A DNA stretch of 64,000 nt, taken from a virus. The position numbers and the translations under genes are program-made. This document shows positions 1-64,000 of the stretch, one piece after another (position 1 is the first letter of the stretch; each line of letters begins with the position of its first letter). Location of the stretch: IMG/VR virus record IMGVR_UViG_3300017917_002795, positions 76,595 through 140,594 of that record, one strand, 5' to 3'. The notes beneath the pieces were generated by a model. It saw only the letters and a list, made by a program, of their open reading frames with translations. It made no database searches and had not been told where the DNA came from.

Positions 1-990
1 GTTAATATAGTTAACAATTTGCTCAATACAATAGGATTGCAAACTCAATCTAATCTAATAGGAAGTGAAGGTTTAACTGGAAAACCAGTAGGTAATTCAC
101 TTTCATACATTGTTAAACTGAGTAAAGCATACGGAACTGAAGCTGAATCGGGTGGTACCATTAAATGGTATTCTGCATCATTTGATGTGGTGAATATGAA
201 ACAAACATATAGTATCCGCGAAGCAGTTTCAGCATCATTAGGCATCACTTTAAGTGATACTAGTTCAATTGAAATACGCAGAGTGTTGCACTATATGCCG
301 CCTGCCATTGTTAGATATTTTGATCCATTTGTTGGAACGGGATTAGGTTCTCAAGCATTATTAGATGCATTTGATTTCGGAGGATTTTCTCCTTCTGTAA
401 ACTTCATGATGATGCCAATACATGCAGATTTACTTCGTTTGCAAGCCATTGAGTTCAATGATCAGATACGTAAATCACATTTTTCTTTTGATATTCATGG
501 AGATGATATACGGATTTATCCGGTACCAGGAACACAAGGAACTGCATCTACGCCATATTTTGGGAAGGTTTGGTTTGAATTCTTGTTTGAAGAACAAAAA
601 AATAAGGATGCACTCTTATTTGGCAATACAGCACTTGTAAACGGTGTTGTCAGTGACGCATCTAATATACCATATACGTTCCAAACATACGGGAACATTA
701 ATGATATGGGGCGTGCGTGGATACTGAGATATGGTTCGGCACTTGCCAAAGAAATGTTAGGTTTCGTCCGCAATAAGTATTCTTCTGTGCCAATACCGAA
801 TGGCGAAGTAACGCTTAATGGTGCAGAATTAGTATCACAAGCACAGAGTGAAAAAACAGAATTAATTTCTCAACTGAGAGAATTTTTAGAAAAATTGACA
901 AAAGAACAAATGTTGACGCGTCAAACGGCTGAAGCAAATCAAATGAATGAGTTGCTAGCAAAAGCGCCGTTGCGCATATATGTTGGATAA
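1..990 (+). CDS. Neck/head-tail adaptor protein (T4 gp13-like), 5' end outside the window
   Basis: Frame is open from base 1. C-terminal WILRYGSALAKEMLGFVRNKYSSVPIPNGEVTLNG resembles the gp13-type W..Y..AL.K..G..R.KY...P.G.VTLNG motif. Lies upstream of gp14/gp15-like genes. Confidence 0.75.
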   Translation, partial: VNIVNNLLNTIGLQTQSNLIGSEGLTGKPVGNSLSYIVKLSKAYGTEAESGGTIKWYSASFDVVNMKQTYSIREAVSASLGITLSDTSSIEIRRVLHYMPPAIVRYFDPFVGTGLGSQALLDAFDFGGFSPSVNFMMMPIHADLLRLQAIEFNDQIRKSHFSFDIHGDDIRIYPVPGTQGTASTPYFGKVWFEFLFEEQKNKDALLFGNTALVNGVVSDASNIPYTFQTYGNINDMGRAWILRYGSALAKEMLGFVRNKYSSVPIPNGEVTLNGAELVSQAQSEKTELISQLREFLEKLTKEQMLTRQTAEANQMNELLAKAPLRIYVG

Positions 991-1001
991 GGAGTTAGAC
1001 G

Positions 1002-1520
1002 ATGGCACTTTTTGGAGGAAAACGGGATGCACGTTTCTTGGCTTCTATCAATGCGGAGTTGATCAATGCTATCGTAGATACAGAAATTGAATACTTCAAA
1101 CTGCAAGTAGAACAAAGCAATTCTAATCTATATGGAGAATCTGAACGAAAAGCATATTTTGATTCAATATTGATTCCATGTTTGATTACAAAAGATGAAA
1201 AAGCTTCTGCAATGGATGATTATGGTCATACATATACACGTACTGCCAAGTTTGCATTGTCTCGAGATTTATTAGAACGAGCTGGTTTATATCCGGAAGT
1301 TGGTGATATTGTGTTATGGGATAATGAATATTTTGAAATCGATAATGTTGATGCAAATCAATATTTTGTAGGTAAGAATCCAGAAACATGGCCAAACGGA
1401 GACGATCATGGATACAGTGTTTCGGTGGTATGTGATGCCCATGCAACTCGTCAAACACCATTAGGTATACGAGATATTCGGCGAGGTGGTAACAATGATT
1501 TTGGATATAAAGGATTTTAA
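1002..1520 (+). CDS. Neck/head-closure protein (gp14-like)
   Basis: NLYGES and YPEVGDIVLW..YFEI motifs; AAGGAG RBS; sits between gp13-like and gp15-like genes. Confidence 0.6.
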   Translation: MALFGGKRDARFLASINAELINAIVDTEIEYFKLQVEQSNSNLYGESERKAYFDSILIPCLITKDEKASAMDDYGHTYTRTAKFALSRDLLERAGLYPEVGDIVLWDNEYFEIDNVDANQYFVGKNPETWPNGDDHGYSVSVVCDAHATRQTPLGIRDIRRGGNNDFGYKGF

Positions 1521-2743
1521 TGGCCAAGAATAGACAAAACATAGATCGTAAAACTAACAAACCTAATCCGCGTCGCACAGAAGGTCTTACACCAGATCCA
1601 ATTTTAAATCGTGCTGAGCAGATACGCAGAGATGATGATGTTATTCGCACTGAAAAGCGTACGGTTTATGATATTGACTTTGCTATCAAATGGTACATTG
1701 ACAATGAAATTCAGCCACAAATTATGGCAGATCAAACCCTAATTCCAGTACCAGTAATATTTGCCAACGGAGAAAAATGGGACAATGTCCGCAGATTAGG
1801 TTATCTTCGTGATGAAAAGGGTAAGCTTCAATCTCCACTCATCATGCTGAAACGAAATTCAGTGCAAGAACGAGATAACAACAAACATCTGGATGTTAAC
1901 CGACAGTTTCCAGGAAACCAATTTGTTCACAAACAATCATATAATAAACGAAACCGATACGAAGATCAACTTTTTCCAATACCAAATCCACAACGCGCTG
2001 AATCAAAAGAAATCTATGTAATTGATATTCCAAAATATGTAACTGTTGAATATGAAATGTTGATGTGGTGTGATTTTACCACACAACTAAATGATTTAAT
2101 TGATCAACTACTTCCATATAATCGTTATGGATGGGGCAATGAGTCAAACAAGTTTCATGTGTCATATGGTGCTACTAGTTTTGAAACAGTTAATACGGTT
2201 GGGGAAGATCGCTTAGTTCGTGCTACTTTGCCGATGACTGTGTTAGGCACATTGTTATCAGCTCAAGAAACTCGAGTGGAAACATTGAGAAAGATGTATT
2301 CAATTAAAAAAGTTTCATTTGATGTTATAGTAGATGTTGGCGACTTAAATATATTTTCGACAACTACAGTGCCACAAAACATTTTGCAATACCAGACCAA
2401 TGTATTATCTGGTGCTAATATTGTTGTTAGCGGAGGCGGCGGAGCACAAACAATTAATGCTACTGCAATGACATATTTGACCAATGTAACGGAACGACAA
2501 TCTGCATATGTAAATTCAACTACCATAACAATTGCTGCACTTGCTGCCGTGAATCCTGTATTATATACAACCGCAACTAAAGATGAATTTGATTTATATA
2601 TTAATGGTCAATACATTGATAAAGCGGCATATACATGGACACCTAGTGATATTTTATCGCAAACGATTGTGTTTGATACTGCTATATTGAATTATAGTAT
2701 AGATCCATCTGATGTGATAATTGTTAAAGGGAGATGGGCATAA
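1520..2743 (+). CDS. Tail terminator/sheath stabiliser (gp15-like) with a C-terminal beta-domain extension
   Basis: VPVIFANGEKW, PLIMLKR and PKYVTVEYEM...QLNDLIDQLL motifs; extra C-terminal FDLYINGQ domain. Confidence 0.65.
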   Translation: MAKNRQNIDRKTNKPNPRRTEGLTPDPILNRAEQIRRDDDVIRTEKRTVYDIDFAIKWYIDNEIQPQIMADQTLIPVPVIFANGEKWDNVRRLGYLRDEKGKLQSPLIMLKRNSVQERDNNKHLDVNRQFPGNQFVHKQSYNKRNRYEDQLFPIPNPQRAESKEIYVIDIPKYVTVEYEMLMWCDFTTQLNDLIDQLLPYNRYGWGNESNKFHVSYGATSFETVNTVGEDRLVRATLPMTVLGTLLSAQETRVETLRKMYSIKKVSFDVIVDVGDLNIFSTTTVPQNILQYQTNVLSGANIVVSGGGGAQTINATAMTYLTNVTERQSAYVNSTTITIAALAAVNPVLYTTATKDEFDLYINGQYIDKAAYTWTPSDILSQTIVFDTAILNYSIDPSDVIIVKGRWA

Positions 2744-3351
2744 TGAGGCAATTCAAACCGGGTCAGTTACAATCAGGATCTTTATATCCAATTTCAGCCA
2801 GTTTTGCATTAACTGCTTCATATGCTACAAATGCTGGCATTGACACCGGATCACTTGTTTCTACAGCATCATTTAATTCATTTACTGCATCATATACAAC
2901 CGGATCATTTACAGGATCATTCATCGGAGATGGAAGTGGTTTAACCGGCGTTATACCTCCTTTAAGTTCTAGTTATATATTTGTTGGTAACGCATCTAAT
3001 GTTGCAACCGGCGTTTCAATGTCTGGAGATGTTGCAATTGATCAGAATGGTGTTACTACAATTCAACCGCATGTAGTTTCTTATGATAAGATTCAATATG
3101 TTTCTCAATCTGCTATATTAGGTTCGTTAAGTGGATCTGGATCGCCAGTATCTGAAATTCCAATTATTGATGCATACTTAACCTCTAGCATTCCGGCTTC
3201 ATTGCTCAATGACACAAACAATTGGGATATTAATGGAAACTACATAGGAACTGCAATATCGGGCACATATCAAGGACAATCACATTACAATGCAAACTAT
3301 TGGTTTACAGCAGTCAATGACAATACGTGGATAAGATTAATTAGAGGATAA
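2743..3351 (+). CDS. Virion structural/fibre-associated protein (TGS-rich)
   Basis: ATG overlaps the upstream TAA (TAATG). TGSFTGSFIGDGSGLT motif is shared with other fibre genes in this window. Confidence 0.5.
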   Translation: MRQFKPGQLQSGSLYPISASFALTASYATNAGIDTGSLVSTASFNSFTASYTTGSFTGSFIGDGSGLTGVIPPLSSSYIFVGNASNVATGVSMSGDVAIDQNGVTTIQPHVVSYDKIQYVSQSAILGSLSGSGSPVSEIPIIDAYLTSSIPASLLNDTNNWDINGNYIGTAISGTYQGQSHYNANYWFTAVNDNTWIRLIRG

Positions 3352-3357
3352 CACAGA

Positions 3358-3840
3358 ATGAGCATTATTTTATACAAAGATCGTTTCATATCTAATAGCA
3401 CGCCAGTCGATGTGTTATTAGAAGGTGGTGCGTTCCGTGTATTTGAAGGCGATATTTCTGAGTTAAACAATTTACCGCAAGACCGGCGAAAACCAGGTAT
3501 GATTTGTGGTATATTGAATGGCCAGTCTTACTACATATTGAATCAGGGTCCATGGTCATACACAGATTCGGATTGGGAAGAAATTGTTGTTGTTCGAAAA
3601 TCACAAGAAATATATTTTGTTGATAAAGAAACACCAACCGGCACGGTAGATGATATGAACATGATATTTGAATTACAACATCAACCAGTTGCAGATTCAG
3701 AACATGTTTATATTAATGGTATACTTCAAACGCCAGGAGATACTGCAGATTATGTTATCGCAACCAATCAAATCATATTTGCTGAACCACCATTTCCTGG
3801 TGCTAATATACGGTGTACATACCGATATGTAAATGTTTAA
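3358..3840 (+). CDS. Structural protein with a C-terminal 'YxNG' beta domain
   Basis: ETPTGTVD...SEHVYINGILQ...DY...IIF..PP domain resembles the C-terminus of 4239..6770. Confidence 0.5.
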   Translation: MSIILYKDRFISNSTPVDVLLEGGAFRVFEGDISELNNLPQDRRKPGMICGILNGQSYYILNQGPWSYTDSDWEEIVVVRKSQEIYFVDKETPTGTVDDMNMIFELQHQPVADSEHVYINGILQTPGDTADYVIATNQIIFAEPPFPGANIRCTYRYVNV

Positions 3841-3933
3841 AAATTTTTCGCCAATATTGTATAGTTTTTTGTAGTTTTATAAAACATGCATATATTTATA
3901 TTTGAATTCAAAAAAAATAGAATTCTTATTTAT

Positions 3934-4155
3934 ATGAACTATTTAACTTCAGATTTATATTTAACGGCCTACCTTAAGATCAAGGGACATAAATTCATTG
4001 TAGAAAAATCTGCAAAGAAATCTACATTTGTTTTCCAATCTAGTCCCGAACTATTATCCCATGTAGATGAATATTTAACGGAAACGGGTTCGTGCGAACC
4101 TTTGGCTTTCACAAATGCCATAAAGAACCTTAAAAATCTTTTATTCAACAAGTAA
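3934..4155 (+). CDS. Small protein, DUF5659-like
   Basis: TSDLYLTAYL..KGH...FVF pattern. ATG 3934 preferred because it lies downstream of the ATATTTAT motif at 3892. Confidence 0.5.
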   Translation: MNYLTSDLYLTAYLKIKGHKFIVEKSAKKSTFVFQSSPELLSHVDEYLTETGSCEPLAFTNAIKNLKNLLFNK

Positions 4156-4238
4156 TCCGGTTGGATTGCTACATTTTGAATGGGATCATACTGGTTCATT
4201 GAACTTAATTAATTTTTAAAAAAAAGGAACAAAACAAA

Positions 4239-6770
4239 ATGTCTACAACTAAAATCGTCTTAAATAGACAATCTGATTTAATTTTAGATAACGCGCAAAT
4301 CACTGCTCCGGTTGGTATCGTTGTTGCGGATATCGATGGTTTAGAATCAGCAATTGCTTCTATCGATTCTAACGTGTCAACTGAAGTTTCTCGCGAGATC
4401 TCTTCTAGAGTATCTGGTGATGCATCTGTTGCTGCAAATTTATCTACAGAAGTTGAAAACCGTGAAGCTGCAGTATCTGCTGAAGAATCTCGTGCAATGG
4501 TAGCTGAGCAATCATTACAAAACAATATCGATGCTGAAGCATCTGTACGTATTGTTGGTGATGAAAGTTTAGAAGCTGCAATGTCAACTGCTGATGCTTC
4601 ATTGGATGCTAAAGTATCTTCTGAAACTGCTCGTGCAGAATCAGCTGAATCTTCATTAGAAGGTAGAATTGATTACATCGTATCAAACGTTGATCCTGCT
4701 GCTTTAGATTCATTAACTGAAATCGTTGGTGCTTTCCAAAGTGCAGATGGTGACCTTAACGGTGCTATCACTTCATTGGCTACTGCTGCTGGTGCTTCTT
4801 TAAGCTCTGAAGTATCTCGTGCTACATCAGCTGAAGCTTCTTTGGCTTCTGATCTATCTGTTGAAATCGCTGATAGAGAAGCTGCTATCTCATTAGAAGA
4901 AGCTGCTCGTATCTCAGGCGATGCTTCTGTTGTTGCTGACTTGTCTGTTGAAACTGCAAACCGTGAGGCTGCTGTATCGGCTGAGGCTTCTGCACGAGTA
5001 TCTGGTGATGCAAGTTTAGAGTCTAAAATTACTGCTGATTTATCTACTGCAAATGCTTCTATCGAAGGTGCATTGAGTACTGAAATTTCAGCTCGTATCT
5101 CTGATGTAGATGCTGAAGAATCTGCTCGTATTTCTGGTGATGCTTCTTTAAGTGCTGCACTTTCTGTTGAAGTATCGGCAAGAATCGCTGACGTTGATGC
5201 TGAAGAGTCTGCTCGTATCGCTGCTGTAAGTGTTGAAGAATCTGCTAGAGTATCTGGTGATGCTTCTTTGGCTGCTGGTTTGTCTTCTGAAGTATCTGCA
5301 AGAATCGCAGATGTAGACGCTGAAGAATCAAGAGCAATGAGTGTTGAAGGCGTATTGAGCGCTGATTTATCATCTGAAGTATCTGCAAGAATTGCTGATG
5401 TTGACGCTGAACAATCAAGAGCTGAATCTGCTGAAGCATCATTGGCTTCTGGACTTTCTGTTGAAGTATCTGCAAGAATTGCTGATGTTGATGCTGAACA
5501 ATCAAGAGCTGAATCTGCTGAAGCTTCTTTAAACGTTGCTTTGTCTTCTGAAGTTTCTGCAAGAATCGCTGACGTTGACGCTGAAGAGTCTGCAAGAATA
5601 TCTGCAATTGACAACGAAGCTTCTATCCGTTTGGCTGCTGACCAATCATTGGCAACGGCTGTATCTGCTGAAGCATCACGTATCGATGTTATCCTTGATG
5701 GTTCAGATGTTGATCTTGATCAATTTGCTGAAATCGTTGAGTTCGTTAACGGAATTGACCTTGAAAACGATAACGCATTGTTAAGTGCTGTAACTTCAAT
5801 TGGTTTAGATATCGATGCTGAAGAATCTCGCGCGGTATCTGCTGAAGCTTCTTTGAACTCTGCATTATCTGTTGAAATCTCAGCTCGTATCTCTGATGTA
5901 GATGCTGAACAATCACGTGCAGAATCAGCTGAAGCATCTTTGGCTTCTGGTCTTTCTGTTGAAATCTCAGCTCGTATCTCTGACGTTGACGCTGAAGAAT
6001 CTCGTGCAATGAGTGTTGAAGCTGTATTAAGTGGTGATTTATCTTCTGAAGTTTCAGCTCGTATTGCTGATGTTGACGCTGAAGAATCTCGTGCGGTATC
6101 TGCTGAAGCGTCTTTAAACGTTGCTTTATCTTCTGAAATTTCAAGAGCTGAATCTGCTGAAGCGTCTTTAGCTACTGAATTATCTTACGAAGTATCTTAC
6201 TTAATTGCAAACACAGACTTAACTTCAATTGACTCATTTGCTGAAGTATCAACTGAATTGTCAAATGAAATCTCTACAAGAGAATCTGCTGACAACTCAC
6301 TTGAAGCTTATGTTTCAACTGAAATCGATGGTTTGGCTGCAGCTGATGAAGCAACTATTGAACTTGATACTGTTGGAAACGTAATTCGTTTGAAAGAAAC
6401 AATTGCAGCACCTGCAAGTGGTTTAAGAACATTCGAAGGTGATGTTGAAGTATCTGGTGACTTGACAGTTGGTGGTGTTAACGTAATTGCTGAAATTAGC
6501 TCAGAAGTTTCTCGTGCAGAATCTGCTGAATTGAGCTTGGCTGATGACTTTGCAAACATCTACTTCAAGAAAGTTGCTGTATCTGGAACAATTAATGGTT
6601 CAAACGATGTATTTACTCTAGCAAGTGCTGTAAGAAATGGCTCAGAAGCTATTTACTTGAACGGTCTATTGTTGAGTGCATCTGATGACTATGCAGTTTC
6701 TGGTACATCGTTAACATTTGTTGCCGCTCCTGAAGCTGGTGATAAAGTTGTTGTTTACGGTATGTATTAA
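4239..6770 (+). CDS. Long acidic Ser/Ala/Glu-rich coiled-coil fibre protein
   Basis: Repeats of about 29 aa (SARIADVDAEQSRAESAEASLASGLSVEV); three LDSLTEI-like fibre motifs; C-terminal YLNG domain; AAGGA RBS. Confidence 0.7.
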   Translation: MSTTKIVLNRQSDLILDNAQITAPVGIVVADIDGLESAIASIDSNVSTEVSREISSRVSGDASVAANLSTEVENREAAVSAEESRAMVAEQSLQNNIDAEASVRIVGDESLEAAMSTADASLDAKVSSETARAESAESSLEGRIDYIVSNVDPAALDSLTEIVGAFQSADGDLNGAITSLATAAGASLSSEVSRATSAEASLASDLSVEIADREAAISLEEAARISGDASVVADLSVETANREAAVSAEASARVSGDASLESKITADLSTANASIEGALSTEISARISDVDAEESARISGDASLSAALSVEVSARIADVDAEESARIAAVSVEESARVSGDASLAAGLSSEVSARIADVDAEESRAMSVEGVLSADLSSEVSARIADVDAEQSRAESAEASLASGLSVEVSARIADVDAEQSRAESAEASLNVALSSEVSARIADVDAEESARISAIDNEASIRLAADQSLATAVSAEASRIDVILDGSDVDLDQFAEIVEFVNGIDLENDNALLSAVTSIGLDIDAEESRAVSAEASLNSALSVEISARISDVDAEQSRAESAEASLASGLSVEISARISDVDAEESRAMSVEAVLSGDLSSEVSARIADVDAEESRAVSAEASLNVALSSEISRAESAEASLATELSYEVSYLIANTDLTSIDSFAEVSTELSNEISTRESADNSLEAYVSTEIDGLAAADEATIELDTVGNVIRLKETIAAPASGLRTFEGDVEVSGDLTVGGVNVIAEISSEVSRAESAELSLADDFANIYFKKVAVSGTINGSNDVFTLASAVRNGSEAIYLNGLLLSASDDYAVSGTSLTFVAAPEAGDKVVVYGMY
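4810..6180 (+). repeat. Coding tandem repeats, about 87 bp (29 aa) period, with 33 and 54 bp subunits
   Basis: Recurrent GAAGTATCTGCAAGAAT.GCTGA.GTTGA.GCTGAA blocks; boundaries approximate. Confidence 0.85.
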
Positions 6771-6782
6771 TAGTTTAAATTT

Positions 6783-6810
6783 ATGGGGAGGATGAAATAC
6801 TCCTCCCTAT
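6783..6810 (+). terminator. Stem-loop after the fibre gene
   Basis: ATGGGGAGGA-tgaaatac-TCCTCCCTAT; weak U-tract that overlaps the ATATTTAT motif at 6809. Confidence 0.55.
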
Positions 6811-6858
6811 ATTTATACAAAACAAAATAAATAAACTAAAAAAAAATAAAAAAAAACT

Positions 6859-8607
6859 ATGGCAACTTTTATAACATCCAAAGGGGTTGGGGAAACAATA
6901 TCAATCACTGTTGTAACCTCTACCGGATATTGGAAATATAACCATAACGGGACAGATTCAAGTGCTTTCGTAAATGGTGAAGACGGAGTGATAACTATAT
7001 CAAACGCAAATGGTGAATTTACACTTATTTCATGTGATAGTGAAGGTAATGTAAGTGGGGATATTATTTATTTGGAATCACAAAATAACCAAATAACTTC
7101 ATTTAATGGAACAGGTTTAACATCATTAACTGAGTTGTATTTAGGTGGTAACCAATTAACATCATTTGATGGTACTGGTTTATCAGATTTAAACGTTTTG
7201 TATTTAACCAATAACCAATTAACTGGATTTACGGGAACAGGTTTATCTTCTTTAACTCAGTTGTATTTATACAATAACCAATTAACCGGATTTACGGGAA
7301 CAGGTTTAACATCATTAACTGAGTTGTATTTAGAAAATAACCAATTAACATCATTTGATGGAACAGGTTTATCTTCTTTAACTACATTGGGTTTATATAA
7401 TAACCAATTAACTTCATTTGACGGAACGGGTTTATCTTCTTTAACTACATTGGGTTTATATAATAACCAATTAACTTCATTTGACGGAACGGGTTTATCT
7501 GGATTAATTAATTTAAATATAGAAAATAACCAATTAACTGGATTTACAGGAACTGGTTTATCTTCTTTAACTGAGTTGTATTTAGGTAATAACCCACTCA
7601 CATCATTCAATGGTGGAGATATGGGTCAAATCACAAGTTTAAATTTTCAAGGTAACTTGGGTATTTCAACACTAGAATCATTTGATGGTGGTAATATGAC
7701 TGGTTTAACTGAATTGTATTTACACAATAACCAATTAACTTCATTTGATGGAACTGGTTTATCTTCTTTAACTCAGTTGGATTTAAACACCAACCAATTA
7801 ACTTCATTTGACGGAACAGGTTTATCTGGTTTAACTTCATTGGCTTTATATGGCAACCCACTCACATCATTCAATGGTGGTGACATGGGTCAAATCACCG
7901 AGTTAAATTTTCCTGATAGTTGGAATATTACAACGCTACAATCATTTGATGGTGGTAATATGACTGGGTTAACTTCGTTATATTTATATAACAACCAATT
8001 AACTTCATTTGATGGAACTGGTTTATCTGGATTAACTTCGTTATCTTTATATAACAACCAATTAACTTCATTTGATGGATTTATTTTTCCTGAAAGTTTA
8101 ACTTATTTAGAATTAAACAACAACCAATTAACTTCATTTGACGGAACTGGTTTATCTGGATTAACTTCGTTATCTTTAAACAGTAACCAATTAACTTCAT
8201 TAGATGGATTTATTTTTCCTGAAAGTTTAACTTATTTAGAATTAAACAACAACCAATTAACTTCATTTGACGGAACTGGTTTATCTTCGTTAAATGGATT
8301 GTATTTAGCTAACAACCAATTAACATCAATTAATATTGCTGGTTGTGATATTCTTCGATATCTATACGTTAATGATAATCCATTAACACCCGTTATCAAC
8401 AATTCACTTCTAGCAAAACTTGCAGCAAATGAATTAGTAAATGATTGGAATTCTGGTGAATTCATCACAACAGGAGGAAGAACATCTGCTGGTACAACTG
8501 ATTATGATTATTTGATCGCAAATGGTTGGTCAATTGGAGGTGCTGATTTAGTTCCCGTTGTAACAGGTAAACTACGTGTTAAAGGTGTTGGACAGATTAA
8601 TCCATAA
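6859..8607 (+). CDS. Leucine-rich-repeat protein (about 20 repeats, mostly 21 aa)
   Basis: Repeats of NQLTSFDGTGLSSLTxLxLxx match the LxxLxLxxNxL consensus. Confidence 0.9.
   Translation: MATFITSKGVGETISITVVTSTGYWKYNHNGTDSSAFVNGEDGVITISNANGEFTLISCDSEGNVSGDIIYLESQNNQITSFNGTGLTSLTELYLGGNQLTSFDGTGLSDLNVLYLTNNQLTGFTGTGLSSLTQLYLYNNQLTGFTGTGLTSLTELYLENNQLTSFDGTGLSSLTTLGLYNNQLTSFDGTGLSSLTTLGLYNNQLTSFDGTGLSGLINLNIENNQLTGFTGTGLSSLTELYLGNNPLTSFNGGDMGQITSLNFQGNLGISTLESFDGGNMTGLTELYLHNNQLTSFDGTGLSSLTQLDLNTNQLTSFDGTGLSGLTSLALYGNPLTSFNGGDMGQITELNFPDSWNITTLQSFDGGNMTGLTSLYLYNNQLTSFDGTGLSGLTSLSLYNNQLTSFDGFIFPESLTYLELNNNQLTSFDGTGLSGLTSLSLNSNQLTSLDGFIFPESLTYLELNNNQLTSFDGTGLSSLNGLYLANNQLTSINIAGCDILRYLYVNDNPLTPVINNSLLAKLAANELVNDWNSGEFITTGGRTSAGTTDYDYLIANGWSIGGADLVPVVTGKLRVKGVGQINP
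7085..8385 (+). repeat. 63-bp coding LRR repeat array
   Basis: AACCAATTAAC.TCATTTGA.GGAAC.GGTTTATC recurs; exact 63-bp period around 7366-7500. Confidence 0.9.
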
Positions 8608-8630
8608 CATTTACATTTAACCAAACACAA

Positions 8631-8660
8631 AGAAAGGGACTTCAAAAGAGTCCCTTTTTT
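8631..8660. terminator. Probable bidirectional intrinsic terminator between convergent genes
   Basis: AAAGGGACT-tcaaaag-AGTCCCTTT followed by T-run; A-rich on the other side. Confidence 0.8.
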
Positions 8661-8679
8661 ACATTCCTATAGGTAACAT

Positions 8680-9864
8680 TTACATATATAGGTTCGTCAT
8701 TGGATCATATACCAATCCTTTATTTCCACCATTAAATAAACCTTCAATTAAACGGTCATATGTTTCAACCACTTCTTCATTATCAATATGGTAACGTTGT
8801 AAAACTTTATCGTTTCTCTCATTGTATTCATCTATATTTTTATCGTGTTCTGTTAAAATATAGTTTAATGTTTTAGAAGCCTCAACCGTATCTGAACCCT
8901 CATAATAATATCCCAAATCTTTACACATTAGAGCATTATGTAATACTGGATACCCTAAATAAGCAGCATCCAAATACAGATAATTTAATGGATTTAATAG
9001 TTGATGACAAATCAACACATCCAAATGTTGAGTTAACATATAAGCTGTTTGATAACGCGACTCAGAACTTATCTTACCTTCTCTAAACAAATCAAATGTT
9101 TGAATTATGGACATAAATTCTCGATGTTTTGAAACTACCGTTCCATTTGTAATACGAAGTTTATCAATGTGTTTTCGGCCTGTAATAGTGCGATACGATT
9201 CCTCAGCAATCATGGCTGGAATCAAACAAAACTTAACAATGTTTAGGTTTGGCTCCATAATACCTAAAATTTTCTTTTCTTTGGTGTTATCGTATTGCCA
9301 ATCTTTTTTATATTTTTCGGCCTTGAATCCTTTATGTATTTCTCTAACCGCCTCAAACAGAAATTTTTCTGACCATATAAAAGGAACAGATAGAGCATTT
9401 GTGCGATACAATGTCTTATATAATCCAGAATTTACCTCATCTTGTTGTGGAACATACCATATTTCATCATATTGACGTTCATATTGAAACTTCTTATCCT
9501 CACTTGGACGAAACAAAATATTTTCCATATGGATCACATAGTTGTTTCCACATTTGTAAGATACGACTTTTTTATTATCTCCAGAACGTTTAAATGTTTC
9601 AAGTTGATAGTCGTGTATTTGAGCACCCATCACAATTAATAGGTCCATTTCCAAGAACTTATCGTTAAAGTAATGAATGTCTATTCCATCAAGGTATGAA
9701 GGACGTTCTGTAAAATCTACATTCATTGAGTTTAAAATGCAGACGTCATAGCCTTTCTTTGAATTTTTCAACAGGTGTACAAGCATCAAAACATTTTGTT
9801 TGATACCGTTTGTCCAAATGGATTCTTTGTTGTCTTTTAAGCCGAGTGTAATTCCTATTTTCAT
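8680..9864 (-). CDS. DUF2827-like putative glycosyltransferase
   Basis: MKIGIT...SIWTNGIKQNV, EPNLNIVKFCLIP and HQLLNPLNYLYLDAAYLGYPVLHN...GYYYEG match my recollection of DUF2827 family motifs. Confidence 0.7.
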   Translation of the reverse strand: MKIGITLGLKDNKESIWTNGIKQNVLMLVHLLKNSKKGYDVCILNSMNVDFTERPSYLDGIDIHYFNDKFLEMDLLIVMGAQIHDYQLETFKRSGDNKKVVSYKCGNNYVIHMENILFRPSEDKKFQYERQYDEIWYVPQQDEVNSGLYKTLYRTNALSVPFIWSEKFLFEAVREIHKGFKAEKYKKDWQYDNTKEKKILGIMEPNLNIVKFCLIPAMIAEESYRTITGRKHIDKLRITNGTVVSKHREFMSIIQTFDLFREGKISSESRYQTAYMLTQHLDVLICHQLLNPLNYLYLDAAYLGYPVLHNALMCKDLGYYYEGSDTVEASKTLNYILTEHDKNIDEYNERNDKVLQRYHIDNEEVVETYDRLIEGLFNGGNKGLVYDPMTNLYM

Positions 9865-10418
9865 AGTCGTTTTCCGTGTTTATTTACAAATTGTTCTACA
9901 AGTTTATTTCTACGTTCTTCAGATGGTGCGTGAGCATATAACCAGATAAATGATGCTTCTATGGCGGCTAATTCTTCACGCTTATGCATTATCCGTTGTT
10001 TCAATATATCTTTATCCTCAGGATCTATGGAGTGCGTTATATTCAATCTATGGCATATTTCATACAATGCAAACAAATCAAATTCTTCAGCTGCATTTGT
10101 AGCTTCTACATATAATTCATGAAGACTTGTATCTGCACATCGGTCCGGATGAGTGTGTTTTGCAATTTCTCGGTACAATCGTTTTACTTTGTCTCGAGTG
10201 CTAGCATCCACTGTGTCAGGATCAATGCGTCGTTTTGCTGGACGTTCTGGCATTGATTCTGGTTCAGGCTCTGGTTCTCCGTTTGCTTCTCTAACACGTT
10301 TTAAAAATTCTGTTTTGTTAGCGGCAATGATTTCTTGTTTGTATTCTTCATCTAACAATAAAAAACTATATTCTTGCAACAATTTCTTCACCTCAAGATG
10401 CTGTATTTTATCATTCAT
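9861..10418 (-). CDS. J-domain (DnaJ-like) co-chaperone
   Basis: VKRLYREIAKHTHPDR is J-domain helix II plus the HPD motif; 4-bp overlap with the DUF2827-like gene. Confidence 0.75.
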   Translation of the reverse strand: MNDKIQHLEVKKLLQEYSFLLLDEEYKQEIIAANKTEFLKRVREANGEPEPEPESMPERPAKRRIDPDTVDASTRDKVKRLYREIAKHTHPDRCADTSLHELYVEATNAAEEFDLFALYEICHRLNITHSIDPEDKDILKQRIMHKREELAAIEASFIWLYAHAPSEERRNKLVEQFVNKHGKRL

Positions 10419-10424
10419 TGCCGG

Positions 10425-10470
10425 TTTATAATAAATATGATAAGATATTTTAATACGGATATTTATATAT
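10425..10470. promoter_or_regulatory. Divergent pair of ATATTTAT late-type promoter motifs
   Basis: ATAAATAT at 10431-10438 (ATATTTAT on the - strand, before the J-domain gene) and ATATTTAT at 10459-10466 (before 10488). Confidence 0.65.
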
Positions 10471-10487
10471 AAAAAAAGTTAACGGAT

Positions 10488-13400
10488 ATGCCAATTGCTA
10501 GCAAGAACATTAATGCCGAAAAGATCCAGGGAAATTTAGACATCACCACAGTCAGTGCTTCAGCATTTACTGGTAGTTTCATTGGAGATGGTGCTGGTTT
10601 ATACAACTTACCAACCGGTTCATTGTTAACTACCGCATCATTCAATGCTTATACAGGATCTAATACTAGCCAATTTGCCGGAACTGCATCATTTGCATAT
10701 AGTTCTAGCGACGCCATTACAGCATCATACTATGCAGAAACAGATCCTATCTTTACAGCAGTTTCTGGGACATTTACGACAACAGCATCATTTGAAGCAT
10801 TTACAGGTTCAATTCAACCACAAGTTGATGCCCTGATTGCTGCAACATCAAGCTATGTTCAATCAAGCCAAACTGCTTCAATGACTGTATTGAGTTCATC
10901 TTATGCTCAAACAGCCTCAAATATATTAGGTGGCAAAGCAACACATGTACCATACTTCATAACAGACACAACACTAGCTACTAGCTCAATATATCAATCA
11001 GGTTCAACTAGTGTTATAATCAACCAAGATAACAATACAACAGCCAATCCAGAAGCATTGTATGTTTGGCAACCAAGTACCACATCAATCAATGTAATAT
11101 CCGGAAAAGGTAATTTAAACAATTACTTGCAATTGAATATCCAAAATACCAATCAAGGCCCAGATGCATCATCAGATATCGTAGCAACAGCGAATAACGG
11201 AAGCGAAACGGACAACTACATTGATATGGGTATCAATAGTCAGAATTATGCTGGATTTTTAGGAGGACCAAACGACTCATATTTATACTCCCATGGTCAA
11301 AATATGTGGTTCGGAAACATCAATGATGGCCATGATATAATCTTCTTTAATAGTTCAAGTCAAGAGGCAATCATAAAACTTACGGCTGCTGGTCAAGCTG
11401 AAATAACTGGATCGCTGTTTGGTACTGCATCATGGGCTAGAAATGCTGTAAGCGCATCAACCACAGTAACTGCATCTTATGCTATATTAGCAGAAAATGC
11501 TAAAAATGCAGTAAGCGCATCTCATGCTACAAATTCAATGAATTCATTGAATGCCATAAGCGCATCTCATGCGTTATTGGCTGATAATGCCCTTGCAGCA
11601 AATTATGCAGCTAGCGCCGGGAATGGTGGAGTAACCCAACTAATAGCCGGATCTGGTGTTACATTATTGCCCCCAAGCGGATTAGGCAATGTAACGGTGA
11701 TTGCCACAGGTACAGGTGGTGTAACAATCATATCCGGATCGATTGTAACTGGATCATTCACTAATACAACATCATACACATTCAATCACAACCTAGGCAT
11801 TAGAACACCTATCATAACAGTATTTGATTCCAATTACAATCAAATTATTCCACAAAATATACAACTTGTAGACACAGCTAGCGCCATAATAACATTTCCA
11901 ACTCTAGAAAGTGGATTTGCCATTGGGTCAACTGGTGGAACAACCGGAACTGCACTATCTTCTTCATATTCTACATTTTCAACATATGCAGACACAGCAT
12001 CATATTTTGCAGAAACAGATCCAGTATTTGTAGCTCGAAGTGCATCATTAGCAACGACGGGTTCAAACACGTTTAGAGGTAACCAAACAATATCAGGTTC
12101 AGTAACAATAACTGGATCATTAACTGTATCTGGATCAAGCACATTTACAAAGATAGGTCCTTCTATATTTAGTGGTAGTGTGACTTTGGTAAATGGTGCT
12201 ACTGGTTCTTTATTTGGAACATCATCATTTGCAATAACTGCATCATATGCCCTAAATGTACTAAGCGCATCATACGCTCAGACATCATCATATGCTTTAC
12301 AAGTATTAAGTGCTTCATATGCTTTAACATCTTCATATGCTACATTTGCTGAAACTGCTTCATCTTCGTTAAATGCACAAGATATTTTGATATATGTTTT
12401 AAACCAATCCGGTCAAAATATTGCAAAAGGTGTTGTAGTTCATATAACTGCATCTGGAAACTCAAGTGACATCCCTAGAATCATAACAGCATCATATGAA
12501 AATGATTCAAATTCAGCTAACACTTTAGGTGTTACAAATCAAGCAATTGCAAATGGTGGTTTAGGTTATGTAATGACTGAAGGTGTGCTTAGAGGGATTG
12601 ATACTTCAAATTTCCAATCGGGTCAATTAATATATTTAGGTGCAACTGGTTCTATAATTGGAACTGCTCCTGTAGCACCTCTACATGCTGTGCGTTTAGG
12701 CCAAGTAGTAAGAGAACAATCAAATAATGGTTCAGTTTATGTTCGTGTAGATAACGGTTATGAAATAGGTGAATTACATGATGTTAGAGATACAACTACA
12801 ACTAGTTCATTTGGTGATTTATTAATTAAGAGTGGTAGTGTTTGGACTAACTCAAAACAACTAACAGGCTCATACGGAATAACAGGCTCCCTAACAATAT
12901 CAGGTTCTTCTACTTTTACCAATATAGGCCCTGCTGTATTTACGGGTAGTGTTAATATAACAGGTTCTACTACACAAACAGGAAATAATACGTTAATTGG
13001 TAACACAACATTAAGTGGTAGTATTGATGTAAGCGGATCTCAAACCTTTAATGGTACATCATCTTTCTATGGTAATCATCTATTAAGTGGAAGTAATACT
13101 ATTAGAGGAAATACTTTTATGTTTGGTAACATACAAGTAAGTGGATCTTCTAATTTTAATAACAGTGAATTCATAGTAACTGGTTCTACATCTATCTTAG
13201 GTAATTTCAATGTAAAAGGTACATCTGTATTCTCAGATACAACATTTACAGTTACTGGATCTCAGTATTTCACCGGATCATCTTTTATAAACGGCAATCA
13301 AACGTTAACAGGTAATTCAACAGTTACGGGTTCGTTAAATGTATTGGGAAATATCAACGTAGTAAGTGGTTCATCTTTTACGAGATGGGGTAACAAATTA

Positions 13401-13835
13401 TTCAATTATGGACAATTCGCCCATACAGCATCCATCCCAGTAACAGCAAATGTATCAGCATCATTTGTTTTACCATTAACCTATTTTAATGATGGTGTAC
13501 GCATAACTAGTGGTAGTAGAATCACATTTGAAAATACTGGTTTATATAACATACAATATTCAGCGATAGCAAATCAAGGAGTAGGATCGCCTACTTTACG
13601 TCTATGGTTTAGAAAAACAGGATCAAATATAGATAATTCTACTTCAATAGTACAATTACAAAACAATAGTCAAACAGCATTAACCTATAATTTTGCATTT
13701 CCTTTTAATGCAAATGAATATGTTGAATTGTGGTATCAATCAAGCACAGCAAACACATCATTCCCATACACAGCTGCAGGAAACGGATTTCCAGCATCGC
13801 CATCGATAATATTAACAGTAACACAGATAGCATAA
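10488..13835 (+). CDS. Large modular tail fibre/adhesin
   Basis: TASYA and TGS repeats, an HNLG domain, an internal domain paralogous to 14795..15391, and a C-terminal TNF/C1q-like domain (RITFENTGLYNIQYS...YVELW). Confidence 0.65.
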   Translation: MPIASKNINAEKIQGNLDITTVSASAFTGSFIGDGAGLYNLPTGSLLTTASFNAYTGSNTSQFAGTASFAYSSSDAITASYYAETDPIFTAVSGTFTTTASFEAFTGSIQPQVDALIAATSSYVQSSQTASMTVLSSSYAQTASNILGGKATHVPYFITDTTLATSSIYQSGSTSVIINQDNNTTANPEALYVWQPSTTSINVISGKGNLNNYLQLNIQNTNQGPDASSDIVATANNGSETDNYIDMGINSQNYAGFLGGPNDSYLYSHGQNMWFGNINDGHDIIFFNSSSQEAIIKLTAAGQAEITGSLFGTASWARNAVSASTTVTASYAILAENAKNAVSASHATNSMNSLNAISASHALLADNALAANYAASAGNGGVTQLIAGSGVTLLPPSGLGNVTVIATGTGGVTIISGSIVTGSFTNTTSYTFNHNLGIRTPIITVFDSNYNQIIPQNIQLVDTASAIITFPTLESGFAIGSTGGTTGTALSSSYSTFSTYADTASYFAETDPVFVARSASLATTGSNTFRGNQTISGSVTITGSLTVSGSSTFTKIGPSIFSGSVTLVNGATGSLFGTSSFAITASYALNVLSASYAQTSSYALQVLSASYALTSSYATFAETASSSLNAQDILIYVLNQSGQNIAKGVVVHITASGNSSDIPRIITASYENDSNSANTLGVTNQAIANGGLGYVMTEGVLRGIDTSNFQSGQLIYLGATGSIIGTAPVAPLHAVRLGQVVREQSNNGSVYVRVDNGYEIGELHDVRDTTTTSSFGDLLIKSGSVWTNSKQLTGSYGITGSLTISGSSTFTNIGPAVFTGSVNITGSTTQTGNNTLIGNTTLSGSIDVSGSQTFNGTSSFYGNHLLSGSNTIRGNTFMFGNIQVSGSSNFNNSEFIVTGSTSILGNFNVKGTSVFSDTTFTVTGSQYFTGSSFINGNQTLTGNSTVTGSLNVLGNINVVSGSSFTRWGNKLFNYGQFAHTASIPVTANVSASFVLPLTYFNDGVRITSGSRITFENTGLYNIQYSAIANQGVGSPTLRLWFRKTGSNIDNSTSIVQLQNNSQTALTYNFAFPFNANEYVELWYQSSTANTSFPYTAAGNGFPASPSIILTVTQIA

Positions 13836-13836
13836 A

Positions 13837-14478
13837 ATGAGAATATTTCAACCCATAATCTCCGGATCATTTACAACCTCAGGATCTGTATTTTTACAAG
13901 GTTTAACATCTACATCTCAGCCAAATGTTATTTTAATTGATACTGCATCTGGACAATTATACTTTACATCATCCGCTGATTTTGGCAGTGGTAATGTAGA
14001 TACCGGTTCATTGTTAACTACTGCATCATTCAATGCATATACTGGATCTAATACTAGCCAATTTGCTGGAACTTCATCATTTGCTCAAACTACTAACACT
14101 GCAATAACAGCTCAAACTGCATCATATAGCAGTATTTTAACGGTTAGTAGTAAATTATTAATTGATGCTACATTAACGGATTATGCATCTGTCACATCTA
14201 CAATTGTAGGGTCAAATAACCTTGTTACACAGGCAACAGGATCATATACATCTGCATTTGGTAAGTATACGTTACATAATGGCGCAAATGCAAGATCCGG
14301 AGAGTTTTGGACGGTATGGAACGGCACAACAACAGTGTATACAGATACATCAACCAATGACATCGGAAACACTGATACAATTACATTTAATTCAGCCATA
14401 ATCGGAAACAACATACAAATAGATGCAGTAGCTGGTTCATCTGGCTGGTCTGTGAAAATGCTAATAACTTTCATATAA
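13837..14478 (+). CDS. Fibre-associated structural protein
   Basis: Shares an 83-bp module with 10488..13835; TGS-rich. Confidence 0.5.
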   Translation: MRIFQPIISGSFTTSGSVFLQGLTSTSQPNVILIDTASGQLYFTSSADFGSGNVDTGSLLTTASFNAYTGSNTSQFAGTSSFAQTTNTAITAQTASYSSILTVSSKLLIDATLTDYASVTSTIVGSNNLVTQATGSYTSAFGKYTLHNGANARSGEFWTVWNGTTTVYTDTSTNDIGNTDTITFNSAIIGNNIQIDAVAGSSGWSVKMLITFI

Positions 14479-14526
14479 CATATTTATAATAAACCGAGTC
14501 TTGGATAGGGAAAAGATTTAGAAATT

Positions 14527-14763
14527 ATGGCTAACGAATTCATAGCACGCAACGGCCTTATTGCACAAAACAACACAGTTATAACTGGTTCATTGACCGT
14601 AACAAACGGTATTACAGGAAGTTTATATGGAACTGCAAGTTGGGCCACACAAGCCATAACAGCATCATTCTTGCCCATCGGAACATACAACATAACATCG
14701 AGTTGGGCCGTAAGTGCATCAAACTCAATATCCGCATCATACATTGACGGAGGATTTTATTAA
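14527..14763 (+). CDS. Small TGS-rich structural protein
   Basis: MANEFIARNGL start; GSLYGTASWA motif; DGGFY end; ATATTTAT at 14480. Confidence 0.5.
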   Translation: MANEFIARNGLIAQNNTVITGSLTVTNGITGSLYGTASWATQAITASFLPIGTYNITSSWAVSASNSISASYIDGGFY

Positions 14764-14794
14764 TGTATATTTATATAAAAAAATGATGTAAATT

Positions 14795-15391
14795 ATGTCG
14801 ACTAGAACCATACATTGGACCGAAGATACTAAAACGATGAAAATCCGCACTGACATTCCGGGATTTTTCATTGAGTTCAGCAATCAGATGGTTTACCGCA
14901 TAAAAAACGAAACTGGCACGACATTAACACCGGGTACGGTTGTGCGGTTTTCTGGTTCTGACACATTTCCTACGGTTGCATTAGCTGATTATACTTCATA
15001 CGCAACATCAGAAGGAACATTGGGAATTGTAGCACATTCAATATCCAATGACGCTGAAGGATATGTAGTAACAGCCGGTATAGCTCGAAACATCCCGTTA
15101 ACTGGATATGACAACGGTACAGACCTTTATTTGCATTCCTCCGGTTCATTCACTGCAACACGTCCTACCGCACCTCTTCCGGAAGTGTATTTAGGTACTG
15201 TGATACGATCAGGCAGCGCTGGCATAATGAGTGTAAACATTGAATTAGGCGCTGAATTAGAAGAATTGCATAATGTTAAAATAAATAATCCTAACAATGG
15301 AGATATATTATCTTGGGATTCAACACAAAACGTTTGGAAAAATATTAACAACACAAATTCATCCTCCTCGGTAGATGGCGGAACATATTAA
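14795..15391 (+). CDS. Structural protein with a cement/decoration-like domain
   Basis: KNETG...TLGIV...GYVVTAG...LYL...P.AP...ELEELHNV; paralogous to an internal domain of 10488..13835. Confidence 0.45.
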   Translation: MSTRTIHWTEDTKTMKIRTDIPGFFIEFSNQMVYRIKNETGTTLTPGTVVRFSGSDTFPTVALADYTSYATSEGTLGIVAHSISNDAEGYVVTAGIARNIPLTGYDNGTDLYLHSSGSFTATRPTAPLPEVYLGTVIRSGSAGIMSVNIELGAELEELHNVKINNPNNGDILSWDSTQNVWKNINNTNSSSSVDGGTY

Positions 15392-15403
15392 TATATTTAA
15401 AAG

Positions 15404-16093
15404 ATGGCAGATAAAATATTACATAAACGTAGTTTAACACCAGGCAGTGTTCCTACAACCGCATCAATTCTTCCAGGCGAATTGGCAATAAATGTACCAG
15501 ATGGTAAATTGTTTTTACGGCAATCTGGCAGTGTAGAACGAATCGTTAACATAGGAGAATCGGCTTCATTTGCAGCAACTGCATCATTTGCCACTTCAGC
15601 GTCCACAGTACCTGCTAGTGGTGTTGTAGGTTTAAATTTATCTCAAATAGCAACAGGGAGTGTAACTGCATCTGTTTCTGCAACACAATTTACAGTTTCC
15701 AGCGGAAGCACAACAGAATTCACTGTGACAGGAACGGGGGTGACCATAGGAAGTGTTATAACAGATACACATACCGTTACCGGTTCATTACTCGTGTCTG
15801 GATCAGTCATTGCAGCAAGTTTTTCTGGTTCATTTACTGGTTCATATACTGGTTCATTTAGAGGTGATGGATCCCTTTTAACGGGTATAGAAAACATTCG
15901 ACGAAGCGATTTTACTGGGTCAGTTGATCCAAATATCAGTTTGCTTTATTTAGGTGAAGCACGGCTTGGATCTTTAGAATCAGATGCAGTTTGGAGTATT
16001 TCTCAACTCACTATATCTTCATCTGGGGCAACAACCACACGAACCACTTCAAGTGCAGCTTGGACAAACAGATACACATACACATATTTATAA
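15404..16093 (+). CDS. Tail fibre-related protein
   Basis: N-terminal KRSLTPGSVPT..I.PGELAIN..DGKLF is a common phage fibre N-terminal motif. Confidence 0.55.
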   Translation: MADKILHKRSLTPGSVPTTASILPGELAINVPDGKLFLRQSGSVERIVNIGESASFAATASFATSASTVPASGVVGLNLSQIATGSVTASVSATQFTVSSGSTTEFTVTGTGVTIGSVITDTHTVTGSLLVSGSVIAASFSGSFTGSYTGSFRGDGSLLTGIENIRRSDFTGSVDPNISLLYLGEARLGSLESDAVWSISQLTISSSGATTTRTTSSAAWTNRYTYTYL

Positions 16094-16106
16094 TAAAGGA
16101 AATGTT

Positions 16107-16397
16107 ATGCCAATACAATCTGTAAACCCGATCATAGTAGATGACGTTGAATATCCATACTACACAGTAAACCTATCAATTTCACCTTTAGTTAAAGACA
16201 CGGAAGTTGGTGCTAGTGTTGCAATGCGTTTAACACCGTACCGTGAATTGGAGGGAGGACGCCCTGATATATTACAAGGACATGATCAGCCTGTGGTTTA
16301 TTTGGATGTATTTGCTTCTGAAGACGTGCCAGCTGAAACGGCAGCATACAACATTTTAGGAATCATTCAACAATTCATAACGGAAAAAGGATTGTAA
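16107..16397 (+). CDS. Small protein preceding the paralog array (possible adaptor or chaperone)
   Basis: ATG 16107 follows ATATTTAT (16084) and AAGGA; its stop directly abuts 16398. Confidence 0.55.
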   Translation: MPIQSVNPIIVDDVEYPYYTVNLSISPLVKDTEVGASVAMRLTPYRELEGGRPDILQGHDQPVVYLDVFASEDVPAETAAYNILGIIQQFITEKGL

Positions 16398-17813
16398 ATG
16401 CCGAATAGATGGCCCATAGCAAGTGGTAATTGGAGTAATTCCACAATTTGGAATGGTGGTTTAGGAGTACCTACAGCATCTGATGATGTATATGCTAATA
16501 GTCAATCAATTTATATTGATACCGATATAACAGTACTAACATTACGTAATGCAGCTATAACCGGTGTAACACAAGGTGGAATATTTTATTTAAATAATGG
16601 TGTTAATGTTAATTTAACAGGCGTACCGGCAATGTTCCATACAGGACCTTCAGTATTTGCAGTTACAAACACTCCATTGGTAATAATATCTGGATCGAAT
16701 ACTGCAACTATTACTGGCAGTTTAGGAGCAACTTTATTTGGTCCAAAAATACATTTACAAGATAATTCAAGTTTACGTATTTCTGGAAGTGTAGTTTCTA
16801 CAACTAACACAGCAAATATAGGAATACGACATAGTTCAACTGGTAATCTAACTATAACGGGTAGCATCACCGGTAGTTCGGGAGGAGGATCAGCTCATTG
16901 TATATATGTCGATGGATCTGGTTCTTTATTCATTTCTGGTAGCGTATTAGGAGCAGGATCGTCTTATGGCATATACAATTTATCATCAGGAAATGTTCGT
17001 ATTATAGGAACAATCACCGGCGCTAGTGGTAACAATACAGCAGTTTCTGTATATAATTTATCTAATGGAAATATTATAGTTACAGGTAGTATTTTAGGTG
17101 CACCTGATGCTAACTTTAATGGTAAACAGGGTATATACAATGCAGGCGCTGGAAGTGTCTACATTTCCGGCAGTGTGTTTGGAGGTCGAGGCGGCCAACA
17201 AGCAAATGGAGTAGCAAATGCATCAGTAGGTACGGTTATTATAGATGGCACCGTAACAGCTGGTCAAGCTGGCTCTGGACCGAACGCTTCAATGTACGGT
17301 GTATTTAACTCAGGAACGGGAACTTTAATTGTTAGAGGAGCTATCTCAGCTAGTATAATATCACCAGGTGTTGGAGCTACGTCAACTACATCAACAAACC
17401 TATTCACAGGCCCATTTCGTAACACAGGTTCATTCAATGCAGTTTACGCATATCGTATGCAAATGTTAAGCACTTCATCTCAATGGACATTTGATACTGA
17501 AGTAGCGGGTGTAACAAAAACCCTAACTACCATAGAATCTATAACTGGAGCTCCATCTGCATCTAATGTTAGGGATGGTGTTACTTATGGTTTAAATGGC
17601 AATTTAACGGGTTCACTTAAAATGCCTAATCCAACAACTGTTCGACTTGGAGTTGCAACAGATAATACAACAGGCTCTGCCATTTTAACAGCAGAAGATA
17701 TGTTTAATGTTGCAACACAAACATTAACTACCTCGGGTAGTATAGGAAATTTATTAACCGGATCTTCCACTGTGCAAACAACGGGAGCTACCATATCCGC
17801 ATTTAAAGTATAA
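16398..17813 (+). CDS. Beta-helix-like adhesin/fibre, paralog 1 (MPNRW family)
   Basis: Conserved N-terminus W...VPTASDDVYAN; Gly/Ser/Thr repeats; conserved C-terminus P..SNVR.G..YG...TGS. Confidence 0.65.
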   Translation: MPNRWPIASGNWSNSTIWNGGLGVPTASDDVYANSQSIYIDTDITVLTLRNAAITGVTQGGIFYLNNGVNVNLTGVPAMFHTGPSVFAVTNTPLVIISGSNTATITGSLGATLFGPKIHLQDNSSLRISGSVVSTTNTANIGIRHSSTGNLTITGSITGSSGGGSAHCIYVDGSGSLFISGSVLGAGSSYGIYNLSSGNVRIIGTITGASGNNTAVSVYNLSNGNIIVTGSILGAPDANFNGKQGIYNAGAGSVYISGSVFGGRGGQQANGVANASVGTVIIDGTVTAGQAGSGPNASMYGVFNSGTGTLIVRGAISASIISPGVGATSTTSTNLFTGPFRNTGSFNAVYAYRMQMLSTSSQWTFDTEVAGVTKTLTTIESITGAPSASNVRDGVTYGLNGNLTGSLKMPNPTTVRLGVATDNTTGSAILTAEDMFNVATQTLTTSGSIGNLLTGSSTVQTTGATISAFKV

Positions 17814-17815
17814 TT

Positions 17816-19015
17816 ATGCCGAATAGATGGGCTATATCATCAGGTAATTGGAGTAATGCTGCTATATGGAGTGGTAGTATAATACCTACTGCATCTGACG
17901 ATGTATATGCTAACAATCAAACAGTTACAATAGACCAAAACATTACCGTACTTAGCTTAAGAAATTCTACATCTGTTGGAGGTAGTGGTATAGCAGGCGG
18001 TATCTCTGCAAGTGGGCAATTTATATTAAATGATTATATTACTATAACAACAACTGGTTTAGGAGTATATGCTACAAATCCGGCTTGTGTAAATTATAGT
18101 GGATCCTTTTCTGCATCAATTATTGCTAACTGCTATGCATCGCATACCACAGATGCTATACCAGGCGTATTGAATTCAGGTTCAGGTATACTTAATATAA
18201 TAGGAAATGGTTATGGTTCTGGTAACGCTCCATTTGCTGGTGCACGAGCAGGTACACCTGGTATAATTAATAGAAGTACCGGAACAATAAATATATTAGG
18301 TAATGGTTATGGTGGAATAGGTGTAAACGGTGGTAGTGACGGAATACGTAATAATGGAGCTGGTAGTATTAATATTACCGGAAGTTTATATTCAATATTA
18401 ATACCATCAAATGGAAATACAACTAATGCAGGTGCTAGAAATTCGTCAACTGGAACTATTAATATTTCTGGTAGCATCATATCAGGCTTTGGCGTTGCAT
18501 TAATTAATGATTCTACTGGGCCTATTAACATAATAGGCTCTATATATTCATCTAATAATGCTGTTGGAGTATCGTCAACATCTACTGGAATTATAACAGC
18601 AACAGGCCCATTCTACAACACCAATACCCGTAACGCAGTATTTGCACAAAATCTCCAATTTATATCAGGATCGCCTACCACATGGACATTTGATACAGAA
18701 ACTTTTGGAGGTACAACAACATTATATTCATCTGGCTCAGTATCTGGTTATCCATCCACCTCAAATGTAAGAGCAGGAATCATATATGGAGACACAAACC
18801 AATTTACAGGCGTTGTAGTAATACCTTCTGCATCAAATGTAATTCGAGGTGCATTAGTAGATAACACTACTGGTTCAGCTTCATTCAATGTAAATAATGC
18901 ATGGAGTGCATTAACAAGCAGTTTATCATTAACAGGAAGTTTAGGGGCACGTTTACGCAACGTTTCAACAGTTACAACAGCCGCAGGCGCAATAGCTTCA
19001 AAAGGAAAATTATAA
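17816..19015 (+). CDS. Beta-helix-like adhesin/fibre, paralog 2
   Basis: Same N- and C-terminal motifs as paralog 1. Confidence 0.65.
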   Translation: MPNRWAISSGNWSNAAIWSGSIIPTASDDVYANNQTVTIDQNITVLSLRNSTSVGGSGIAGGISASGQFILNDYITITTTGLGVYATNPACVNYSGSFSASIIANCYASHTTDAIPGVLNSGSGILNIIGNGYGSGNAPFAGARAGTPGIINRSTGTINILGNGYGGIGVNGGSDGIRNNGAGSINITGSLYSILIPSNGNTTNAGARNSSTGTINISGSIISGFGVALINDSTGPINIIGSIYSSNNAVGVSSTSTGIITATGPFYNTNTRNAVFAQNLQFISGSPTTWTFDTETFGGTTTLYSSGSVSGYPSTSNVRAGIIYGDTNQFTGVVVIPSASNVIRGALVDNTTGSASFNVNNAWSALTSSLSLTGSLGARLRNVSTVTTAAGAIASKGKL

Positions 19016-19018
19016 GAT

Positions 19019-20818
19019 ATGCCATATATTAGATACGCAGTTCAAAACGGAGCATGGAGTAGTGGATCTACTTGGGATAATGGTGCAGTACCATTAAATG
19101 GAGATGATGTATATGCTGATGGGAGAACCATAACAATAAATCAAAACATCGACGTATTTAGAATTACTAATACACCTAGCCCATCTCGTTTACCAGGAAA
19201 TGCAATACCCATAATGACTTCAAACACAACACCAGAAGGTGCTGTATCTGCAAGTAGTTTTAGTGGTACATTATTTCCGTGGCGTGCATTTGATAATAGT
19301 TATTCAACATGGTGGCAGTCTGTAACAGCAAATTCAGCTTCAATTGCATATCAATTTTCTTCTGGAAAAGTAATTAAACAATATGCATTTTATTCACATG
19401 CTACAAATGCCCAAAACATTAGAAATTGGTTTTTTGAAGGAAGTAATGATAATATAACATATACTATTATTGAAACAGTTACAGGATTTACAACTGCTAT
19501 CAATACATGGTATGTGAGGAACGTATCTGCAAATACAACATCATATACTTGGTATAGAATAAGAATAGAAGCAGTACAAACCCTAGGAAACTTACCTACA
19601 ATACCGCAAATTAACATGACTGAACTTACTAGCTCAGCTTATTCAACAGGTAATAGTGGTAGTTTCGTTTCTGGAGGAGACATACAAATTTCCGCATCTG
19701 CACAAGTAGCAGATGGATTTTTTGGTATCCACCCTCAAACAGGAACTAACACAACATCATTTCTTACAATTACAGGTTCACATCGTGTTGGAGTTACTGG
19801 AAGTGTTGCAGCTCCACAAGGGTTAACATTTACAACTTCTAGATATGGAGTAACTATTGCCGAAGGTGGAACTTTAGGAGTTATAGGTGATGTATATGGA
19901 GGATCTGCAGCAGGAGGTAGTTCTAATGTATGGGGAATATTTTGTACATCTGGCAGTGTATTTATAACAGGAAGTTTACGTTTTTTTGCTAACGGCGGAA
20001 ACACTAACGGTTCTCCTTTATATATTGCAAATGGAACTGCTAGTATCTCTGGAAGTTTATTTTCATCATCAGTTACCACTCCTATAACACTTGCCGCTGG
20101 TAGTGCCTTAGTAAACATTGTTTGCACACCTGTTATCACCGGGACTAGCCTTCAGGGAAATATGCAAATAGGAGGAACTAATAGCGGAACTTTAAATTAT
20201 ACCGGTTCAGTCATTGGAAATAATGCTCCGGGTATTCAAATAGCAGGAACAATGACAGTTAATATCTCCGGGAGTATTTCATCAGTTGGTGCTGCATCTG
20301 GATTTTTAGCTCAAGGAACAGGAACAGTTACAGTTAATGGATCTATTATATCAACTAATGCACAACCCGGACTCCAATCAACATCAACTGCTTTAATTCG
20401 AGTAACAGGTCCATTAATATCTCAAAATAATTTTAATGCAGTGTATGCACAACGTATACAATTTATCTCCAGTTCAACCCCATTCTATACTTTACAATCA
20501 GATACATTTAATAAAAATGTTACTTTATATGACCAAAATTACCCTGCAGCATTCCCAGCTGTAACTGATGTTCGAAGTGGAAGTTTATACGGGGTTACAA
20601 GTCAACTTTCTGGATCAATGGTAGTGCCTGCAACAAACGACGTACGTTACGGAGTACCCGTGGGTAACACAACAGGTTCTGCTACATTGACACCTTTAGA
20701 CGTTTTAAATTACGCCGTACAAAATTTAACAGGTTCCAATTCAGTTGGAGCTCGTTTACAAAATATTTCAACAGTACAAACCACAGCAGCAACTATTGCT
20801 GCTTTTAAAGGAAAATAA
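19019..20818 (+). CDS. Adhesin/fibre paralog 3 with an inserted F5/8-type-C (discoidin-like) domain
   Basis: PIMTSNTTPEG..SASS...PWRAFD...W...W.FEGSND...YTWYRI insert between the shared N- and C-terminal motifs. Confidence 0.7.
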   Translation: MPYIRYAVQNGAWSSGSTWDNGAVPLNGDDVYADGRTITINQNIDVFRITNTPSPSRLPGNAIPIMTSNTTPEGAVSASSFSGTLFPWRAFDNSYSTWWQSVTANSASIAYQFSSGKVIKQYAFYSHATNAQNIRNWFFEGSNDNITYTIIETVTGFTTAINTWYVRNVSANTTSYTWYRIRIEAVQTLGNLPTIPQINMTELTSSAYSTGNSGSFVSGGDIQISASAQVADGFFGIHPQTGTNTTSFLTITGSHRVGVTGSVAAPQGLTFTTSRYGVTIAEGGTLGVIGDVYGGSAAGGSSNVWGIFCTSGSVFITGSLRFFANGGNTNGSPLYIANGTASISGSLFSSSVTTPITLAAGSALVNIVCTPVITGTSLQGNMQIGGTNSGTLNYTGSVIGNNAPGIQIAGTMTVNISGSISSVGAASGFLAQGTGTVTVNGSIISTNAQPGLQSTSTALIRVTGPLISQNNFNAVYAQRIQFISSSTPFYTLQSDTFNKNVTLYDQNYPAAFPAVTDVRSGSLYGVTSQLSGSMVVPATNDVRYGVPVGNTTGSATLTPLDVLNYAVQNLTGSNSVGARLQNISTVQTTAATIAAFKGK

Positions 20819-20819
20819 T

Positions 20820-22067
20820 ATGCCAAATAGATGGCCCATAAATTCGGGAAGTTGGAGTGATTCCACAATATGGAATGGTGGTTTAGGAGTACCTACAGCA
20901 TCCGATGATGTGTTCTTAAACAATCAAACAGTAACATTAGACCAGAACGTAACTGTACAAAGTATACGAAGTGCTGCTTCTGCATCTACTATTACTGCAG
21001 GTGGTAGAATTGAAATTTATAGTGATTATAACATTACAGCAACTCCTAATGGATTCCAACCCTATGGTACTGCAGTAACAAATGGGTTTATACAATATTT
21101 TAATAGTGGTTCTATAATGTTAGTAGGAAATATTCCATTAAATAGTAATGCATTAGCTGGGATTCCACAAGGGATAGGAAATATTGGAACGGGAACTATT
21201 AATTTTATCGGGGATGTGTTTGGGTTCAATGGGCAAATTGCCACAGGGTGGGCAATTGGTAATTTATCCTCTGGTACTATCAATATAATTGGAAATGTAA
21301 CAGCAGGATTAAATGCAGGAGCCCATGGTGTTTATAATACATTAAACGGTACTATCAATATAACAGGAAACGTTAATGGAGGAACTACTAGTTTTAATAG
21401 AAATGCAGTATATAATGCAGGTACAGGTATAATTAATGTAACAGGTAATATCATAGCAGGAACCAATTCAGCTAATACAACAGCGGGAATAAATAATATT
21501 TCGATAGGCACCGTGAATGTTACAGGAAATGTTACTGGTTTAGGTTGGGCTGGAATTTCTTCAACCACAGCAGGTATCATAAACGTAATAGGTCAATTAC
21601 AAGCTTCAACCACAGCAAATGCAGTATCATCAACCTCAACCACAGCAACCAACATATTCTCCGGCCCATTCATCAACTCAGGTTCACGCAATGCAATATA
21701 TTGTTACAACGTACAAATGTATAAAAACGCAGTAACATCATATCAAATAGGTGTATCTGGATCAAACAATACAATTACATTACTTAGTGAAAACCAAGCC
21801 ACAGGTATGCCAGCAGCTACAAATGTTCGTAGTGGTATTACGTACGGCCCAACTAACACATTAACAGGCTCAATGGCAGTACCACACCCAAACTCAGTTT
21901 CATATGGTGTACAAGTAGATACTACAACAGGGTCTGCTATAGTAAAACCAGAAGATATTTGGAATATTCCTTTAACTTTATTAACTTCATCAAATAGTAT
22001 TGGACAACGTTTAGCATCTTCTACTACATCAGCTTCAATGGCTGCGATAGTAAATGCATTCGGATAA
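20820..22067 (+). CDS. Beta-helix-like adhesin/fibre, paralog 4
   Basis: Start placed at MPNRW (20820) by homology with paralogs 1 and 2. Confidence 0.65.
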   Translation: MPNRWPINSGSWSDSTIWNGGLGVPTASDDVFLNNQTVTLDQNVTVQSIRSAASASTITAGGRIEIYSDYNITATPNGFQPYGTAVTNGFIQYFNSGSIMLVGNIPLNSNALAGIPQGIGNIGTGTINFIGDVFGFNGQIATGWAIGNLSSGTINIIGNVTAGLNAGAHGVYNTLNGTINITGNVNGGTTSFNRNAVYNAGTGIINVTGNIIAGTNSANTTAGINNISIGTVNVTGNVTGLGWAGISSTTAGIINVIGQLQASTTANAVSSTSTTATNIFSGPFINSGSRNAIYCYNVQMYKNAVTSYQIGVSGSNNTITLLSENQATGMPAATNVRSGITYGPTNTLTGSMAVPHPNSVSYGVQVDTTTGSAIVKPEDIWNIPLTLLTSSNSIGQRLASSTTSASMAAIVNAFG

Positions 22068-22068
22068 T

Positions 22069-22097
22069 TTGGATTTTTCAATTCATTTTCATATAAT
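22069..22097 (+). promoter_or_regulatory. Sigma70-like early promoter
   Basis: TTGGAT-N17-TATAAT. Confidence 0.7.
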
Positions 22098-22117
22098 AAA
22101 CAAAAAGGATAAAAGTT

Positions 22118-22399
22118 ATGACTCGAAAACTGGACGCGAAGCACTTAGAAGCCATTCAAACATTGCGAGAACAGTACAATGAAATCACCATGCTAATTGG
22201 AAATATGAGCATTGAACAGCAATTTCTTCAAGAAAAAATCACGGAACTTGAACAAGAAAAAGCACAACAATTCACAGCATTAAGAAGCATCACTCAACAA
22301 GAAACGGATTTGATTGCAGAAATGCGTGATAGATATGGTGAAGGACAAATCAACATTCAAGATGGAACATTTATTCCTGGCACCGGTTTAGATGCGTAA
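22118..22399 (+). CDS. Small coiled-coil protein
   Basis: Heptad-rich, Q/E-rich; AAGGA RBS. Confidence 0.6.
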   Translation: MTRKLDAKHLEAIQTLREQYNEITMLIGNMSIEQQFLQEKITELEQEKAQQFTALRSITQQETDLIAEMRDRYGEGQINIQDGTFIPGTGLDA

Positions 22400-22440
22400 T
22401 GGCATATTTATATTAAAATCATTTATATAGGAGAATAATA

Positions 22441-24882
22441 ATGGCAGAACAAATTGTATCGCCTGGTGTATATACGAGAGAGATTGATTCCTCGTTTTTA
22501 CCTGGAGCGATTCGTCAAATTGGTGCGGCTGTTGTAGGACCAACTGTAAAAGGACCTGCATATACGCCAACCGAAATCAGAAATATGTCGGAATACCAAG
22601 CAGTATTTGGTGGATTCACTGATGAATCTTATGTTCCGGTGGCAGTTAATGAATATTTAAGAAATGGTAATGTGATTACTGTGACTCGTACTTTGTATGA
22701 AGATGGTTATTCATTGACGGATGGAGCATTGGCGATAGTTGCAACATCTGGATCTACGAAATACATAACTCACGTACTTCATCCAACCGTGCCAGTAGGC
22801 GTAACGTCAAGTTACTTTGCCGATTCAGTGTTAAATACAGACACCAATGGACGCTTTGAATTGAAAATATCCGGTTCATATGCAGCAATTGCAATACCTG
22901 GATTTAGTAATTTTTCATATACGGAAGGTTCATCAATTTCAGCATCAATATCACCAAGTGATTCGAATTACATCACAACTGTGTTAGGTAAATCACCAAA
23001 AGGTCAAAACTATCCAGTATATGTTCAATATGAAAATACCGCAGCAACTTCACCATTTGCATCATTGTCTGCAGTATCAATGTCATTGGAGAAAATTTCA
23101 ACGTATGCATTTGTTCAAGATTATAAAGCTGCATCAACTCCATGGATAACATCTCAAAAAATTGGCTCTAGTGTATCTAACTTGTTTAAGATTCACGCAT
23201 TATCTCACGGATCATCTACAAATTATGAATATAAGATTGGTATCAGTGATATCATCACCTCCGGAGAAGTTTCAGATCCAAATGGATATCCGACATTTAA
23301 TGTTGTAGTACGTAGAGTTGATACTGCAAATATTCCTAATTCAGTATATGGTTCTGTAACAGATTCAGATGCTCAACCAAACATTGTTGCTGTATTTGCA
23401 TGTAACTTGAATCCAGATTCACCATCATACATTGCCAAAGTGATTGGTGATCGTTATCAAACAATTGACAATGATAACAACGTTAACATTTACGGAGATT
23501 ATGTTAATACAAATCCATATATCCGTGTTGAAGTAGATGCTGCAGTTGCAACTAAATCAATTGATAAAACATTGTTCCCATTTGGGTTCCGTGCCGTATA
23601 TTCATCAGTACCATCTGTTAACGGTTCAAACTTAGTAGCAGCTATATTGAAAACAGATCAAAATGCAAATGGTGTTTATAGTCCAACTATATTTCATGGA
23701 TTTGATTTTACTGTGGCATCAAACATTGCATATTTAGCCCCAATACCAACATCAGGTAGCACGACAGCAGCTAACACTGATTTCTACTTAGGTGATGTAT
23801 CGCAAAGCATTAGTGCGGCATATCCAACATCAACCACAGCATATACTGGTTCTTTGCAAGCTGCATTAACAGCAGGAACATTTGCAGCTAATGTTAAATC
23901 ATCTACTAGAAAATTCATTGTGCCATTCCAAGAAGGTTTTGATGGAGCTCGTCCTAATTTACCTAAATTCTCTGGAGCTAACATAACTGCAGCTAATACA
24001 TTTGGATATGATTGTAGTTCGGTAACAGCAACAGGTGCAGTATCATACCGCAAAGCATTCACATTGTTGAGCAATACCGATTATTATGATATGAATGTAT
24101 TATTGACGCCAGGACTTATCGATCGTTTGCACGGAGCAGTTACAGCAGAAGCACGAGAATTATGTCAAATGCGCCAAGACGTATTTTATGTGATGGATTC
24201 AAACCTTAAAGGAGATACCATAACACAAGTAACTAATCAAGTTAGACCAATTGACAACAATTACACAGCAACATATTGGCCGTGGGTTAGTATATCTAAT
24301 CCATCTGGTGCCGGACTTCTTTGGATTCCACCATCAGTAGTTATTGGGGGTGTATTATCAACAAATGACCGAATCCAAGCACCATGGTATGCACCAGCTG
24401 GTTTAAATCGCGGTGGTATTCCTGCAACAGGAACGGCTGTAAATTTAAGTCAAGCACAACGAGATACATTGTATGCAGCACGCGTTAATCCTATTGCATC
24501 CTTCCCTAACAATACCATCGTTGTATGGGGTCAAAAGACCTTGCAAGCTCGTCCAAGTGCATTAGACCGCGTAAATGTGCGTCGTTTGCTTATTGAAGTT
24601 AAGAAGTTTATTGCATCATCAACTCGTTTCTTGGTATTTGATCAAAACACCATAACTACTAGAAATAAATTTTTAAGCATTGTTAATCCGTATTTAGCAG
24701 GTGTACAACAAGCTCAAGGTTTATCAGCATTCCGAGTGATTATGGATGAAACAAACAATACTCCAGATGTAATTGACCGAAACATTTTATATGGTCAATT
24801 GTTTTTACAACCAACGAGAACGGCTGAATTTATTGTGTTAGATTTCAATATTCAACCTACCGGAGCTGAATTTCCCGGATAA
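22441..24882 (+). CDS. Tail sheath protein (gp18-like)
   Basis: SPGVYTREID start; PWYAPAGLNRG; WGQKTLQ..SALDRVNVRRL; QPTRTAEFI. Confidence 0.95.
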   Translation: MAEQIVSPGVYTREIDSSFLPGAIRQIGAAVVGPTVKGPAYTPTEIRNMSEYQAVFGGFTDESYVPVAVNEYLRNGNVITVTRTLYEDGYSLTDGALAIVATSGSTKYITHVLHPTVPVGVTSSYFADSVLNTDTNGRFELKISGSYAAIAIPGFSNFSYTEGSSISASISPSDSNYITTVLGKSPKGQNYPVYVQYENTAATSPFASLSAVSMSLEKISTYAFVQDYKAASTPWITSQKIGSSVSNLFKIHALSHGSSTNYEYKIGISDIITSGEVSDPNGYPTFNVVVRRVDTANIPNSVYGSVTDSDAQPNIVAVFACNLNPDSPSYIAKVIGDRYQTIDNDNNVNIYGDYVNTNPYIRVEVDAAVATKSIDKTLFPFGFRAVYSSVPSVNGSNLVAAILKTDQNANGVYSPTIFHGFDFTVASNIAYLAPIPTSGSTTAANTDFYLGDVSQSISAAYPTSTTAYTGSLQAALTAGTFAANVKSSTRKFIVPFQEGFDGARPNLPKFSGANITAANTFGYDCSSVTATGAVSYRKAFTLLSNTDYYDMNVLLTPGLIDRLHGAVTAEARELCQMRQDVFYVMDSNLKGDTITQVTNQVRPIDNNYTATYWPWVSISNPSGAGLLWIPPSVVIGGVLSTNDRIQAPWYAPAGLNRGGIPATGTAVNLSQAQRDTLYAARVNPIASFPNNTIVVWGQKTLQARPSALDRVNVRRLLIEVKKFIASSTRFLVFDQNTITTRNKFLSIVNPYLAGVQQAQGLSAFRVIMDETNNTPDVIDRNILYGQLFLQPTRTAEFIVLDFNIQPTGAEFPG

Positions 24883-24897
24883 ATAAAAAATATGAAG

Positions 24898-24933
24898 AAA
24901 GGTAGGACTTTGGTTCTACCTTTTTTACTGTTC
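24898..24933 (+). terminator. Intrinsic terminator with ACTGTTC tail
   Basis: AAAGGTAGGAC-tttg-GTTCTACCTTT then TTTACTGTTC. Confidence 0.8.
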
Positions 24934-24964
24934 ATATATTTATATTTAAAAAAAGGACAAAATT

Positions 24965-25579
24965 ATGCCATACGCAGCAACAAAAAATAATTCAGATTTG
25001 TTTGATTATGTAGGTAGAGCTCCAAGTAATGGATTCGGAGCTGGAACACCAAATGGAGAAGGAGATTCTCCAAAAGCAGATCAAATTACAGATTATGGTG
25101 TTAGCGATAATTTTTATGATAAAGCATTTGCATGGGAACCAAAATATCAGCATAAATTTGTAATGAACATTGACGGAATTCCTGCATACTTAGTTAAGAC
25201 ATCAGCTAAACCGAGCATGACAAATGGCGAAGTTGTGCTAGATCATATCAACGTTAAACGTAAACTTAAAGGTAAATCTGCATGGAATAGCATTGCAATC
25301 ACAATTTATGATGCCATTGTTCCATCTGCAGCACAAGCCGTAATGCAATGGGTTCGTTTGCATCATGAATCTGCAACAGGACGTGATGGATATGCATCTA
25401 TCTACAAAAAAGATATCACACTCAACCAACTTTCTCCATTAGGGGAAGTTATCGAAGAATGGCAACTTAAAGGATGTTACCTATCAGAAGTGAATTTTGG
25501 TTCATTGGATTGGTCGGCAGAAGATGTAGTAATGATTGATGCTACATTGAATTATGATTGGGCATTGTTAAGTTATTAA
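24965..25579 (+). CDS. Tail tube protein (gp19-like)
   Basis: EPKYQHKF; RKLKGKSAW..I.IT.YD; GRDGYA..YKKD; EEW.LKG...FGSLDW; follows the sheath gene. Confidence 0.9.
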   Translation: MPYAATKNNSDLFDYVGRAPSNGFGAGTPNGEGDSPKADQITDYGVSDNFYDKAFAWEPKYQHKFVMNIDGIPAYLVKTSAKPSMTNGEVVLDHINVKRKLKGKSAWNSIAITIYDAIVPSAAQAVMQWVRLHHESATGRDGYASIYKKDITLNQLSPLGEVIEEWQLKGCYLSEVNFGSLDWSAEDVVMIDATLNYDWALLSY

Positions 25580-25588
25580 TATGAAATT

Positions 25589-25624
25589 TGGGCAAGCTGA
25601 AAAGTTTGCCCATTTTTACTGTTC
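25589..25624 (+). terminator. Intrinsic terminator with ACTGTTC tail
   Basis: TGGGCAAGCT-gaaa-AGTTTGCCCA-TTTTTACTGTTC. Confidence 0.85.
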
Positions 25625-25648
25625 ACAAAAACATTTCTTCAAAACGAT

Positions 25649-25677
25649 TTGGTACTTTGAAATATTCTTATTATCTT
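25649..25677 (+). promoter_or_regulatory. Sigma70-like early promoter
   Basis: TTGGTA-N17-TATCTT. Confidence 0.6.
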
Positions 25678-25705
25678 TATATTATTAATTTAAAAAATAA
25701 GAGTT

Positions 25706-26212
25706 ATGACAAAAGAACAAAGTTTATTATTAGCAATTAGACATCAAATGTCTGTATTAGGTTATTCTGAATCAGAAATTAATCTGCAAGATGAAGAAAT
25801 TTCAAAGTTTACTTCAAACATTGTTAAAGGCATAGATTTTAGTAGAAAGCCGGAAGTTACTGAGATAACATATCCAGATTCATATAAATATTATATGCAT
25901 ATTAACGATCCAGAATTTAGCACCTGGGGTCACGATGCTCTTATGTGCACATTTGAATCTGATTCAGATTGGGAACACGCCTTAGACAACGAAGATATTG
26001 CAGCATGCCGCGCCATTATTGCCGAAGTTGAAACGTTTTGCCAAACACATCGAGTTCCTAAAGCAGTTGTTAATTTTTATCGAAATATGCCAAAACGCCT
26101 AGTTAATCCGAATTGGTTTAAATTGCGGTGGAACACTGTTAACGGCATAGTAGATGCATATTGTGATGAAGATGCTTCAGAGCATGTAGATGGCATAACC
26201 GGAGAAGAATAA
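25706..26212 (+). CDS. Hypothetical protein, moron-like standalone unit
   Basis: Has its own early promoter and terminator inside the tail operon. Confidence 0.6.
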   Translation: MTKEQSLLLAIRHQMSVLGYSESEINLQDEEISKFTSNIVKGIDFSRKPEVTEITYPDSYKYYMHINDPEFSTWGHDALMCTFESDSDWEHALDNEDIAACRAIIAEVETFCQTHRVPKAVVNFYRNMPKRLVNPNWFKLRWNTVNGIVDAYCDEDASEHVDGITGEE

Positions 26213-26224
26213 ATAACTAATCAT

Positions 26225-26256
26225 AGCCCCTTTAAACGGGGGCTTTTTTACTGTTC
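26225..26256 (+). terminator. Intrinsic terminator with ACTGTTC tail
   Basis: AGCCCCT-ttaaac-GGGGGCT-TTTTTACTGTTC. Confidence 0.85.
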
Positions 26257-26294
26257 GCACATATTTATAATAAAGTTATATAAAAGGAAAGTTT

Positions 26295-27062
26295 ATGCCA
26301 GTAACAGAACGTTTTAACGATAAAAATCTTATCGAATTAGCCAAGCAGCAGTACGAAAACAAGCAACGCAGCACAATACCTGCAAACACAGTTAAATTAC
26401 CAAGTGGTGGACAAGTGTATCCAGAATCAAGTCCTTTACGGAAAGGTACTGTAGAAATGCGATACATGACTGCATATGATGAAGATATCCTAACAAATTC
26501 ATCATACATCAAACAAAATACGGTGCTTGACAAACTATTACAAGCACTTATAATGGATCCAATAGACATCGATGATTTGATTATATCAGACAAAGAATAT
26601 CTTGTTATAGCAGCGCGTATTCACGGATTTGGGGCAGATTATACTGTAGCAGTAACAGATCCTAATACCGGTAAAAGTTCCACGCAAACCTTAGATTTAT
26701 CTAAATTAGAAATGCGGCCCTTCACCATAACATCTAATTCACTAGGAGAATTTCCATACGCAGCAGAAGGCATTGACATTAAATTTCGATTTTTAACTAA
26801 ACGCGAAGTAGATTCAATTTCCGATGAACACACAATATCAGATTTCTTAATACGTAGCATCGCAGAAGTCAATGGATCGAGAACACCACATGACATTGAA
26901 CATTTTGTGCGTTATCAAATGACTCCGCGCGAATCACGTGATTTTCGTCGTTATGTAGCGGAAAATATACCTGGTGTAAATCTAGAATCAACATTTGAAG
27001 GTGAGAACGGGAGCACCTTCACCGCCGGGTTTCCACTTAGATCAGACCTTCTTTGGTTATAA
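26295..27062 (+). CDS. Baseplate hub assembly / tail assembly chaperone (gp26-like)
   Basis: V.LPS.G..Y, MRYMTAYDEDILT and D..YL.I.AR..G.G motifs; lies between tube and tape measure genes. Confidence 0.7.
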   Translation: MPVTERFNDKNLIELAKQQYENKQRSTIPANTVKLPSGGQVYPESSPLRKGTVEMRYMTAYDEDILTNSSYIKQNTVLDKLLQALIMDPIDIDDLIISDKEYLVIAARIHGFGADYTVAVTDPNTGKSSTQTLDLSKLEMRPFTITSNSLGEFPYAAEGIDIKFRFLTKREVDSISDEHTISDFLIRSIAEVNGSRTPHDIEHFVRYQMTPRESRDFRRYVAENIPGVNLESTFEGENGSTFTAGFPLRSDLLWL

Positions 27063-27276
27063 GGCAGAAGATCGCATCACATTGCATGAAAACTTATTCA
27101 ATTTGATTTGGTGGGGTGAGGGTCGATGGGACTGGAATACCATATACAATATGCCAATACCTATACGTAAACTTTGGACTAAGAAAGTCAATGACATCAT
27201 TGCAGCTCGAAATCCAAAAAACACGGCATCTAACACCGCCGGCCCCAAGAAAGCGACACCCAGAAAAACCCAGTAA
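26995..27276 (+). CDS. Short gp51-like ORF or frameshift extension of the tail chaperone; start uncertain
   Basis: W..IYNMPI..RK.W motif; overlaps the upstream gene in the +1 frame; no clear ATG or RBS. Confidence 0.5.
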   Translation: MKVRTGAPSPPGFHLDQTFFGYKAEDRITLHENLFNLIWWGEGRWDWNTIYNMPIPIRKLWTKKVNDIIAARNPKNTASNTAGPKKATPRKTQ

Positions 27277-27293
27277 CAGATATTTATGATTAT

Positions 27294-29327
27294 ATGATGC
27301 CCGAACTCCACATACTGATTTCTCGTTTAAAACAGCAACCTAGACATGGTATGGCTAAACAACAAAACAAATCAACTAAACAATACATTTCAGAGACAGA
27401 ACAAGATTATAAAGAATTAAGCAGATTATTTAAGAACTTTGAGGATTCTGCTAGTGAAGCACTTGGAGATTTTATCGGCAAATCAAAACAACTCTTAAAA
27501 GCATTTACTGATTCCTCATTAGAAACACAGCTCGGATTAAATGTAATGATGGGCGTATTTGATGCAGTAGCTAAAAAATCTGAAGAATTAGTAAAAGCAT
27601 CAACATGGCTAGAACAACGCAATGCTGGACTCACTAAATCATTTAGATTAAATGCAAAAGAAGCAGGGGCATTAGGTGAACAATATGATTTTCTAGCAGC
27701 TGGTTATACCAAAGCTGGCAAAGAAGGTGATAAAATGGCAGCTGGTTTAGATACTGGCGGCGAGCAAGTTAGAGTAATGGCTACTCGTATAGAAAAACTT
27801 CTTCCGGGTATGTCAAAAATGATTGTTGGTATAGCTAAAACGAATAATTTTTCAGAAAAATATCGCAACGAATTATTTCAAACTAACACATTATTAGTAG
27901 ATCATCTAGGATTATCAGAAGATGCTGCTACGAATTACCAACGTTTTGCAGATGCTTCTGGTAAATCTAGTATGCAAATGTTGGGTTCGGCAAAAGCTTT
28001 TGCTGATGCATTCGAATCACAAACAGGTATTGCTGGACAATTTGGTAACATTATCAATGATATCGCCAATATTGGCGAAGACCTTCAGATGGCATACGGC
28101 AAAATGCCAGGAAACTTGCAATTAGCAGTAGTTAAAGCTAGATTATTAGGCATTGAATTTAAAAAACTTGATGCAGTTGCTGAAAAAATGCTTAACATTG
28201 AAGAATCGGTAAATGCTGAATTAAATTATCAATTAATCAGCGGAAAACGATTAGTCAATCAAGATGGCGAAAGCATCACTGAAAAACTGCGTATTGCTAA
28301 ATTGAGTGGCAATGCAAATGATATGACTGAGGCCATGAATGAGTTATTAGAATCTCAAGGCGAAATACTTGATGGAAATAACTTTTATGCCAAACAACAA
28401 CTAGCTGAACTAACCGGATTGTCAGTGCAAGAATTAACTCGTGCAAACAACATGAAAAAAGCCATGGCTCGCACGGGTATTAAAGAAGGCGAATTGCAGC
28501 GCATAATGGAACTAGATCCTGCGGAATTTGCTGATGCTATTAGCAAATATGATGATGATGATAAAAAGATTTTTCAAGCATTAAAAAGCACTGAGAGTTT
28601 AAAATCAACCGAACAGTTAATGAATGATTTAGTTTCTGGAAAACGTACTCTTAAGGTAGTTGCTGTATCTCAAAAACAAGCAGATATAATTGAAGCTACC
28701 CGTAAAGCTGCAGTTGGCGCAGATTATACCGGTGGAAAAGGCACTATTGCAGATGCAACCGGCGAGCTAGCAGGATTAGGCGTCACCGAGGGTACTGTAA
28801 AAATATCCGGGAAACTAGCTAGATATGGAGGTAGCGTAGCAATTGCAACTGAGAATTTAACAAAATTAGGAGAGCTCCTCCCAGGTGTTAATACTGCGGT
28901 AACTAAATTTAAAGGTGCATTAACATCCACAACAACGTTTTTAACTGGACTAGGATATGATGCCGCTATAAAAAATATCGGAAAACCTGCCACTAACTCC
29001 GATGTAACTAATAAAGCAGTTGTAGATTATAATAAACCAGTATCAGTTGATGATGCTGTTATTAAATTTAATCCGCAAGATAAAATTATGGTTGCTAGCA
29101 CAGATCCTGGACAATTAATGCCAGCTGTAAATCAACTCACCGGTGGCAGTGGCAATACAGCCATAGTAGATCCAGGACCAATTGCAGCAGCCGTACGCGA
29201 TGCAATGTCAAAAATTTCAGATGCAATGTCAAAAATTTCATTTGATATAACATTAGATGGTGAAAAACTAAATAAATCAATAAAAATGGTTCAAGGCCAA
29301 TCATTGAATACAGTTAATTACGGATAA
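27294..29327 (+). CDS. Tape measure protein
   Basis: Helical, Ala/Lys/Glu-rich, LNIEESV.AEL..QL..GK motif; position after the chaperone. True start may be downstream (e.g. 27350). Confidence 0.7.
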   Translation: MMPELHILISRLKQQPRHGMAKQQNKSTKQYISETEQDYKELSRLFKNFEDSASEALGDFIGKSKQLLKAFTDSSLETQLGLNVMMGVFDAVAKKSEELVKASTWLEQRNAGLTKSFRLNAKEAGALGEQYDFLAAGYTKAGKEGDKMAAGLDTGGEQVRVMATRIEKLLPGMSKMIVGIAKTNNFSEKYRNELFQTNTLLVDHLGLSEDAATNYQRFADASGKSSMQMLGSAKAFADAFESQTGIAGQFGNIINDIANIGEDLQMAYGKMPGNLQLAVVKARLLGIEFKKLDAVAEKMLNIEESVNAELNYQLISGKRLVNQDGESITEKLRIAKLSGNANDMTEAMNELLESQGEILDGNNFYAKQQLAELTGLSVQELTRANNMKKAMARTGIKEGELQRIMELDPAEFADAISKYDDDDKKIFQALKSTESLKSTEQLMNDLVSGKRTLKVVAVSQKQADIIEATRKAAVGADYTGGKGTIADATGELAGLGVTEGTVKISGKLARYGGSVAIATENLTKLGELLPGVNTAVTKFKGALTSTTTFLTGLGYDAAIKNIGKPATNSDVTNKAVVDYNKPVSVDDAVIKFNPQDKIMVASTDPGQLMPAVNQLTGGSGNTAIVDPGPIAAAVRDAMSKISDAMSKISFDITLDGEKLNKSIKMVQGQSLNTVNYG

Positions 29328-29330
29328 ACA

Positions 29331-30716
29331 ATGGCATCAAAGCTACATAGCAACATAACAATTGAATCCATAACGCAACGTACTATAGTTGCCGGAGCTG
29401 GTATTATAGGTTCTAATTTAGGTATTCCGCAGGTAAGTTCATTAGCATCAAATTTGATTAATATGGGAGAACCGGCAGATCCATTATATTCAACTACACC
29501 ATTCTCGCAGCTTCGCAATTTACCATGGATTACGATGAATGATTTTCGTAGCAGAAAAGGCATAAAAAATATAGGACTATCATTTGACACTCGTTTAGAT
29601 GGAGCAGCATTATCTACAAGAAACTTTAAACCACGAGCCGCACTTTATGCTGCATTATCAGCACAACCAGGCGGAGCATACAGTGTATTTAATCGAAATG
29701 GCGCTGGTAAATATGGATATGGTTGGGGAGATCATGGAAATCCATACGCACTACGACGAGATTTTACTCAGGAAAGTCATGTAGCAACGCGTTGGTCTGA
29801 TACTGATAAAACATGGAAACCGGTGGAAAATCTATTATCGCGAGCTACAGCATTCCGGGGAGATCGTGTTAATGTTATTGATTATCAGCCGGCTGGTAAG
29901 TTAGGTGCTATATATAAATGGAATAATACAAATAAGCCAATTCATGCTGATTTAAACGAAACTCTAGATTTCATTAAATTTTTCTTTACCGGACCTAAAT
30001 TAGCACCGAATACTGTAGAAAATGAAATGATTACTGATGATGTTATAGTTTTCCGTGCAACAATTGGAAGCATTTCTGATACATTTAATCCACAATGGAA
30101 TCCGGTGCAATTGATGGGTCGTGCAGATCCAAATTATCATTATGCTGGATACAGTCGCGACATGAGTCTAGATTTTACGGTTTATGCAACAGACCGAGAT
30201 GAATTAAAACCAATATATCGTAAATTAAATGCACTTGCAGGTTATACAACACCAGATTATTCCGGAACAAATATTGGATTTAAAGGACCATGGATGCGCA
30301 TTACAGTTGGGGATTTATACAATCAAATGCCTGTTATAATATCTAGTTTATCTTACACATTAGGTGACACGGATACCCCATGGGAAATAAACATAGAAGA
30401 TGATCCAAGCATGATGCAAGTTCCATTAATGGTTAAAGTTTCAATTACCTTCAATGTTATCGGAGATTGGTTGCCACAAAAAGGAGGTCAATTCTATTCA
30501 TTATCAAAACGATTTGATGAGTTCGGATCACTACCTGGTAACGACAATTGGTTAAGTGATGGTATACAAGAACGAACAAATAACCAACTCAGAATAGACA
30601 AATTCAAAAGAGAAGTTGCAGCTGCATTAGAAAAAAGTCAACAATATAAATCAACACATAAACCACAATTAACTACTCGCGAAATGCCTGGCGAAATTGT
30701 ATTAAATAAAAACTAA
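29331..30716 (+). CDS. Baseplate/tail-tube initiator-like protein
   Basis: FRATI..ISD.F.P.W....MGRADP.Y.Y.GY.R..S..F.V and P.MRITVGDL motifs. Confidence 0.65.
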   Translation: MASKLHSNITIESITQRTIVAGAGIIGSNLGIPQVSSLASNLINMGEPADPLYSTTPFSQLRNLPWITMNDFRSRKGIKNIGLSFDTRLDGAALSTRNFKPRAALYAALSAQPGGAYSVFNRNGAGKYGYGWGDHGNPYALRRDFTQESHVATRWSDTDKTWKPVENLLSRATAFRGDRVNVIDYQPAGKLGAIYKWNNTNKPIHADLNETLDFIKFFFTGPKLAPNTVENEMITDDVIVFRATIGSISDTFNPQWNPVQLMGRADPNYHYAGYSRDMSLDFTVYATDRDELKPIYRKLNALAGYTTPDYSGTNIGFKGPWMRITVGDLYNQMPVIISSLSYTLGDTDTPWEINIEDDPSMMQVPLMVKVSITFNVIGDWLPQKGGQFYSLSKRFDEFGSLPGNDNWLSDGIQERTNNQLRIDKFKREVAAALEKSQQYKSTHKPQLTTREMPGEIVLNKN

Positions 30717-30717
30717 A

Positions 30718-31014
30718 ATGAGATACGCAACTACAAATCAATTGAAAACGCCATCTGGAAAGCGAAGATTGGAAACAACTATTTTTCCTAGTGTTCCGCT
30801 ATCGAATAATGATACATACATACAAATTGTTACTCCAGAACGATTAGATAGGCTAGCTTTAAATTTTTATGAAGAAGTAGCAGCATGGTGGATTATTGCA
30901 GCATCAAACAATATACCACGTGGTACAATCATTGTACCAGCCAACACCATATTACGAATTCCACCAAAACCTGATGTTATGGACTTAATTAGAACTGCAA
31001 ATTTAACAAGATGA
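30718..31014 (+). CDS. LysM-like baseplate protein (gp53/tail X-like)
   Basis: RLDRLA..FY....WWIIA..N...G......LRIP. Confidence 0.75.
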   Translation: MRYATTNQLKTPSGKRRLETTIFPSVPLSNNDTYIQIVTPERLDRLALNFYEEVAAWWIIAASNNIPRGTIIVPANTILRIPPKPDVMDLIRTANLTR

Positions 31015-33254
31015 GCCAAATATTTTATTCACAAGTAGATCCAAACTTACAAGAAGAATTAACTCGCCGGGCGCGTGCTGGTAAAACAGACCGGTCTGAT
31101 ACAGCACTTCGGTACATGACTGAAAAAGTTGCAAACGTTGAAGTTACAGCATATGATGGCAATCGTCGCGATGATAATAAAAAAATTCACACATTAGGCG
31201 GCAACACCGTATTAACTGGAGAATATTTACCAGGAGGTGATTATGGATTCTTATCAGAACGCCCATATACATTAAAAGAAACAAGATGGATAGCAGCAAC
31301 TGGAAACGGAGATGTATCAGTTGTTGATCAAACTATATCCGGTTCAATAAACAATGCATCATATCGTATACCACCATTCATCTCTAATGTTGAATTAGCA
31401 ATCAATGATAATTCGCGAGGATTAACAAACAAAGCAACAATTAACATAACTATTCCAAATCCAGAACGAGATCTAAATTTCATGGAAAGTGTGTATGCTC
31501 GTCCAGGTCGTTATTGTGCTTTATTGATTGCACATCCGGATTCAGCATTAATGACACGAGATGTTGCTGGCGTTAATGGGTTATTAGATCCAAGTTCACT
31601 TCCAGATTTTGAATTTCTCAAAACAAATAGTTCAATAACCAAGAAAGAATATGATGAACTACGAAAAATGAATGAAGTACGGTTTGAAGGCTTAATAACA
31701 TCATTTGAATATCAATACACTCAAGATGGTTCGATTACAATGACCGTGTATATCTTAGGTACTAGCATGGTATATACGGATCTGTCAATGATCATGCAAA
31801 CTGGAACACCTGCTGAAGTATCAGCATCACAAGATCCAGAAATAGTTGATCAAGCAAAATCATTTTATCAAGCAATATATGATGAAGTATCTACATTATA
31901 TAAACTTAAAACTGATATATCCGGTGTTAAATGGGCATTTGGATTAACGCAAGGTTTTGACCGAAACAATCCAAAAGCATATTTTGCTGGCCATACTAGT
32001 ATTACCGGAAATTCGAACATGTTTATCAATCTTAATTATTTGATGTCATTTATTAATAGAAAGATTTTAACCAAAATTAAATTAAATGTTGATAAACCAA
32101 CAATATTAACAAGCGCTAACAACAATATACGATGTAACTATTATCCAAATTTATGCTCATCTGATCCAGATAACATTCTACTTCCTGGGCATTTAGTACG
32201 GCCGAGTGCATCTGAATCTCCAGATTGTTATGGAATAATTAAACCGAGGACATCGAATCAAAACCCGTCAGCTAGAAAATGGTTTCCGCGATTAAATGCA
32301 AATGAAGATATTATGTCAGATGTATCTGTCCGTCCAACTTTTTATCCAACTGACCGAGAAACCGTATTATCAAACTCAACTGATAACTCCGGACGACCTG
32401 GACATATCATGATAAATTTAAAATTCATTGAAACTATAATCAATAATTTATCTGGTACAAAAGATCAATTTACAGTAAAAGCTTTTTTAGAGCGTATTAG
32501 TGATAAAATTAATAATGCAACAGGAGGCGCAATTGATTTAAAATTAACAGCAGATCCATCATATCCATTAATAATGTATTTTAGAGATGCCAATTGGATA
32601 TTTGACCCATCTAAACCAAAACCAAAACCATTTCTCATTCCAATGTTTGCAAATAATCCGGTTGGAACTATAGTTCGTGATTTCAAACTTTCCGCTAAAT
32701 TACCGAGCAATGCACAAAGTTTAATGTATTCCATTAATAGTAGTGATAAGGTTACAGAAGACCAAGTAGCACCATATATGAATTTTATGTATAATAATGC
32801 TGCAACAAAAAGAACTGGTACAGGTGCTGACACTGTCGATACAGTTGTTTATGGTGATAAAGAAATGACTCGTAAATTGGCAGAACAATACAAAGAAACC
32901 CATGAAAAATATCTAAAACAATTGAAAGATGCGAGAGCTGCATTTGGAGCTGATCCATCAAACCCGCAAAAACAAATTGCATTAGCGGCTGCATTGAAAA
33001 AACACATACAATATCCGACCCCAACAATAGAACAATCCAATCAATTAGTAGCACCGGTATTTCCTATAGATGCAGAATTCACAATCGATGGTGTTAACGG
33101 ATTTCGTTACGGAGATATTGTTGATTTTCCAGGAATACCAGAAAAATACAGAAGATGCACGACATTTACCATAAAAAGCATAACACACAGCATAACAGAA
33201 ACTGGTGAATGGACCACCCGAATTTCATGTTTAATGCGGCCAAAATTTGATTGA
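31011..33254 (+). CDS. Baseplate hub-like protein
   Basis: C-terminal FTIDGVNGFRYGD...F.I.SITH.I...GEW.T; follows the LysM-like gene. Confidence 0.55.
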   Translation: MSQIFYSQVDPNLQEELTRRARAGKTDRSDTALRYMTEKVANVEVTAYDGNRRDDNKKIHTLGGNTVLTGEYLPGGDYGFLSERPYTLKETRWIAATGNGDVSVVDQTISGSINNASYRIPPFISNVELAINDNSRGLTNKATINITIPNPERDLNFMESVYARPGRYCALLIAHPDSALMTRDVAGVNGLLDPSSLPDFEFLKTNSSITKKEYDELRKMNEVRFEGLITSFEYQYTQDGSITMTVYILGTSMVYTDLSMIMQTGTPAEVSASQDPEIVDQAKSFYQAIYDEVSTLYKLKTDISGVKWAFGLTQGFDRNNPKAYFAGHTSITGNSNMFINLNYLMSFINRKILTKIKLNVDKPTILTSANNNIRCNYYPNLCSSDPDNILLPGHLVRPSASESPDCYGIIKPRTSNQNPSARKWFPRLNANEDIMSDVSVRPTFYPTDRETVLSNSTDNSGRPGHIMINLKFIETIINNLSGTKDQFTVKAFLERISDKINNATGGAIDLKLTADPSYPLIMYFRDANWIFDPSKPKPKPFLIPMFANNPVGTIVRDFKLSAKLPSNAQSLMYSINSSDKVTEDQVAPYMNFMYNNAATKRTGTGADTVDTVVYGDKEMTRKLAEQYKETHEKYLKQLKDARAAFGADPSNPQKQIALAAALKKHIQYPTPTIEQSNQLVAPVFPIDAEFTIDGVNGFRYGDIVDFPGIPEKYRRCTTFTIKSITHSITETGEWTTRISCLMRPKFD

Positions 33255-33255
33255 T

Positions 33256-33867
33256 ATGGACACTAGACTAAAAATACGATACAGCCTTGCTGAAACCCAA
33301 AACAACCTATATACATTTGGCGGAGAATGGCAAACTACGGACGGTGTAGAATATCGAGGGGCATATCATCAATACACAGTTACCCAAGAAACATTCACAG
33401 AACCAGAGTGGCTTCCTGGAAAATCTCGGCAACTCATTGCATTGCAACGCATATCACCATTAATTGCCGCATACAACCAACTTGCTACACCCGAAACCGC
33501 ATATCAATCCGTTCAGCCCATACAACCCGAAATCACTGAACAAAATAAAACTGATGGTTTTGTTATGCGGTATTTTATTAAAAAGATAAATGATATCAAC
33601 ATCATTGAAATTTCCAAAGATCAATACACTGCATATCAAAACAATGAAATTGATAACAACATGTATACAGTTGGTGCTATCCGTTGGCAGATTGCCGGAC
33701 CAATTGAATCACAAACAACACCATACCAAAAACCTGGCGTTGTAGAATTAAATGAAACTGCAATCATGTCTTTAAAGAAGACCATGTCTGGAATCGATGT
33801 TAAATTAAGCAATTTAACGGAATATTACACAGATACTGATTTCATGGTACCAAAGAACATCAACTAA
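33256..33867 (+). CDS. Conserved hypothetical protein, probably baseplate-associated
   Basis: NLYT.GGE...G.EY.G.YH and RYF.KK.N...I.EI motifs; last gene of the structural block. Confidence 0.45.
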   Translation: MDTRLKIRYSLAETQNNLYTFGGEWQTTDGVEYRGAYHQYTVTQETFTEPEWLPGKSRQLIALQRISPLIAAYNQLATPETAYQSVQPIQPEITEQNKTDGFVMRYFIKKINDINIIEISKDQYTAYQNNEIDNNMYTVGAIRWQIAGPIESQTTPYQKPGVVELNETAIMSLKKTMSGIDVKLSNLTEYYTDTDFMVPKNIN

Positions 33868-33870
33868 CGA

Positions 33871-33899
33871 TTGGATTTCTGCAATTTTTTTCATATCAT
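33871..33899 (+). promoter_or_regulatory. Early promoter, predicted leaderless transcript
   Basis: TTGGAT-N17-TATCAT, ending 5 nt before ATG 33905. Confidence 0.65.
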
Positions 33900-33904
33900 T
33901 TGGT

Positions 33905-35230
33905 ATGATACTAGACCACGAACAAGATGTAGTGAATCTGCTCGATCGAATTGCAGAATTCAAAACACTAATTGTTCCAGTACTGGCTAGTCCCACACAT
34001 CATGCTACACATAATCCATTGATTGCCATGTATGTATACAATGAAGCAGACGAGTGCATAATACCAATGCGGCATACCGAACAAATACAAGGGTTTACAG
34101 AACATGTCCCGCAGTTTCTCCAGCTACGGAATATCTTTGTTCATGACAAAAAACAATGGCTTCTAATAGGCGGAAACGAAGCCGTATGGGATGTTAAGAC
34201 TTTATGGTGGTATACATATGGAGAAGCATATGATGAATCACATTATCCAACTGCAGCTCATCAATTTTATTGGCGTCGACACAGCACAATGCCACAGGTT
34301 AATTCCATCGTTCCTTTGCAACAACACCTAGCCATGTGTCAAAAGATACGGCACTATGCTTGGCCAATGTGTGTGAATGCAGAAATGTCCACATCATACA
34401 AACATTTCAATGAAACTTATCCAAAGGTATTTGCCGCAATTGAGCGCAACGGATTGCAAGTTACAGAATCTTTTCGTCTGACAGATATAATTCATGCAAG
34501 TCGAGTTTATTCACAATACAATTATCACACAGTAACAGGACGTCCGAGCAATGCTTTTCGAGGATTCAATTTTGCGGCAATGAACAAAGAAGATGGAACA
34601 CGAGCTGCATTTTCAAGCCGGTTTGATGCAGGCGCACTAGTAGAAATGGACTTTGATTCATATCACATTAGATTGATTGCTCGATTAGTTGGTTATGAAT
34701 TGCCTACATCATCTATACATGATTATTTAGGACAATTTTATTTTGGTGTCGACACATTAACAGACACACAACGTGATGAAAGTAAAGCCATAACATTCCG
34801 GTTATTGTATGGTGGTATTGATTCTGAATTCTTATCAATTCCATTTTTCCGGCAAGTAAATGATTTTATATATTCATTATGGAACAAATGGAAAACGAAG
34901 CGCTACATTGAAACTGCCATACTTAAACGTCGATTAAATGCAGATACATTGAAAAATATGACTGCAAATAAATTGTTTAATTACTACCTACAAGCCACAG
35001 AAACCGAAGTATCGGTTGAAAAACTTCAATTAGTGCAAGACCTATTGAAAACATACCAAAGTTGCATGATTCTATATACATATGATTCTGTGTTATTTGA
35101 TGTTGCAATGCAAGAAGCAAAACAACTTTTGCCGGCAATCAAATCCATATTAGAACAAGGCAATTTCCCAGTCAAAATAAAATATGGTATCAACTACCAT
35201 GAAATGCTAGAAATGAAAAAACAAGTTTAA
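33905..35230 (+). CDS. Compact family-A DNA polymerase-like protein
   Basis: TVTGRPSN; motif A EMDFDSYHIRL; motif B SKAITFRLLYG; NYYLQATE; motif C YTYDSVLFD. Confidence 0.8.
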   Translation: MILDHEQDVVNLLDRIAEFKTLIVPVLASPTHHATHNPLIAMYVYNEADECIIPMRHTEQIQGFTEHVPQFLQLRNIFVHDKKQWLLIGGNEAVWDVKTLWWYTYGEAYDESHYPTAAHQFYWRRHSTMPQVNSIVPLQQHLAMCQKIRHYAWPMCVNAEMSTSYKHFNETYPKVFAAIERNGLQVTESFRLTDIIHASRVYSQYNYHTVTGRPSNAFRGFNFAAMNKEDGTRAAFSSRFDAGALVEMDFDSYHIRLIARLVGYELPTSSIHDYLGQFYFGVDTLTDTQRDESKAITFRLLYGGIDSEFLSIPFFRQVNDFIYSLWNKWKTKRYIETAILKRRLNADTLKNMTANKLFNYYLQATETEVSVEKLQLVQDLLKTYQSCMILYTYDSVLFDVAMQEAKQLLPAIKSILEQGNFPVKIKYGINYHEMLEMKKQV

Positions 35231-35246
35231 TCTTAAAACACATAAA

Positions 35247-36521
35247 ATGAAGAAAACTCAGTCAACTGCATGTACCATACAAGACATACTTACAGAATGG
35301 AGTCGACGCATACCAAATGGATATCCAACATGTCCTGAACATTACGAACTACTTTATCATATAATTTTAGAAATGACAAATTTACCAGCACTACAACCCA
35401 TCACCACACCAAACGATTTAATCTTAGCAGAAGATGTAGATTTCACAGAATTAAATGTTCCTCGCAATGTACTAGAACAAATTGAAACAATCTATGAACA
35501 ACTACCAGATGAAGAGCGCATAGAGTTTAATACCAACTATCGCACACATAGTATTGATTCATTTTTACAAGGCGGATATTTACCATTCATCAAATTCTTC
35601 AACATATTGGATCATGAATCATCTGGAGGAAGTATGGGTCGTGGAGAAGTTGAGGTTTTATTAGCAGTTAGGGATTCATTGTCAGGAGGCACTGGTAAAC
35701 ATGATATCTTAATAGGTAAAACTGAATGGGAAGTTAAGGAAATAGGAAAAACTGCAAAACTTAAAAAATCTGGAGAACTAGGTGAAGCACCGAAAGAAAA
35801 AACATTTCGACCTGGTCAATTAGGATTTCAGCGCAGAGGTGATGTTTATTCAGAAATCAATGAATTCTTTGAACAGGTTGTCGAACCATTGCTGCAAATG
35901 AAAAATCCTTATGAAACACTGAAACATTCAATTGATGCTGCTGGTCATCAAAAACTTCAGGAATTTATTGAATGTATTCATCAATATTTTGAAAAACACG
36001 CGGAAAATGTGCATAAAAAGGAATTGAGTCGAAAACCGTGGGAAGATTTCTATGTAGGATTTAAACGGTTAAATGAAATTGTTTGGGGTACTGATCTAGC
36101 TGATAACATACAAGACACGCGAATGACAATACAATCATCGGATATTGAAATCTCATATTGCATTGACACGGCAGATGTACAACGAATCGCAGAAGCAGCA
36201 GGAACAGAAACACCGATTATGCTGAAAATAGGTCAAGAAATTGATTCACACAATGTAGGCGTCATAACTTTATTATCCAAAATCAAGAAAAGCCGATATA
36301 TATATGAGCCGGAGGAGCTTGTTAATGCATTCAATTTAATCAAGAACAAATTCTTTATGAAAGTTCAAGGTTTGATTGTGTATGATAAGAATGTGCCTGG
36401 TATTCCTGTTAGTACTACTCGATATGATTGGGCTATTGCAGGATTATCGGCAGGTCAATACACATTTGCATTGAAAAGTTCTATGGATAACAAATATACT
36501 TTTATACATATGCAGTCATAA
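35247..36521 (+). CDS. Putative PD-(D/E)xK nuclease-like protein
   Basis: GRGEV.....HDI.....WEVKE fits an E...D...ExK catalytic pattern. Confidence 0.4.
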   Translation: MKKTQSTACTIQDILTEWSRRIPNGYPTCPEHYELLYHIILEMTNLPALQPITTPNDLILAEDVDFTELNVPRNVLEQIETIYEQLPDEERIEFNTNYRTHSIDSFLQGGYLPFIKFFNILDHESSGGSMGRGEVEVLLAVRDSLSGGTGKHDILIGKTEWEVKEIGKTAKLKKSGELGEAPKEKTFRPGQLGFQRRGDVYSEINEFFEQVVEPLLQMKNPYETLKHSIDAAGHQKLQEFIECIHQYFEKHAENVHKKELSRKPWEDFYVGFKRLNEIVWGTDLADNIQDTRMTIQSSDIEISYCIDTADVQRIAEAAGTETPIMLKIGQEIDSHNVGVITLLSKIKKSRYIYEPEELVNAFNLIKNKFFMKVQGLIVYDKNVPGIPVSTTRYDWAIAGLSAGQYTFALKSSMDNKYTFIHMQS

Positions 36522-36536
36522 ACAGGAACATGATAC

Positions 36537-36920
36537 GTGAAAACCCAACTACTTTGCACATTTGCACATCGATCAGATTTAAACATTGTTATTGAATATA
36601 TACAAGGAAGCTATACTATACCAGAACGCAGAATATTTGTGTTCGCAAATGCCGATGCTCCAGATAATTTATATTGCACGTATAATGCAGATGCAGGAAC
36701 GCAACGCGGACAAAATACCATTAGCATACATCGTAAAAAAGAAACAAACACATTGTATACGGTAAATGCTTTGAATGAAATAATTCGCACAGTAAACAAC
36801 GGAGTATTGGATCGAACATATCAATTGGATTGGACGATGTATCAGAATTCATTCATACTTACAGATTCAGATGGATATCGTGTAATTGACCTGGTTTTCT
36901 TCAAGAAGTTTTCTTGGTAA
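36537..36920 (+). CDS. Conserved hypothetical protein (GTG start)
   Basis: Clean ORF with AGGA RBS; LLCTF...HRKKETNTLYT.NALN. Confidence 0.6.
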   Translation: MKTQLLCTFAHRSDLNIVIEYIQGSYTIPERRIFVFANADAPDNLYCTYNADAGTQRGQNTISIHRKKETNTLYTVNALNEIIRTVNNGVLDRTYQLDWTMYQNSFILTDSDGYRVIDLVFFKKFSW

Positions 36921-36956
36921 TTGATATTTATTTATATATAATACGGAAAAAAGATT

Positions 36957-37208
36957 ATGATAAAGTTAAAAAATGTTCTTAAAGAACAAGAATATACAGC
37001 AAAAGCTAGCAATGATTTTTTTAGCCCTAAACAAAAAAAGATTTATGAACATGTTTTAGCTGCATTAGCAGAACAATTAGGAATGACTGCTGATGATGTT
37101 GATGATCATGTTGAAACAGACAATCAATTTAACAATGCCATTCATGATGTTGTTACTGTAATTGAAAAACTTGCCGATCGTATTGAATCTACGTTTGGAC
37201 AAAATTAA
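36957..37208 (+). CDS. Small late protein with MIKLKNVLKE N-terminus
   Basis: ATATTTAT at 36924 upstream; possible prohead-protease-cleaved leader. Confidence 0.55.
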   Translation: MIKLKNVLKEQEYTAKASNDFFSPKQKKIYEHVLAALAEQLGMTADDVDDHVETDNQFNNAIHDVVTVIEKLADRIESTFGQN

Positions 37209-37230
37209 AACAAAAAACTTAACTATTTAC

Positions 37231-37259
37231 TTTGATTTACCGAATTAATTATCTATATT
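37231..37259 (+). promoter_or_regulatory. Early promoter
   Basis: TTTGAT-N17-TATATT. Confidence 0.55.
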
Positions 37260-37312
37260 ATAATTAATAATTTATATTTTATTAACTATTTAACAAAAAA
37301 AGGAATTAACCA

Positions 37313-38098
37313 ATGGGCTTAAATCTTGACGCCATTAAGGCAAAACTTAACCAATTAAATCGTACGGACGATAAAAAACAAAATTTGTGGAAACCTGAAG
37401 CAGGTAAATCACGTATTAGAATCGTGCCATATATCCACCGCAAAGACAATCCATTCTTAGAATTGTATTTTCATTATGACATCGGAAAGAAATCCATGTT
37501 GTCACCAATTTCATTTGGTAATGCAGATCCAATCGTTGAGTTTGCAGACAAATTAAAGAAAACTGGAGACAAAGATGAATGGCTAATGGGTCGTAAAATT
37601 GAACCAAAGATGAGAACTTATGTTCCAATCATCGTTCGTGGTAAAGAATCCGAAGGAGTTAAGTTTTGGGGCTTTGGCAAAACAATTTACGCAGAACTTT
37701 TATCAATCATTTCAGATGCAGATTATGGTGACATTACAGACCTTATTAATGGTCGTGATATCGATGTAGAATTTGTTCCAGCAGAAGGTGCAAATTATCC
37801 AAAAACATCAATTCGTGTTAAACCAAATACACAACCAGCAACTGAAGACAAAGAAATTGCACAAAAAATCATGAATCAACCACAAATTACTGATTTGTTT
37901 CCAGAACCAACATATGAAGAACTAGAAGCAGCTCTTAAAACGTGGATGAATCCAGAAAATGCCGATTCTGATGTTGATGAAGATGAAGATGATGCACCGG
38001 TAGCTCCAAGCAAAACTGCAAAAGCTACAACACCAAGTCCAGCTGCTAGCAAAGTAGAAGATGTTGCATCAGCATTTGATGACCTATTCAATTCTTAA
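37313..38098 (+). CDS. Single-stranded DNA-binding protein (gp32-like)
   Basis: LWKP..G...IRIVP, VKFWGFGK and DITD...GRD motifs; acidic tail ending FDDLFNS. Confidence 0.85.
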   Translation: MGLNLDAIKAKLNQLNRTDDKKQNLWKPEAGKSRIRIVPYIHRKDNPFLELYFHYDIGKKSMLSPISFGNADPIVEFADKLKKTGDKDEWLMGRKIEPKMRTYVPIIVRGKESEGVKFWGFGKTIYAELLSIISDADYGDITDLINGRDIDVEFVPAEGANYPKTSIRVKPNTQPATEDKEIAQKIMNQPQITDLFPEPTYEELEAALKTWMNPENADSDVDEDEDDAPVAPSKTAKATTPSPAASKVEDVASAFDDLFNS

Positions 38099-38111
38099 GA
38101 AGGAGTTATAA

Positions 38112-39275
38112 ATGGCGAAAACAAAAAGTAAACTCGAAATCGAGGACAGTTTAGCAAACACCTTAGCAGAAAGCATCAACAAACAATTTAAAGGTCAAGC
38201 ACTTAAAACAGCTTTCTTTTTAGATGGTGATGCTGATTCGCCGAGCAATGTATCTGAATGGATATCATCTGGATGTGATATGCTTGATTTAGCAATTTCA
38301 AATCGTCCACATGGAGGTTTTCCTGTTGGTCGAATCACCGAAGTTACTGGATTAGAAGCATCAGGTAAATCATTATTAGTATCGCATATAGCTGCAGAAA
38401 CACAGAAAAAAGGTGGATTAGCAGTTTATATAGATACTGAATCAGCAACTAGCGCTGAATTTATGTCAGCCATTGGTATTGATTTGAAAACCATGTTATA
38501 TGTTCCGCTAGAAACAATTGAAGAAATATTTGAAACAATTGAAACTATCGTTGAACAGGTTAGAAAATCAAACAAAGACCGATTAGTTACAATCATTGTA
38601 GATTCAGTGATGGGTGCTTCTACTAAAATAGAAATGGCAGCTGAATATGATAAAGATGGTTATGCAACTAGCAAATCGATTATATTGTCAAAGGCAATGC
38701 GTAAAGTTACCAATTGGATTGCTCGCGAGAATATTTGTTTGATATTCACCAATCAGCTTCGAACTAAATTAGGTGTATCGTTTGGAGACCAATGGACGAC
38801 ATCAGGCGGTAAAGCAATTCCATTCCATGCTTCTGTTCGACTTCGTTTAAAGAATACTGGAATGATTAAAGCCAAGATTAATGGTGTTGAACAAGTGGTT
38901 GGTAGCAAAACTGAAGTGCAAGTTGTTAAGAACCGAATGGGACCTCCACATCGTAAGGTAAATTATGAAATCTATTACGATTCAGGAATTGATAATTATG
39001 GTGGTTGGTTAGAAACAATGAAAAAGTTTGATTTAGTTAAACAAGCAGGCGCACATTATACATTGGAAGATGTGGATATTGCAACCAGCGAAACATATGG
39101 CGAAATCAAATTCCAATCAAAGAATTTCATGGAAAAGGTGATTGCAAAACCAGAAGTGAAAGAACGGTTATATCAAAGAATCTGTGATGCGTATATATTC
39201 AAATATCAAGCCGGAATCGATGGCGGAATTGATGATGTGATCATCACCGAAGAAGTTTATGATGAAGAAGGATAG
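38112..39275 (+). CDS. uvsX: RecA/UvsX recombinase
   Basis: Walker A GLEASGKS; YIDTE; IVDSV; FTNQLR; GGKAIPFHASVRL; KNR. Confidence 0.95.
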   Translation: MAKTKSKLEIEDSLANTLAESINKQFKGQALKTAFFLDGDADSPSNVSEWISSGCDMLDLAISNRPHGGFPVGRITEVTGLEASGKSLLVSHIAAETQKKGGLAVYIDTESATSAEFMSAIGIDLKTMLYVPLETIEEIFETIETIVEQVRKSNKDRLVTIIVDSVMGASTKIEMAAEYDKDGYATSKSIILSKAMRKVTNWIARENICLIFTNQLRTKLGVSFGDQWTTSGGKAIPFHASVRLRLKNTGMIKAKINGVEQVVGSKTEVQVVKNRMGPPHRKVNYEIYYDSGIDNYGGWLETMKKFDLVKQAGAHYTLEDVDIATSETYGEIKFQSKNFMEKVIAKPEVKERLYQRICDAYIFKYQAGIDGGIDDVIITEEVYDEEG

Positions 39276-40328
39276 ATGAACAAGTATCAAAGATTATTTA
39301 AAGAGTTACAACAACAAAAGAATTTAGGTCCGTCAAGTGTCAATGATCACCTCATGATAGTTGACGGCCTAAATACCTTTATCAGAGCATTCGGTGCTAC
39401 ACCAGCATACAACGAAGATGGCGACCATATTGGTGGTATCACCGGATTCTTGTATTCAATTGGTAAAACAATTCGAGATTTTCGACCTTCACGTTGCATA
39501 ATTGTTTTTGATGGACGAGGAGGTTCTGCAAAACGCAAACGCATATATGGTGATTACAAAGCCAATCGAGCCAATAAAACAAAGCTCCGGAGATATGATC
39601 ATCATGAATCAACCATCGAAGATGAACAAGAATCAATGCGACATCAGTTTAGCCGATTAGTGTCTTATTTAGATTGTTTACCAGTAACATTCATGGCCAT
39701 GGATGGTATTGAAGCTGATGATGCAATTGCATACATTGCTCAAATGTATGAAACAGAATGTAAAAAGATAACCATAGTTTCAACGGATCGAGATTTTTAT
39801 CAATTAGTAGATCATCGCATACAAGTTTGGTCTCCGATCAAAAAGAAAATGTATGACACTCAAGCAGTTCTAGATGAATTTGGTGTTCATCCTGCAAATA
39901 TGGTTATATACAGGTCATTCACAGGAGATACCTCAGATAATATACCAGGTGTTAATGGAATAGGTCCAAAAACCATATTGAAATTAGCACCAGAAATAGG
40001 CGATGCTGCAGAATTCACAACAGAAGCATTGTTTGAAAAATGTAGAACACGATTAACAGAATCGAAATCATATCAGAAAATTCTAGATAATTCACACATC
40101 ATAGAACAGAATTATCAACTCATGAACATCAAGCTATTGGACATACCAGCACAGACAGCATCAAAGATTCGAGGCATAATGGAACAACCGGTTGCAGAAT
40201 TAAATCGTGCTGAATTTCAACGTCTTTTTTATGAAGATAAGATGTGGGCTATCATGAAGAATCTACCAGACTGGTTAACTAACACCTGGCTATCGCTGAG
40301 CGCGTTTGCAAAACAAACACACAAATAA
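39276..40328 (+). CDS. 5'-3' exonuclease / flap endonuclease (T4 RNase H-like)
   Basis: VDGLN, VFDG, YKANR, EADDAI, STDRDFYQL and GDTSDNIPGV.GIGPKT motifs. Confidence 0.92.
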   Translation: MNKYQRLFKELQQQKNLGPSSVNDHLMIVDGLNTFIRAFGATPAYNEDGDHIGGITGFLYSIGKTIRDFRPSRCIIVFDGRGGSAKRKRIYGDYKANRANKTKLRRYDHHESTIEDEQESMRHQFSRLVSYLDCLPVTFMAMDGIEADDAIAYIAQMYETECKKITIVSTDRDFYQLVDHRIQVWSPIKKKMYDTQAVLDEFGVHPANMVIYRSFTGDTSDNIPGVNGIGPKTILKLAPEIGDAAEFTTEALFEKCRTRLTESKSYQKILDNSHIIEQNYQLMNIKLLDIPAQTASKIRGIMEQPVAELNRAEFQRLFYEDKMWAIMKNLPDWLTNTWLSLSAFAKQTHK

Positions 40329-40329
40329 T

Positions 40330-40358
40330 TTTGAATATGACAACAATTTTCTTATAAT
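40330..40358 (+). promoter_or_regulatory. Early promoter, predicted leaderless transcript
   Basis: TTTGAA-N17-TATAAT, ending 6 nt before ATG 40365. Confidence 0.7.
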
Positions 40359-40364
40359 AGTTAT

Positions 40365-41732
40365 ATGACGGATAAACTGGCGGAGTATGGATTTGGATTT
40401 CAAGTAAAGGTCCTAGCGGCATTATTTACGGATAGATCATTTTTGCAACAAATTGCTGATATTATTCAATCAGACTATTTTGAATCAGATGCAAATAGTT
40501 GGATTTTGGATGTTATATTAACACATTTCAGAGAATATAAATCACCACCAAGCAAAGATGTACTCAAAGTTAAATTAACGGAACTGAGTGATGATGGGCC
40601 AGAATCAATACTAAAGACGGCTATATTAGAACAACTCAAAGAAGTTTTCCGGTATATGGAGTCAGATGATCTTTCATTTGTTAAAGATGAAATTCTGCGA
40701 TTCTGTAAAAATCAGGAAATTAAACGAGCGATTATGGATTCAGTAGGTTTACTCAAAATGGGTAACTATGATGAAATAAAGAGTAAGATTGATGGTGCAA
40801 TGAAAGCTGGTGCTGATACTAACATTGGTTTAGAATACAAACAAAATGTTGCGGCACGATATGAAGAAGCTGCTCGACACCCCATCACAACAGGCTGGGA
40901 TGTAATTGATGATTTAATGGATGGTGGTCTAGCTCTTGGTGAGTTAGGAGTAGTAATGGCACCGGCTGGTATTGGTAAATCATGGATGCTTATTAATATT
41001 GGCGCCAATGCAATCAAAGCCGGTAAAACCGTTATACATTATACACTTGAACTCAATGAGAACTATGTAGGTCAGCGCTATGACTCCGTTTTAACTGGGA
41101 TTAATGCTCAGGCATTAAAGAACCATCAAGACACTGTAGAAGAACGTATGCATAGTCTTAAAGGTGATTTAATAGTGAAGTATTTCCCAACCAAGTCAAT
41201 TGGCGTAATGGGACTTAAAGCACACCTAGAAAAAACAATTATGCTAGGCAAAACGCCGGATTTAATTATTGTGGATTATGGTGATTTATTGAAGATTAAT
41301 GCGAAAAAAGATAAACATGAAGCTCTTGAAGAATTATACGAAGAATTACGGGGAATGGCAGGAGAGTATAATATACCTGTTTGGACAGCTTCGCAAGCAG
41401 GTCGCTCTGCATTGGAAGAAGATATCATTGAAGCAGATAAAATAGCATCTTCATATGGTAAAGTAATGGTTGCTGATTTCTTGATGTCATTGTCGAGAAA
41501 AGTAGAAGATAAGATGTCTGGGACTGGACGTGGTCACGTTATTAAGAATCGTTTCGGACCAGATGGTATAACGTTACCAAGCAAGATTAATACGAATAAT
41601 GGTCAGTTTCAATTCTTTGAACCCGATACCACTCAAGGTAAACAAACAACTCAAACAATGAAAACAGGTGAAAATCTTATCAAAAAAAGTTTGGCACAAA
41701 AGTTCAAAGATTTGGGCGGACAATTAGGATAA
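40365..41732 (+). CDS. Replicative DnaB-type helicase (gp41-like)
   Basis: APAGIGKS, YTLEL, IVDYGD, WTASQ and KNRFG motifs. Confidence 0.93.
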   Translation: MTDKLAEYGFGFQVKVLAALFTDRSFLQQIADIIQSDYFESDANSWILDVILTHFREYKSPPSKDVLKVKLTELSDDGPESILKTAILEQLKEVFRYMESDDLSFVKDEILRFCKNQEIKRAIMDSVGLLKMGNYDEIKSKIDGAMKAGADTNIGLEYKQNVAARYEEAARHPITTGWDVIDDLMDGGLALGELGVVMAPAGIGKSWMLINIGANAIKAGKTVIHYTLELNENYVGQRYDSVLTGINAQALKNHQDTVEERMHSLKGDLIVKYFPTKSIGVMGLKAHLEKTIMLGKTPDLIIVDYGDLLKINAKKDKHEALEELYEELRGMAGEYNIPVWTASQAGRSALEEDIIEADKIASSYGKVMVADFLMSLSRKVEDKMSGTGRGHVIKNRFGPDGITLPSKINTNNGQFQFFEPDTTQGKQTTQTMKTGENLIKKSLAQKFKDLGGQLG

Positions 41733-41752
41733 ACATATATTTATATAAAATG

Positions 41753-41785
41753 AGGTCCGGGTGTAACGCTCCGGCCTTTTTTTGT
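41753..41785 (+). terminator. GC hairpin plus T-run after the helicase gene
   Basis: AGGtCCGG...CCGGCCT followed by a T-run. Confidence 0.65.
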
Positions 41786-41827
41786 CTAAAAACAAATTAA
41801 GTTAACAACATTAAAAGGATTTATGCA

Positions 41828-43090
41828 ATGGAAATATCAAACAAAATTTTGAGTGAAATAACAGTATACATGAAGTATGCCAAATACATTCCAGAACTCA
41901 ACCGCCGAGAAACTTGGGAAGAATTAGTTACAAGAAACAAGGAAATGCACATTAAAAAATATCCACAGTTACAAGATGAAATTGAAGCTGCATATCAGTT
42001 TGTGTATGATAAAAAGATATTACCATCAATGCGTAGTTTGCAATTTGGCGGCAAACCAATTGAAATTTCTCCAAACCGTATTTACAATTGTGCATATCTT
42101 CCAATTGATGATTACAGAGCATTTGGTGAAGCAATGTTTTTGCTGTTAGGCGGTACTGGCGTAGGATATTCAGTGCAAGCTCATCATGTTGAGAAACTAC
42201 CAGAAATACGCAAACCTAATCCTAAAAAGACACGTAGATTCTTAATTGCAGATTCAATTGAAGGTTGGGCAGATGCGGTAAAAGCTGTTGTTAAATCTTA
42301 TTTTGAAGGCGGATCCACATTTGTGTTTGATTTTTCTGATATTCGACCAAAAGGCGCTCGATTAGTTACATCGGGAGGAAAAGCACCAGGACCGCAGCCA
42401 CTTAAAGAATGTTTAATTAAACTTCAAGGAATCTTAGATGCAAAAGACGATGGCGATAAACTTTCTCCAATTGAAGTGCATGATATGGTATGTCATGTTG
42501 CGGACGCAGTGTTGGCTGGTGGTATTCGTAGAGCAGCACTCATTAGCTTGTTTAGCGCTGATGATGAAGAAATGATTGCATGTAAATCAGGTAATTGGTG
42601 GGAAACAAATCCACAAAGAGGCCGAGCAAACAATTCAGCAGTATTAATACGACACAAAGTTACCCGTGAATTCTTTATGGATTTATGGAAACGAGTAGAA
42701 TTGTCAGGAGCTGGTGAACCAGGTATTTATCTATCCAATGACAAAGATTGGGGAACTAATCCATGTTGTTTTATCGGCGATACTAAGATACAAACTTCAT
42801 CAGGTACTTTAACTATTAAAGAAATCGTTGATAAAGTTAATGCTGGCGATTCATGTGAAGTTATTTCATTTAATGAACAAACTAAACAAATTGTGTTGAA
42901 TAGTGTAACAGCAGGAATGTTAAGTAAAAAAGATGCAAATGTAGTTAAACTGACAGTGGAAGAAAATGGAATTCGATATTCTGTTACATGTACTCCTGAT
43001 CATAAATTCTATACTAATAACAGGGGTTGGGTAGAATGTAAAGATTTGTGTTCAGATGATGACATTGTAATATATAATTCAATTTCATAA
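41828..43090 (+). CDS. nrdJ: Class II (B12-dependent) ribonucleotide reductase, N-terminal half fused to the N-intein
   Basis: RRETW, PSMRSLQF, YNCA, GGTGVGYS, GGIRRAALI, GEPG and WGTNPC, followed by intein start CFIGDT. Confidence 0.93.
   Translation: MEISNKILSEITVYMKYAKYIPELNRRETWEELVTRNKEMHIKKYPQLQDEIEAAYQFVYDKKILPSMRSLQFGGKPIEISPNRIYNCAYLPIDDYRAFGEAMFLLLGGTGVGYSVQAHHVEKLPEIRKPNPKKTRRFLIADSIEGWADAVKAVVKSYFEGGSTFVFDFSDIRPKGARLVTSGGKAPGPQPLKECLIKLQGILDAKDDGDKLSPIEVHDMVCHVADAVLAGGIRRAALISLFSADDEEMIACKSGNWWETNPQRGRANNSAVLIRHKVTREFFMDLWKRVELSGAGEPGIYLSNDKDWGTNPCCFIGDTKIQTSSGTLTIKEIVDKVNAGDSCEVISFNEQTKQIVLNSVTAGMLSKKDANVVKLTVEENGIRYSVTCTPDHKFYTNNRGWVECKDLCSDDDIVIYNSIS
42767..43090 (+). mobile_element. 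Split intein, N-fragment (107 aa)
   Basis: Block A CFIGDTKI; block B CTPDHKFYT..RGW; ends at a stop codon. Confidence 0.9.
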
Positions 43091-43099
43091 AAAATATAA

Positions 43100-43168
43100 A
43101 TTTGCCCTTATTTTAATACAATGTCATATATTTATATTAAATGATATCGCATTAAAATGAGGGCAAAT
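43100..43168 (+). promoter_or_regulatory. RBS-sequestering hairpin with a late motif in the loop
   Basis: ATTTGCCCTTATTTTAAT (43100-43117) pairs with ATTAAAATGAGGGCAAAT (43151-43168): 17 Watson-Crick pairs plus 1 GU. ATATTTAT at 43128. Confidence 0.85.
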
Positions 43169-43170
43169 AT

Positions 43171-43965
43171 ATGAAAAATGGGGGAAAGGTAAAATTAGGA
43201 TCTGCGAAAAATAGAGGGTATATCGGATACCACACTACATGGGATAATAAAAAAGTTTTTTTACGTAGTAAAGCGGAATTTATTTTTGCGAAATCATTAG
43301 ATATAGAAAAAATACCATACATGTTAGAATGCGTAACATATCGAATAGATAATAAATATTATAAACCGGATTTTTTTATATTTGATGATAATTATAGTAC
43401 GATTAAAAAAATCATAGAAATAAAAGGATTAGACGATAAGAAAACAGCATTGATGTATTTGGATAAATATAAACCATATTTTAATAGCATAGGGATTGAA
43501 TATGATGTAGTATGGAAATATCAAGCATTGATTACTAAATATCAATTGCATGAAGAAATTGAAAAATGGATTACTACGTCTATTCAAAAATATGATTTTA
43601 TTTCAGATACATCTGGCAAAAATAATCCAATGTATGGCCGAAAACAAACAGAAGAAACGAAAAAACGAATACAAACTAAGGCAATTGAACGACAAACTGA
43701 TGAATACCGTAAAAAGAATTCTGAAGCACAGAAAGCATTTTGGACGACCGAAAGGGGCTTACAACGAAAACTAGAAATTTCTTTGCAACGAACACAAGAT
43801 GCTATACTAAAAAACCCAATTGTTGATAGACAGTGTAAACATTGTAATAATATATTTGAAACTAAATTAAAAACTAAAAAACAATTTTGTTCAGGTTTAT
43901 GTAATAGGACATGGTCTTATAAAAATATACCTGGGTATGGAAAATGGAGAAAAAAACATGGCTAA
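43171..43965 (+). CDS. Free-standing homing endonuclease, PD-(D/E)xK type with NUMOD3-like motif
   Basis: RSKAE...Y.PDFF...IEIKG; SGKNNPMYGRKQTEETK; C-terminal CxxC...CxxxC; lies between the intein halves. Confidence 0.8.
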   Translation: MKNGGKVKLGSAKNRGYIGYHTTWDNKKVFLRSKAEFIFAKSLDIEKIPYMLECVTYRIDNKYYKPDFFIFDDNYSTIKKIIEIKGLDDKKTALMYLDKYKPYFNSIGIEYDVVWKYQALITKYQLHEEIEKWITTSIQKYDFISDTSGKNNPMYGRKQTEETKKRIQTKAIERQTDEYRKKNSEAQKAFWTTERGLQRKLEISLQRTQDAILKNPIVDRQCKHCNNIFETKLKTKKQFCSGLCNRTWSYKNIPGYGKWRKKHG

Positions 43966-44065
43966 ATTAATATCAATTGAAATACTAGATAAACGAGAAG
44001 ATGTATATGACATCGAAGTTGAGGATAATCATAATTTTTTTGCGAATGGAATATTAGCACATAAT
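43958..44065 (+). mobile_element. Split intein, C-fragment (36 aa)
   Basis: Blocks F/G VYDIEVEDNHNFFANGILAHN, followed by +1 Cys. Confidence 0.92.
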
Positions 44066-44983
44066 TGTGAAATTGCACTTCGCCCTTTCCAATTCTGTAA
44101 TCTTTGTGAAGTAAATGCATCGGATATTGAATCACAAGAAGACCTTGAAACCCGCGTTCGAGTAGCTGCATTTATCGGAACACTTCAAGCTGGATACACT
44201 GATTTTCATTATCTACGTCCGGTTTGGAAACGCACAACTGAAAAAGATGCGCTTATTGGCGTATCAATGACAGGTATTGGTTCTGGAACGGTATTAGGAT
44301 ATGATATGAAAGCGGCTGCACGAGCAGTTAAAGCAGAAAATGAACGTGTTGCAAACGTCATTGGTATTAATCGATCAGCTCGTACAACAACTGTTAAGCC
44401 CGCAGGAACAACATCATTAGCATTAGGAACATCATCTGGAATTCATGCATGGCACAATGATTACTATATCCGTCGAATCCGTGTTGGAAAGAATGAAGCA
44501 ATTTATTCTTATTTAGCAGCAAATCACCCAGAACTTGTTGAAGATGAATATTTCCGTCCACATGACACGGCAGTTATCTCAATTCCACAAAAAGCTCCAG
44601 AAGGTTCCATACTAAGAACAGAATCACCATTTGCATTGCTAGATCGCATCAAAAAAGTGCATTTAGAATGGGTTAAACCAGGACATCGAAGCGGAAACAA
44701 TACTCATAATGTATCTGCAACCGTATCACTTAAAGCAGATGAATGGGAATTGGCAGGAGAATGGATGTGGGAGAATCGTCAACATTATAATGGATTATCA
44801 GTTTTACCATTCGATGGAGGCACATATACCCAAGCTCCTTTCGAGGATATTACTAAAGAACAATATGAAACAATGATGAAATCACTTCATAACATTGATT
44901 TGAGTCAAGTAATTGAATTAGATGACAATACAGACCTGTCAGGAGAATTGGCTTGTGCTGGTGGAGCGTGTGAGATAAAGTAA
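43958..44983 (+). CDS. nrdJ: Class II ribonucleotide reductase, C-intein plus C-terminal half
   Basis: Start MAKL at 43958 with GGAG RBS; HN|CEIALRPFQFCNL; TTVKPAGT.S; C-terminal ACAGGACE. Confidence 0.93.
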   Translation: MAKLISIEILDKREDVYDIEVEDNHNFFANGILAHNCEIALRPFQFCNLCEVNASDIESQEDLETRVRVAAFIGTLQAGYTDFHYLRPVWKRTTEKDALIGVSMTGIGSGTVLGYDMKAAARAVKAENERVANVIGINRSARTTTVKPAGTTSLALGTSSGIHAWHNDYYIRRIRVGKNEAIYSYLAANHPELVEDEYFRPHDTAVISIPQKAPEGSILRTESPFALLDRIKKVHLEWVKPGHRSGNNTHNVSATVSLKADEWELAGEWMWENRQHYNGLSVLPFDGGTYTQAPFEDITKEQYETMMKSLHNIDLSQVIELDDNTDLSGELACAGGACEIK

Positions 44984-45198
44984 TGATACAACCGGCTGCA
45001 AAAGATTGGATACAACAACAGTTTGTAAAGGAGTTTGGCAACAAGCTCCTTCCGGATGATTTCTACTATGAAAATGGATATCGCGTAATGACCGAATCAT
45101 ATCATCGACGACGTGGTACATGTTGCGGAAATGGTTGTAGACACTGTCCATATGTACCACGTCATGTAAAAGGCAATACTGTGTTGAAAGATATTTAA
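44983..45198 (+). CDS. DUF5522-like Cys-rich small protein
   Basis: YYENG..V.T..YH..RG.CCGNGCRHCPY. Confidence 0.7.
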   Translation: MIQPAAKDWIQQQFVKEFGNKLLPDDFYYENGYRVMTESYHRRRGTCCGNGCRHCPYVPRHVKGNTVLKDI

Positions 45199-45212
45199 TA
45201 TAAAGGATATTC

Positions 45213-45995
45213 ATGTTAATAGAAGGCATCAGATTTGAAAACAATCAAGTGGTATTTGATTTTGCAAACGACCAACCTGATGATATCATTCCATTAAAAC
45301 TACAAAAATACAACGATAAGTTTGTAAGCATGAACAACATACCTACTTATTATGCGTATCGCATAAACCCATCATATAAAGGTTCTGTTCAGTCTGATCC
45401 AAGAATTGCTACGGTTCGAGATGCTATAAAAAATGTAACAATCAGCCGAGAAGATTATGTTCGTTTCATTACCAAGGCATTCATCAATTTTGATCAACGC
45501 GTTGACAAGTTAAGTTCGTATGATTTAATTGTTTTGCCACAATCATCATCACCCCTGCTAGTTCAAGTAGTTGAATCATTAGGTCAAAAATATGGAACTG
45601 CCATTGAAGTTATTGATTCTGCATTTGTAAAAAACAAGATAACTGATATAACGGTAGATCCGCAAATTATTCAAGGTATCCGAGACAAATATGGTGATAA
45701 AAAAGCAGATTACATTGCAAAACGGTATGCGGACTTAATCAAATCAGCAGAAGTTAATGGTGAATTCAAAATGAAGAAGATTCCTACGGATATGGGATTT
45801 CGTAGAGGTATCACAAATTTTCTTCATATCAATGATAACCGTAAAGATGCAATACTTAAACAAGTTTATGGCGGAAAGATTTTGATTGTAGATGACATCA
45901 TTACAAGTGGTACTACTATGGTTGAAATGAAACGGTTATTAGATGATTTAGGTGCCGCATCAGTTAACTTATTTTGCATATTAGGTTTAAGATAA
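45213..45995 (+). CDS. Type I phosphoribosyltransferase-like protein (ComF-like)
   Basis: PRPP-binding loop ILIVDDIITSGTT; V.PQSSS. Confidence 0.8.
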   Translation: MLIEGIRFENNQVVFDFANDQPDDIIPLKLQKYNDKFVSMNNIPTYYAYRINPSYKGSVQSDPRIATVRDAIKNVTISREDYVRFITKAFINFDQRVDKLSSYDLIVLPQSSSPLLVQVVESLGQKYGTAIEVIDSAFVKNKITDITVDPQIIQGIRDKYGDKKADYIAKRYADLIKSAEVNGEFKMKKIPTDMGFRRGITNFLHINDNRKDAILKQVYGGKILIVDDIITSGTTMVEMKRLLDDLGAASVNLFCILGLR

Positions 45996-45996
45996 T

Positions 45997-46025
45997 TTGG
46001 ATTGTTGTATTTTTTTCATTATCTT
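45997..46025 (+). promoter_or_regulatory. Early promoter, predicted leaderless transcript
   Basis: TTGGAT-N17-TATCTT, ending 6 nt before ATG 46032. Confidence 0.65.
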
Positions 46026-46031
46026 TATGTT

Positions 46032-46370
46032 ATGAAACTAGCAGTTGTTGGTAGTAGATCTTTTTCGGACAAAACCATGTTAACAAATATATTAGATCAA
46101 CAACAGAATATTTCTTGCATCATATCCGGTGGTGCTCGTGGGGTTGACACATTAGCAGAACAGTGGGCACGATCCAAAAATGTTGAAACTAAAATCTTTT
46201 TGCCGGATTGGTTGTCATATGGTCGAGCAGCAGGTCCAATACGAAATCGAAACATCATTGAAGCGTGTGATGAATGCGTTGCATTTTGGGATGGAGAAAG
46301 CCCCGGCACGCGAAGTTCAATTGAATTATGTAATAAGTTAGGAAAACCTATCAAGATAGTTATCATTTAA
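46032..46370 (+). CDS. SLOG-superfamily protein (YspA/DUF2493-like)
   Basis: AVVGSR, IISGGARGVD, W..YGRAAGPIRN and AFWDGESPGT motifs. Confidence 0.82.
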   Translation: MKLAVVGSRSFSDKTMLTNILDQQQNISCIISGGARGVDTLAEQWARSKNVETKIFLPDWLSYGRAAGPIRNRNIIEACDECVAFWDGESPGTRSSIELCNKLGKPIKIVII

Positions 46371-46371
46371 C

Positions 46372-46400
46372 TTTGAATATTCACTAAAATATCTTATATT
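46372..46400 (+). promoter_or_regulatory. Early promoter
   Basis: TTTGAA-N17-TATATT. Confidence 0.6.
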
Positions 46401-46418
46401 ATTAATAAGAATCAAGTT

Positions 46419-47138
46419 ATGACAAAAGAACAAAGAAAAAATTTAGAATTAGTTGAATCTGGTTTCGCGAATGGCATTTCCACTCAACTTGCAACGAAAC
46501 AGGCAATATTTGGACCAGATGCTGAATTAACTCAAGAAGAAAAACAAGCAATCATTACGGAGGCTGCATATCACTATGGTGAATTCTTAAGAGCATTAGG
46601 AGTAGCTTGGGAAAATGACCCTAATAGCGCAGATACTCCACGCAGAGTTGCAAAGGCGTATGTAAATGATTTATGGGCTGGTCGTTATAATCCAATGTCA
46701 GGCATCACAGCATTTCCTAGTGACGGATATGATGGAATTGTACAAGAAAGTAATATACCAGTAACATCAATGTGCTCACATCACCATGAAACAATTATGG
46801 GTAATGTTAGTATTGCATATATTCCTGCGAAAGATGGCAAGGTAGTGGGGCTTAGCAAGTTAAATAGAATCGTAGAGCATTTTGGTAGACGAGGTTCAAT
46901 TCAAGAACAATTAACAGTTGCTGTACATAATGCTGTAGATCAGATCTGTGAAGGTAATTTAGGCGTTGCTGTAATGATTAATGCAACACATAATTGCGTG
47001 CAATGCAGAGGTGTTAAACATAGAGGCGCATCAATGCAAACAGCAAAACTTTCAGGTGCTTTCTTAGACGATCCAGCAGCTCGAGCAGAATTTTATAAAA
47101 ATATGGAATTTGCAACTAGTTGTAAACATAATCATTGA
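46419..47138 (+). CDS. folE: GTP cyclohydrolase I
   Basis: TPRRVAK, SMCSHH, GLSKLNR, IQEQLT and HNCVQCRGV motifs. Confidence 0.95.
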   Translation: MTKEQRKNLELVESGFANGISTQLATKQAIFGPDAELTQEEKQAIITEAAYHYGEFLRALGVAWENDPNSADTPRRVAKAYVNDLWAGRYNPMSGITAFPSDGYDGIVQESNIPVTSMCSHHHETIMGNVSIAYIPAKDGKVVGLSKLNRIVEHFGRRGSIQEQLTVAVHNAVDQICEGNLGVAVMINATHNCVQCRGVKHRGASMQTAKLSGAFLDDPAARAEFYKNMEFATSCKHNH

Positions 47139-47151
47139 TACATCATTATCA

Positions 47152-47200
47152 ATAATATTTTTTTAATGGTAACTACATATTTATATTAAAAGGATATTAT
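47152..47200 (+). promoter_or_regulatory. RBS/start-sequestering hairpin with a late motif in the loop
   Basis: ATAATATTTTTTTAAT (47152-47167) pairs with ATTAAAAGGATATTAT (47185-47200): 14 Watson-Crick plus 2 GU. ATATTTAT at 47177. Confidence 0.7.
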
Positions 47201-47840
47201 GGTAACATGTAAATTATGTAAAAAAGATTTTCATCGAATTTCGAATACACATTTAAAGCGCCATGGAATTACATGTAATGAATATATGCAACAATTTCCA
47301 GATGCCGAAATGGTTGATGCCGAATTGAAAAAACAAATATCATTATCATCATATGGAAAAACATATGAACAGAGATATGGCGTAGAAACTGCAACTAAAT
47401 TACGAGAACAGCGTAAAGTTGATGCAAAAAAACAATTTTCTGATATTGAACAACGTAGAATTCGATTTAATTCAAATTGGAAAGGATATGGAGATTTATC
47501 AGGAGATCATTGGCGTCGTATTCAGAATGGAGCTTTAGGACGAAATTTAGAACTAAATATTACAATTGAAGATGCGTGGAATGTTTACTTGAAACAAAAT
47601 GGTAAATGTGCAATATCAGGAATTGATATTACATTAAGAGGCCAAAAAATAGGAATGTCTTCAAAATCTGTACATGAAAAAACTACAGCATCGCTGGATA
47701 GAATTGACAGTAGTAAAGGCTATACTATTGATAATATACAGTGGATACATAAAGATTTGAATCAAATGAAAAGTGATCGTACTATGGAGACATTTTTATA
47801 TTGGGTAAAAACTATATACGAAAATAAATTTGGAATTTAA
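47199..47840 (+). CDS. Free-standing HNH-like endonuclease with N-terminal Zn finger
   Basis: CKLC...THL..HG; CAISG...ASLDRIDSSKGY..DNIQW....N.MK. Confidence 0.75.
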   Translation: MVTCKLCKKDFHRISNTHLKRHGITCNEYMQQFPDAEMVDAELKKQISLSSYGKTYEQRYGVETATKLREQRKVDAKKQFSDIEQRRIRFNSNWKGYGDLSGDHWRRIQNGALGRNLELNITIEDAWNVYLKQNGKCAISGIDITLRGQKIGMSSKSVHEKTTASLDRIDSSKGYTIDNIQWIHKDLNQMKSDRTMETFLYWVKTIYENKFGI

Positions 47841-47858
47841 TAAACAATTAATTATATT
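47830..47858 (+). promoter_or_regulatory. Early promoter
   Basis: TTGGAA-N17-TATATT. Confidence 0.6.
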
Positions 47859-47873
47859 AAAAGAAAATAAGTT

Positions 47874-48446
47874 ATGGGATTAGTAGACCACGCAAAAACA
47901 GAATTAGAAATTTCTGGACTTTTAAGTGAAGAAGGAGATTTCTACGGAGGAATGACAGGTAAAGCTGTTTTAGAATTAATGGAAGTATTCTCCAAACAAG
48001 GACACTCTGGAATGTCAGCACCAATTGTAGCTGATTTATTTCAAAAATTAGCCAATTATAAACCACTTGGACCTATTACAGGAAAAGATGAGGAATGGAA
48101 TTTGTTAGATTATGGTGATGATCTTAAATATCAAAACAAACGCGTATCTGGATTATTTAAAGACGCAGACGGTAAAGTAACTTACAACACAGGTATAATT
48201 AAAAGAACACCAAATGGCGGAACATGGTCTGGACCACTTTATTTAACACGAGAAGATGCAATTAACAATACTAATATGATTCGTTCATCACAAGAAATAA
48301 AAGGATTTCCTTTTACGCCAAAAACTTTTTATATTGACGTATTAGAGGAAGAAATTGAAAAAGATGACTGGATTATGTGGTGTAAAGATCCTTCGCAATT
48401 GGACGACGTATGGGAATATTATAAAAAACCAGAATTTTTAAAATAA
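47874..48446 (+). CDS. Conserved phage hypothetical protein
   Basis: HA..EL...F..QGHSG.SA...PL.P.TG...EW pattern. Confidence 0.6.
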   Translation: MGLVDHAKTELEISGLLSEEGDFYGGMTGKAVLELMEVFSKQGHSGMSAPIVADLFQKLANYKPLGPITGKDEEWNLLDYGDDLKYQNKRVSGLFKDADGKVTYNTGIIKRTPNGGTWSGPLYLTREDAINNTNMIRSSQEIKGFPFTPKTFYIDVLEEEIEKDDWIMWCKDPSQLDDVWEYYKKPEFLK

Positions 48447-48453
48447 AAAAAAG

Positions 48454-48918
48454 ATGGCAAAGTTTACATCAACTAAACTATTCGACGGATATTCAACATG
48501 TTTTCGTCAATGGCGAGCAGAAGATACACATTGCAAATTCCTTCACGGATATGCAGTTTCATTCCGAGTATGGTTTGAAGGTGATTTAGATCATCGCAAC
48601 TGGGTATTTGATTTTGGTGGCATGAAGCGAGCTAAAGCACAGATACACGGTATGTCTCCAAAAGAGTACTTTGCATTTCTATTAGATCACACTACAATTA
48701 TTGCAATTGATGATCCTCATTTGAAACTGTTTCAAATAATGGATGAATACGGTCTTATTCAATTACGCATACTACCAGCCACCGGATGTGAGAAGTTCGC
48801 AGAGCATCTGTACTTTGTGATTAATGCATTCTTAAAAGAAGAAACCGAAGGCAGAGTCCGAGCCGTTAAAGTAGAAGTTTATGAACACGAAAGAAACTCA
48901 GCAAGTTATGAAGAGTGA
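48454..48918 (+). CDS. queD: 6-carboxytetrahydropterin synthase
   Basis: CKFLHGY (CxxxHG[H/Y]), WVFDFG, LDH, GCE and terminal E..NSA.Y. Confidence 0.88.
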   Translation: MAKFTSTKLFDGYSTCFRQWRAEDTHCKFLHGYAVSFRVWFEGDLDHRNWVFDFGGMKRAKAQIHGMSPKEYFAFLLDHTTIIAIDDPHLKLFQIMDEYGLIQLRILPATGCEKFAEHLYFVINAFLKEETEGRVRAVKVEVYEHERNSASYEE

Positions 48919-49282
48919 AGATCAATATATATCACTTTATGAATATTTAGGTAAAGGTTCTGGTGGTACAAATACTGGTCGAGAAGTTACAGCAGAAGCC
49001 ATTAAACGTGGTATTGATATTAAATGGCGAACTCTTCCTAAAGAAGCACAACGACCAGAATATACACAAGTACAGATATATCCATTATCATTTCTAGATG
49101 ATTATTTTGGTAACGTGGACAATGCCAATAACATTGAAGTAGACCGAACTCCAATTGTAAGACGTTCTGAATTAATTAAGATACAAAAACGATTAGAAGA
49201 TCTAGAAGCTAAATTTGCCGAAGTAATTAAAAAATTAGAAATACCAACTAAATTAGAAGATGACTATGACCTCCCATTCTAA
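48908..49282 (+). CDS. Hypothetical protein
   Basis: Start AGTTATG overlaps the queD end; SLYEYLG...YP..FL..YF. Confidence 0.55.
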   Translation: MKSEDQYISLYEYLGKGSGGTNTGREVTAEAIKRGIDIKWRTLPKEAQRPEYTQVQIYPLSFLDDYFGNVDNANNIEVDRTPIVRRSELIKIQKRLEDLEAKFAEVIKKLEIPTKLEDDYDLPF

Positions 49283-50051
49283 ACCTAGAATTACAGACTA
49301 TAATAAAACGTTACCAATTGTAGAACTTTATAGATGCGTTCAGTCAGAAGGATCTAGATTTGGCCGCCCTACTATTGCAGTTAGAACTACAGGTTGCACT
49401 CACAGATGCTATTTTGGAGAGGGCGGATGGTGCGATAGCTGGTATACTTCTATTCACCCAGAGAAAGGCACGTTCACTTTCAATGATATCATTGCCATAT
49501 ATGACGAAAATCCACATATTAAAGAAATGATGCTTACAGGTGGTTCTCCCACAATGCATCCAGCCCTAGTAAACGAATTAACCCATTTTGCTCATGAAAA
49601 AAACATTCTTATCACCATTGAAACCGAAGGATCCCATTTTATCGAAACAGATTATCCTATTGGTCTTGTTAGCCTCAGCCCTAAATTTAGCAACAGCGTC
49701 CCTGTGGTTGGTACTACTACGCCTCTTGGGAATATTGTAGACCAAAAAATGATTGATCAACATAACAAGTTTAGAATGAAGCTTGCTACAATGAGCCAGA
49801 TGATTCACTTCCATACGGATTATCATTTCAAACCAGTATGGGATGGAACGGACAAGAATCTACAAGAAATTGAAAACATTCGCACTTTACTTAATATTCC
49901 AAAAGACAAAACATATATAATGCCCGCAGGAGATACTAGAGAGGAATTAATTAAAATGTATTCACTTGTTTTTGAAATATGTGCTGAAAAGGGATATAAT
50001 ATGACAGGAAGGGATCACATAATAAGTTACGATACAAAGAGGGGAGTATGA
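49260..50051 (+). CDS. queE: 7-carboxy-7-deazaguanine synthase (radical SAM)
   Basis: VQSEG..G.P...VRT.GC..RC.......CDS.YT; TGGSP; IETEG; SLSPK. Confidence 0.9.
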   Translation: MTMTSHSKPRITDYNKTLPIVELYRCVQSEGSRFGRPTIAVRTTGCTHRCYFGEGGWCDSWYTSIHPEKGTFTFNDIIAIYDENPHIKEMMLTGGSPTMHPALVNELTHFAHEKNILITIETEGSHFIETDYPIGLVSLSPKFSNSVPVVGTTTPLGNIVDQKMIDQHNKFRMKLATMSQMIHFHTDYHFKPVWDGTDKNLQEIENIRTLLNIPKDKTYIMPAGDTREELIKMYSLVFEICAEKGYNMTGRDHIISYDTKRGV

Positions 50052-50404
50052 GCCAAGATAATTTAACAATCATCACCAACGAATTCAATTCGTTTAAAGG
50101 TCAATTCGTAATTTGCAGTGACCAGGTTTATCGATTTATCGGAATAGCCGATGATGACGAAGATTGGTATTATGCACTTTATGATGGCCGCAGACTTACG
50201 TTGCATTCGTGTGTCGGGAGTATAACTCCACTTAAAGGTTATATTTATGATGATCATTACGATGAAATGATTCGTTTAGCACATCTTAATCATTACGATT
50301 TGTTATCAGAAGCATTTTCAGAATTCGTCGAACAACATAAAAAAGAGGTAACCGATTTGAAAGATACACGTTTCATTCTAGGACCGCATTGGGAATTAAA
50401 CTAA
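50048..50404 (+). CDS. Hypothetical protein
   Basis: ATGA overlap with queE; clean ORF. Confidence 0.6.
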   Translation: MSQDNLTIITNEFNSFKGQFVICSDQVYRFIGIADDDEDWYYALYDGRRLTLHSCVGSITPLKGYIYDDHYDEMIRLAHLNHYDLLSEAFSEFVEQHKKEVTDLKDTRFILGPHWELN

Positions 50405-50418
50405 AAAAAAGGATAAAT

Positions 50419-50613
50419 ATGACACAATTACAAGATCAAAATCTTAAGATAAAGATTCAAATTTTAGATGCTGAAGATAACATTTTAGTATCAGGCGTAA
50501 CTAGTTATACCATGGTACATGATCTCGAAGTATATCAAGGTATTAGTGGTGTAGAACAAGTATATCGTATGTTATTGGATGAATTAGAACAAAAACAACA
50601 AGCAGAAAAATGA
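50419..50613 (+). CDS. Hypothetical protein
   Basis: AAGGA RBS before ATG 50419. Confidence 0.55.
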   Translation: MTQLQDQNLKIKIQILDAEDNILVSGVTSYTMVHDLEVYQGISGVEQVYRMLLDELEQKQQAEK

Positions 50614-50672
50614 ATTGGACAGTAACAACAACCGTTGGCAATATCAACATTAAATACGAGATAAAACGATGA
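50610..50672 (+). CDS. 20-aa mini-ORF MNWTVTTTVGNINIKYEIKR
   Basis: ATGA overlaps at both ends; exactly fills the gap before thioredoxin. Confidence 0.55.
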   Translation: MNWTVTTTVGNINIKYEIKR

Positions 50673-50920
50673 AAAAAATTATCTATTTTACAGCAGAATG
50701 GTGCGGTCCATGCAAAATGATCAAACCGCAAATGAAAGAATTGGCAACACAACTACCAATTACATTTATTGATGTTGAAACAAGCAAATCGACAGCAGAA
50801 CATTATCTAGTAAAAAGCATTCCATGTGCTATTCTAATAGATGAATTTGGATCTGAACGAGGACGACTAGTCGGAACTAACATCAATAAAAACACAGTTA
50901 CAGCATTATTTAATCGTTAA
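50669..50920 (+). CDS. trxA: Thioredoxin
   Basis: F.AEWCGPCK; V.SIP. Confidence 0.92.
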   Translation: MKKIIYFTAEWCGPCKMIKPQMKELATQLPITFIDVETSKSTAEHYLVKSIPCAILIDEFGSERGRLVGTNINKNTVTALFNR

Positions 50921-50934
50921 AAAAGGAACAAGTT

Positions 50935-51234
50935 ATGGAATGGAATCCAATTGGAGATCAAGTTTTATTGAAAATTGAAAAAACTGCAGAAAAAACAAAA
51001 GGTGGTATCATCTTGGTAGATCGAGATATGCAGTTTAATGTCGGTACCGTTATAGCAGTAGGTCCGGGTTTATTCACAATGACCGGAGACAGAATACCAA
51101 TGTCAGTAGCACCAGGAGATGCTGTTATGATCTACAAATCAAATTTAGGTGAGAACAAAAGCATCGTAATTGATGATGACGATTATTATTTAATCCGCGA
51201 ATCAGAAATTGGTGTTGTAAAATCTGCAAAATGA
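50935..51234 (+). CDS. groES: Co-chaperonin GroES
   Basis: P.GD.VL, EKTKGGII, G.VIAVGPG, V.PGD.V and RESEI motifs. Confidence 0.92.
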   Translation: MEWNPIGDQVLLKIEKTAEKTKGGIILVDRDMQFNVGTVIAVGPGLFTMTGDRIPMSVAPGDAVMIYKSNLGENKSIVIDDDDYYLIRESEIGVVKSAK

Positions 51235-51479
51235 TAGAAGCATTAGGGTGGATTAGTACCGGATTAGTACTAGTAGGATACATATCCAATGCAACTGGAA
51301 ACACAAAACTAGCTATGGTTACCTGGATTGCGGGCGACATTGGTTGGATTACGTATGATTTCTTCATTGACAATTTCAGTCATTTGGTTTTAAGTTTAGT
51401 TATCATTATTATTAATTTATACGGAATATATAGGTTATGGAAATCATCATCAGACGCGAAGAAATTGCCGAACGAGTAA
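51231..51479 (+). CDS. Small 3-TM membrane protein (PnuC/SemiSWEET-like size and pattern)
   Basis: LGW...; W..G...W..Y; INLYGIY.W; three hydrophobic segments. Confidence 0.5.
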   Translation: MIEALGWISTGLVLVGYISNATGNTKLAMVTWIAGDIGWITYDFFIDNFSHLVLSLVIIIINLYGIYRLWKSSSDAKKLPNE

Positions 51480-51943
51480 ACGATTTAGCAATAGAAATTT
51501 CAATTGACCATAAAGAATCTGGGAATGAATTGCCACCGGTAATGATTTGCATATTAAATGGATCAATACATTTCTTTTCAGATTTGACCAGAGCAATGAC
51601 CATTGATTGTGAAATAGATTTCTTGAGATTAAAATCATATGAAGGTCAAGACAATTCTGGAGGTATCAAGTGCCTTAAAGAATTAGAATTAGAACTCAAA
51701 GGCAAACGAGTTTATATCGTTGATGACATTTGCGATACCGGTGCAACATTGTTAGAAGCAATGCTGATGTGTAATAGTCGAATGGCACAAGAAGTAAAAA
51801 TAGTTACGTTGCTAAAAAGACGAGATGGTGTTGATATAACCAATTACTGCGGCTTTGAAATAGGAGATGACTGGGTTATTGGCTATGGATTAGACAATAA
51901 CGGTATTCAACGAGAATTACATAATATATACAAGATAAACTAG
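51437..51943 (+). CDS. hpt: Hypoxanthine/guanine phosphoribosyltransferase
   Basis: ILNGS..F.SDL.R, SYEG, VDDICDTGATL and WVIGYGLD motifs. Confidence 0.9.
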   Translation: MEIIIRREEIAERVNDLAIEISIDHKESGNELPPVMICILNGSIHFFSDLTRAMTIDCEIDFLRLKSYEGQDNSGGIKCLKELELELKGKRVYIVDDICDTGATLLEAMLMCNSRMAQEVKIVTLLKRRDGVDITNYCGFEIGDDWVIGYGLDNNGIQRELHNIYKIN

Positions 51944-51952
51944 AAAGAATTA

Positions 51953-54466
51953 ATGTATCAAAATATTGCATACGACAAGAAAAATAACGTAATTCATGTG
52001 TGGGATGATGAATTAGGTCATCAGAAATTTACATTTCAACCATACGCATATTTACCAGATGATGCTGGAGATTATGTTTCGTTGGATGGTACTAAATTAC
52101 GATTAGTATCAGGTAATCATCGAGACAATCCAAAAGCATATGAATCAGACCTAAATGAAGAAGTTAGGACTCTAATTGATTTATATCATGAATCAGATGC
52201 TCCATCCAAAGGACATAGAGAATTGTTTTTTGATATTGAGGTTGAACGCGATGAAAATGGATATTCAACTCCAGAAGAAGCACGATTACGCATAACATCC
52301 ATTGCATATTATGATAAAGCTAACAAAGCAATGCATGTTTTACTACTAGATGTAAACCAACAAGCCAACGCAACTTCTTTTGAAACTCCGCGGTATCAAG
52401 TTGAAATATTTGAAACAGAAGCAGCAATGTTAACACAGTTTGTTAATGCATTTGCTCGAATTCAACCGACAATCATAACAGGCTGGAATACGGATAATTT
52501 CGATATACCATATCTTGTTAACCGCATCAAACAGGTATTAGGTGCTCAAGCAGTTAAGAAACTTTCTCCAGCTGGAATTACGGATTGGCAGAAAAGCAAA
52601 GGTCGATACAAAATATATGGTGTATCAAGTTTAGATTACTTAACATTATATAAAAAGTTTACATATACCGAACTTGCCAATTATCGATTAGATACTGTGG
52701 CTAAGACCGAATTAGGACGCGGAAAAGTAGAATATGATGGTGATTTAGATCAACTATTTGCTACGGATATCAAACGATTTGTTGAATACAACGTAACAGA
52801 CGTTGAATTAGTATATGAATTAGATGAAAAACTACAGTTATTAGCACTTGCAAGAACTATTTGCCATAAAGGACACGTTCCTTATGAAGATGTGTATTAT
52901 GCATCTAAATATCTGGATGGTGCTGCAATTGTAGACCTGAAGCGTAACGGAAAAGTAGCTCCAAACAAAGCCCATCGGTTTGTTGAAGAAGAAACAGAAG
53001 CTGACGCATTAGCTGGTGCATATGTAATGCCCCCAGTACCAGGCCTATATAAATGGATCTATGACTTAGATTTAACATCACTATATCCTAGCATCATCAT
53101 GTCATTGAATATCTCTCCAGAAACTAAAATAGGAGTGATTGAAGGATGGAATGAAGAATGCATGTTATCTGCAACGCCAACTATTGCACGTATTAACGGC
53201 CAATTGATACCAGATGTTCGTCAATGGTTAACGGATAATTCGTATACTATTGCAAGTAACGGAGCAGTATATCGCACGGATATTAAAGGATTCTTACCTA
53301 CCATTCTAGAAAAATGGTTTGATGAACGTGTTGAATTTAAGGATAAGCGTGATGAATATGAAGTAGGAACTGAAATGTATAAGTTTTATGATGCATTGCA
53401 GTTAACGCAAAAAGTATTGCTTAATTCATTTTATGGAGTATTAGGACTTAAAACATTCCGTTTCCACGACCTAGATAATGCAGGTGCTATTACAGGAACC
53501 GGTCAAAGTGTAATTAAGTTCTCAGCTAAAGTAATCAATGCACATTATGCAAAAGAAATTGGTAAGGACCATTTCATCAATGCAACCGGTATGCCAGCAG
53601 AATTTGCATTTTATACAGATACGGATTCGACATTCTGCTCTTCATTGCCATTGATTCAAGCTCGTTTCCCGGATTTTGATGAAACAGATGAACAATTTAT
53701 GATTGAACAGACCAATGCAATTGCATCTGAAGTTCAGCGTAAGGTTAATGCTATGTATGACATATATGCAGTCAAGTTTCACAATACAGCAACACATCGT
53801 TGGCAGATCAAACAAGAATACATTGCAAAATCCGGTTTATGGATTGCTAAGAAGCGTTATGCACAATGGGTTATTTTCAAAGAAGGTAAACCTACGGATA
53901 AATTAGACATCAAAGGATTAGACGTTGTTAGATCATCTTTCCCGGAAGATTTCAAAAAGATAATGAAAGAAACATTGTGGTATATTCTTAAGGAAAAGGA
54001 TAAGACTGCAACATCGGATATGATTCATAAATTCAAGTCTGGATTGAAAAATTCCGAAGTACTCAATGTTATGAAGAATTCCGGAGTCAAAGAAATATCC
54101 AAATTCATCAAAGGTAGAAAGCCATTTACAGGATATCAATCAGGTACTCCAGCACACGTTAAAGCAGCAATCAATTTCAATGACCTTTTGCATATGTTTG
54201 GCATCAAAGACATCACACCAATTCAAAACGGAGAAAAGGTTAAATGGGCATACTTATCAGATAATCCATATGGCTTTGATACCATGGCACTTCGAGGATA
54301 CCAAGATCCAACACAAACCGTTGCATTTGTTACGCAATACATTGATCGCAACAAGATCTTTGAAAAGGAATTGAAAAACAAGCTAGATGATTTTTATGCT
54401 GCAATGAATTGGGGTGCATTTCCAGAAAATAATTCGGTTGCCAAGTTTTTTTCATTTGGGAAATAG
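51953..54466 (+). CDS. Family-B DNA polymerase (gp43-like) with 3'-5' exonuclease
   Basis: FDIEV, GWN...FDIPY, YN..DV, DLTSLYPS, K..LNS.YG, YTDTDS and KKRY motifs. Confidence 0.96.
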   Translation: MYQNIAYDKKNNVIHVWDDELGHQKFTFQPYAYLPDDAGDYVSLDGTKLRLVSGNHRDNPKAYESDLNEEVRTLIDLYHESDAPSKGHRELFFDIEVERDENGYSTPEEARLRITSIAYYDKANKAMHVLLLDVNQQANATSFETPRYQVEIFETEAAMLTQFVNAFARIQPTIITGWNTDNFDIPYLVNRIKQVLGAQAVKKLSPAGITDWQKSKGRYKIYGVSSLDYLTLYKKFTYTELANYRLDTVAKTELGRGKVEYDGDLDQLFATDIKRFVEYNVTDVELVYELDEKLQLLALARTICHKGHVPYEDVYYASKYLDGAAIVDLKRNGKVAPNKAHRFVEEETEADALAGAYVMPPVPGLYKWIYDLDLTSLYPSIIMSLNISPETKIGVIEGWNEECMLSATPTIARINGQLIPDVRQWLTDNSYTIASNGAVYRTDIKGFLPTILEKWFDERVEFKDKRDEYEVGTEMYKFYDALQLTQKVLLNSFYGVLGLKTFRFHDLDNAGAITGTGQSVIKFSAKVINAHYAKEIGKDHFINATGMPAEFAFYTDTDSTFCSSLPLIQARFPDFDETDEQFMIEQTNAIASEVQRKVNAMYDIYAVKFHNTATHRWQIKQEYIAKSGLWIAKKRYAQWVIFKEGKPTDKLDIKGLDVVRSSFPEDFKKIMKETLWYILKEKDKTATSDMIHKFKSGLKNSEVLNVMKNSGVKEISKFIKGRKPFTGYQSGTPAHVKAAINFNDLLHMFGIKDITPIQNGEKVKWAYLSDNPYGFDTMALRGYQDPTQTVAFVTQYIDRNKIFEKELKNKLDDFYAAMNWGAFPENNSVAKFFSFGK

Positions 54467-54484
54467 CAATAAATTTCATATATT
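54456..54484 (+). promoter_or_regulatory. Early promoter
   Basis: TTGGGA-N17-TATATT. Confidence 0.6.
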
Positions 54485-54498
54485 AAATAAAAAGTTAT

Positions 54499-54936
54499 AT
54501 GTACGGAAAATCACAATGGCGCGGTAGAGAAGTAGAAGGACGTTATTCAGATGTTATGACATTCTTTGTGCGAAGTTTAGAAAACGGTAAATTGTTGGTG
54601 AAATCATTATCTGAGTATCCACACTACTATTTTACCATAGAATATATGAAAAAATGTTTTGAGAATACTGAAGAAATTTCGATTATTCGCGGAATTTTAG
54701 ATTCCACAAATTGCATAGTCACAATCGAAGCAATTCCAGAAACAATTACACGTATACCACCAGATCTTTTCAATCGATGCCATATTATATATCGTATTCC
54801 TGATACTGCAGTACAACTGCTAAAAGACACTGATACATTGAGTATAGATGCGGGTTGGTATCGATGTCACATGATTGCAAAAATGCATATGCAAGAAACT
54901 AAACCAACATCATATATGTATGATGAGGAAATTTAA
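54499..54936 (+). CDS. Hypothetical protein next to the modification operon
   Basis: G.EVEG......TFFV N-terminal pattern; function not recognised. Confidence 0.6.
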   Translation: MYGKSQWRGREVEGRYSDVMTFFVRSLENGKLLVKSLSEYPHYYFTIEYMKKCFENTEEISIIRGILDSTNCIVTIEAIPETITRIPPDLFNRCHIIYRIPDTAVQLLKDTDTLSIDAGWYRCHMIAKMHMQETKPTSYMYDEEI

Positions 54937-54950
54937 ATGAATTACCAAAT

Positions 54951-54979
54951 TTGGGAATATTAACTAAATTTATTATAAT
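54951..54979 (+). promoter_or_regulatory. Early promoter, predicted leaderless transcript, start of the modification operon
   Basis: TTGGGA-N17-TATAAT, ending 5 nt before ATG 54985. Confidence 0.7.
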
Positions 54980-54984
54980 AGATT

Positions 54985-55401
54985 ATGAAAATAGGAGTGA
55001 TTGCAGGTAACTTTGATGTAATCCACCCGGGTTATATTCATATGTTTAAAGAATGTGAAAAAAATTGTGATCAACTAATAATATTGTTACATGAGGATCC
55101 AACCATTGAACGGCCATCAAAGTTAAAACCAATATTATCGACAGCAGATCGTCGTGAGATGTTAACGTATCTCGTTAAAGGATGTATCATAATGACTTAT
55201 AATACAGAGTATGAGTTAACATTTTTACTAAAGTCAATCGACCCAGATGTTAGATTTCTAGGTGCCGATTACCAATTTGCTGAGTTTACCGGGAAAGAAT
55301 TAAATATACTCATTCATTACATAGACAGAGACCATGGTTGGTCGACCACTAAATTTAAAAAGTTAATAGCAGATGAAGTACAGCGTAGTAGTAACATTTA
55401 G
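54985..55401 (+). CDS. Cytidylyltransferase-like protein (TagD/RfaE-II family)
   Basis: AGNFDVIHPGY (HxGH variant), KPI, GADY and R.HGWSTT motifs. Confidence 0.85.
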   Translation: MKIGVIAGNFDVIHPGYIHMFKECEKNCDQLIILLHEDPTIERPSKLKPILSTADRREMLTYLVKGCIIMTYNTEYELTFLLKSIDPDVRFLGADYQFAEFTGKELNILIHYIDRDHGWSTTKFKKLIADEVQRSSNI

Positions 55402-55723
55402 CATTGAAGGATTTCATTGTTGGCCCGATGCTAAAGATATCTTTCCAGAAGTAGCATTCTTATCTGATAGACATCGACATATGTTTGGATTCCGGTGTTA
55501 TGCAACAGTAACCCATACGGATCGAGATGAAGAATTCATTTTATTGAATCGTGAGATACAAAAGGCTCTTCGCATAAACTATTCCATGGAATATACCAAT
55601 GTATTAGAATTTGGTTCAATGTCGTGTGAGGCAATTGGAGAATGGTTATTAAATGAATTTCCGGCACTTTACAAAGTTGAAGTTTGGGAAGATTTTGAAA
55701 ACGGTGCAATAATAGAAAGATAA
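55373..55723 (+). CDS. QueD-paralog T-fold protein, DpdL-like (candidate CDG decarboxylase)
   Basis: EGFHCWP, LSDRHRHMF (LxxxHRHxF), DRDEEF, SCE and V.ED.ENGA motifs. Confidence 0.65.
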   Translation: MKYSVVVTFSIEGFHCWPDAKDIFPEVAFLSDRHRHMFGFRCYATVTHTDRDEEFILLNREIQKALRINYSMEYTNVLEFGSMSCEAIGEWLLNEFPALYKVEVWEDFENGAIIER

Positions 55724-55736
55724 ATAGAAAGATAAA

Positions 55737-56342
55737 ATGAATACACAAGTTATTAAAATGCGACCTATAGGCAGTTTCTTGCATGAAGGGTTTCAAGATT
55801 TTTGCCAGTTTTTAAAACAACACAATGTTAAGCGTATTTTAGAAATTGGATCATATGCTGGAGAATCCATTACATTGTTTAAGCAGATTTTAGGTGAGAA
55901 TGTGTTAATTGTTTCAATTGATCCGTGGGATACATTGGAAGATGAAAATGATTTAATTCACCAAAATGATTTCAATCGTGTAGAAGCAGTTTTCAATGAC
56001 ACTGTAATATCATATAAGCATCTTGTTAAATGCAAACTGTATAGTCAAGATATCGTTGATATGTTTACTGATGAATATTTTGATTGTTTGTATGTAGATG
56101 GATTACACACTTATGAACAAGTTAAAATTGATTTAGAGTTATATGTATCAAAAGTTAAACCAGGTGGTATTATTTCTGGCCATGACTATGCAATTGAATA
56201 CACTGACAAACAACGCGCAGAAATTTTGAATTTCGAAGGCAATGATCGTTTACGTAAAGCAGTTACGCGTGCAGTGAATGAAGTAGTAGGAGTTCCGGAT
56301 TATGCATTCGGTGATAGTAGTTGGGCATTAATTAAAAAATAA
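55737..56342 (+). CDS. Class I SAM-dependent methyltransferase (Methyltransf_24-like)
   Basis: LEIGSYAGES, SIDPW, YVDGLHTYE.V..D and KPGG.I.GHDY motifs. Confidence 0.88.
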   Translation: MNTQVIKMRPIGSFLHEGFQDFCQFLKQHNVKRILEIGSYAGESITLFKQILGENVLIVSIDPWDTLEDENDLIHQNDFNRVEAVFNDTVISYKHLVKCKLYSQDIVDMFTDEYFDCLYVDGLHTYEQVKIDLELYVSKVKPGGIISGHDYAIEYTDKQRAEILNFEGNDRLRKAVTRAVNEVVGVPDYAFGDSSWALIKK

Positions 56343-56344
56343 AT

Positions 56345-57529
56345 ATGAGAAGAAACGAAGTAAGAAAACTGTTTTATTTTGGTTTAGAACCACTTAAAGC
56401 GCGCTACACATACCAGCTTTCCAAAGAATGGATGCCAGCAACCTTTGAACCATATGAAAAATGCGGTGCAGTTGAATTTGTTGAGATCGAAGGAGAGTTT
56501 GATCCAGATCAACAGATTAAGGTTGGTGCAGTGTTAGATGCTATAGGCCGCGGAAAATATAGTTTAACTCAATGTCAAAACTTTTTACAGAAGATATATC
56601 AAGACGAAGTAGTATCCGGTGATATCATTTTCCTGCAAGATTATTGGACACCAGGCCTGGATGCAATATGGTATGCATTAGATCTATATGGTATTGATGT
56701 TAAGGTGTATGCAATGCTTCATGCACAAAGTGTAGATGAATATGATTTTACATATCCAATGGCACCATGGATGCGGCACTATGAATTAGGTTTAGATAAA
56801 CGATTAGCTGGTATTTTTGTTGGTAGCACAATACACAAACAACAATTACGAGAAGCTGGATTCAAAGCTCCTATACATGTTGTATCTTTGCCAATTCATA
56901 AACAAGCAACATTGGATAAATTGCCTAATGCTAACTATGACAAAAAAGATGTAATTGTATATTCATCTAGATTAGACAAAGAAAAGAATCCATTTTTTAT
57001 GCTAGCAGTAGCTGAGCAATTTTTATCAGAAAATGAATCATTTGAATGGCACGTTACCACATCAGGCAAAGAATTTCGAAGTATGTTGCCCGGTGTTATT
57101 GCGGCAATGCAATCATTATCAGTGCGCCAACCTAGATTCAAACTACTGAGTGGATTAACAAAAGAAGAATATTACACTGAATTAGCAACATGTAGAATTC
57201 AATTCAATACAGCTTTGCAAGATTATGTATCTTGGACTGTGATTGAAGCAACTGCATTTGGAGCTGACATTGTATATCCTAATTTCCGTAGTTTTCCTGA
57301 ATTCATTGAAGCATCTAGACTCTATGTACCTTTCAATGTTGATAGTGCATTACAAGTTATGAAAACTGCATTAAATGCCCCAAAAACACATCCGCATATC
57401 GTGGATTTATCTGATTTAGGGCGACAGTTAGAAGCATTTATCATGGTTAATGATGTTACCCATGAATTAAACATATGGCACGAATCGCAATATTGCAAAC
57501 ATTTAATACAAGGACAAGAAAATGAGTAA
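56345..57529 (+). CDS. GT-B fold glycosyltransferase
   Basis: SSRLDKEKNP; L.K.EYY..L; FN.ALQD.VS.T..EA...G...YP..RSFPE. Overlaps dpdA by 8 bp. Confidence 0.8.
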   Translation: MRRNEVRKLFYFGLEPLKARYTYQLSKEWMPATFEPYEKCGAVEFVEIEGEFDPDQQIKVGAVLDAIGRGKYSLTQCQNFLQKIYQDEVVSGDIIFLQDYWTPGLDAIWYALDLYGIDVKVYAMLHAQSVDEYDFTYPMAPWMRHYELGLDKRLAGIFVGSTIHKQQLREAGFKAPIHVVSLPIHKQATLDKLPNANYDKKDVIVYSSRLDKEKNPFFMLAVAEQFLSENESFEWHVTTSGKEFRSMLPGVIAAMQSLSVRQPRFKLLSGLTKEEYYTELATCRIQFNTALQDYVSWTVIEATAFGADIVYPNFRSFPEFIEASRLYVPFNVDSALQVMKTALNAPKTHPHIVDLSDLGRQLEAFIMVNDVTHELNIWHESQYCKHLIQGQENE

Positions 57530-58775
57530 GAATTTTATATATTTCCCATCATTGTCAGCAGGATCTATGGTATCTGCATTTAAAAAGGATACTAAATTCA
57601 CTGATGGCACTACGATGCGGTTTTTTGCTAAAGAATATCCAGAACAATGGAGACATCCATATTTTTTGATCACAGCAGGTCACCACTACAAAAAAGAAGA
57701 TTTCCGTCAACAAATCGGATTAGATGACGATGTTTTTGTGTTTGGCGATTCAGGAGGATTCCAGATTGCAACTGGTGCTTTAAAATGGGATAGCACTATT
57801 CGTGAAAGAATTTTTCATTGGTTAGAAGCTAATTCCAATGTAGCAGCAAATTTAGATATTCCGCCACGTGTTCAATTTGAAAATCGGTTTCAAGAAGCAA
57901 TGGATATATCATTTGATAATTTTAAATGGTTTGAAAAACATCAGTCAGGCAAAACCAAGTTTTTGAATGTGTTACAAGGCACATTTACCGATGAATACAC
58001 TACCTGGTATCATCGTTTCAAAGATTTTGATTTTAATGGTTGGTGTATTGGTGGTCCTAGAAAACTTGTTAACTTTATGTTTTCAATTGCATTGCTCTTA
58101 AAAGAACGAGAATTTGAAAAGGAGCATGTACAATATATTCACTTGTTAGGCATATCAAAAATATCAGATTTCTTCATACTATCGACTCTGCAAAAGTTAC
58201 TTAATGAGTTAACTGCCGGACGAGTGCAATTATCCACAGATTCATCTTCACCAGGACAATATCCAGTATACGGAACATATTTACACTCAACAAACTATAA
58301 AACGCAGTCATTCACTGAATTGTATTTTCCTAAAAATGCAGAATATCGTCGCAAAACACATATCAAACAAGGAAAAGACGGTGAAATTTCAATTGATAAG
58401 ACAAAACATGTGCCATGCAGCTTAGATTGTCCAGCATGCCGCGATTTTACATATGAATACTTAGGCGGTGAAACTGCAGATGGATTAGATCGTTATTCAC
58501 AAGAAGGAATGCCAAGAATGGTGGTTCATAACACTCATTTGTATGTTACCATGGCAAAAGACATTGACAAACTAGTGGATAATCACGTTGAATTGTTAGA
58601 AACCGCAATACCTGCAGATTTATTCACAGTTATTGTTTCATTGCATGATATGTTTAACGATCCAGATAATGCAATGCAGGTTTATGAAAAATACATCAAA
58701 ACATATAAAAAATTCGGTGGAGATAGTGTATCAACTACCGATGCAGAAAACTTTAACAAATTCTTTAAATTTTAA
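57522..58775 (+). CDS. dpdA: DNA guanine transglycosylase (TGT fold, DpdA family)
   Basis: GDSGGFQ, LDIPP, VLQG, IGG, HLLG, DSSSP and Zn site C..DCPAC...HN; co-located with folE/queD/queE. Confidence 0.82.
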   Translation: MSKNFIYFPSLSAGSMVSAFKKDTKFTDGTTMRFFAKEYPEQWRHPYFLITAGHHYKKEDFRQQIGLDDDVFVFGDSGGFQIATGALKWDSTIRERIFHWLEANSNVAANLDIPPRVQFENRFQEAMDISFDNFKWFEKHQSGKTKFLNVLQGTFTDEYTTWYHRFKDFDFNGWCIGGPRKLVNFMFSIALLLKEREFEKEHVQYIHLLGISKISDFFILSTLQKLLNELTAGRVQLSTDSSSPGQYPVYGTYLHSTNYKTQSFTELYFPKNAEYRRKTHIKQGKDGEISIDKTKHVPCSLDCPACRDFTYEYLGGETADGLDRYSQEGMPRMVVHNTHLYVTMAKDIDKLVDNHVELLETAIPADLFTVIVSLHDMFNDPDNAMQVYEKYIKTYKKFGGDSVSTTDAENFNKFFKF

Positions 58776-58786
58776 TTAGGATAAAC

Positions 58787-59497
58787 ATGGAAAAAAGCAA
58801 ATTACAATCATTCATCAATCGTTACTATTTGGCAGGTAACTGTGAAGCAGTTAAACTCAAAGAAAACGAAACTGGTGTTAGTTCTGAATTGATCGATGTA
58901 GATCAAACCGTTGTTGGTAAGATTCAATGGAAAACGACCCCATTTATGCGAGGTGAATTAGGTATCAATCATACAGGAGCATTGAATAAAATGTTAGGTG
59001 CATTAGGTGAAAATATCACCATCAATGTTAAAGATGCTGCTGGTAAGAACTATGCAATGGAAATTACAGAAGGCAGCACAAAGGTAACTTTCATGTTGGC
59101 TGATACAACGGTTATTCCTGCAGTACCAACTATCAACGCAGAACCAGACTATCAAATTAACATTCCAGTAAACGATGAATTCGTTAGCAAGTTCATTAAG
59201 GCAAAGAATGCTTTACCAGACGCTAAGAATTTTGCAGTGCAAGTTAAAGATGGTGTAATCAAATTCATCATCAATTATTCAACGGTTAATGCAGATAACA
59301 TTTCATTTGAAGTAGGCACAACAAATGCAGATGATATGGAACCAGTATGTTTCTCAGCAGATAAATTGAAAGAAGTACTTGTTGCAAATCGTGGAGATGC
59401 AGGACAATTGCATGTATCACCAGATGGATTGTCTCGAATTGATTTTGTTGGTAATGACTTTGAATCTAGCTATTGGCTTGTTCAATTGCAAAATTAA
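58787..59497 (+). CDS. DNA sliding clamp (gp45/PCNA-like)
   Basis: Size 236 aa; two-domain alternating beta/alpha pattern; near the clamp loader. Confidence 0.65.
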   Translation: MEKSKLQSFINRYYLAGNCEAVKLKENETGVSSELIDVDQTVVGKIQWKTTPFMRGELGINHTGALNKMLGALGENITINVKDAAGKNYAMEITEGSTKVTFMLADTTVIPAVPTINAEPDYQINIPVNDEFVSKFIKAKNALPDAKNFAVQVKDGVIKFIINYSTVNADNISFEVGTTNADDMEPVCFSADKLKEVLVANRGDAGQLHVSPDGLSRIDFVGNDFESSYWLVQLQN

Positions 59498-59522
59498 ATT
59501 TGGAATAATATAGGTACAAAAT

Positions 59523-59571
59523 TAATATGGTTCTCATATTTATAATAAAGGAACTATATGGAACCATATTA
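59523..59571 (+). promoter_or_regulatory. Start/RBS-sequestering hairpin with late motif
   Basis: TAATATGGTTC (59523-59533) pairs perfectly with GAACCATATTA (59561-59571); alternatively ATATGGTTCT pairs with GGAACTATAT over the RBS. ATATTTAT at 59536. Confidence 0.75.
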
Positions 59572-60190
59572 TATTTGTGATTGTCCAACATGTGGCAAAC
59601 CTAAGTATTCAAAAGCAAAAAAGAAACCAGTTGGGAAACTATTAGAACAACTAAAAACATGGGAATGTTATAGCTGTTCTAGAAAAGGTGAAAAAAATCC
59701 ATCATATGGTAAAGCTAAAACAGAAGAATGGAAACGAAAAGTTTCGGAAAAAAATAAAGGATGTATTGGATATTGGACAGGTAAACGTCATACGATTGAA
59801 TCAAATCAAAAAAGATCTGCAAGTTTAATAAAATCATATGAAACAAAAAAACGTAAAGCTGATGGATATTTAATATCTTTGGGAATGGAAAATGGATTGG
59901 CAATTGGACTAACTAGAGAAGAATATGAACAATTAATTTCGGATAAACGGCGTTATTATAATGCAGTTCATAAAATAACTAATCGACAAAATATAAAAAG
60001 TTTAGAACATTATGAAAAACGCGGTAAATCAAAAAAAGGAACAGACAATTATCAATTAGATCATATTATACCAATATCAGAGGGATTTCGGAATAATATA
60101 GATCCTAATATTATTGGAGATATAACTAATTTAAGATTTATTCCATGGAAAGAAAATATATTAAGAACTAAGATAAATAGAATAATTTAA
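59558..60190 (+). CDS. Free-standing HNH endonuclease with Zn finger and NUMOD3-like motifs
   Basis: CPTC...CYSC; GEKNPSYGK...EE.K.K.S; YQLDHIIP...NLRFIPW.EN. Confidence 0.82.
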   Translation: MEPYYICDCPTCGKPKYSKAKKKPVGKLLEQLKTWECYSCSRKGEKNPSYGKAKTEEWKRKVSEKNKGCIGYWTGKRHTIESNQKRSASLIKSYETKKRKADGYLISLGMENGLAIGLTREEYEQLISDKRRYYNAVHKITNRQNIKSLEHYEKRGKSKKGTDNYQLDHIIPISEGFRNNIDPNIIGDITNLRFIPWKENILRTKINRII

Positions 60191-60193
60191 AAA

Positions 60194-60622
60194 ATGCAAG
60201 TAAGAGTAAAACGACTTCACGATAGCGCAACGATCCCGGCATATTCAAAGCCGGGAGATGCGGGAATGGATTTAACTGTCATATCCATGGAAAAGGATGA
60301 ATATGGAAATGTTGTATATAGAACTGGACTGGCTATCGAAATTCCAGCTGGTTATGTAGGATTATTGTTTCCTAGATCATCTAACAGCAAAACAGATTTA
60401 TACTTAACAAATCATGTTGGTGTTATAGATTCAGGTTACCGAGGTGAAATTATGCTTAAATTTCGAGCCAACCCTAGCTTAATCAATGCAAGAATACATC
60501 ATCCAGGCGATAGAGTAGTACAATTAATGATATTACCATATCCGCAAGTAACATTAGTAGAAACAACAGAACTATCAGACACAGAACGAGGTGATGGTGG
60601 ATTTGGATCAACAGGAAAATAA
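60194..60622 (+). CDS. dut: Trimeric dUTPase
   Basis: DAGMDL, PRSS, GVIDSGYRGE and RGDGGFGSTG motifs. Confidence 0.96.
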   Translation: MQVRVKRLHDSATIPAYSKPGDAGMDLTVISMEKDEYGNVVYRTGLAIEIPAGYVGLLFPRSSNSKTDLYLTNHVGVIDSGYRGEIMLKFRANPSLINARIHHPGDRVVQLMILPYPQVTLVETTELSDTERGDGGFGSTGK

Positions 60623-60627
60623 GAAAT

Positions 60628-61551
60628 ATGCAAACTATAGAACACGACCTTTGGGTAGAATCATGTAGGCCTTCAACGTTAGAAGGTTATATCGGAAATG
60701 AAGCTTTGATTGAAAAAGCTAAAATATGGATTGAAAGTGGAGAATTGCCACACTTATTATTTTATGGATCTGCTGGCACTGGTAAAACAACGTTGGCTAA
60801 GATCCTAGCAAATGCAGTAGATTCGCAAGTTATGTATCTAAATGCATCAGATACGAATAGTGTAGAGACAGTACGAGACCAAATATCTAGATTTGCTAGT
60901 AGTGTAGGTTTCAAACGATGGAAAATCATCATATTGGATGAGTTCGATTATATGACGCCAAATGCAATGGCAGCTCTTCGCAACTTAATGGAGACATATA
61001 GCAAAACAACACGATTCATCTTAACATGTAACTATGTTGAAAAGATTATTGATCCAATTCAATCACGTTGTCAAACATTTGCCATAACACCACCAAATAA
61101 AACGGATGTTGCTAAAAGATTGGTTGAGGTACTTCAAGAAAAGAATATTACCTTCGATATCAAAGACGTTGCTGCAATAATCAACACATCTTATCCGGAT
61201 ATTCGCCGAGCAATTAATGCAGCACAAGCATCCGTTGTTAACGGAGTGTTGCAATTAGATAAGGCAAGTGCAATACAAGCCAATTACATGACCGAGATTC
61301 TAGAAATGTTGAAGAATGCTACGGATAAGAAAGGAACATTCACAAAAATCCGGCAATGTATTGCTGATAGCAAAGTTAAAGATTTCACGCCATTATATAC
61401 ATTTCTTTATGATAACCTAGATGAATTTGCGCATGGCCATGTTGCCCCGTGCATTTTGATCATAGCAGAATCGCAATTCAAGGACGCAAGTGTGGTGGAT
61501 AAAGAAATCAACATAATGGCAATGTTTGTAAATTTATTAGGAGAATTATGA
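60628..61551 (+). CDS. Clamp loader AAA+ subunit (gp44/RFC-small-like)
   Basis: W.E..RP, GSAGTGKTT, LNASD, ILDEFD, TCNY and SRC motifs. Confidence 0.93.
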   Translation: MQTIEHDLWVESCRPSTLEGYIGNEALIEKAKIWIESGELPHLLFYGSAGTGKTTLAKILANAVDSQVMYLNASDTNSVETVRDQISRFASSVGFKRWKIIILDEFDYMTPNAMAALRNLMETYSKTTRFILTCNYVEKIIDPIQSRCQTFAITPPNKTDVAKRLVEVLQEKNITFDIKDVAAIINTSYPDIRRAINAAQASVVNGVLQLDKASAIQANYMTEILEMLKNATDKKGTFTKIRQCIADSKVKDFTPLYTFLYDNLDEFAHGHVAPCILIIAESQFKDASVVDKEINIMAMFVNLLGEL

Positions 61552-61766
61552 GTATGAATATCAATGTTGGACCGCAAGATATGCAACCAATCCAATGCAA
61601 CGAATGTGACGGAATGTATTTTCGCCAAGTAATGGCAATCAACAAAGTATCAAAGTTCTTAACGGGAGCTGATAAAGATACCATAGTACCAATACCAGTA
61701 TTCCGATGTGATGATTGTGGTGCTATTCCAGCCGAGTTCCAACCAATTAAAACAAAACTTAAATAG
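61548..61766 (+). CDS. Small Zn-ribbon protein
   Basis: CNEC...CDDCG. Confidence 0.65.
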   Translation: MSMNINVGPQDMQPIQCNECDGMYFRQVMAINKVSKFLTGADKDTIVPIPVFRCDDCGAIPAEFQPIKTKLK

Positions 61767-61981
61767 TGTCTATACAATATTATAAAAGTACAGTAACTAT
61801 TGTGTTCAAAACATCAAATCGCAGCAATGCAAAGACCAAGATGAAAACATTTCGCAATAAATCTGCAGATGATATTTTAGATGCTAAACGCATTGTAGGA
61901 ATACCAGAAAATGCAGTTATACTGGAAATAGGAATAGGTAAACAATTAGAACAACAATATCGTAACAAATATAAACTATAA
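61766..61981 (+). CDS. Small basic hypothetical protein (GTG start)
   Basis: Fills the operon gap, overlapping the upstream stop. Confidence 0.5.
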   Translation: MSIQYYKSTVTIVFKTSNRSNAKTKMKTFRNKSADDILDAKRIVGIPENAVILEIGIGKQLEQQYRNKYKL

Positions 61982-61984
61982 TAA

Positions 61985-62437
61985 ATGGCAGAAGAAAAAC
62001 GTAAAGCAGCTACAATGTTTGATTTCATTGATGGGGTGACTCACAAAAAACGAGAATGGTCACGCTGGTCTGAAATGGATCAAAAAGCATTTAGTCCGTT
62101 CATGATGAATCGATTCTTATCAATGCGAATGGAGTTAACTGAATTGATCAATGAGTTTCAAACATATACAATTGGACTGCTCCGGCCACAAGAAACATAT
62201 CGTTTATACTTTGAATTGTTACCTAACAACAAGGCCTTTGCTAAATATATTAAAGGTAAATCTGAGGATCGTTATGATAAAGTATTAGTTGATCAGATTG
62301 CAGAACATTATCAAGTAAGTCGCGCAGAAGCTGCAGATTATTTAGATTTAATGGATAAGACACAGTGTGAACGCATATTGACTATGTATGGATACTCCGA
62401 CGGAGAAAAAAAGAAACTATTGAAAGGAATACGATGA
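61985..62437 (+). CDS. Clamp loader small subunit (gp62-like)
   Basis: FDFI..., F.PFM.NRFLS, Y.V S..EA..Y pattern; follows the gp44-like gene. Confidence 0.65.
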   Translation: MAEEKRKAATMFDFIDGVTHKKREWSRWSEMDQKAFSPFMMNRFLSMRMELTELINEFQTYTIGLLRPQETYRLYFELLPNNKAFAKYIKGKSEDRYDKVLVDQIAEHYQVSRAEAADYLDLMDKTQCERILTMYGYSDGEKKKLLKGIR

Positions 62438-62838
62438 CAGCAGAACAATTTGTATATTGGCTACAAGGTTTTATGGAAGTGGCAGATCCTGCAAGATTGG
62501 GTGAAAGAGAAACTCAGATGATTAAAGACCATTTGAAGTTGGTATTTGACAAACAGACACCAGATCGTAATATTACAGTGCCAGTCACACAACCATCAGC
62601 ACCAACGCCAACGATGCCATACCCAAAATGGCAAGAACCACATTGGCAACCAAATCCATACCAAATTACGTGTGATGACAATAATAATCTCCCAGATCTA
62701 ATGACTACTCCGTTATGTAGTGCAACTACAATAACTACAACACCACTTGATCCTGATATTCAAAAGGCAATGGATGTATTTGCTCGAGAAACTAAAAAAG
62801 AACCTAAAAGAAGCAAATCCTCCGAATTAAAATGTTAA
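62434..62838 (+). CDS. Hypothetical protein
   Basis: MT.EQF.YWLQGF.E...IKDHL.LVF.K.TP N-terminus with a Pro/Thr-rich tail. Confidence 0.6.
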   Translation: MTAEQFVYWLQGFMEVADPARLGERETQMIKDHLKLVFDKQTPDRNITVPVTQPSAPTPTMPYPKWQEPHWQPNPYQITCDDNNNLPDLMTTPLCSATTITTTPLDPDIQKAMDVFARETKKEPKRSKSSELKC

Positions 62839-62840
62839 TC

Positions 62841-63038
62841 ATGAGCACAATAAACACACAATCACATTACAAAGGCAAGGATAGCCTTTATAAATTTGCA
62901 GAAGAATGGGGCTTGAATGCTTATGAATTTGATATCATTAAACGCATTGTAAGATGTCGGCATAAAGGCTCCTTTCAGCAAGATCTAGAAAAAACCAAAG
63001 ATTTGATTGACATATATCTAAAAGAATTTGGGAAATAG
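62841..63038 (+). CDS. DUF3310-like protein
   Basis: SHY......F..IK.I.R...KG...DLEK...I.. Confidence 0.65.
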   Translation: MSTINTQSHYKGKDSLYKFAEEWGLNAYEFDIIKRIVRCRHKGSFQQDLEKTKDLIDIYLKEFGK

Positions 63039-63039
63039 G

Positions 63040-63068
63040 TTGGATATTACACTGTAATTTCATATATT
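63040..63068 (+). promoter_or_regulatory. Early promoter
   Basis: TTGGAT-N17-TATATT. Confidence 0.65.
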
Positions 63069-63086
63069 TTAGAAAAAAATAAAAAA

Positions 63087-63281
63087 ATGGAAAACAAAAG
63101 TAGTATGAAAGTGGTAAAAGCCACATTAGCAGCAGCGGCTTTTATGATGTTAACAACGTTGCTTGGTGACTACGTAATTAGCACCGAAATCAATGTTTTT
63201 ATTCAATTAGCAGCAACCGCATTGTGGTTTTTTGGTTCAGTTGAATTAGGTAAAATATTTATCGATCTTTTAAAATCTTAA
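63087..63281 (+). CDS. Small 2-TM membrane protein
   Basis: Two hydrophobic segments. Confidence 0.55.
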   Translation: MENKSSMKVVKATLAAAAFMMLTTLLGDYVISTEINVFIQLAATALWFFGSVELGKIFIDLLKS

Positions 63282-63284
63282 AAA

Positions 63285-63743
63285 ATGAAAAAATTATTTG
63301 TACTTGTATCAGCAGTATTCATATTTGCATCATGCACTGAAAATTATTCTAATGGTGAACGTATTGGTATGATAACTAAATTTTCAAAGAAAGGATTGGT
63401 ATATGATTCGTGGGAAGGCACTTTGAATACTACACAAACAGGAATGAATTCAGCTCAGTCATTTGAATTCTCAGTAGATAATGATGTAAATGATCCAGTT
63501 ACTATTGCAAATTTGGATTCTGCGGCCACTTATGGTTGGAAAGTAAAGATTAAGTATCACGAAACTTTTGGCAAAAATTGGTTTAGTAATAGAGGAGAAA
63601 CCAATTACTTTGTTAATGAAGTTGAGGTATTAGATAAAACTCCAATGGCTAACATGTTCGGGGATAAATCTGATTCTAATACACCCACCGGTAAAGTTGT
63701 GGATACTATTTATGTTGTAATTGACAAGTCTCAATTGAAATAA
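63285..63743 (+). CDS. Lipoprotein
   Basis: MKKLFVLVSAVFIFAS|C lipobox; YS.G.R.G...KFS.KG....WEG.L. Confidence 0.75.
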   Translation: MKKLFVLVSAVFIFASCTENYSNGERIGMITKFSKKGLVYDSWEGTLNTTQTGMNSAQSFEFSVDNDVNDPVTIANLDSAATYGWKVKIKYHETFGKNWFSNRGETNYFVNEVEVLDKTPMANMFGDKSDSNTPTGKVVDTIYVVIDKSQLK

Positions 63744-63760
63744 CAAAATATAGTTTATTG

Positions 63761-63795
63761 AGTGCTAGCAGAAATGTTAGCACTTTTTTACTGTT
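63761..63795 (+). terminator. Intrinsic terminator with ACTGTT tail
   Basis: AGTGCTAGCA-gaaa-TGTTAGCACT-TTTTTACTGTT. Confidence 0.85.
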
Positions 63796-63798
63796 ATT

Positions 63799-63827
63799 TT
63801 GGTTTATATTAATTTTTTTCATATAAT
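63799..63827 (+). promoter_or_regulatory. Early promoter, predicted leaderless transcript
   Basis: TTGGTT-N17-TATAAT, ending 5 nt before ATG 63833. Confidence 0.65.
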
Positions 63828-63832
63828 ATAGT

Positions 63833-64000
63833 ATGAAACAAGGAAACTATTTAAGTCCTATATATAAACTGTCAATGCGCGATGCTACGACAGTTCCTCG
63901 CAAGATATCTTATTCACAATGGGCTTTGTTTGAACGTTGTCCGCTATCATGGAAACTTAATTATATTGATGGATTAGCTCCATTCCAATCAAGCATTGAC
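63833..64000 (+). CDS. N-terminus of a PD-(D/E)xK (Cas4/RecB-like) exonuclease, truncated by the window end
   Basis: My translation MKQGNYLSPIYKLSMRDATTVPRKISYSQWALFERCPLSWKLNYIDG contains the ISYSQ...CP..W...Y motif. Confidence 0.65.
   Translation, partial: MKQGNYLSPIYKLSMRDATTVPRKISYSQWALFERCPLSWKLNYIDGLAPFQSSID

Follow-up and report, generated by a model that had tools for sequence, protein, structure and literature searches.

A predicted 7-deazaguanine DNA-modification system lacking QueC and including a glycosyltransferase in an uncultured T4-like phage

An uncultured T4-like phage appears, from the homologies of its genes, to encode a QueC-less module for 7-deazaguanine modification of DNA, into which a glycosyltransferase (GT) is built and for which a sugar-decorated deazaguanine in DNA is a plausible product. 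We take this as the leading reading, if a tentative one. If it is true, the DNA bears a sugar-carrying purine, a base without report in the literature that we searched: no glycosylated deazaguanine in DNA was found there, and the searches likewise turned up nothing against the earlier note's statement that no glycosylated phage deazaguanine is known.

Results

The window, the whole 64,000-nt stretch of DNA that was analysed, corresponds to positions 76,595-140,594 of IMG/VR record IMGVR_UViG_3300017917_002795, which is 83% complete. The genes discussed here are as follows.

46419..47138, + strand: FolE, GTP cyclohydrolase I (PF01227, E 1.2e-43), first step to 7-carboxy-7-deazaguanine (CDG)
48454..48918, + strand: QueD, PTPS family (PF01242, E 1.5e-13)
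49260..50051, + strand: QueE-like radical SAM enzyme, CDG synthase (PF04055, 27.5 bits, slightly below cut-off)
51437..51943, + strand: purine-type phosphoribosyltransferase (PF00156, E 1.2e-21)
51953-54466: PolB, upstream of u145
54499..54936, + strand: u145, a 145-aa protein (ORF check)
54985..55401, + strand: cytidylyltransferase-like protein (PF01467)
55373..55723, + strand: DpdL-like protein; 29-bp overlap with the cytidylyltransferase-like gene
55737..56342, + strand: methyltransferase; 13-nt gap after the DpdL-like gene
56345..57529, + strand: GT; 2-nt gap after the methyltransferase gene
57522..58775, + strand: TGT-like, DpdA-family transglycosylase; 8-bp overlap with the GT gene
58787..59497, + strand: sliding clamp (NF002222, E 8e-5), directly 3' of the TGT-like gene

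Upon checking the open reading frames, we found five packed genes between PolB and the sliding clamp, with coordinates, overlaps and gaps exactly as the earlier note had described them. The promoter that it placed at 54951 is present as a site (TTGGGA-17-TATAAT, 10/12, the best match of the region), but such sites are no more frequent than chance predicts (26 promoter-like sites found in the region versus 26.8 expected). A second, similar TTGGGA site lies at 54456, ahead of u145. As a single unit, the five-gene operon did not survive the neighbourhood comparison: its arrangement is not conserved in relatives, and it is a mosaic of core genes and lineage-specific extras.

The core order in the IMG/VR relatives is u145, then GT, then the DpdA-family transglycosylase, and the position of the sliding clamp is kept as well. 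A TGT-like gene follows the GT directly on its 3' side at every locus with room downstream (64/64), and u145 lies 5' of the GT at every locus with enough upstream sequence (55/55), which makes u145 an invariant core gene rather than the mere upstream neighbour for which it had been taken. At these same 55 loci, the cytidylyltransferase-like gene is present in 16 and missing from 39, and DpdL is present in 23 and missing from 32; the methyltransferase gene occurs, among the related loci, only in the window and in two others (L006 and L007). These three genes, above all the methyltransferase, are thus lineage-specific optional extras. On these counts, the claim that the operon supplies an activated donor of its own fails as a general rule and, because the three genes are optional, a donor from the host must normally serve the GT.

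Members of the GT family lie within the deazaguanine gene clusters found in BUCT-ZZ01, PA5oct-like phages, ACP17, BUDD/X1, BCSR5, Phosso and two MAG contigs, and GTs adjoining deazaguanine genes recur in at least 8 lineages whose gene orders are otherwise different. The GT is also present in 18 of the 23 cultured-phage records that bear DpdL, and across loci it is retained both with and without DpdL. The association of this GT family with dpdA and LxxxHRHxF genes, for which the earlier note proposed a neighbourhood analysis, is borne out by the neighbourhoods. Among 185,579 prokaryote genomes, the family appeared on 3 contigs only, at least 2 of them with deazaguanine genes.

Upstream of the core lie the genes predicted to supply the base. 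QueD carries CKFLHGY where CxxxHGH is expected; the QueE-like protein has two invariant cysteines, C46 and C58, and a third, C50, that is at least 90% conserved, among 15 relatives, annotated phage QueE included. No QueC was found in the record, and the complete genomes of five cultured phages with the GT yielded none either. The deazaguanine module thus stands as proposed, with FolE, QueD and QueE present and QueC not found, and its route is predicted to stop at CDG. Together with the packed genes, these three make up what by homology is a pathway for 7-deazaguanine modification of DNA without QueC. The purine-type phosphoribosyltransferase gene sits just 5' of PolB in many relatives, and in BUCT-ZZ01 a xanthine-guanine phosphoribosyltransferase gene adjoins QueE.

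The match of the TGT-like protein to PF01702 is sub-threshold (21 bits versus a cut-off of 26.3), as are the matches of 8/18 relatives. GDSGGFQ is invariant, and the window protein has DSGGFQ. Its alignment with ACP17-type DpdA (hhalign, probability 97%, E 5.6e-11), together with the approximately 34% identity of ACP17 gp123 to the nt-1 and VH7D DpdA, supports the DpdA-family membership claimed for it, the sub-threshold Pfam score notwithstanding. The protein also has a C-terminal extension with a PolB-like KFFKF tail; among 277 ORFs, a KFF[SK]F C-terminus is confined to PolB and the TGT-like protein. This KFFxF tail, common to transglycosylase and polymerase, suggests clamp tethering of the transglycosylase. 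A search for GT-TGT fusions found none.

The GT misses the Pfam cut-off and has only a sub-threshold match there. Its AF2 model (pLDDT 95.8) matches MshA and BshA in Foldseek (E about 1e-13), and structure comparison (VIA) gives Z 26.8 to BshA across 319 residues. The GT profile aligns with the GT4 RxxxxK and EX7E regions, and among 54 diverse relatives (28-52% identity) R209 and K214 never vary, while D293 and E301 are at least 90% conserved; the family as a whole comprises 899 clusters at 50% identity. The GT-B assignment can thus be sharpened to a confident GT4-type retaining GT-B fold with conserved catalytic and nucleotide-sugar-binding residues, and the enzyme is apparently active, as judged from these residues and the model. 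Its nearest structural neighbours are, without exception, enzymes with small-molecule or glycan acceptors, and we know of no GT4 enzyme that has DNA or a deazapurine as its substrate.

For u145, no match was found in Pfam, PHROG or NCBIfam. Its AF2 model (pLDDT 91) has QueE as its best structural matches, which are weak (Z 6.2, 5.4 and 5.2), and a comparison of u145 with QueE by hhalign was not significant. Weak homologues lie immediately 5' of the GT in BCSR5, BUDD and one further locus (L090). The model leaves u145 as possibly a QueE-derived ligand-binding domain without the Fe-S cluster.

As to the optional genes, the first encodes a predicted cytidylyl/adenylyl-transferase-like protein of the HIGH superfamily (PF01467, E 2e-10; phrog_7878, 6e-31; TIGR02199, 8e-14; PDB matches 3glv and TagD), in which HPGY stands in place of HxGH, unchanged across 9 relatives. 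The second contains LSDRHRHMF, an exact instance of the LxxxHRHxF motif that defines DpdL (PMC10516641), and aligns with homologues from ACP17 (gp125), BUDD, BUCT-ZZ01 and Deifobo, all with the same motif. It is a true DpdL-type T-fold protein, as the earlier note held, with the motif in common with ACP17 DpdL; the role proposed for DpdL is that of a CDG decarboxylase giving 7-deazaguanine (PMC10516641). The third belongs to Methyltransf_24 (PF13578, E 2.3e-17), has distant relatives named 'predicted O-methyltransferase YrrM', and is by these matches a SAM-dependent O-methyltransferase-like enzyme.

Discussion

In the mechanism that we favor, FolE, QueD and QueE would convert GTP to CDG, as their homology predicts, and the transglycosylase would put the deazaguanine in the place of guanine in freshly synthesised duplex DNA, with its PolB-like tail tethering it to the sliding clamp at the fork. 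The purine phosphoribosyltransferase may recycle the guanine that base exchange releases. The GT, whose translation is probably coupled to that of the transglycosylase and whose gene is always its neighbour, would then take a sugar from a nucleotide-sugar and attach it to the deazaguanine, most probably once this base is in DNA. Candidate acceptors are the exocyclic N2, as in huimycin/dapiramicin, or the CDG 7-carboxyl; 7-deazaguanine itself has no hydroxyl. If DpdL is a decarboxylase, retention of the GT with or without it implies that the acceptor is not simply the 7-carboxyl. u145 would act as an obligatory helper, possibly as a deazapurine-binding domain derived from QueE. In the window's sub-lineage only, a special activated donor may come from the small nucleotidyltransferase, and the O-methyltransferase may methylate sugar or base; the combination of these two genes is what sets the window apart. 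In keeping with this mechanism, a modified G is present in PA5oct DNA, and ACP17 dpdL with dpdA did not suffice for dDG in E. coli, where Cui et al. proposed that further enzymes take part (PMC10516641).

Alternatively, the DNA could hold plain dDG or dCDG only, with the GT making a soluble glycoside from a free pterin or deazapurine of the pathway, either huimycin-like or a pterin glycoside, as a sink, storage form or signal. The top structural neighbours, BshA, MshA, SenB and LmbT, are small-molecule GT4 enzymes, a tetrahydrobiopterin glucosyltransferase is among the structural matches (Z 22-24), and pterins are made in the FolE and QueD steps. In huimycin biosynthesis, the GT works on a free deazapurine (bioRxiv 10.64898/2026.04.15.718813), and the module proteins are all acidic, without obvious DNA-binding charge. 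We nevertheless consider this unlikely: the GT always adjoins a DNA transglycosylase, here with translational coupling and in a replication gene block, its family is phage-specific, and a lytic phage has no evident need for a secondary metabolite.

Somewhat more doubtful still is a transient sugar, in which the GT and u145 would serve base synthesis or insertion, for example by activating CDG or by assisting DpdL or DpdA, with the sugar then lost and dDG or dCDG left in the final DNA. This would fit the finding of Cui et al. that ACP17 dpdL and dpdA gave no dDG in E. coli, for which other enzymes were suggested as needed (PMC10516641), as the ACP17 GT sits between the two genes; it would also fit a core of u145 and GT with DpdL optional, and the weak likeness of u145 to the substrate-binding half of QueE. 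However, phiST makes dDG, and its two extra unknown genes have no homologues in other deazaguanine phages (Cui et al., PMC10516641), and no Cellulophaga phage was among the matches of our two GT tblastn searches, arguing that dDG as such can be made without the GT. There would also be no precedent for a GT4 enzyme with this function, and this lineage's O-methyltransferase and nucleotidyltransferase would be left unexplained.

That the GT merely travels in the early/replication block, with a target such as a different DNA base, a protein of phage or host or a glycan on the host surface, is the least probable reading: phages very commonly carry GT4 enzymes that serve other ends, this one falls below the Pfam cut-off, and in Phosso the TGT-like match is distant from the GT, but the Phosso GT directly follows DpdL, GTs adjoin deazaguanine genes in those lineages of differing gene order, and no thymidylate-synthase-like hydroxylase/hydroxymethylase that would make a pyrimidine acceptor was found in the record.

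The proposed sugar-bearing deazaguanine has several partial parallels. The phiST dDG system (FolE, QueD, QueE, DpdL, DpdA3; PMC10516641) shares the QueC-less route stopping at CDG, the QueD paralogue with LxxxHRHxF and a divergent TGT/DpdA beside a polymerase gene, although no sequence-level match to phiST/Campylobacter DpdA3 was obtained. Here, by contrast, the transglycosylase is constantly accompanied by a GT4 enzyme and a 145-aa protein, DpdL is optional across the wider family, and the window lineage adds a nucleotidyltransferase and an O-methyltransferase. Bacterial Dpd (DpdA, DpdB, DpdC) and phage DpdA1/2, yielding dPreQ0, dADG, dPreQ1 and related bases, likewise use TGT-superfamily guanine exchange in DNA, and ACP17-type DpdA connects the window protein with the nt-1 and VH7D DpdA. 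Unlike these, the window system is without QueC, QueF, DpdB and DpdC, and its transglycosylase carries a C-terminal extension with a polymerase-like clamp-type tail and is coupled to a GT.

T4 alpha- and beta-glucosyltransferases act on 5-hydroxymethylcytosine in DNA, and in the window, too, a phage GT-B enzyme would decorate an already modified DNA base from a nucleotide-sugar. Yet the window GT is GT4-like and its fold matches show no specific resemblance to the T4 enzymes, its target would be a purine rather than a pyrimidine, and there is here no hydroxymethyl acceptor, with no ThyA-like gene found in the record. In eukaryotic tRNA, mannosyl- and galactosyl-queuosine arise when a GT adds a sugar to the cyclopentenediol hydroxyl of Q. 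There, as proposed here, the sugar goes onto a 7-deazaguanine derivative already in nucleic acid, but the Q side chain with its cyclopentenediol cannot be made by the window system. In huimycin, a 7-deazaguanine scaffold made by FolE/QueD/QueE first undergoes O-methylation and afterwards receives a sugar from a UDP-sugar donor (bioRxiv 10.64898/2026.04.15.718813). Huimycin and dapiramicin are soluble actinomycete metabolites from preQ0, with QueC present and no nucleic-acid transglycosylase, and the window-type methyltransferase is confined to one sub-lineage; at the level of gene types alone, the window's pairing of an O-methyltransferase-like gene with a GT resembles that of HuiC (O-methyltransferase) with HuiG (glycosyltransferase) on preQ0.

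Layout of the module and its pathway genes

The glycosyltransferase (GT) sits in a tightly packed stretch between PolB and the sliding clamp gene, and the ORF table bears out the coordinates and spacings that the earlier note had assigned to the module genes:

51953-54466, PolB (Pfam, PHROGs and NCBIfam matches)
54499-54936, 145-aa ORF (u145), no family match
54985-55401, cytidylyltransferase-like protein (PF01467, phrog_7878)
55373-55723, DpdL-type protein, 116 aa, 29-bp overlap with the preceding cytidylyltransferase-like gene
55737-56342, methyltransferase (Methyltransf_24), 13-nt gap after the DpdL-type gene
56345-57529, GT, 394 aa, 2-nt gap after the methyltransferase gene, sub-threshold in profile databases
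57522-58775, TGT-like protein, 417 aa, 8-bp overlap with the GT gene, sub-threshold in profile databases
58787-59497, sliding clamp (Pfam, PHROGs and NCBIfam matches)

An early promoter had also been placed at 54951. The pattern is present but lacks statistical support, such patterns being as frequent in the region as in shuffled sequence.

FolE (46419-47138), QueD (48454-48918) and QueE (49260-50051) lie 4.5-8 kb upstream of the module. Together they complete the gene set for 7-carboxy-7-deazaguanine (CDG), without QueC, in a record that is an estimated 83% complete and of whose 140.6 kb the window is the final 64 kb; the QueE match falls slightly below the Pfam radical-SAM cut-off. No QueC was detectable in this record, and none scored above cut-off in five complete GT-bearing genomes. 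A purine-type phosphoribosyltransferase gene lies immediately upstream of PolB. We found no ThyA-like gene, which makes a 5-hydroxy- or hydroxymethyl-pyrimidine acceptor unlikely.

QueD carries C-x-x-L-H-G-Y in place of CxxxHGH in the window and in all relatives, so that a tyrosine occupies the position of one presumed zinc ligand. Between FolE and QueD lies a homologue of the Tad3-family Thoeris inhibitor (47874-48446; PF25185, E 1.8e-33), preceded by a homing-endonuclease-like ORF (47199-47840), and the interval just upstream of FolE (45213-46370) holds a ComF-like phosphoribosyltransferase (PF00156) followed by a SLOG/YspA-type protein (PF10686). Between the clamp and dUTPase genes, a homing-endonuclease-like ORF with NUMOD3 (59558-60190) is missing from that position in most relatives.

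The GT keeps the same two partner genes across IMG/VR loci

The GT family is large (844 matches in 90% clusters; 899 clusters at 50% identity), abundant in marine metagenomes and nearly confined to phages, several of them cultured: only three contigs in 185,579 prokaryote genomes carry it, and in at least two of these the GT is surrounded by QueD, FolE or QueE-like genes. A scan of viral contigs with the distant representative P0198 gave no match.

The earlier note had pointed to dpdA and LxxxHRHxF genes as neighbours to look for around this family, and both are found. Among 80 IMG/VR loci, the TGT-like gene lies directly 3' of the GT in all 64 with room downstream, and u145 lies upstream in all 55 with room on that side. 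A DpdL homologue is present in 23 phage records, 18 of which contain the GT as well. The interval between u145 and the GT varies: it is empty in 31 of the 55 loci, holds a nucleotidyltransferase and DpdL in 15 and DpdL only in seven, and contains DpdL with a methyltransferase, or the nucleotidyltransferase only, in one locus each. The full gene set of the window was found in no other locus. Cultured phages show related clusters.

Gene clusters around the GT in cultured phages
BUCT-ZZ01: QueE, PRTase, QueD, FolE, DpdA-like, DpdL, GT
Deifobo and PA5oct: PolB, TGT-like, GT, DpdL, QueE
ACP17: QueD, FolE, small protein, DpdA, GT, DpdL, QueE
BUDD, X1 and BCSR5: small u145-like protein, GT, TGT-like
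Phosso: DpdL, then GT directly

The longer GT representatives contain no deazaguanine-gene domains, and a search for longer GT-family proteins likewise returned no fusion, which is weak evidence. One of these representatives, P0236, has a low-complexity tail. A distant member of the family, P0244 (726 aa), carries an intein-like insertion (PF14890, sub-threshold), consistent with strong selection on the gene in phages that harbour many homing elements.

The TGT-like protein is a predicted DpdA-family enzyme with a polymerase-like tail

The 417-aa TGT-like protein scores 21.2 bits against PF01702, below the cut-off of 26.3, and eight of 18 relatives match this family (best E 2e-6). The substrate-binding motif G75-D-S-G-G-F-Q81 and the downstream acidic motif D240-S-S-S are invariant across the 18 relatives; their counterparts in ACP17-type proteins are DSGGLQ and DST. 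Aligned by hhalign to the DpdA-like proteins of ACP17, BUCT-ZZ01, BUDD and BCSR5, the family profile gave a probability of 97.1% (E 5.6e-11, 287 columns), and ACP17 gp123 in turn is about 34% identical to DpdA of Vibrio phages nt-1 and VH7D. On the combined strength of the invariant GDSGGFQ motif, the PF01702 matches in relatives and this chain of alignments, we assign the protein to the DpdA family and predict that it exchanges guanine in DNA. With the window protein as query, tblastn reached Phosso and PA5oct-like phages only, matching neither phiST nor Campylobacter DpdA3, and single-sequence and profile searches against PDB sequences gave no match.

The C-terminus of the TGT-like protein (NKFFKF) resembles that of PolB (AKFFSFGK). 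Among the 277 ORFs of at least 60 aa in the 140.6-kb record, a KFF[SK]F end occurs in these two only; both phenylalanines of the TGT-like tail are invariant in its family, and the window GT has no tail of this type. T4-type polymerases bind their clamp through such a C-terminal hydrophobic peptide. Because the TGT-like enzyme has a PolB-like tail and the clamp gene follows directly downstream, the arrangement suggests that the enzyme is tethered to the clamp and exchanges bases in step with replication. The isoelectric points of the module proteins are all acidic and are uninformative on DNA binding.

The 116-aa protein has the DpdL signature

The 116-aa protein has no match in Pfam (including PTPS), PHROGs or NCBIfam. 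Its motif LSDRHRHMF is an exact LxxxHRHxF, which a QueD-like T-fold paralogue carries in place of CxxxHGH. Homologues encoded by ACP17 (gp125), BUDD, BUCT-ZZ01, Deifobo and the MAG contig L090 align with the protein and share the motif. This signature defines DpdL, for which CDG decarboxylation is an unproven proposal in the literature (Cui et al., PMC10516641).

The GT is predicted to be a retaining GT4-type enzyme

The AlphaFold2 model of the GT (pLDDT 95.8, from a 54-sequence alignment at 28-52% identity) displays two Rossmann domains and is predicted to be a retaining GT4-type GT-B enzyme. VIA-align superposed it on BshA with Z 26.8 (rmsd 2.9, 319 residues aligned) and on MshA, sucrose-phosphate synthase, SenB, PimA and others with Z 23-27, and its Foldseek matches among GT4 enzymes have E about 1e-13. 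In Pfam, the window GT stays below the gathering score of Glycos_transf_1 (18.8 bits, cut-off 26.4), which the relatives P0150 (29.8 bits) and P0236 (27.7 bits) pass, and many close relatives have a precomputed PF00534 match. R209 and K214 do not vary across 54 relatives, in which conservation of D293-x7-E301 is at least 90%. Aligned with WlaC and WbaZ, these residues fall in the RLDxxK and ExxxxxxxE regions, the GT4 phosphate-binding and EX7E motifs, with aspartate (D293) substituting for the first glutamate. The enzyme thus looks catalytically competent from its conserved residues.

The fold itself gives no support for DNA as the target, because the acceptor of every close structural neighbour is a small molecule or a glycan. 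T4 AGT and BGT are absent among the best 50 matches of both Foldseek and VIA-align, and in BFVD a cyanophage entry labelled 'DNA alpha-GT' comes no higher than rank 36.

The conserved upstream protein, u145

We found no match for u145 in Pfam, PHROGs or NCBIfam, only chance-level matches in the ESM Atlas, and no tblastn hit in phages; BLAST gave no link to DpdM or any cultured-phage protein. Its model is confident (pLDDT 91). Foldseek placed nothing from the PDB below E 0.09, and the best, though weak, structural matches are to QueE (Z 6.2, 5.4 and 5.2). The N-terminus (E-x-E-G...T-x-x-V-R) is in register with the window's own QueE; conserved cysteines are absent, and hhalign leaves homology to QueE unsupported (probability 0.8%). 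We take a QueE-derived ligand-binding domain, as the model might suggest, as a lead only.

The GT lacks the lineage split of its neighbours

PolB, the clamp and the TGT-like protein each divide the relatives into two lineages, one roughly 80% and the other roughly 50% identical to the window, and this division matches the presence or absence of DpdL. A shift in base specificity was considered as the reason for the TGT clades, whose identity is about 50% and which track DpdL, and was rejected: PolB and the clamp are equally divergent between the same groups, so the split reflects lineage history. Oddly, it is missing from the GT, QueE and FolE. They are about equally similar to the window (65-78%) in both lineages, and the GT is thus unusually constrained or exchanged between them. 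Moreover, the GT is retained with or without DpdL, which implies that the 7-carboxyl is not its sole acceptor if DpdL is the decarboxylase.

Proposed donor synthesis and methylation would be confined to a sub-lineage

The cytidylyltransferase-like protein clears both PF01467 (41.3 bits, cut-off 21) and TIGR00125 (36.3 bits, cut-off 27.7). It resembles RfaE domain II and TagD, and its PDB matches include 3glv (E 3e-7) and TagD. The protein carries the C-terminal RxHGWSTT motif. In place of the HxGH signature it has H14-P-G-Y17, with the tyrosine invariant in nine relatives, and for this reason the substrate may be atypical. The methyltransferase of the window is an O-methyltransferase of the YrrM-like class. 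The earlier proposal that the operon makes its own activated donor can apply to the window's sub-lineage but not generally, as the nucleotidyltransferase occurs in 16 of 55 loci and the methyltransferase only in the window and two related loci (L006 and L007).

A glycosylated deazaguanine as the predicted product

From its gene content, the module is predicted to modify DNA with a deazaguanine and to include a glycosyltransferase as an integral part. The earlier reading, a possibly methylated sugar or polyol placed on a deazaguanine in DNA by a donor-making operon, survives in this core and fails as a general rule in its donor-making part. The best single reading, for which we see just under an even chance, is that the product would be a glycosylated deazaguanine in DNA, perhaps methylated in the window's lineage. 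To our knowledge, all known DNA glycosylations are on pyrimidines (hmC, hmU-derived base J and 5-hydroxycytosine). In the literature searched, no paper describes a deazaguanine in DNA that bears a sugar. The biosynthesis of huimycin includes decoration of preQ0 by both an O-methyltransferase and a GT (bioRxiv 10.64898/2026.04.15.718813); the deazaguanine scaffold can therefore be glycosylated and O-methylated, and by analogy N2 is a candidate acceptor.

More tentatively, and with our doubts somewhat outweighing our confidence, the module would make the first glycosylated purine known in DNA: a dedicated GT4 enzyme would place a sugar, which in the window's lineage would be O-methylated or unusual in some other way, on a 7-deazaguanine, with a clamp-tethered DpdA installing that deazaguanine behind the fork and a QueE-derived u145 as the third obligatory component. 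If true, a sugar on a 7-deazaguanine would add a new chemical class to the known DNA hypermodifications. It could also explain why dpdL and dpdA of ACP17 did not suffice to yield 2'-deoxy-7-deazaguanosine (dDG). In E. coli, neither the ACP17 nor the phiST pair of these genes gave dDG, a failure for which missing enzymes have been suggested (Cui et al., PMC10516641). The way in which PA5oct DNA withstands enzymes indicates a modified G, whose identity the reading would supply for PA5oct-like therapeutic jumbo phages. The reading would likewise have consequences for the restriction, glycosylase and END-type defences that GT-bearing phages escape or trigger. Since several phages of the GT family are in culture, the prediction is directly testable by mass spectrometry.

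On an Altiarchaeales MAG contig (L089, 1856-3888), a GT2-like gene (PF00535, sub-threshold) precedes a GT homologue that is 39% identical, a pair that hints at two-sugar decoration in some lineages.
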